Positions 1-56,654 of a stretch of DNA of 56,654 nt are shown here, one piece after another. The translations under genes were made by a program, and so were the position numbers. The notes beneath the pieces are model-generated. The model saw only the letters and a program-made list of their open reading frames with translations, searched no databases and was not told where the DNA came from. Position 1 is the stretch's first letter, and every line of letters begins with the position of its first letter. Source of the DNA: Prorocentrum cordatum (taxonomy: Eukaryota); the NCBI GenBank assembly GCA_963575745.1, contig CAUYUJ010000076.1, forward strand, positions 62,001 to 118,654. Direction: 5' to 3'.

Positions 1-1180
1 TGGGGGTCACTATCGTTTCGCCGACCCCTACAGTCGAAACGGTACCCAGCGATCCGACGCTCCAAAAAAAATTGGAGCGGGCGGTTCTTGGCCGTTTTCG
101 GCCTCTGGGGGCCCTCGCCGGGCCTCGGGAGCGTCAAAGAATTATTCAGGACGAAAAGCCAGCCTTGGGAAGATGTCCGGACCTCTGGGGCCTACGCATC
201 GAAAAATCGGAGCAGCCGGATGTCTGGGTTGTCAGGGTGGGCAATTTTCCCAAGGGTACCCTTGCATCCTTGCCTCCTCGGTCCATCTTTGACCACTTTC
301 GATGGCGCTTCAACACGGGCGTTCAAGGGACTTGCATGCTTATCGCGCATCCTTACTATAAGTATTGACTGCGTCCCTATCCCGTTCCCATCCAGACCTC
401 CACCATCTCATCCCCCCAGTTGCGGATATGCCCCTCGAAGCCCGAAGGAACGGACAACATCCCCATCCAGGGGGGTACATCGGCCAGTGGGGCCCAGGCC
501 GTGCCGTCAGGGGTAGGGGTCGGATAAGCGATGCTCAGGATGGGCGTGGGCCACATGGCCGACGTGGGCGTGACTGCCGCCGTCAGGAATCGAAGGGGAA
601 AAGTCTGAATAAGAACATGTCGCCGCGCCGTTTCTCCCGACGCGCGGCCTTGCGCCTCGGGGAACACCTCGGGCACCACAGACGCAGAGTCTGCCGCGGA
701 TTTGCCGCGGTGTCGGCTTCGTCTGCTTGGGCGCGCTCAGAACACATGGCGCAGCGACACATACTTACAGTCAAGACGCCGAGATAAGAAACCGCTTCAG
801 GTTCGGAAGGGGCCCGCTGTTCCCTGGGCCACTCCGTGGCTGTTCCTCCTGCCCTTTCCTCGTGCACCCAGGCCTTGGTGGTGCCCCACATGGGCCCCGC
901 TCCTTACCTAGCGTTCCTGATTGCAGCAGCTGGCTGTGCTCCTCTCGGAGGTGCCCGCAGATCTCCCCGCATCGGCGCGGGAGCCCCCCCCCTCGGCGCG
1001 TGGGCGGCGCCGGAGGCGCCGCCCGGGGGGGTCCAGCGCCGCTGCGAGGCGTGCGCGCGGACCTGCGAGGGCGTGTGGTTGTGCAGGCGCTGGTTCTCCC
1101 GAGGGCTATGATATCTATACGTGTATGTATATTCAATCAACCAATCAATCAATCAATCTATCTATCTATCTATCTATCTA

Positions 1181-1251
<71 letters not shown>

Positions 1252-1543
1252 GTATAAGTAAATGCGTATGCATGTATACATAAACACATATTTACATACG
1301 CACATCTATATACACATCTGTACATCTACATCTATCTATATTTCTACATGCATGTATATACACCTATGACATCAATACACACACGCGTAGATACTACACG
1401 CAGATTCGCTGGCCCAGGCCTGTCCGCTCCTGGGCCCAGGAGCGGTGGCTCTGTCACCCCGGCCACCTCAGGAGGGCGTCGTACCCCGCCGCGGGGCCCA
1501 GGAGGGGCCGCGCCTGCGTGGGGCACCGGGTACGCGTGCCGTG

Positions 1544-1907
1544 AACCCGCATAGGAGGGATGAGCGCCTTTCCAAGGGTTACCGTTAAGTCGGGCCTGTC
1601 CCCCTACAGGGGGACTTTCGACGGCAAATATAAGAATACCCCAGAAATAAGCAAAACATAGTCCAAAAATAGTCTGGGGACTATCTTTTTAGTATTTTCT
1701 GACCTTTTTGGAGTACTTGTGGGGTATTTTTCATTTCTCGTCGAAAATCCCCCCGTAGGGGGACAGGCCCGACTTAAGGTTACCCTTGCGTCCTTCCCCT
1801 TCGGCCCCTCGCTTGGCCGCTTTCGCCGGCCGCGCCCCGCCAGCAGAGCGTCGACGTGGCCTTCCGAGGCCCCTGCATCCTCGTCGTGCGTCCTTCTCAT
1901 GCAGGTT
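1544..1907. mobile_element. TIR element (AACCCGCAT..GAAGGATG / CGTCCTTCTC..GGTT) interrupted by hAT-like MITE
   Basis: Uninterrupted homologous copy at about 33360-33521 contains the empty site GGTTACCC. Confidence 0.7.
1585..1777. mobile_element. hAT-like MITE (8-bp TSD), copy
   Basis: TIR TTAAGTCGGGCCTGTCCCCCTAC...GTAGGGGGACAGGCCCGACTTAA; flanks GGTTACCG/GGTTACCC. Confidence 0.85.
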
Positions 1908-1969
1908 GGCTCTGCCCCCCCCCCCCCCTGGGCCTGGGGGGACGGGTCGCCACGAGTTGGAGCGTCCAA

Positions 1970-2314
1970 GATGGCCTCATCGAGAGAGAGCAGAGCTCAC
2001 GGCTTGTCCACGAGTTCTTGCGCGAAGCTCTGCCTGCAGACCCCGCCGCCCCGCCTCCGAGGAAGGTGCTGGGCGAGGTGGCCTCGCGCCTCGGGCCCGA
2101 GGCCGCCTCCGCCGAGACCCCGCCGGGCAGGAAGCGGCGGCGAGCGGCCGTCGCAGGCGGCGCCAGGCCCAAGCGCTCCGCGCCGGGGGGGGTGCGGGGC
2201 GCGGGCGAGGGCAAGGGCGAGAGGCAGCAGCAGCTCAGCTTCACCAAGCCCCTCCGGGCGTGCGCGGATGCTGGTGGGTGCATCGACGTGGACTCGGGGG
2301 ACGCGGCCGAATGA
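1970..2314 (+). CDS. Possible terminal exon of a gene starting upstream (unknown protein with basic NLS-like stretch)
   Basis: Non-repetitive GC3-rich frame DGLIEREQSSRLVHEFLREAL...GRKRRRA...QQQLSFTKP...DAAE* after a candidate AG; no recognised domain. Confidence 0.3.
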   Translation, partial: DGLIEREQSSRLVHEFLREALPADPAAPPPRKVLGEVASRLGPEAASAETPPGRKRRRAAVAGGARPKRSAPGGVRGAGEGKGERQQQLSFTKPLRACADAGGCIDVDSGDAAE

Positions 2315-2930
2315 GAAACAAGCGTCGAGGGCTCCGCCTGCCTCCTTTCCATCTCTCATCTTCCTCTCCTTCTCCTCCAGGGGATTTTGCAGACGCGCGC
2401 AAGGCACCAGTCTAGGTGTGTTGACGTTGACCCCCTTATGCGGATGTCCTGTCCTGTCCTGTCCTCCTCGTCCTTTGCGCGACCCCAGTCGCCGCGGGAA
2501 GTGTCGTCGGAAGTGTCTCCTCCTCGTCCTCTTCAGGTGACGTTTACTCGGCCTTGATGGATAGTTGCCCTGAAGAGCAGCAGGTTTCCCTTGCCCCTGG
2601 ACGGGCTTTCTTTCGTCCCTGGTCTTGGCCGCCTGCGTCTCCTTCTTTTTGGGCCCAGCGTGCTCCTCCTCCTCCTCCTCCTTCTCCTCCTCCTCCTCCT
2701 CCTCCTCCATCTCCTCCTCTTCTTCCTCCTTCTCCTCCTCTTCCCTTTTCTCCTCGTCAGCCGCCTCCAGCGTGGGCTCTTCAGCGCATCTCGGAGGTTC
2801 ATCGTGCCAGACGTCAGCAGTGCGACCGACATGACTGGCCTGGCCTGCTCGTGCGCACCGCTTGGCACAATTGCACGAGGTGCTGGCGCCCGCATTTTGC
2901 CCCCACACTGGCAGGCTTCCATGGTTGCTC

Positions 2931-3058
2931 CTGGCATCGCTCGGACGTGTGCATTTTTTCTCGGCGAGGACCATCGAGGAGCATCCTTGATTATTTCGCG
3001 AAAAAGCCACGCACTAAACCGAAAAAACACAGGGAATGGACGTCCGAGCGATGGCCAG
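2931..3058. mobile_element. MITE family with TIR TGG(C)CATCGCTCGGACGT
   Basis: Near-identical copies at about 2931-3058, 23016-23144 and 27386-27515, plus an internally deleted copy at about 31122-31220. Confidence 0.82.
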
Positions 3059-3289
3059 TGCTTCGCATTGTAATGCTTGTCTTTTTCGCCCTTGCACTTT
3101 GTGCTCCTCGTCGTCTCCTAGCCAGCTGCCCTCGGCAAGTCCCGCCACCGTGCCAGCCCAGCACCGGAAGGCGACTGTTCGAGGAGCGCACAGGGAAGCG
3201 TCACGTGTGACACCTCGTTGGACGAGGCCTGGGAGAGCCTAAACATGTGACATGCTCTTCCACTTCGTGTCGGGTGTCTCCCATCGTGT

Positions 3290-3347
<58 letters not shown>

Positions 3348-3364
3348 AGCCGCCGTCGTCTCCT

Positions 3365-3965
3365 TGAGGCCTCTTGAGGGGGGCTCTTGGAGGTTTCTTG
3401 GGGGCGTCGTGGGGGCCTCTTGGTGCCTCTTGAGAGCTTTCGGGCCGTCTCAGGGCGCTCTTGGGCCGTCTTAGGGTGCTCTTGGGCAGTCTGGCGCCTT
3501 CGGGGTCCGTCTTGGGGGCCTCTTTTGGCTGTCTTCGGGACCTTTTGGGGCCCTTAGCGGTCGTCTTGGGGGTCTCTTCGGCCGTCCTGGGGTCTTCTTG
3601 GGCCGTCCTGGAGGCCTCTTGGGCCATCTTGAGGGCCTCTTGGGCCATCCTGAGGCCGTCTTGGGCCGTCTTGGGGCAATACGGTAGGCCTCTTGGGTTG
3701 TCTTTGGCTAATAGAAGCCCGAGACGGTGAGAAGGCACGAATCATGTAACCACATCAGGGACATCAGTGATTTTGGCCTCTTCGGGCCCTCCTGGGGTTC
3801 CTCTTGACGCCCTCTTGGGCCGTCTTGGGGGCCTCTTGGGATGTCTTGCTGTCATCTTCGGATGTCTTGGGGCCATCTTGGTCCGTCTTGCAGACACCTT
3901 GGGCTTCTGGGCGGCTGTCGGGCCATCCTGGCGACTGGGGTGGCTTTCCTCGGCCGTCTTGGGAG
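3365..3965. repeat. Degenerate ~11-bp tandem repeat element (GGCCGTCTTGG-like)
   Basis: Periodic (G/T)CTTGGG(G/C)C units; a reverse-complement copy lies at about 40050-40620. Confidence 0.8.
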
Positions 3966-4278
3966 CGTCGCAAGCTTTGGAGAGGCTGCGTGCTCACTCT
4001 CTGCTCGTCGTCCTCCTATTCCTTCTTGCTGTTTCGGCAGGACGGTGTCAGTTCCGAGGGCTCCGACAGACCTCACACCTAGGTAACAGTCGGGGCCCCT
4101 CCACTTGGCCCTCTGACGAGTGGGTCTCCAGAAGGTCGCAGTCAAGCAACAATCCGGCCGAAACGGCTTTGATCCTGGGCCTCATCGGGAGAGATCCGGC
4201 TTGATGGCCCTCCACTCGAGCTTGAGAGCCCCCAGTCGTTCTCGCGACGAATCTCCCAGGATCTGCCTCCCAACAAGT

Positions 4279-4299
4279 CGGTAGCCATTTTGGTTCAGG
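4279..4299 (+). other. Relict dinoflagellate spliced leader (DinoSL)
   Basis: CGGTAGCCATTTTGGTTCAGG vs DinoSL CCGTAGCCATTTTGGCTCAAG, 18/21 identical; about 150 nt upstream of the intronless HNH ORF. Confidence 0.75.
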
Positions 4300-4452
4300 G
4301 CCGCTTCGCTCAACCACGAGTGCTCCAGGGATTCTTTTCTCAAGCGATTTTGGGGTGGACCTTCCACGCTGGAGCTCACCACATGCCTCGATGAAGGGCG
4401 GCCGAGTCAGGGGCAGCGCTGGAGGCAGCATAGCAGTACACTGTTTACCGCC

Positions 4453-5616
4453 ATGTTGAAGAGTGCACACTGTGCACACATCATAGGCTGTCTTCGCATC
4501 TTTCAAGCATCACGGCTGCACTGCTCGCGCACAGTCGCGGATTATCCTACGCAGCGCGGTCTTTGTTCCGATGGGGTTCCTGCGGTGAGCTCTCGCGGTC
4601 GGATAAAGTCTAGATCTGGGAAGATATCGTATGGCTATATCGCAGCAGATGGATATTGTGTGACTGCGGTCGGGGGAAAGATGGCCCTGGTTCATCGCTT
4701 GGTGGCCCGTGCATTCCATGGCCCACCACCCACAATCCAACACTGCGATGTGCACCACATTGACGGCGTTCGCAGCAACAACGACTTGCAAAATTTGGAG
4801 TATGCGACCCGCAGCCAGAATATTTGGTTCTCCTGGCGGAACAACCCCAATCGGGGCAGTTCTGCAAGTGCTCTTTCAATGCCAGTTAGGGGTAGACCAC
4901 TTGGAGTTGAAATGTGGCGCCATTTCAAGTCCATGCGAGAAGCAGAGCGGATGACAGGAGCGCCCAACGTTGGACTTTGTTGCGCTGGGGCGTGCAGGCA
5001 ATCTGGAGGTTGGGAGTTCCAGCGCGTTGAGTCCACTGGTATCCACGCCCTACAGGGAGAGCAGTGGGCAGACGCGCTTCATCCAGACACTGGAGTTCTT
5101 CTGCTGGGTTGGGAGATCAGCTCATTCGGGCGAGTACGTTCATCGCGTGGCCACGTCTCTTGGGGCACTTTGTCTGCATCCGGTTACCGTTCCGTCGGGG
5201 TTTCAGTAGAGGGCCACACGAAACGATTGATGGTCCATCGAATTGTCGCGCGCTCGTTCCTGAAACCAGGGCCCCCCTTAGGCAACTGGGTAGTCAATCA
5301 TAAAGACGGTGACCCGAACAATAATCGTATGGATAATTTAGAGTATGCGACGCATTCCGAGAACTTACTCCATTCGTATATGACCAATCGGAGACGGCGG
5401 AGCAACCGCGATGCGCTTGCAAAGCCTATCTGGGGGCGACCGGTTGGAGGTGAATTTTGGCAGAGGTATTCTTCCGGAGTGGACGCTGCCAAGCTTTTGG
5501 GTCTCTCGCCAAGTGCAATTTCAAGTTGTTGTAGGGGCCAGTGCCTCCAAACAAAAGGATTCGAATTTAAGTTTGCAGCTCCAGCTATCCCTGATGTGCT
5601 CGAGGGCGAGGAGTAG
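4453..5616 (+). CDS. Intronless tandem HNH endonuclease, two NUMOD4-like/HNH/NUMOD1(IENR1)-like units
   Basis: Unit 1: VSSRGRIKS...VHRLVARAF...VHHIDGVRSNNDLQNLEYATRSQN...FKSMREAERMTG..CC. Unit 2: GEQW...ISSFGRVRS...VHRIVARSF...VNHKDGDPNNNRMDNLEYATHSENLLH...YSSGVDAAKLLGLSPSAISSCC. Ends GEE*, where TAG aligns with the Trp of GEQW. Confidence 0.9.
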   Translation: MLKSAHCAHIIGCLRIFQASRLHCSRTVADYPTQRGLCSDGVPAVSSRGRIKSRSGKISYGYIAADGYCVTAVGGKMALVHRLVARAFHGPPPTIQHCDVHHIDGVRSNNDLQNLEYATRSQNIWFSWRNNPNRGSSASALSMPVRGRPLGVEMWRHFKSMREAERMTGAPNVGLCCAGACRQSGGWEFQRVESTGIHALQGEQWADALHPDTGVLLLGWEISSFGRVRSSRGHVSWGTLSASGYRSVGVSVEGHTKRLMVHRIVARSFLKPGPPLGNWVVNHKDGDPNNNRMDNLEYATHSENLLHSYMTNRRRRSNRDALAKPIWGRPVGGEFWQRYSSGVDAAKLLGLSPSAISSCCRGQCLQTKGFEFKFAAPAIPDVLEGEE

Positions 5617-5732
5617 AGAGTCCTACCATCGGCGTGCTAGCCAAGACACCATCGGGGCTTTAGTGTGTGACGAACAAAAGGCTGCCTCCCCACAAGCGAG
5701 GGGTGGCGGAGGAGCGCCGCGCCCCCGCGCAG

Positions 5733-19990
<14,258 letters not shown>

Positions 19991-21199
19991 CGCCCTTTCC
20001 CTGCCTCCCCCTCCTCCTGCCCATTCTCCTCCTCCTCCCCCTTCTCCTCCTCCTCCTCTCCTCCGCTCTCCTCCTCCTCCTCCTCCCTCCCTCCTCCTCC
20101 CCCTCCTTCTCTCCTCCTCCTCCTCTCTTCCTCCTCCGTCCTCCTCCTCCTCCTCCTCCTCCTCCTCCTCCTCCTCCTGTCTTCCTCCTCCTGTCTTCCT
20201 CCGCCGTGCCCTGTCCCGCCCCTCTTCTGGGGCTCTTCTGCCGGCCCGCGCTGGAGTCACGGCGTCGAGGCGCGGTCCGCTCTGGTTTCGGAGGCTGCTC
20301 GGTATGCCCTGGGCCCTTCCACCGGGCTTCCTGCTGCGGGCAATGTCTGCATCCACAGCCAGGGCGTCCTGGAGTCTCGTGCTCTCTTCTCCAGAAACAG
20401 GGGGCGCACTAGATGGGGATTCAAAGCCAGTGCGATCGGCCTCGGCTCGGTTTGTATCCATAGCCAGTGCGCCTCGGCCTTGCGGCGCCCCCTCCAAGGA
20501 AGTCCAATACGCACTGGGTATGGATATGAGTATTGCCCGCATCCGTTGGCGCTTTCCTTGCCTCAACCTCAAGCCCCAAGCGAGGCCCAACAGGGAGCGT
20601 TTTTGTTCCGTAAAGTCGGGACGAGGTATAAGGTCGAGGTGGGTTCGGGGAGGGCGCCCTAGTGTTCTTCGTGTTTGTTTCCGGATGTTCCTGCGCATCC
20701 TGGGGAGGGTACCCTCGAGTGCTCTTCGGTCTTGGCCGGCAGAGGGTCTCATGTTCTTGAGGGATGGTCTTCTGGCCCAGGTCCGGCTGTACCCGAGGCT
20801 CCCTGTGGCTGACTTTGGATTCCCAAATTGCGACGTCGACGCTTCTGGGCCCGGGGCTCGTGGAGGTGGCCCCACGCGCTGCTCTGTCGGTTGGCCGCGC
20901 CTCGTCCGCCCCAAGCCTCGGGGGCTGCGCCCTGAGCCTCGGGGGTTGCGGGCTGCCCCCGAAAACTCATGGGCTGCTCCCCGATCCTTCATGGCTGCAC
21001 CCCGACGTTGACATTTCTTGGTCCAGGGCTTCTGGAGGCGGCCACACGCCCAGACCCCCGACGTCACGTTTTTTTTGTTGTTTGTTTGTCTTTTTTTGTA
21101 TCATTCATTCTAAATTTATGTATGTATGTGTGTGTGTATATATATATATATATGTTTAAACCTTTTTTTTTGCTGTTTTTTCACGAAAGCGTGGGCCCT

Positions 21200-21570
21200 C
21201 AGCAATCTGGACCTTTTCCCCAGGACCGGTTTTTCATCCACAATCGTTTCTTTGACGGTCCCAGGGCCCGGCAAGGACCCCCTGAGGCCGAAATAGGGAA
21301 CGCATTTCGTCGTTTTTTTTCACAGCGCGAGGGGGCCAGGGTCCATGCAAATACAGCCAAGACGCTGGAATCAGGACCAGTTCGGGCTCGGAGGGGCTCG
21401 CTGTTCCGTAGGTCCTTCTGTGGCTGTTCATGTATCCCTCCTCGTGCACCTGGACGCCTCTGGGGCCAAAAGGATGCTCCGTTCCTTGTTTAGCGTTCCT
21501 TCTGGCAGTGCCATGATTGTAAACTTGCCAGAGGCCGAGGTGGTCTGCTCCTTCGGCTGGCCACGCCTCA
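21200..21570. repeat. Dispersed repeat family
   Basis: Homologous copy at about 25525-25880; partial copies at about 740-900, and inverted at about 23400-23540 and 8990-9075. Confidence 0.7.
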
Positions 21571-22707
21571 CCTCATGATGTTCCAACCTATTTTAGCCTT
21601 GGCCACCAGAAAGCACGTCGAGCACTCAGAAACCACCGAAACCGGAGGACTCTCTCACGCGTCGGGCCCAAGGAGGCGATCCTCGTTCGACACTGTATCG
21701 ATTCCGTTCTGGGTGCTCGAAACTGTTTCTGGGAGGTGGTCCTTAAGTACACACTGTTCATTTCTAATCATTCGGAAGTTCTTTGATTTTTTTGGGGGCC
21801 AAGACCTTTTCATTTCTAATTGTTCTATCCTGGGCCGCTTCCCGGCCACTTGGGGGGCCAGGACCAATTAGCAACGAGCACACTTAGAAATGAGCACGAT
21901 TCGAAAGGAACGACGTGTACCCATACAGCTGGCCTTTTTTCGTTTTCCCCCTCCTGGGCCTCCTGGGAGGCCCTCGGCGCCACCGTCGGACTCGCCTCGA
22001 GATCCTGGCCACGACGCGGCCCGGGCGAGGCCCGGGGGAGCCGCGGCATATCGGCACCTCCTTGGCTTCCCCCGCCATCGGGCCCCGGGGGCCGTCCGCA
22101 TCGGACCCGGGAGGGGCAGAGCTCCCTGGGGGGCAGGAGTCGGGACCTTTGATGTTTGTATGTGTGTAGCTATCTCTTTCTCGTATTTATACATTACATT
22201 TCGGATTCGTACTATTCCTCTTCTTCTTCCTCTTCTTCTTCTTCTTCTTCGAGGCGCAGGGCGCCTGGGAGGGAATCTGCTGCCCCCCCCCGCTCGGCGG
22301 TGCATGCGCCGTGGTGGCGGGGGGGGGGCTTCCGAGAAGGTGGGAGGGGCCTCGCCGAAGGCTGGCCCCCCCTCGGCTGGGGGTGCATCGACCTGGCCTT
22401 GGGTGCGGGATCCTGCAGGATCCCACAGGATCCTGCAACGCCTCCAGCAGGATGTTATGTTTTTCGTTCCTGGATGCGTTTTTGTTTGTTTTTGCTTTTT
22501 GGTTTGGTCGTTTTCGGTCTACAGAACACATCCAGGAATGGTTCCTTGGATCCTGGACGAGGGGTTCGCTCAAAAAAGAAAAACTTCCAGGAGGACTGGC
22601 CTGGGTCGGCACTGACCCGGGTCCGCGCGTCCCCGGCCCCCTGCCTTCTCAGGAGCTCTCCAGGCGCCTGGGGAGTCGAATCCGTCCCCTTCGCGCCGCC
22701 ATCCTCA

Positions 22708-22752
<45 letters not shown>

Positions 22753-22754
22753 GT

Positions 22755-22810
<56 letters not shown>

Positions 22811-22888
22811 GGTCGTCGTCGGCGTCGTCGGCGTCGTCGGCGTCCTCGGCGTCCTCGGCGTCTCCGCTCCCGCAGCCGCCGTGGCCCG

Positions 22889-22948
22889 ATGGCCGCCGAC
22901 CTGGCGGCGCTCGCCGCCCCGCCCCGCCTCGCCCCCCGCCCCCCGCGG
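22889..22948 (+). CDS. Candidate first exon of the CrtI-like gene (MAADLAALAAPPRLAPRPPR)
   Basis: ATG after a (GTC)n tract; phase-0 GT donor compatible with exon 26220. Not proven. Confidence 0.3.
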
Positions 22949-24278
22949 GTGGCCCCGAGCATGCTCCGGGTGGCCGGGCCGGTGGAACGCCCCGAGGTTC
23001 AGGGAGCTTTCAGCTTGGCATCGCTCGGACGTGTGCGTTTTTCCTTCGGCGAGGACCATCGAGGAGCATCCTTGATAATTTCGCGAAAAAACAACGCACG
23101 AAACCGAAAAAAGCACAGGAAATGGACGTCCGAGCGATGGCCAGGGTTCGGGAGCCTTCAGAGACGGGGGTCGAAGCCAACGGGGGTCGAAGCCAGAGCG
23201 CCAGATCTTGCAGGATCCTGCAGGGCCAGGGGCGCATTGCCCCGGGTTCGGGTGCAGGAGCTTGCAGGATCCTGCAAAGGATGTTGCAGGATGCTGCAAG
23301 GCCCGACGGACCCGGGTTTGGATTGACCCGGGTCAGCAGATCCCCGAGAGGTTGCCAGAGGGCAAGGAGGAGCAAGCTTCGCCGTGGGGGGTCGGTCCTG
23401 AGGGAGACGGGTCCTGAGTTTTTTTCGCCGTTTTCGGGCTCTCGGGGCCCTCCACTGGGCCCCGGGACCGTCAGAAAACGACTCGGGATGAGAAAACTCC
23501 TCCGTGGGGAAGGCCCCAGGGTCCAGGACCCGTTTCCCACAGGACCTGTTCCCCCATGCTAAACGCTGTATAGGCATGCAGTCGAGCATCTGATTCAGGG
23601 ATCGCCTCCTTCACAAAAAGGGGCCAGCGTTTCTCAGCAAATTTGCTTCAGAGCTGGCCCATTTTCTGGAGTACGTTTTCGCCCCTCCAGCGTTGACAAC
23701 AGAGAAAGGCCCAGGCTTGGTTTCAGAAACTTCCAGGAAGCTGGCCCAGATTTCTTGATTGGTAAGTTTCTTGATCAGGTTTCTGGCTGTACTGTGGAGG
23801 CGTTGGTTCAGGAATGTGCGCAGAAGGCTTCAGGCTCTGGAGGCTTCCCTATCTGATGAGGGCGGCGGTGATATCCGTGGCCGGTCCACGATTGTAGTTC
23901 CACCAGCTTCCATATTTTGGATTCATTATCTTATTACAGAATCCGTAACTGAAATTGTCAGAGGTCCGCCCGGACTTCTTGGATCTGCGCTGGGCCCCGC
24001 TGGCGGTGCCCCCGGCGCCCACGGCGCGCTCCGCTCGCCAGGGACAGGGACGGGGGTGGTCCAGCGCCGATCCCAGCAATCCGCGCGGACCTTCGAACGT
24101 TTTGGGGTACGGCAGGTTCGGGTCGCGTCGACGCGGCGGCTTCACACCACCACCACCAGGCTCGAGGAACAAAAAGCAGCATGAGCACAAACTCGTGGCT
24201 CCGCGCGGGCTTCCTGGAACGGCGCGGGACCCCCCCTCCTGGCGCGCGGAGCGCGCCAGCCGGGAGTCGCCGCCAGGG

Positions 24279-24434
24279 TTAAGTCGGGCCTGTCAATCTA
24301 CAAGGGGATTTTGGACGAAAACTAGAACAGAGTCAAACAATACCCCATAATGTTCAAAAATATGCAAAAAATCGTCCCCTGGCTATTCTGACAATTTTGA
24401 ATTTTCCTCCTGTAGAGGGACAGGCCCGACTTAA
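24279..24434. mobile_element. hAT-like MITE (8-bp TSD), copy
   Basis: Same TIR; perfect TSD CGCCAGGG at 24271-24278 and 24435-24442. Confidence 0.9.
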
Positions 24435-24540
24435 CGCCAGGGGTGCCCCGCGCCGATCCAAGAAGTCCGCGCGGACCTCCAGAAGTCTATGCATATACCG
24501 TCTCGTGCTCCTCGACGGGCCCCGGTGCCCAGTGGTGGCG

Positions 24541-24705
24541 TTCAGTCAGGCATGTCCTTCTACAGGGGGAATCTTCAAAAATACGAAAAAAATAGTGTAT
24601 GATCACGATTTCGTTCTCTCATTTTTAACATTTTCTAAAAGCATTTTTGGGGTATCTTTTCTTAGTCGTCCCAAATCCGGCTGTAGGAGGACACGCCCGA
24701 CCTAA
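24541..24705. mobile_element. hAT-like MITE (8-bp TSD), copy
   Basis: Diverged TIR; perfect TSD TGGTGGCG at 24533-24540 and 24706-24713. Confidence 0.88.
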
Positions 24706-24818
24706 TGGTGGCGTGTGCTTCCCATCGCCCTTCCTTCCCTGAGGTCCCAGCGTTGGCCTTTTTTTCCAGCTGGCGTTTTCGCCCAGTTTCGGGCCCTGTG
24801 GGACCCTCCCAGATCTTC

Positions 24819-25068
24819 AGGCCTCCTAGATGGGGTCGGAGTGGATGAGGTCGGAGGATCGCGCCGCATTGCCGATGCATCGGCGATGCATCGGCGATGC
24901 GGCTCGATGTGGGGCCCAATTTTCTCCACGCCGACGTCGCGGATGTACCGCCGACGTTGCCAGTGCATGGCCGATGCATCGCCGATGCATCGGCGATGCT
25001 TCGCCGATGTATCGGCGATGCGACGAGATCCTCCGACCTCATCTACTCGGACCCCATCTGGGAGGCTT
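24819..25068. mobile_element. Palindromic MITE with internal GCATCG(C/G)CGAT repeats
   Basis: TIR GCCTCCTAGATGGGGTCGGAGTGGATGAGGTCGGAGGATC; second copy at about 52893-53320 with its right TIR interrupted. Confidence 0.82.
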
Positions 25069-26219
25069 AGAGATGACGCAGGAAGATGGGATCTGGGACT
25101 CCAGTCGTGATTTTTCGCGATGTTGATTTTCTTGTGCAATGCCAGATCTGATGGTTCCCCAAGGTCCAACGTTGCGCACAACTATTGCGACATCGCCAGG
25201 AGTCACGACTGGAGCCCCAGACCCTGTCTTTCTGCGGCTTTTTTTCAAGCTGGACTCATCTTTGATGGTCCCAGGGCCCGAACCCGGGCGAAAACGCCCG
25301 GATCTCAGGGATCGCCCTAGAGGGCGTATTTTTTAGATTCAGGCGAGTTTGCTTGCATGGCATTCCCCCCCCTTTCCGCCGCCTTTTCAGGCAATGTTGG
25401 GCCGAAGAGGCGTGCAAGTGAGTCCCAGCTTGCGTGAAGTCTAGATTCCCTTTCGGGCCTCGCCACGCCTCCCCCCCCCCCTCCCTCCCCAGACTCCCGA
25501 CGTCGTGTTGTTTCGCACCGCCGACCCCCAGAGGTCTGGACCCCTTCCCCGGGACCGGTTCTTCATGCCGAGTTGTTTTTTGGCGGTCCCGAGGCCCGGT
25601 AAGGGCCCGTGGAGGCCGAAAATAAAGAACAAAAACTATCGTCGTGTTTTTTTGCACAGGGCGAGGGGGCCTGGGTCCACGCAAGCACAACCAAGACGCT
25701 AATTCAAATGAGGCCCAATTCGGGTTCGGAAGGGGCCCGCTGTTCCGCAGGTCCTTCCGTGGTTGTTCCTCTATCTCTCCTCGTGCGCCTAAGCGCCCCT
25801 GGGGCCAGAGCGAGGCTGCGTTCCTTCTTTAGCCTTTCTTCGGGCAGCTCCGTGACTGTAGACTTGTCAGCGGCCGACTAGTCAAACAACCGCCCGTCGT
25901 GATTTTTTTTCACAGCGCGAGGGGCTCTGGATCCATGCGGGCAAACTTCGGAAACTGGGACATATACCTTACGAGTGGCTGGCTGTTTTTCAATTCCAGG
26001 ACTATTTTGAGGATCGAGGATGACGCTGAGGTGGTGTGGTGTATATTTTTTTCCCCGATGTCCCGTGGAAACAACAAAACATGTATACACCAGGGTCCCG
26101 TATACACCAGAATCCGCTCTCCAGTGCAATTTCCAATGCAGGGCAGGAAGAAGCGTCGGTGTATAGAGTTCGATTCCCTAAAACTTGCCCAGAAGCTGCC
26201 GAAAATCTGCCTCCTCGAG

Positions 26220-42355
<16,136 letters not shown>

Positions 42356-42385
42356 GCCGAATCTTCTCCCGGGCGCCCGCTCACC

Positions 42386-42544
42386 TCAAGTCGGGCATGC
42401 CCCTCTACAGGAGGCATATGAAAGAATTGTGAAAAAATAGTCGGGGGACGATTTTTCGACCATTTTCGATCATTCGTGCATATTTTTGAACTATTTTTAT
42501 TGTTTCCTCCGAAGCCCACCTGTAGGGGGACCTGCCCGACCTAG
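42386..42544. mobile_element. hAT-like MITE, copy just after the crtI stop
   Basis: TCAAGTCGGGCATGCCCCTCTACAGG...CCTGTAGGGGGACCTGCCCGACCTAG; degenerate TSD (6/8). Confidence 0.8.
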
Positions 42545-42624
42545 CACTCCCCCCCTCTGCTCGCGCTGGGCGCTCGGCGCCCGGGGCGATCACGTTTTTT
42601 TTTCCCCTCGAAGGAGAACATCGG

Positions 42625-42795
42625 CACAAAAACATCAACTTTTGGCGCTCCGCGCGGATTGCTTGGATCCGCGCTGGGCCCCCCTGGCGGCGCCTCCGGC
42701 GCCGCCCCTGGCGTGCTCCGCGCGCCAGGGAGGGGGGGGTCCAGCGCGGATCCGGAAATCCGCGCGGAGCGCCAAAAGCTCATGCTTGTGCCGCT
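42625..42795. mobile_element. MITE family (TTTTGGCGCTCCGCGCGGATT TIR)
   Basis: Copies at about 23964-24100, 24180-24485, 28135-28235, 42625-42795 and 52222-52385; degenerate copy near 960-1070. Confidence 0.78.
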
Positions 42796-43323
42796 TTTGC
42801 TTCTTTGATTTGCACCCGCCGCGCCGCCAGAGTCGTGGCGGCCCGGGAGCGGAGCCGACGGGACGCAGCGGTGGGCTCGCTGGGGGCGGGGGGGCCCGCG
42901 TGTGCGTGCGGCTCCAAAGAGGCGCGGGGCCGAGAGGCCGCTCGGCGCAGGAGGAGGAGGAGGAGGAGGAGGAGGGATGCCCCTGCTGCTCCCTGGCCGC
43001 TCCCCCGCTGCCTCCTCCTCCCCCTCCTCCCAGGGGCAGGAGCACGACCGCGAAGCTATGTTCGCAGCAGCCACCGGGCACAGTGTGGTGGGCATCCTTC
43101 GAGGCAGTTTCGCGAGCGTGAGTCGTTGAGCAGCATCTGCGCACCATGCTTCGGGCGAGAGCTGCATACCTCAGAGTGCGTACACACATATTCCCCAGGC
43201 ATTGCCTGCACTCAGGGGTCTTCGTGTCGGATCTAAAGGACTGGGCCAGTGTGTCGGTCTGGCGGCTCCGTGCCGGCCGTCGCCGCCCCGTCGCCGCCTC
43301 AACGCCGCCCGTCGCCATGCTTC

Positions 43324-43354
<31 letters not shown>

Positions 43355-43920
43355 CATTGTTTTGCGTTGCTCATCGGTGCTTTGCATTGTTTTGCATAGC
43401 AAATCAGAGCACTGTGCGTTGCATTGCTTAGCGTTGCGTTGCTTTGCATTGCCTTGCCTTGCTCTGCCTTGCTTCGCATTCGTACGCCGTGCTTAGCACT
43501 GCCCTGCGCTGCCACCGCGGAAGAGGAATGCAAGCTTACGGTTCCTTGAGACGTACTGTATTGACTATCTTTCAACTGCCCCCGATGAGCACGTTAGCTC
43601 TTACCACACATATTGCATTGCGTTGTTTGCACCACGCAGCTCGCACCACGTATAGAGGAGTACGCTGGCTCCTACCACACAGGCGGGCGCCCTCGGCCGG
43701 GCAGCGGACATCTGCTCTGTTTTTCTCAACGGCAGTCGTTGTCTGGTCCAGCGAGAATTCTTTCCCAGAGCAACGCCCCTGCAGAGCGATAAAGACAGTC
43801 GCTCACAGCAGCGAACGCAGATCCAAGCTCTGCTGCGACTTCCAGGCGCCGCTTCTCCTTCTGCGTTGCCTCGTGAAGCAGCTCAGACAGCAAATATACC
43901 ATAAGTGTGTCGCATTATAC

Positions 43921-44472
43921 CTCCGCAGTTCCGCCTTCCTCCGCTCCTGCCACACGGATCGCACCACTCCGCTTTCGCCACAGGAGTCACACCACATCGA
44001 TGGGTGCGTTAGCTCCTGCCACGTAACCAGCACCACATGCCTGACACCACGTAGCTCGCACCACTGAAACGAGTACGATAGGTCCTGCCACATCGACAGC
44101 GTCACGTCGAGTGCACCCTGTGGCTCACGCCGCATGGATGAATGCGGTAGCTCAAACCACAAATCTTGCACCAAATCGCGGACACCACGTAGCTCACACC
44201 ACACCGATTAGTACGTTAGTTCTTATTACAGATATTTCGCCATATCGTTTAAACCAAATAGCTCGATCCACATAGATGCGTGCGTTCGCTCCTACCAAGT
44301 AGACGGCGCCACATGGGTTACATCGCATACTTCACACCACTTAAATGAGTGCGCTAGCTCCTACTACAGTGGTTTCGACACGTTGCTTCAACCATGCACG
44401 TTACACCACATATATGAGTACGTTGGCTCTTACTGCATAAGCTGCATGAAACGTTCTCCGCGGCACCCGTAT
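43921..44472. repeat. Eight in-phase, highly diverged 69-bp tandem units
   Basis: Unit starts at 43921, 43990, 44059, 44128, 44197, 44266, 44335 and 44404; related partial units at about 43575-43680. Confidence 0.8.
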
Positions 44473-44986
44473 TGCATAGATTGCGCCGCTACGGCTCAAG
44501 ACGCGGATTGCATTACGCGGACTGCGCAACGTGGCTTGCGCCAGGTAGCTTGCAATCGCAGCTTGCGCCGCACGAATTGCGCCATCTAGCCTGTAAGTCA
44601 GAAGCCGTTGTTTGGGGTCCACGTTGGCTAACATACACACACATATATGTATGTGTATATATATATATATATATATATGTGTGCGTGTGTGTGTGTGTCT
44701 GTGTGTGCGGCTCCCATCGCCCGCCTCCTTCCCCGGCAAGAGGTGCTGGCCTTGCGGGCTGCAAGGGCCGCCCAAGAGGACGCCCGCGCGGCGGACGCCC
44801 AGGCGGCGCCCGCCCCCGCGGCCGCGGCGCGGCGGCTGAAGCGGTTTCCCCGCCGCTTCTGAGCCTCCGAGTCCGCGTGCGGTTCTTCGAGGACGGCCGC
44901 CGCCGCCCCCCTCGTCCGTGACGGCGGCGGCGCCTTCGCCGCTTTGATGGTGGTCGCCGTCGCCGGCGCCGTCGTCTTCGTCGTCT

Positions 44987-45066
<80 letters not shown>

Positions 45067-45176
45067 TTCGCCGTCGCTGTCGCCGTCGCCGTCGCCGTCG
45101 TCGTTGTCGCAGGTGTCGTTGTCGCTGTCGTTGTCGTAGCCGTCGTTGTGCATTATCGGCGCCGGCGCCGCTGCTG

Positions 45177-45225
<49 letters not shown>

Positions 45226-46409
45226 TGTGTTCGTTGTCGGTGTCGTCTTCTTCGTCGTCGCCGTTGTCGTCGTCGTCGGCTGTTCTTGCCAGCGGCGAAG
45301 CAGTAACCACACGTCGGGATTCTGTGGTAGGCCCGGAGGAGGGCGGAGGCGGCATTGGCGTCATGTGACGATGGCGACGCTTTGGGCACAGGATGTGTTG
45401 CACTGCGCGCCAAGCGCCATTCCGCAGCGCGCAGCGGGCCCCCGCCGCCGCGCAACTGCTGCGCGGCGACGGCGGGAACCAGTCCAGCACAGGGCGGGGG
45501 GGAACCCCTGGTGGGTCCTGACGAAGGTTGGCCAGCTTGACTCAGAAAGGCTTGACCCCTAGTTAGGTAGCGGGAGAGAGAGAGAGAGAGAGAGAAACAT
45601 AGAAACCAGAGGCAGTATTGTAAGCAGAGGCAAGAGAGAAGGGAACCCGCACACCTCTGGGGGCTGAGGCAGCCTAGCGTTCACATCAAACAGCTCAGCT
45701 GTCTCGGCCAGTAGCGAGGCACTGACGGCTTCTAGGGCAAACCCGGAGGAGGCGGCATCGGCGTCAGGTGACGATGGCGATGGTTTTGGATGGTTTTGGC
45801 ACAGGGTGTGCTGCTGCACTGCGCGCCAAGCACCCGCCTCCCACGCGAAACGAGCCTCCGCCGCCCCCTTCAGCAAAATGTCCTGGAGCTCCACGGCGCC
45901 ATCACCAGTCAGCCCCGCACTGCGGTGGCCCCAGCCTCCGGGGAGGCAGCACCGCACCAAGTGCAAGGGGCTGCTCAGCCTTGTGCCGTTATCTACCTCC
46001 TGATACCACCTCCTCCTTCGCAGCTGGCCGCGCCGGCGTCTGCCGTGGCCGGGCGCGGCGGTGCTGGCGACTCGTTCTCCTCGTCCTCCCTCACCGTGGA
46101 CCTCCTCATCGACACCGTCCGTTCGCCGTCTCGACCCTCCTCGACATCCTCCTCGCAGTCCTGCTTTGCCCTCCCTGACGCCCCCGCTCTCGCCCGATGC
46201 TCTTCCTCGTTGCCCTCCTCGCCCCCCTCCCCCCCTTCTCCTTGCCTCCCCGCCTGCCCTCCTCCTCCCCGCCTGCCTCCCTGGTCCCTCCCCTCTCCTC
46301 GCAGGAGGCTCCGCGGCCCGATGGCCCCACGACGCACGGGCTCGTGCCCCGTTGATGGTTTCCTCCGCGCACGTGCGCACTCGCGTTCACTCCACAGCGC
46401 TGCTGCGCG

Positions 46410-46461
<52 letters not shown>

Positions 46462-46490
46462 AGTCGCCGTCGTCGTCGTAGTCGCCGTCG

Positions 46491-46548
<58 letters not shown>

Positions 46549-46635
46549 TCGTCGTCGCCTGGGCTCGAGTTGCCTCGCCTGGACCGCCTCTCGGTGCCCC
46601 CCCGCCCCTTTGCCCGCGGACGCGCGCAAGCAGCA

Positions 46636-49600
46636 ATGAAGGGTCTCGTCGTGCTCTCCATCCTCGCGCTCGCAGGCGTGCGCGGCGCGACCGCCAGCCA
46701 GTCGAATCCCCTGGGCAAGGTCGTCGAACTCATGGACTCCCTGGCGGCGAAGCTCATCGCGGACGGGGTCGCCGAGGACAAGGCTCCCCCGCGGCAACCG
46801 CGAGTCCGGTCTCCCCCCCCATTCCCCACACCCTTGGGAGAAACTTGGCAGGATCCGTTCCGTATCGGCAAGCTGCAGGCTAAGCACCGCTACAGGAGGA
46901 GGAGGAGGAGGGGGAGGAGGAGGAGGAGGAGGAGGAGGAGGAGGAGGAGGAGGAGGAGGAGGAGGACCAGTGTAAACCCAAGAGTCATCAACGATGTTGC
47001 AATTTACCCTCCCTCCAAGATTCCTCTTCGCAGGCCCCTACAACGGTTCATGTCCATTGGGGGAACTGCCTCGTTGGAAGACAACCGTTTGAATATCCTG
47101 AAGCATGCCCAAACATTGTTCTCGGGAGGAATTCAACGCCACGTATCAACCTGACTGCGTCTTGACGATCCGGAATCGTGCCAGCGCGTCATTTGTGGGA
47201 CGTCAACACCGCGGATCAACATAGTTGTTGCACCCGCATGATCCTGAATCCTTCCAAACACCATTTTTGGTACGTTGACCATGGGAATCTTTGAAACTCT
47301 TACACATTGTACAAACGAATGTGCGCGGCGCCAAGGCGAGAGCCACATTTGAAAAGGAATCGCCCTCAATCCGTGAAGCCCTTGCAAATGTTTGAAGCGA
47401 ATGTGCGCGGCGCTGAGGCGAGAGCCACATTTTGAAAACGGCCCGCCCTCAATCCGTGAAACTCTTATACAGTTAAAGTACGAGTGTGCGCGGTGCTAAG
47501 GCGAGAGCCACATTTCGAAAGCCAACCGCCCTCAATCTGTGAAGCTCTTGCAATTTTTGGGAAAGAATGTGCGCGGCGCTGAGGCGAGAGCCACATTTTG
47601 AAAACCGCCTGCCCTCCATGTGTGAAGGTGTTGCACATTTTTCAAACGAAAGCAGGAGGAGGAGGAGAAGGAGGAGGAGGAGGAGGAGAAGGAGGAGGAG
47701 GAGGAGGGCATATCTCTGGGCCGAACGAGCAGCGAATTTCCGCTCCATGCGGCCTGATCCGGCTTCATGACCCCCCTTTTAATCGGGCTCAGCATCCATT
47801 GATCGTTCTCACGAAGACCTCCGGAGAGTGGCCTCCTAGCCTTCCCCTCCCCCTTCTCCTCCCTTGCCCCCCGCGAGGGATGGGGGGGGGGGGAGCGGGA
47901 GGAGGGGGGGGTGGCGGCCTGCGACTGGTGGGTAGTAGCGATCGAGGAAGCGCCAACGTCACGTCTCGGGGGGTATTTCCCGATCCGCGGATCCGGCCTC
48001 CTCGCGCCGGCTCCACAGATCCGTAATCCATGCTGGCGTGCGCCCGAAGCGAGGGTCCCCTGAGGCGTTCCACAGGTACGTGGAGTGGTGCGACGAGACG
48101 ACCTCGAATCAGAAGTACGACATCGACACCGCCACCACCAAGAGCAGCGAGCTCGGGGCCACGATCGCGAAGGCCACCAGCGATATCGAGGCGGCCGAAG
48201 GCAAGATCGAGGACCTGGCGGGCAAGATCGCGAAGGCAGAGGGGGAGCTGACAGACTCCGCGCTGATTCGCAAGAAGGAAGCAGCCGACTTCTCAGCCGG
48301 CGAAGCAGAGCTCACGGACGCTCTGAGCGCCCTGTCGCGCGCGATCGACATCATCTCCAAGGACATGGCGAAGAACCCCGCAGCTTTCGTGCAGATGGAT
48401 GTCTCAAGCGTGGCCGGTTTGGTCAGCGCTCTCAGCACAATTGTGGACGCTGCTTCCTTCGGGGGAGCCGATAAGGACAGGCTCATTGCATTTGTGCAGG
48501 AGCAGCGGGATGCCGCTGAGTCGGACGAGTCTGGTGCCCCTGACCCAGCAGCCTACAAAACGCACAGCACAGGGATCCTGGACGTCCTGGAGGATCTTAA
48601 GGCAAAGGCCGAGGAGCAGCTCGCCACCCTGCGCAAGGAGGAGTCGAACACTAAACAAAACTATGCCCTGTTGAAGCAGAGCCTGGAGGATGAGGTTGCC
48701 TACAACACGAAGGAGCTGAACGAGGAGAAGGCGTTCAAGTCTGACACTGAGGAGGCGAAAGCGACTGCCGCCGCGGATCTTGCAACGACCACGAAGTTGC
48801 TCAAGGACACGGAGGCAGCGAGGGCGGCAACGCAGGCCGATTGCATGAAATTGGCGACAGACCACGATGCTTCCACCGCAGGTCGCACTGCCGAGCTGAA
48901 CACGATCGCCGCCGCGAAAAAGGTGCTTATGGAGACAAGCTCTGGCGCCGTGGAGCAGACGTACTCCTTCATCCAGGGGGAGAGCTCGCACCTGCGCACT
49001 GGTGCAGACCTGAAGGGCGCCGAGGTGGCCCGCTTCGTCAAGAGGCTGGCCAAAGACCACCACTCCGAGGCCCTTGCACAGCTGGCATCGCGCATCACAG
49101 CGCTCATGCAGTACGGCGGTGGCGCTGGGGAAGATCCCTTCGTGAAAGTCAAAGGGTTGATTCACGGCGCTTCGCGATCATCGCCCGCGTTTTGTTTTTT
49201 GTTCGCTCTCGTGGCCCAGGACGGCTCCGAAGCGGGGCCATACGGCAGCCCAGAGCTTGTTGCTTTTGTCAGAGCGTGAATTACCTACCCCGCTTTCGCT
49301 TCCAGGCAAAACCAAGTCATACCACGCGCCTCCTCGTCAAGCGGCCTGACCAGTACAGGCCGTAGTTTGGCATCGCTTGGTATCTCTTGGAAGCGAGGAT
49401 GGTCAAAAGCGAGGTAGGTTTGTTTGCCCCCTATTTTTGGGCCCCCCAAAGGCCCCCATGTGCTTCAGGAGAGCCGCGCTGTGGCCCGGGAGGGGGCGCC
49501 GCGACGGCCCATGGGAGCCCCCCGCAAGGCTCCATAAGCGAGGCGCGCCAAGACAGCCCACGAAGGCTCTGCAGTCGGGGCCCTGGAGAAGGAACCCTCT

Positions 49601-51737
49601 TCGTTGGGGAGGGGCTCGGTGTTCCTTGACTGTTTCACAGCCTGCCTCAGGTTTTTCCTCAGGTTTTCGATCTGGAATCGAAGCTTAACTTATGGAAAAT
49701 AGGGGCCTCGTTCCTTATTTAGGGTTCCTTAGGTCAACGCCCCGACTGTATAACCCCCACAACAGTTAGTCCCAGCAGCCTCCAGTGCAGCCCCGAAAGG
49801 TTTCCAGGACCCCCACCTCGTCCTCCCTCTCGTCCTCCGTACTGTCCACCCTTTTGTCTTTCCGCGCCGTTCTTCACGCTGTCTTTCTTCTAGTCGTCCC
49901 CCGCGTCGGCCTCGTCAACTCCCGCATTGGCCCCACTTGTCCTCGTCGTCGCCCCCCTCCGTCCTCTCTTCTCTCGTTCCTGGCCTATAGGTCCATCGTG
50001 CCATCCGCCCGAGCCTGCCAGATCGAGACCGAGCACGCCCAGCGCGACGCCGTCGTCGAGCAAGCTCTCCCCCCTCCTCATCCAGGCTGTCCTCCACGGG
50101 AGGAGGAGGAGGCGGAGGAAGAGGAGGAGGGGGAGGAGGCGGAGGAAAGGGAGGAGGAGGAGGAGGAGAGGAGGAGGAGGAGGAGGAGGAGGAGGAGGAG
50201 AGAAGGAGGAGGGAGGAGGAGGAGGGGAGGAGGAGGAGGAGGAAAGGAGGGGAAAGAGGAGGAGGGGGGAGGGAGGGGGGGGGAGGGGAGGAGGGGGGGA
50301 GGAGGGAGGAGAGGAGGAGGGAGGAGGGAGGAGGAGGAGGAGGAGGAGGAGTCTTCACGCCGTCGCCCTCCTGCCCCTCGTCGCTCTGGTCGTCCTCCGG
50401 GCTCTCGTGCTTGCCCTCCTCGTGCCTCTTCCTCTCCTCGCCCTTTGTGCACGTTATTCCTGCTCGCCGTCCTCCTTCTCCTCCGCCCGTTACCCTCGTC
50501 CTCGACGCTGCCCTCGTCGTCCGCCTCCTCGTCGCCCTCCTCGCCCATCTTTTTGCTTCTCCGTTGCACGCGCCCAGTGGGCAGAAGCGGTGCTGTGTCC
50601 GTTCTCGTCCGGTCAGGGTTTGGGGCTGTCTTGGGCATTGGGGGCTCTCGGGCGCGTCTTTGGGTCCTGCGCGCCCCATGGATGGTGCTTGAGGCTGTCT
50701 GGACCGCGCGGGGACCGTCAGGATACCGCGCGGAGCACGTGGGAGCGTACTATAGCGGCTGGGAGCTGCTGGGGGGAGTCAGGGCATGTCGGATTGGTTT
50801 TCAGAGGCTCTCGAATCATCCCCAGAGGAGGCCTCCCCAGGAAAGAAGGTCGTATACGCCGCTTGGCTTATGGAGCCTGCGGGTCAAGGACATGATCGAG
50901 AAGCTAGAGGCCGAGGCTGACGCCGCCGCGACCGAGAAGGCCTACTGCGACGAGCAAATTGCCAAGACCGAAGCGAAGAAGTCGGAGCTCGAGGATGACA
51001 TCGCCAGGCTGACTTCCAAGATCGACACCAAGAGCGCGAACTCGGCCAAGCTCAAGGAGGAGGTGAAGACGCTGCAGACGGAGCTGGCCTCGCTTGCAAA
51101 GGAGCAGGCAGAGATGGATCAGATCCGCTCTGACCAGCACGCAGGCTACCTCCAGGCCAAATCCGACCTCGAGCTTGGCCTCGAGGGCGTGGGTAAGGCG
51201 CTCTCGATCCTCCGCAAGTACTACCAGGGCGATGGTGCCGCCATGCTCCAGAGCCAGCAGCCAGCGAAGCCGGTGTTCCACAGCAAGGCCGCAGGCGCAG
51301 GCGGCAGTATAATCGACATCCTGGAGGTCGTGGAGTCAGACTTCGCGAAGAACCTTGCCGACGAGGAGGCCACGGAGGCGGACGCGCTGTCGTCGTACGA
51401 CGCCAGGACGCAGGAGATCAAGGTGTCCGCGGCCACGAAGAGCCAGGACGTGACATACAAGGTGCAAGAGTTCAAGGGCTTGGACAAGGACGTCGACGAG
51501 CTATCCGCCGACCGCGCGTCCACCAACGCGGAGCTGTCGTCGGTGCTGGAGTATTTCTCCAAGGTGAACGAGCGCTGCATTGCCAAGCCAGAGACGTACG
51601 AGGAGCGCAAGGCCCGTCGCGAGTCCGAGATAAAGGGCCTGAAGGAAGCCCTGGCGATCCTGAGCGACGAGACGGCCGCGTCGCTCCTGCAGGCGCGCAA
51701 GCGCCGCGCCCTGCGCCAGGGGGCCCTGGCCGCGTGA
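46636..51737 (+). CDS. Secreted coiled-coil protein of an abundant dinoflagellate family (about 698 aa, 3 exons)
   Basis: Exons 46636-46782, 48065-49165, 50889-51737. Signal peptide MKGLVVLSILALAGVRG. Internally duplicated halves NPLGKVVELM..WCDE and DPFVKVKGLI..KAYCDE; C-terminus CIAKPETYEERKARRESEIKGLKEALAIL. Confidence 0.88.
46967..47650 (-). mobile_element. Third copy of the (GGA)n-anchored 83-bp-unit element, inside an intron
   Basis: Homologous to 11511-12110; flanked by (GGA)n on both sides. Confidence 0.8.
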
Positions 51738-51937
51738 GGCGGCCCGCCCGTGCGCCCGCGAGCGGCCGAACGGCTGCGCAGCCAGTTCGAGCCCCGCCCG
51801 CCCGCCTCGCGAAGAGAGGGGGGCCCACGCTGCGCGCCCGTGGCCCCCCCCGGGCCGCTCCTGGCCGAGCTCGGGGCCTCTCCCCGGGGCCGCCCCAGGT
51901 CGGGGTCCAGGGGGGCACCTCTCGGCGCTCGGGCGTC

Positions 51938-51980
<43 letters not shown>

Positions 51981-53138
51981 CCCCTGCGCCTGCTCCTGCT
52001 CCTTCTTCCTTCCTTTCCTGCCGTTCTCCATGCCCATCGGCGAAGAGAAAGCGCCATCAGTTATGGTGCATCGGAGGCGCATCGCCTCGGAGGCCTGGAA
52101 ACGACAAAACAACGGGAGCCAGAAACTATCTTAGAAGAAAGGTGTTTTTTTGAAACGAAAGCTAGAAGCTCTAAAGAAACGCCCAGGGCGTTTTCAAGAT
52201 GCACCAAGGCCATACACATAAGCATAAACTTTTGGCGCTCCGCGCGGATTTCTTGGATCGGCGCACGGCCCCCCCCCCGTCGGCGCCTCCGGCGCAGCCC
52301 CTGGCGCGCTCCGCGCGCCGGGGAGGGGGGGGGTCCAGCGCATGTCCAAGCAATCAGCGCGCAGCGCCAACAGTGCATGCTCGTGGCGCTCTGCCTTCTT
52401 CTGCTCCAGACCTTCGGCGGAGCAAGAGCACCGCGTGCCTCGCCGCGAGACGGCGGCGAGGCCGCGCGGGTGCGCGGCGCGAGAGCGGCCAGGAGCTCAG
52501 GGCTCCGCGTGCCGCGCCGCGGGCTTCTGGGGCCCGCCGCGCTCGGGCGCGACGCGCCGAGGCCGCGTCCCGGCCCCCGGCGGGCAGCATCCCGAGCCTC
52601 TCTCCGAGCCTCCCGCCCCCGCGGAGCGGGGCCGGCCCGCCGCCCGCCTGCCGGGCACAGCGTGCCGCCGGGGCCGCTGCCGCGACGCGCCACTCTGCGG
52701 TAGGCTCGTGTCGTGTCGACCTGCGGCGCCCCCTTCAGCGGCGTTGTCAACTTCGAACGCCGCGGGCGACCCATAGTCGTTCGATTTGGAACGATTTGGA
52801 CGTTTCGTACGCAGCTGATGGTTCAAGGTTGAACGATCCCCGCGGTGTCAGAAACCAGCGCCGAAGTCTGCACGACACGAGCCTGACGTAGTCCTCCCGG
52901 ATGGGGTCGGAGTGGATGGGGTCGGAGGATCGCGCCGAGTGGATGGGGTCGGAGGATCGCGCCGCATCGCCGATGCATCGCCGATGCGGTTCGATGTGGA
53001 GCTCGATTTGCTTCACGTCGACGTCGCCGATGCATCGCCCACGTCGACGATGCATCGCCGATGCATCGCCGATGCAGCATCGCCGATGCATCGGCGATGC
53101 GGCGCGATCCTCTGACCGCATCTGCTCCGACCCCATCT

Positions 53139-53306
53139 ATTACCACCTACCAAACCACCCCAACCCAACCCGAAGGCCTCGATTTGCCCTCCATTTCCAG
53201 TGGGGGGGGGGTCGGGGAACATCGAAAAAACAGGTATGGAACCCGTACCCCCCCAACCCGAAATTCGGGTCCTCGGGTTGGGTTTGGGTGGTCTGGTAGG
53301 TAGTCA
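53139..53306. mobile_element. MITE nested in the TIR of another MITE
   Basis: ACCTACCAAACCACCCCAACCCAACCCGA / TCGGGTTGGGTTTGGGTGGTCTGGTAGGT; ATCT duplicated at the flanks. Confidence 0.75.
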
Positions 53307-53643
53307 ATCTGGGATGCCTCCAGCCAAGCAGCAGTGCCTGGCCGTAGGCCCCCCCGGGCGGCGGGCAACCCCGCAGCCTGCCCCCGTCACCCAGGGCCTC
53401 CGACGGCGCGAGCTCCGTCGAGCTGCCGGGCCCCTGGGGCTCTGCCCCCCCCCCCCTCCCCTCCACGAGACCAGCCTTACGCCTGTGGCGATGCTTAAGA
53501 AAACCTACGTTTTCGGCCAGAGTCTCGAGTATTCTTAACGTTTCAGTGCAAATCTTCAGATTTGAATGGAAATGTTGGGTTTTTATTCAAGTTCTGAGAC
53601 TATGAATTTCTTAACCCATGATTTCTTAAGCATTTCGCAGGGT

Positions 53644-53813
53644 GTAAGTCGGGCCTGTCCCTCTACAGGGGGAATGTTCAAAAATAGTCCAAAACTTGTC
53701 TGGGGATTTTTTTTTTCTATCCCCATTTTGGATCATTCTTGAGATTTTTTTAAATATCTGTAATTCTTCGTCCAACATCCACCTGTAGGGGGGGGGGGAC
53801 AGGCCCGAACTAA
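53644..53813. mobile_element. hAT-like MITE, copy
   Basis: GTAAGTCGGGCCTGTCCCTCTACAGG...CCTGTAGG..GGACAGGCCCGAACTAA; TSD not evident. Partial or degenerate copies also near 32625-32743, 33664-34150 and 34492-34669. Confidence 0.78.
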
Positions 53814-54984
53814 GACCAGCCTGGGTCGTCGCTCGACGGCCCCAGGGGGGGTTCTGCAGGGGCGGCCGCCGGACGCCGGAGAGAGAGATGGGCCGAGCCA
53901 GTGCCGGCGAGATGTGTGGTCGAGTCGCTGGGAGTCTTCCCTCGGGGGCGGAAAAGAGGGGGGTGATGACTAGGGGGGGGTGGATATCATGGCGTCGGCC
54001 ATGATATTTCCCCAGATTTCATGGCGCCTCTTCTTATTTCATTACGTTCCTGGCCCCCCCGCTGGGCCGCGCACATGCCACCGGTCATGATTTGCACCCC
54101 CCCCTCTTGGACACCCCCCTCTTGGCCGGTCCCGATTCCCCTCAGGCGGCGCTCGCCAAGCCTGGTCTGGGCAGGCCCGGATGGAGCGACCGGGTTTCCT
54201 GGCACAAGAATCGGGGGTGGGCAGAGCTCCTATCCTGACGCGTCGATATGAGCGAATTGGCCGTCTTCGGTTCGCGAGAGGGCGTCGCGGCCGGCCTTTT
54301 TGCGGGTCCAGGTCCGTCGGTTTCGGTCCCAGGCCGTCTTCACCAAAGGGAGGTTTGCTAAAGGGAGGTTTGTCCACCGCCGAAAAAAATGAGGGGGCTC
54401 CATCTGGTGGAACTCCAGCTGGACTCAGCCTCCCACCGACCGCGTTCCACTACTCGCAGAGTGCCTCCTCGCAAACGTCCAAAACACAAATGTTGTTCGA
54501 TGCAATGGAGCCTCTTTGCTTCGACGCAATGGATCCAGGCCATTTGCGAGTAGCTACTCTGCGAGTAGTGCAACGCGCATGTCTGTTGGAGCCAAGGTTC
54601 TCCGCCTCGTGGGACTCCAGCGGGACCCTCGGTCAGTCTGGCTGGGGTAAGTCTGTTTGGAACCAATCGGCTCCATCTGGTTGGCCTCCACCGAGTAAGA
54701 AACTGGCCTGGCAACGGGCCCCAACGGGTGTCCCACGATCATTTACTGCCCCACGACAGGCCCGCAGAGCCTGGGGACACCCTACGACGCTCAGCGTCGA
54801 CGAATGATGTGACGCTGGAGTTCTTAACAGCATTGTTTGTTAATCTTATGCCCCCACTGTGGCCTCTCCGGATGCCTCCCTTCTCGCTCCGTCTCGCCGT
54901 CGCCCCCACCACGCGCGCGGGGAGCCGTGGGAAGGCCTTGCGGTGCGCCCCCTCTCTCCCCGCCCTCGACGCTCCGTGCCCTCA

Positions 54985-56012
54985 ACCCATCCTTCTCCTC
55001 CTCCTCCTCCTCCTCCTCTTCCTCCTCCTCCTCCTCCTCCTCTTCCTCCTTCTCCTCCTCCTCCTCCTCCTCCTCCTCCTCCTCCTCCTCCTCCTCCTCC
55101 TCCTCCTCTCTCTTCTAGTTTCCATAGTCTCCACACCCTCCCCTCTCCTCCTCTCTCTCCCTGCCATTCTTCCGGTCCGTCTGATTACCGCTGCTTCTCC
55201 TCTCCCTATTTCTCCTCCTCGTCTCCCGTTCTTCCTTCTCCTTCTGCTCCTCCTCCTCCTCCTCCTCCTCCTCCCTCCTCCTCCTCCTCCCTTGTCCTCC
55301 TGCTCCTCCTTCTCCGTTCTCCTCCTCCTATTCCCTCCTCCGCCCTCGTTTCTCACTCCTCCTCTCCTCCTCCCTCTCTCCTCCTCCTCCTCCTCCTCCT
55401 CCTCCTCCTCCCCTTCCTCTCCTCCTCCTCCTCCTCCTCCTCCTCCTTCCTCCTTCTCCCTACTCCCCTCCTCCTCCCTCCTCCTCCTCCTCCTCCTCCT
55501 GGGGCGATGGTTTCCCTCTCCCTCCCAATAACCTTCCCTCCTCCTCCTCCTCCTCCTCCTCCTCCTCCCGCCTCCTCCTCCTCCTTCCTCCTCCCCCTCC
55601 GCCTCCTGCTCCTGCTGCTGCTGCTGCTTGCTGGCTGCCTCCTCCCCTCCTCCTCCCCCTCCTCCTCCTCCCTCACCTTCCCTCCCCCTCCTTCTCCTTC
55701 TTCCCTCACCTGCACTCCTCCCCCCTTCCTCCTCCTCCTCCTCCTCCTCCTCCTCCTCCTCCTTCACCTCCTCCTCCTCCTCATCATCATCAACATCATC
55801 AGCATCATCAACATCACCACCATCATCATCACCACCACCATCATCGTCGTCATCATCATCAGCATCATTATCACCATCACCATCACCACCACCATCATTA
55901 TCATCATACTCATCATAATCATCACCATCATCATCATCATCATCAGCATTGTCATCATCACCATCAGCATCACCATCACCATCATCACCAGCATCAGCAT
56001 CAGCATCATCAC

Positions 56013-56075
<63 letters not shown>

Positions 56076-56294
56076 ACTCATACTCATACTCATACTCATA
56101 CTCATACTCATACTCATACTCATCATCATTATCGACACCAACATCACCGGCATCAAGTTCATCATACACATCAACATCAGCAGCAGCGTCATCATCACCA
56201 CCATCAGCATCATCGACATCATCACCATCAACATCACCAGCATCATCACCATCGTCACCATCATCATTATCACCATCATCACCATTATCACCAC

Positions 56295-56380
<86 letters not shown>

Positions 56381-56654
56381 CAACCACCTTCATCATCATC
56401 AGCATCATCACCATCACCATCATCATCACCACCACCATCATCATCATCAGCATCATCATCATCATAGCATCTTCATTTTCATCTTCATCTTCATTTTCAT
56501 CACCATCATCATCATTGTCACCCCCTCCTCCTCCTCCTCCTCCTCATCATCATCCTTCTTCTCTCCTCACCTGCATCCTCCTCTTCCTTCTCCTCCTCTT
56601 TCTTCTCCTCCTCATCCTCCTCCGCCTCCTCCTCCTCCTTCACCTCCTCCTCCT
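54985..56654. repeat. (CCT)n and (CAT)n microsatellite block
   Basis: Directly visible. Confidence 0.95.

What the first reader, a model, noticed from the sequence alone, without database searches (positions are those of the whole stretch)
4279..5640. Phage/giant-virus-type tandem HNH endonuclease behind an SL relic
Seen: an intronless 387-aa ORF with two NUMOD4-HNH-NUMOD1-like units, visibly lower GC3 than crtI, 150 nt after an 18/21 DinoSL match, in an otherwise intron-rich locus. The stop falls where a third unit's Trp would be (GEE* vs GEQW). Unit 1 lacks the last His (SQNIWF vs SENLLH). Known: this domain set typifies homing endonucleases of phages and large DNA viruses. Inference: a virus-derived nuclease family that is trans-spliced by the host and spreads as retrocopies. 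The Arg-containing, acid-free N-terminus might be an organelle-targeting signal (speculative).
Basis: partly seen in the sequence, partly recalled or inferred. Interest (0 to 1): 0.72.

Follow-up and report, generated by a model that had tools for sequence, protein, structure and literature searches.

The report
Expressed retrocopied tandem HNH nuclease gene
A transcribed, intron-lodged retrocopy in a dinoflagellate genome encodes a double HNH DNA-cutting enzyme of a virus-like type, and its flanks show step by step how such genes multiply through spliced-leader mRNAs.

Summary
Window 4453..5616 (+) is an intact 387-aa ORF with two I-HmuI-like HNH units (39% identical, E 1e-36). GC3 is 0.54, against 0.84 for the crtI-like exon. 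A DinoSL match lies 153 nt upstream of the ATG.

The locus is a processed retrogene spanning 4278..5681. It starts with a full 22-nt DinoSL relic (19/22), followed by about five decayed 15-nt relics in tandem. It ends in an A-rich stretch and is flanked by a 15-nt target-site duplication (14/15). It lies inside an intron of a + strand multi-exon host gene.

RNA contigs from 4 of 4 runs are collinear with the genome. They start at the AG inside the relic (4283-4286 in 3 of 4 runs; 4346 in the fourth) and end at 5669-5676.

The closest named relatives are Prorocentrum cordatum paralogues, and one of these starts with translated SL relics. The two-unit family occurs in several dinoflagellate genera. 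It shares an unusual boundary shift (a C-terminal GEEW strand) with genes on two giant-virus-like contigs, which lack the leader.

The dinoflagellate leaders look like mitochondrial presequences. In this copy a stop codon replaces the nearly invariant tail Trp.

This is a new variant of known kinds, of moderate interest.

The parts
4263..4277 (.). Left copy of the target-site duplication (CTGCCTCCCAACAAG)
   Evidence: It is 14/15 identical to 5682-5696. Random placements of the same geometry reach >=14/15 in 8 of 2985 trials. It ends 1 nt before the 22-nt SL relic.
4278..4299 (+). Full-length DinoSL relic (19/22). It contains the internal AG (4283-4284) that can serve again as a trans-splice acceptor.
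   Evidence: 18/21 match, 0 matches in 100 shuffles. Sequence read. RNA contigs start at 4283, 4284 and 4286 in three of four runs.
4300..4374 (+). Array of five older, decayed 15-nt SL relics in phase with the first one
   Evidence: The blocks match the 15-nt relic core at 9, 6, 9, 8 and 8 of 15 positions, then fall to 2 and 4. Blocks 2-5 sum to 32 of 60. Of 112,870 positions scanned on both strands, only frames overlapping this array score 32 or more. P0002 shows PFWLK-PSWLK at the same place.
4375..4452 (+). Rest of the 5' UTR, with two upstream ATGs (4383 and 4391) that open short uORFs
   Evidence: Read. Covered by RNA contigs.
4453..4581 (+). N-terminal leader (aa 1-43). It is basic, acid-poor and predicted disordered, and is a candidate mitochondrial presequence.
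   Evidence: pLDDT is below 50 for residues 1-36. Family leaders have a median length of 41 aa and 3.9% acidic residues against 8.2% in the rest of the protein. R.[FYL][SA] occurs in 44 of 90 leaders against 13.5 in shuffles. The leader is absent from the virus-like homologues L001 and L002.
4585..5052 (+). HNH unit 1 (aa 45-200): an I-HmuI-like module that lacks the first beta-strand. Catalytic His102.
5059..5586 (+). HNH unit 2 (aa 203-378): a complete I-HmuI-like module with a NUMOD-like HTH. Catalytic His283.
   Evidence: phmmer to 1u3e gives E 4e-9. VIA-align gives Z 13.3, with 162 of 174 residues aligned, model 203..378 to chain 1..174. Pfam.
5614..5616 (+). TAG stop in place of the family's conserved tail Trp (GEE* against GEEWR)
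   Evidence: The RNA contigs show no other letter here.
5617..5681 (+). 3' UTR and A-rich end (ACGAACAAAA, 5670-5679) of the retrocopy
   Evidence: RNA contigs end at 5669 in two runs and at 5676, followed by adapter, in one run. Sequence read.
5682..5696 (.). Right copy of the target-site duplication (CTGCCTCCCCACAAG)
5730..5781 (+). Context: an exon of the host gene whose intron holds the retrogene
   Evidence: It lies inside 8-11 kb RNA contigs with non-matching sequence on both sides. The downstream continuation maps exactly to 11210-11239. The upstream continuation is not in the window.

Best explanation
Window 4278..5681 is a processed retrogene. An SL-capped, polyadenylated mRNA of a dinoflagellate nuclear gene was reverse-transcribed and inserted into an intron of a + strand host gene, duplicating 15 nt of the target.

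The mRNA lineage had been through this cycle several times, and each round left one more 15-nt SL relic in the 5' UTR.

The copy is transcribed, most likely as part of the host pre-mRNA or from an upstream start. It is probably cut out by SL trans-splicing at the AG inside the youngest relic (4283-4284) and polyadenylated near 5669-5679. These steps are inferred.

It encodes a 387-aa protein with three parts:
- a leader of about 43 aa that resembles a mitochondrial presequence;
- two complete I-HmuI-type HNH (beta-beta-alpha-metal) nuclease modules;
- a helix-turn-helix DNA-binding module for each nuclease module.

By analogy with the monomeric nickase I-HmuI, the single chain would bind an extended, asymmetric DNA site. 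Having two active centres, it could nick both strands (inferred).

The family is present in several dinoflagellate genera. It shares a specific boundary shift with genes on giant-virus-like contigs: there is no N-terminal GEEW strand, and a C-terminal GEEWR strand appears instead. The family therefore most likely came from, or was exchanged with, large DNA viruses, and it gained the leader in the host.

This particular copy lost the C-terminal strand to a TGG-to-TAG change. Otherwise it keeps the family's conserved positions.
For: Retrogene anatomy:
- SL relic, 18/21 in the tool scan and 19/22 with T4278.
- Relic array.
- Target-site duplication, 14/15, placed exactly at both ends.
- A-rich end.

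Expression and boundaries:
- 20 runs of 9 studies hold the stretch.
- In 4 of 4 runs laid, the contigs are collinear, with 0 other letters, 0 gaps and 0 joints.
- They start at 4283, 4284, 4286 and 4346, and three of the runs reach the 3' end, at 5669, 5669 and 5676.
- There is no cover on 3900-4282 or 5677-5729.
- One run is poly(A) RNA-Seq on record. All four also carry the spliced 52-nt host exon, which shows they are RNA.

Intron nesting.

Paralogue with translated relics: P0002, 1 of 120 listed proteins.

Protein:
- Pfam HNH_3 x2 and PF22083.
- PHROG 59, E 9e-62.
- I-HmuI by sequence and by fold (Z 13.3, Foldseek E 8e-11 on paralogue P0003).
- AF2 pLDDT 86.5 and 86.9.
- The core residues are invariant or at least 90% conserved in 84 aligned members.
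- The window protein has the consensus residue at 79 of 84 conserved columns, rank 41 of 84.

Family spread: P. cordatum 11 rows, Symbiodinium natans 2, Durusdinium trenchii 3, Effrenium voratum 2, and a Pyrodinium transcript.

Virus link:
- L001 carries patatin, PCNA and the tandem HNH gene.
- L002 carries a 989-aa TopoII ORF, with the HNH ORF 4 nt later.
- Both have the C-terminal GE.W tail and no leader.
- The L001 PCNA and the L002 TopoII have mainly unnamed environmental relatives. Cellular TopoII is only 28-33% identical.

Leader.
Against: - No contig shows SL letters joined to 4285, so trans-splicing of this copy is inferred. Contigs cannot show true 5' ends.
- The A-rich end is only 7 A in 10 nt.
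- A >=14/15 repeat arises in 8 of 2985 random placements in this repeat-rich window.
- No SL relic was found in any of the 80 metagenome loci. None was found within 800 nt upstream of the 9 dinoflagellate-type ones, even at <=4 mismatches of the 15-mer. Relic association is therefore not shown to be general.
- The best 80 IMG/VR loci hold no dinoflagellate-type protein.
- The branch that separates the dinoflagellate-type units has SH-aLRT 90-92, not >=95, from a quick LG+G4 search. L001 and L002 sit in a basal polytomy, so neither the donor nor the direction is resolved.
- A stop replaces a Trp that 115 of 120 relatives keep, GC3 is low and two uORFs precede the ATG. The copy could therefore be on its way to decay.
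- Nuclease activity, strand specificity and localisation are untested.
Confidence: 0.8

Rival explanations
1. It is a decaying retro-pseudogene. The copy is transcribed only because it sits in a host intron, and its protein is not used.
For: A TAG replaces the tail Trp kept by 115 of 120 relatives. GC3 is 0.54 against 0.77-0.84 for neighbouring coding sequence. Two uORFs are read. The copy is nested in an intron.
Against: The consensus residue is kept at 79 of 84 conserved columns; three of the misses are conservative, and the copy is of median rank in the family. The 1161-nt frame is open, while the neutral markers beside it differ at 4 of 37 positions (relic 3/22, duplication 1/15). The RNA contigs have discrete ends at the relic AG and at 5669-5676, they are not joined to host exons, and one run is a poly(A) library. 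P0018 also ends at GEE, so the short form may be tolerated.
Confidence: 0.2
2. The family is native to dinoflagellates or other algae, and giant viruses captured it from a host. It is not virus-derived.
For: All dinoflagellate units form one group, with L001 and L002 in a basal polytomy rather than around it. No dinoflagellate-type protein is among the best 80 IMG/VR loci. A Phaeocystis entry, P0046, also carries it.
Against: The domain set (HNH_3 with the I-HmuI NUMOD-like module) matches 22 PHROG phage families. Its relatives in the tree are on viral or compact environmental contigs. The virus-like versions lack the host-type leader. A paper passage cites HNH endonuclease among virus-to-Symbiodiniaceae transfers (PMC9651163, passages).
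Confidence: 0.25
3. The copy spread at the DNA level, by homing or by segmental duplication, and the SL-like sequence is incidental.
For: HNH enzymes of this type are homing endonucleases in phages (PDB title 1u3e). 0 of 9 dinoflagellate-type environmental loci show a relic.
Against: The SL match does not arise in shuffles. It abuts the duplication, it is followed by a phased relic array, and the RNA boundaries coincide with the insert. P0002 translates relics at the same place.
Confidence: 0.04

Closest known systems
I-HmuI (PDB 1U3E), the HNH homing endonuclease of a Bacillus phage
   Same: Each unit has the same module order: beta-sheet, HNH beta-beta-alpha-metal core, two helices, C-terminal HTH. 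Unit 2 covers the whole chain (Z 13.3, 162 of 174 residues, 28% identity; E 4e-9). The His and Asn core positions align.
   Different: Here there are two units in one chain, with a host-type N-terminal leader. The first strand of unit 1 is missing, and an equivalent strand is appended at the C-terminus in the family. The gene is nuclear, lies in a spliceosomal intron and has spread by retroposition; it is not in a group I intron. That I-HmuI is a monomeric nickase is recalled, not taken from a call.
Two-unit HNH proteins of giant-virus MAG contigs (L103, L108, L008, L027, L076)
   Same: They are tandem I-HmuI-like units of similar length.
   Different: They start with the EEW strand and have no C-terminal GEEW tail. 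Their two units are sisters of each other in the tree, so they were duplicated independently. Identity to the query is 27-29%.
Tandem HNH genes on the compact contigs L001 and L002 (giant-virus-like)
   Same: They have the same permuted boundaries and the same C-terminal GE.W strand, at 37-38% identity over residues 37/45-387. They group with the dinoflagellate units.
   Different: They have no leader. Their neighbours are intronless and tightly spaced: patatin and PCNA on L001, TopoII on L002. Their viral nature is inferred from context and from relatives that are mainly unnamed environmental proteins.
DinoSL-tagged retrogenes ('mRNA recycling')
   Same: A DNA-encoded SL relic at the 5' end, relics in tandem, and expression. 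Retrogenes of this kind are described in PMC12014239 (abstract and passages) and in PMC6050394 and PMC5585692 (abstracts in the listing).
   Different: Here the target-site duplication, the A-rich end and the position inside a host intron are all visible at one locus. The cargo is a virus-type nuclease. 'Endonuclease' and 'HNH' occur 0 times in the main text of PMC12014239.
Virus-derived genes of dinoflagellates (for example DVNP; HNH endonuclease listed among Symbiodiniaceae viral transfers)
   Same: A gene type typical of large DNA viruses that is fixed and multiplied in dinoflagellate nuclei (PMC9651163, passages; Durusdinium annotation 'HNH endonuclease L247').
   Different: No paper found in the searches describes the tandem architecture, the tail strand, the leader or SL-relic copies of this family. 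The Irwin et al. paper itself was not read; it is known here only through the passage that cites it.

Membership tests
HNH_3 / I-HmuI-type HNH endonuclease | Profile match above the curated threshold | tested here: met
   PF13392 scores 88.3 bits against 24.8, in two stretches. PHROG 59 gives E 9e-62.
HNH_3 / I-HmuI-type HNH endonuclease | Catalytic His and metal-binding Asn of the beta-beta-alpha-metal core are present | tested here: met
   H102, N110, N114 and N123, and H283, D285, N291, N295 and N304, are invariant or at least 90% conserved in 84 members. Unit 2 aligns DH..N of I-HmuI to NH..N. The roles of the I-HmuI residues are recalled, not taken from a call.
HNH_3 / I-HmuI-type HNH endonuclease | Fold of the whole I-HmuI chain, including the C-terminal HTH | tested here: met
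   Z 13.3, rmsd 8.8, 162 of 174 residues aligned. PF22083 scores 33.9 bits against 27 for unit 2. Unit 1 is inferred from the internal repeat and the model.
HNH_3 / I-HmuI-type HNH endonuclease | Site-specific DNA nicking or cleavage | not testable with these tools
   This needs an enzyme assay.
Homing endonuclease (mobile by cleavage and repair) | The gene sits in a self-splicing intron or intein, or beside its target, and spreads by DNA repair | tested here: inconclusive
   This copy shows marks of retroposition and lies in a spliceosomal intron. Homing of other members was not examined.
DinoSL retrogene | A DNA-encoded spliced-leader relic at the 5' end of the transcribed unit | tested here: met
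DinoSL retrogene | Tandem relics from repeated rounds of retroposition | tested here: met
   for the window; for P0002.
DinoSL retrogene | Target-site duplication and poly(A) remnant | tested here: met
   The duplication is 14/15, against 8 of 2985 random placements. The A remnant is weak, 7 A in 10 nt.
DinoSL retrogene | An intron-containing parent gene | not testable with these tools
   No genome is held. The copy itself is intronless.
Gene of giant-virus origin | Nested among viral homologues in a supported tree | tested here: inconclusive
   The virus-like L001 and L002 group with the dinoflagellate units, but in a polytomy with SH-aLRT 90-92.
Mitochondrial presequence | An N-terminal extension that is basic, acid-poor and not hydrophobic, with an Arg -3 type motif | tested here: met
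   absent in L001 and L002. The motif definition is recalled.
Mitochondrial presequence | Import into mitochondria | not testable with these tools
   No predictor or experiment was available.

The most novel reading that the evidence does not exclude
The whole dinoflagellate family consists of mitochondrion-imported tandem HNH nucleases. They were taken from giant viruses already in the permuted two-unit form. Their two active centres let one chain break both DNA strands at asymmetric sites. Dozens of diverged paralogues would then cut the mitochondrial DNA at many places, which would help explain the fragmented, recombining mitochondrial genomes of dinoflagellates. SL-mediated retroposition is how the nuclease repertoire keeps expanding.
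Probability: 0.12. Interest if true: 0.85.

Novelty: new variant of a known kind. Interest (0 to 1): 0.5.

Why it matters
The locus is an unusually complete record of dinoflagellate retroposition. The target-site duplication, the full spliced leader, a ladder of older relics, the A-rich end and the present-day RNA boundaries are all readable in 1.4 kb.

The cargo is a virus-type DNA nuclease family that has multiplied in several dinoflagellate genera and carries a host-added leader. This gives a testable link between viral gene capture, retrogene amplification and possibly organelle genome maintenance.

The permuted tandem architecture, with a C-terminal strand that probably completes the first unit, is a small structural novelty for HNH homing-type enzymes.

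Tried and rejected
- Own genome: none is held, so paralogue counts, intron content and an empty target site could not be examined.
- Earlier notes of this scan: three look-ups returned nothing.
- Other copies in the window: tblastn found none besides the ORF; the next hit had E 0.097.
- Upstream host exon: the 30-nt loose end before 5730 is not in the window at <=3 mismatches. Its 11-14-mers gave only scattered 11-mer hits, none from its 3' end.
- SL on family members elsewhere: no DinoSL in any of the 80 metagenome loci or upstream of the 9 dinoflagellate-type ones. It is not established that these loci are dinoflagellate nuclear DNA.
- SL letters on the RNA contigs: none were listed as loose ends at 4283-4286. 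Contigs cannot show true 5' ends.
- No RNA cover was seen on 3900-4282 or 5677-5729 in the four runs. This was used only together with the contig ends.
- A chance SL match was rejected.
- An exon of the host gene was rejected: there is no joint to 5730.
- A plastid-type signal peptide was rejected: a hydrophobic stretch occurs in 2 of 90 leaders.
- The idea that unit 1 is inactive because of the missing 'last His' was rejected.
- Pfam scan of 109 other long ORFs of the window: the only family hits were a crtI-like oxidoreductase exon, coiled-coil, mucin-like low complexity and one weak membrane-protease hit.
Full report
THE SEQUENCE

The ORF at 4453..5616 (+) encodes 387 aa. Its two halves are homologous: residues 45-204 against 221-387 give 39% identity over 166 aa, E 1e-36.

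Pfam finds HNH_3 twice (88.3 bits) and the I-HmuI NUMOD-like module at residues 336-373. NUMOD4 is below threshold and NUMOD1 is not listed. Twenty-two PHROG families match, the best being phrog_59 at E 9e-62.

The only solved relative by sequence is I-HmuI (1u3e, E 4e-9), aligned to unit 2.

An AlphaFold model of the window protein was built with 84 family sequences. It has pLDDT 86.5 and pTM 0.72, and residues 1-36 are disordered. VIA-align places the whole I-HmuI chain (residues 1..174) on model residues 203..378, with Z 13.3. One unit therefore equals one complete I-HmuI.

GC3 of the ORF is 0.537. The crtI-like exon has 0.840 and the ORF 49770-51734 has 0.774.

THE RETROCOPY

The 21-nt DinoSL matches 4279-4299 with three mismatches. 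No match arises in 100 shuffles. Including T4278, the full 22-mer is present at 19/22.

Immediately 5' of it lies CTGCCTCCCAACAAG (4263-4277). The same 15-mer, with one change, lies at 5682-5696, two bases after an A-rich run (ACGAACAAAA, 5670-5679). In 2985 random placements of the same geometry, 8 reached 14/15.

Behind the first relic, the next five 15-nt blocks still match the relic core at 9, 6, 9, 8 and 8 of 15 positions; the following blocks fall to 2 and 4. Among 112,870 positions on both strands, only frames overlapping this array score 32 or more of 60.

The frame through the array is open. The closest paralogue, P0002 (72% identical, Prorocentrum cordatum, a partial model), starts with PFWLKPSWLK, which is the translation of two tandem relics. 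It is the only one of the 120 listed proteins that does so.

The lineage has therefore been retroposed several times. This copy still shows the insertion scars.

EXPRESSION AND SETTING

Twenty runs from nine studies hold the stretch. I laid four of them, each from a different study.
- The contigs are identical to the genome, without gaps or joints.
- They start at 4283, 4284, 4286 and 4346, and three of the runs reach the 3' end, at 5669, 5669 and 5676 (the last followed by adapter).
- Three of four starts fall on or next to the AG of the relic's GTAG|CC, the site at which a relic is expected to be re-used as trans-splice acceptor.
- No SL letters were seen joined to 4285, and contigs cannot show true ends. 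Trans-splicing of this copy is therefore inferred.
- One run is poly(A) RNA-Seq on record.

All four runs also carry the 52-nt stretch 5730-5781 inside contigs of 0.3 to 11.4 kb (8-11 kb in three of them), with foreign sequence on both sides. The downstream continuation maps exactly to 11210. That gives a GA...AG|G intron on the + strand, read. The upstream continuation is not in the window.

The retrogene therefore lies in the same orientation inside a host intron of at least 5.7 kb.

THE FAMILY

The search gave 1109 proteins with E<=0.001, of which 120 were listed. Named rows come from P. cordatum (11), Durusdinium trenchii (3), Symbiodinium natans (2), Effrenium voratum (2), Pyrodinium bahamense (1) and Phaeocystis antarctica (1). 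Nearly all cover about 89% of the query at about 400 aa, so the two-unit form is the family norm. One member, P0007, has three units.

I aligned 84 of the 120, chosen for having both units and a usual length. Both HNH cores are invariant or at least 90% conserved in that alignment. The window protein keeps the consensus at 79 of 84 conserved columns and ranks 41st of 84.

Unit 1 begins at the VSSxGR strand without the preceding GExW strand. An extra GEEWR strand follows unit 2 in 115 of 120 proteins. In the model of paralogue P0003 this tail is a confident strand, E389-391, with pLDDT 93 and 80. I infer that it completes the sheet of unit 1, but I could not see coordinates.

In the window copy a TAG stands at the Trp. 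The RNA contigs show the same letters. P0018 ends at the same place.

ORIGIN

A unit HMM found 24 two-unit ORFs among the 160 fetched loci. I built a tree of 116 units: 35 units from 18 database proteins, 42 units from 21 of the 24 two-unit ORFs, and the 40 best-scoring of 108 single-unit ORFs, which count as 39 rows in the tree. It was a quick IQ-TREE search with LG+G4.

The tree puts all dinoflagellate units with L001-L006, L010, L014 and L016 on one side (SH-aLRT 90-92). All other viral and environmental units fall on the other side. The giant-virus-MAG two-unit proteins duplicated independently. They also have the ordinary boundaries.

L001 (GC 0.41) carries patatin, PCNA and the tandem HNH gene on one strand. 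L002 (GC 0.63) carries a 989-aa type II topoisomerase ORF, with the HNH ORF 4 nt after it. The PCNA has 38 relatives, all environmental apart from a partial Pleurochrysis entry. The topoisomerase's nearest relatives are environmental proteins of about 1100 aa at 42-48% identity; cellular enzymes are at 28-33%.

Both HNH proteins have the C-terminal GE.W tail and no leader. I read these contigs as giant-virus-like. The direction of transfer is not resolved.

A passage of PMC9651163 cites HNH endonuclease among virus-to-Symbiodiniaceae transfers.

THE LEADER

Ninety of the 120 proteins start with M and have a 15-130-aa leader; the remaining 30 were dropped as partial or lacking the motif. Among these 90:
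- Median leader length is 41 aa.
- Acidic residues make up 3.9% of the leader against 8.2% of the rest of the protein.
- Arg makes up 10%.
- A signal-like hydrophobic stretch occurs in 2 of 90.
- R.[FYL][SA] occurs in 44 of 90 leaders, against 13.5 +/- 3.3 (maximum 24) in 500 shuffles. It lies mostly 15-18 residues before the domain.

Related sequences are not independent, so this is a lead. It does fit a mitochondrial presequence with an Arg -3 site (motif recalled from memory).

LITERATURE

Searches found DinoSL retrogene surveys and viral-transfer surveys. None described this tandem family, its tail, its leader or its relic-tagged copies. 'HNH' and 'endonuclease' are absent from the main text of the retrogene survey PMC12014239 and from the P. 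cordatum genome paper PMC10666404. Supplements were not read.

VERDICT

The locus is an expressed DinoSL retrogene of a virus-related tandem HNH nuclease family. It is a new variant of known kinds, of moderate interest.

Noticed in passing
window 6372-6393 (+): A second DinoSL relic (TCCGTATCCATTTTAGCTCAAG, 2 mismatches in the 21-mer). It lies directly after a long CT-rich low-complexity tract, 60 nt before an ORF at 6454-6795, and inside the same host intron (5782-11209). It may be another retrocopy.
   Followed up: no
window 5730-5781 and 11210 onward (+): The host gene has an RNA contig of 8-11 kb. The intron between these two exons reads GA...AG followed by G, a non-canonical donor. The upstream exon lies beyond the start of the window. 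The identity of the gene was not determined; there is a weak PFF1_TM hit at 12232-12609.
   Followed up: partly
window 4383-4394 and 4391-4459 (+): Two upstream ATGs open short uORFs in the 5' UTR. The second overlaps the main ATG (read).
   Followed up: no
protein P0018: A second family member (44% identical, from a 1262-nt contig) also ends at ...GEE, exactly before the conserved Trp. This is either a recurrent TGG-to-stop change or a tolerated short form.
   Followed up: no
L005:812-2200 and L002:2971-4047: In these two proteins unit 1 and unit 2 are each other's closest relatives (branches 0.13-0.18 in L005). This suggests repeated duplication or gene conversion between units. L005 resembles the Phaeocystis entry P0046.
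   Followed up: no
model residues 321-376 of the window protein: The C-terminal HTH module matches a short chromatophore-targeted DNA-binding protein of Paulinella (8b6e_A, Z 7.1, 51 of 52 residues) and the I-TevI DNA-binding domain (Z 5.3).
   Followed up: no
GC3 is 0.80-0.84.
   Followed up: partly
window 5800-6370 and 3100-4000: Long low-complexity tracts (CT-rich, and Glu/Arg/Leu-coding in several frames) flank the retrogene. A 100-N gap lies at 17233-17332.
   Followed up: no
proteins P0007, P0087, P0106: Longer family members. P0007 has three units. P0087 and P0106 carry extra N-terminal HTH-type Pfam domains.
   Followed up: no
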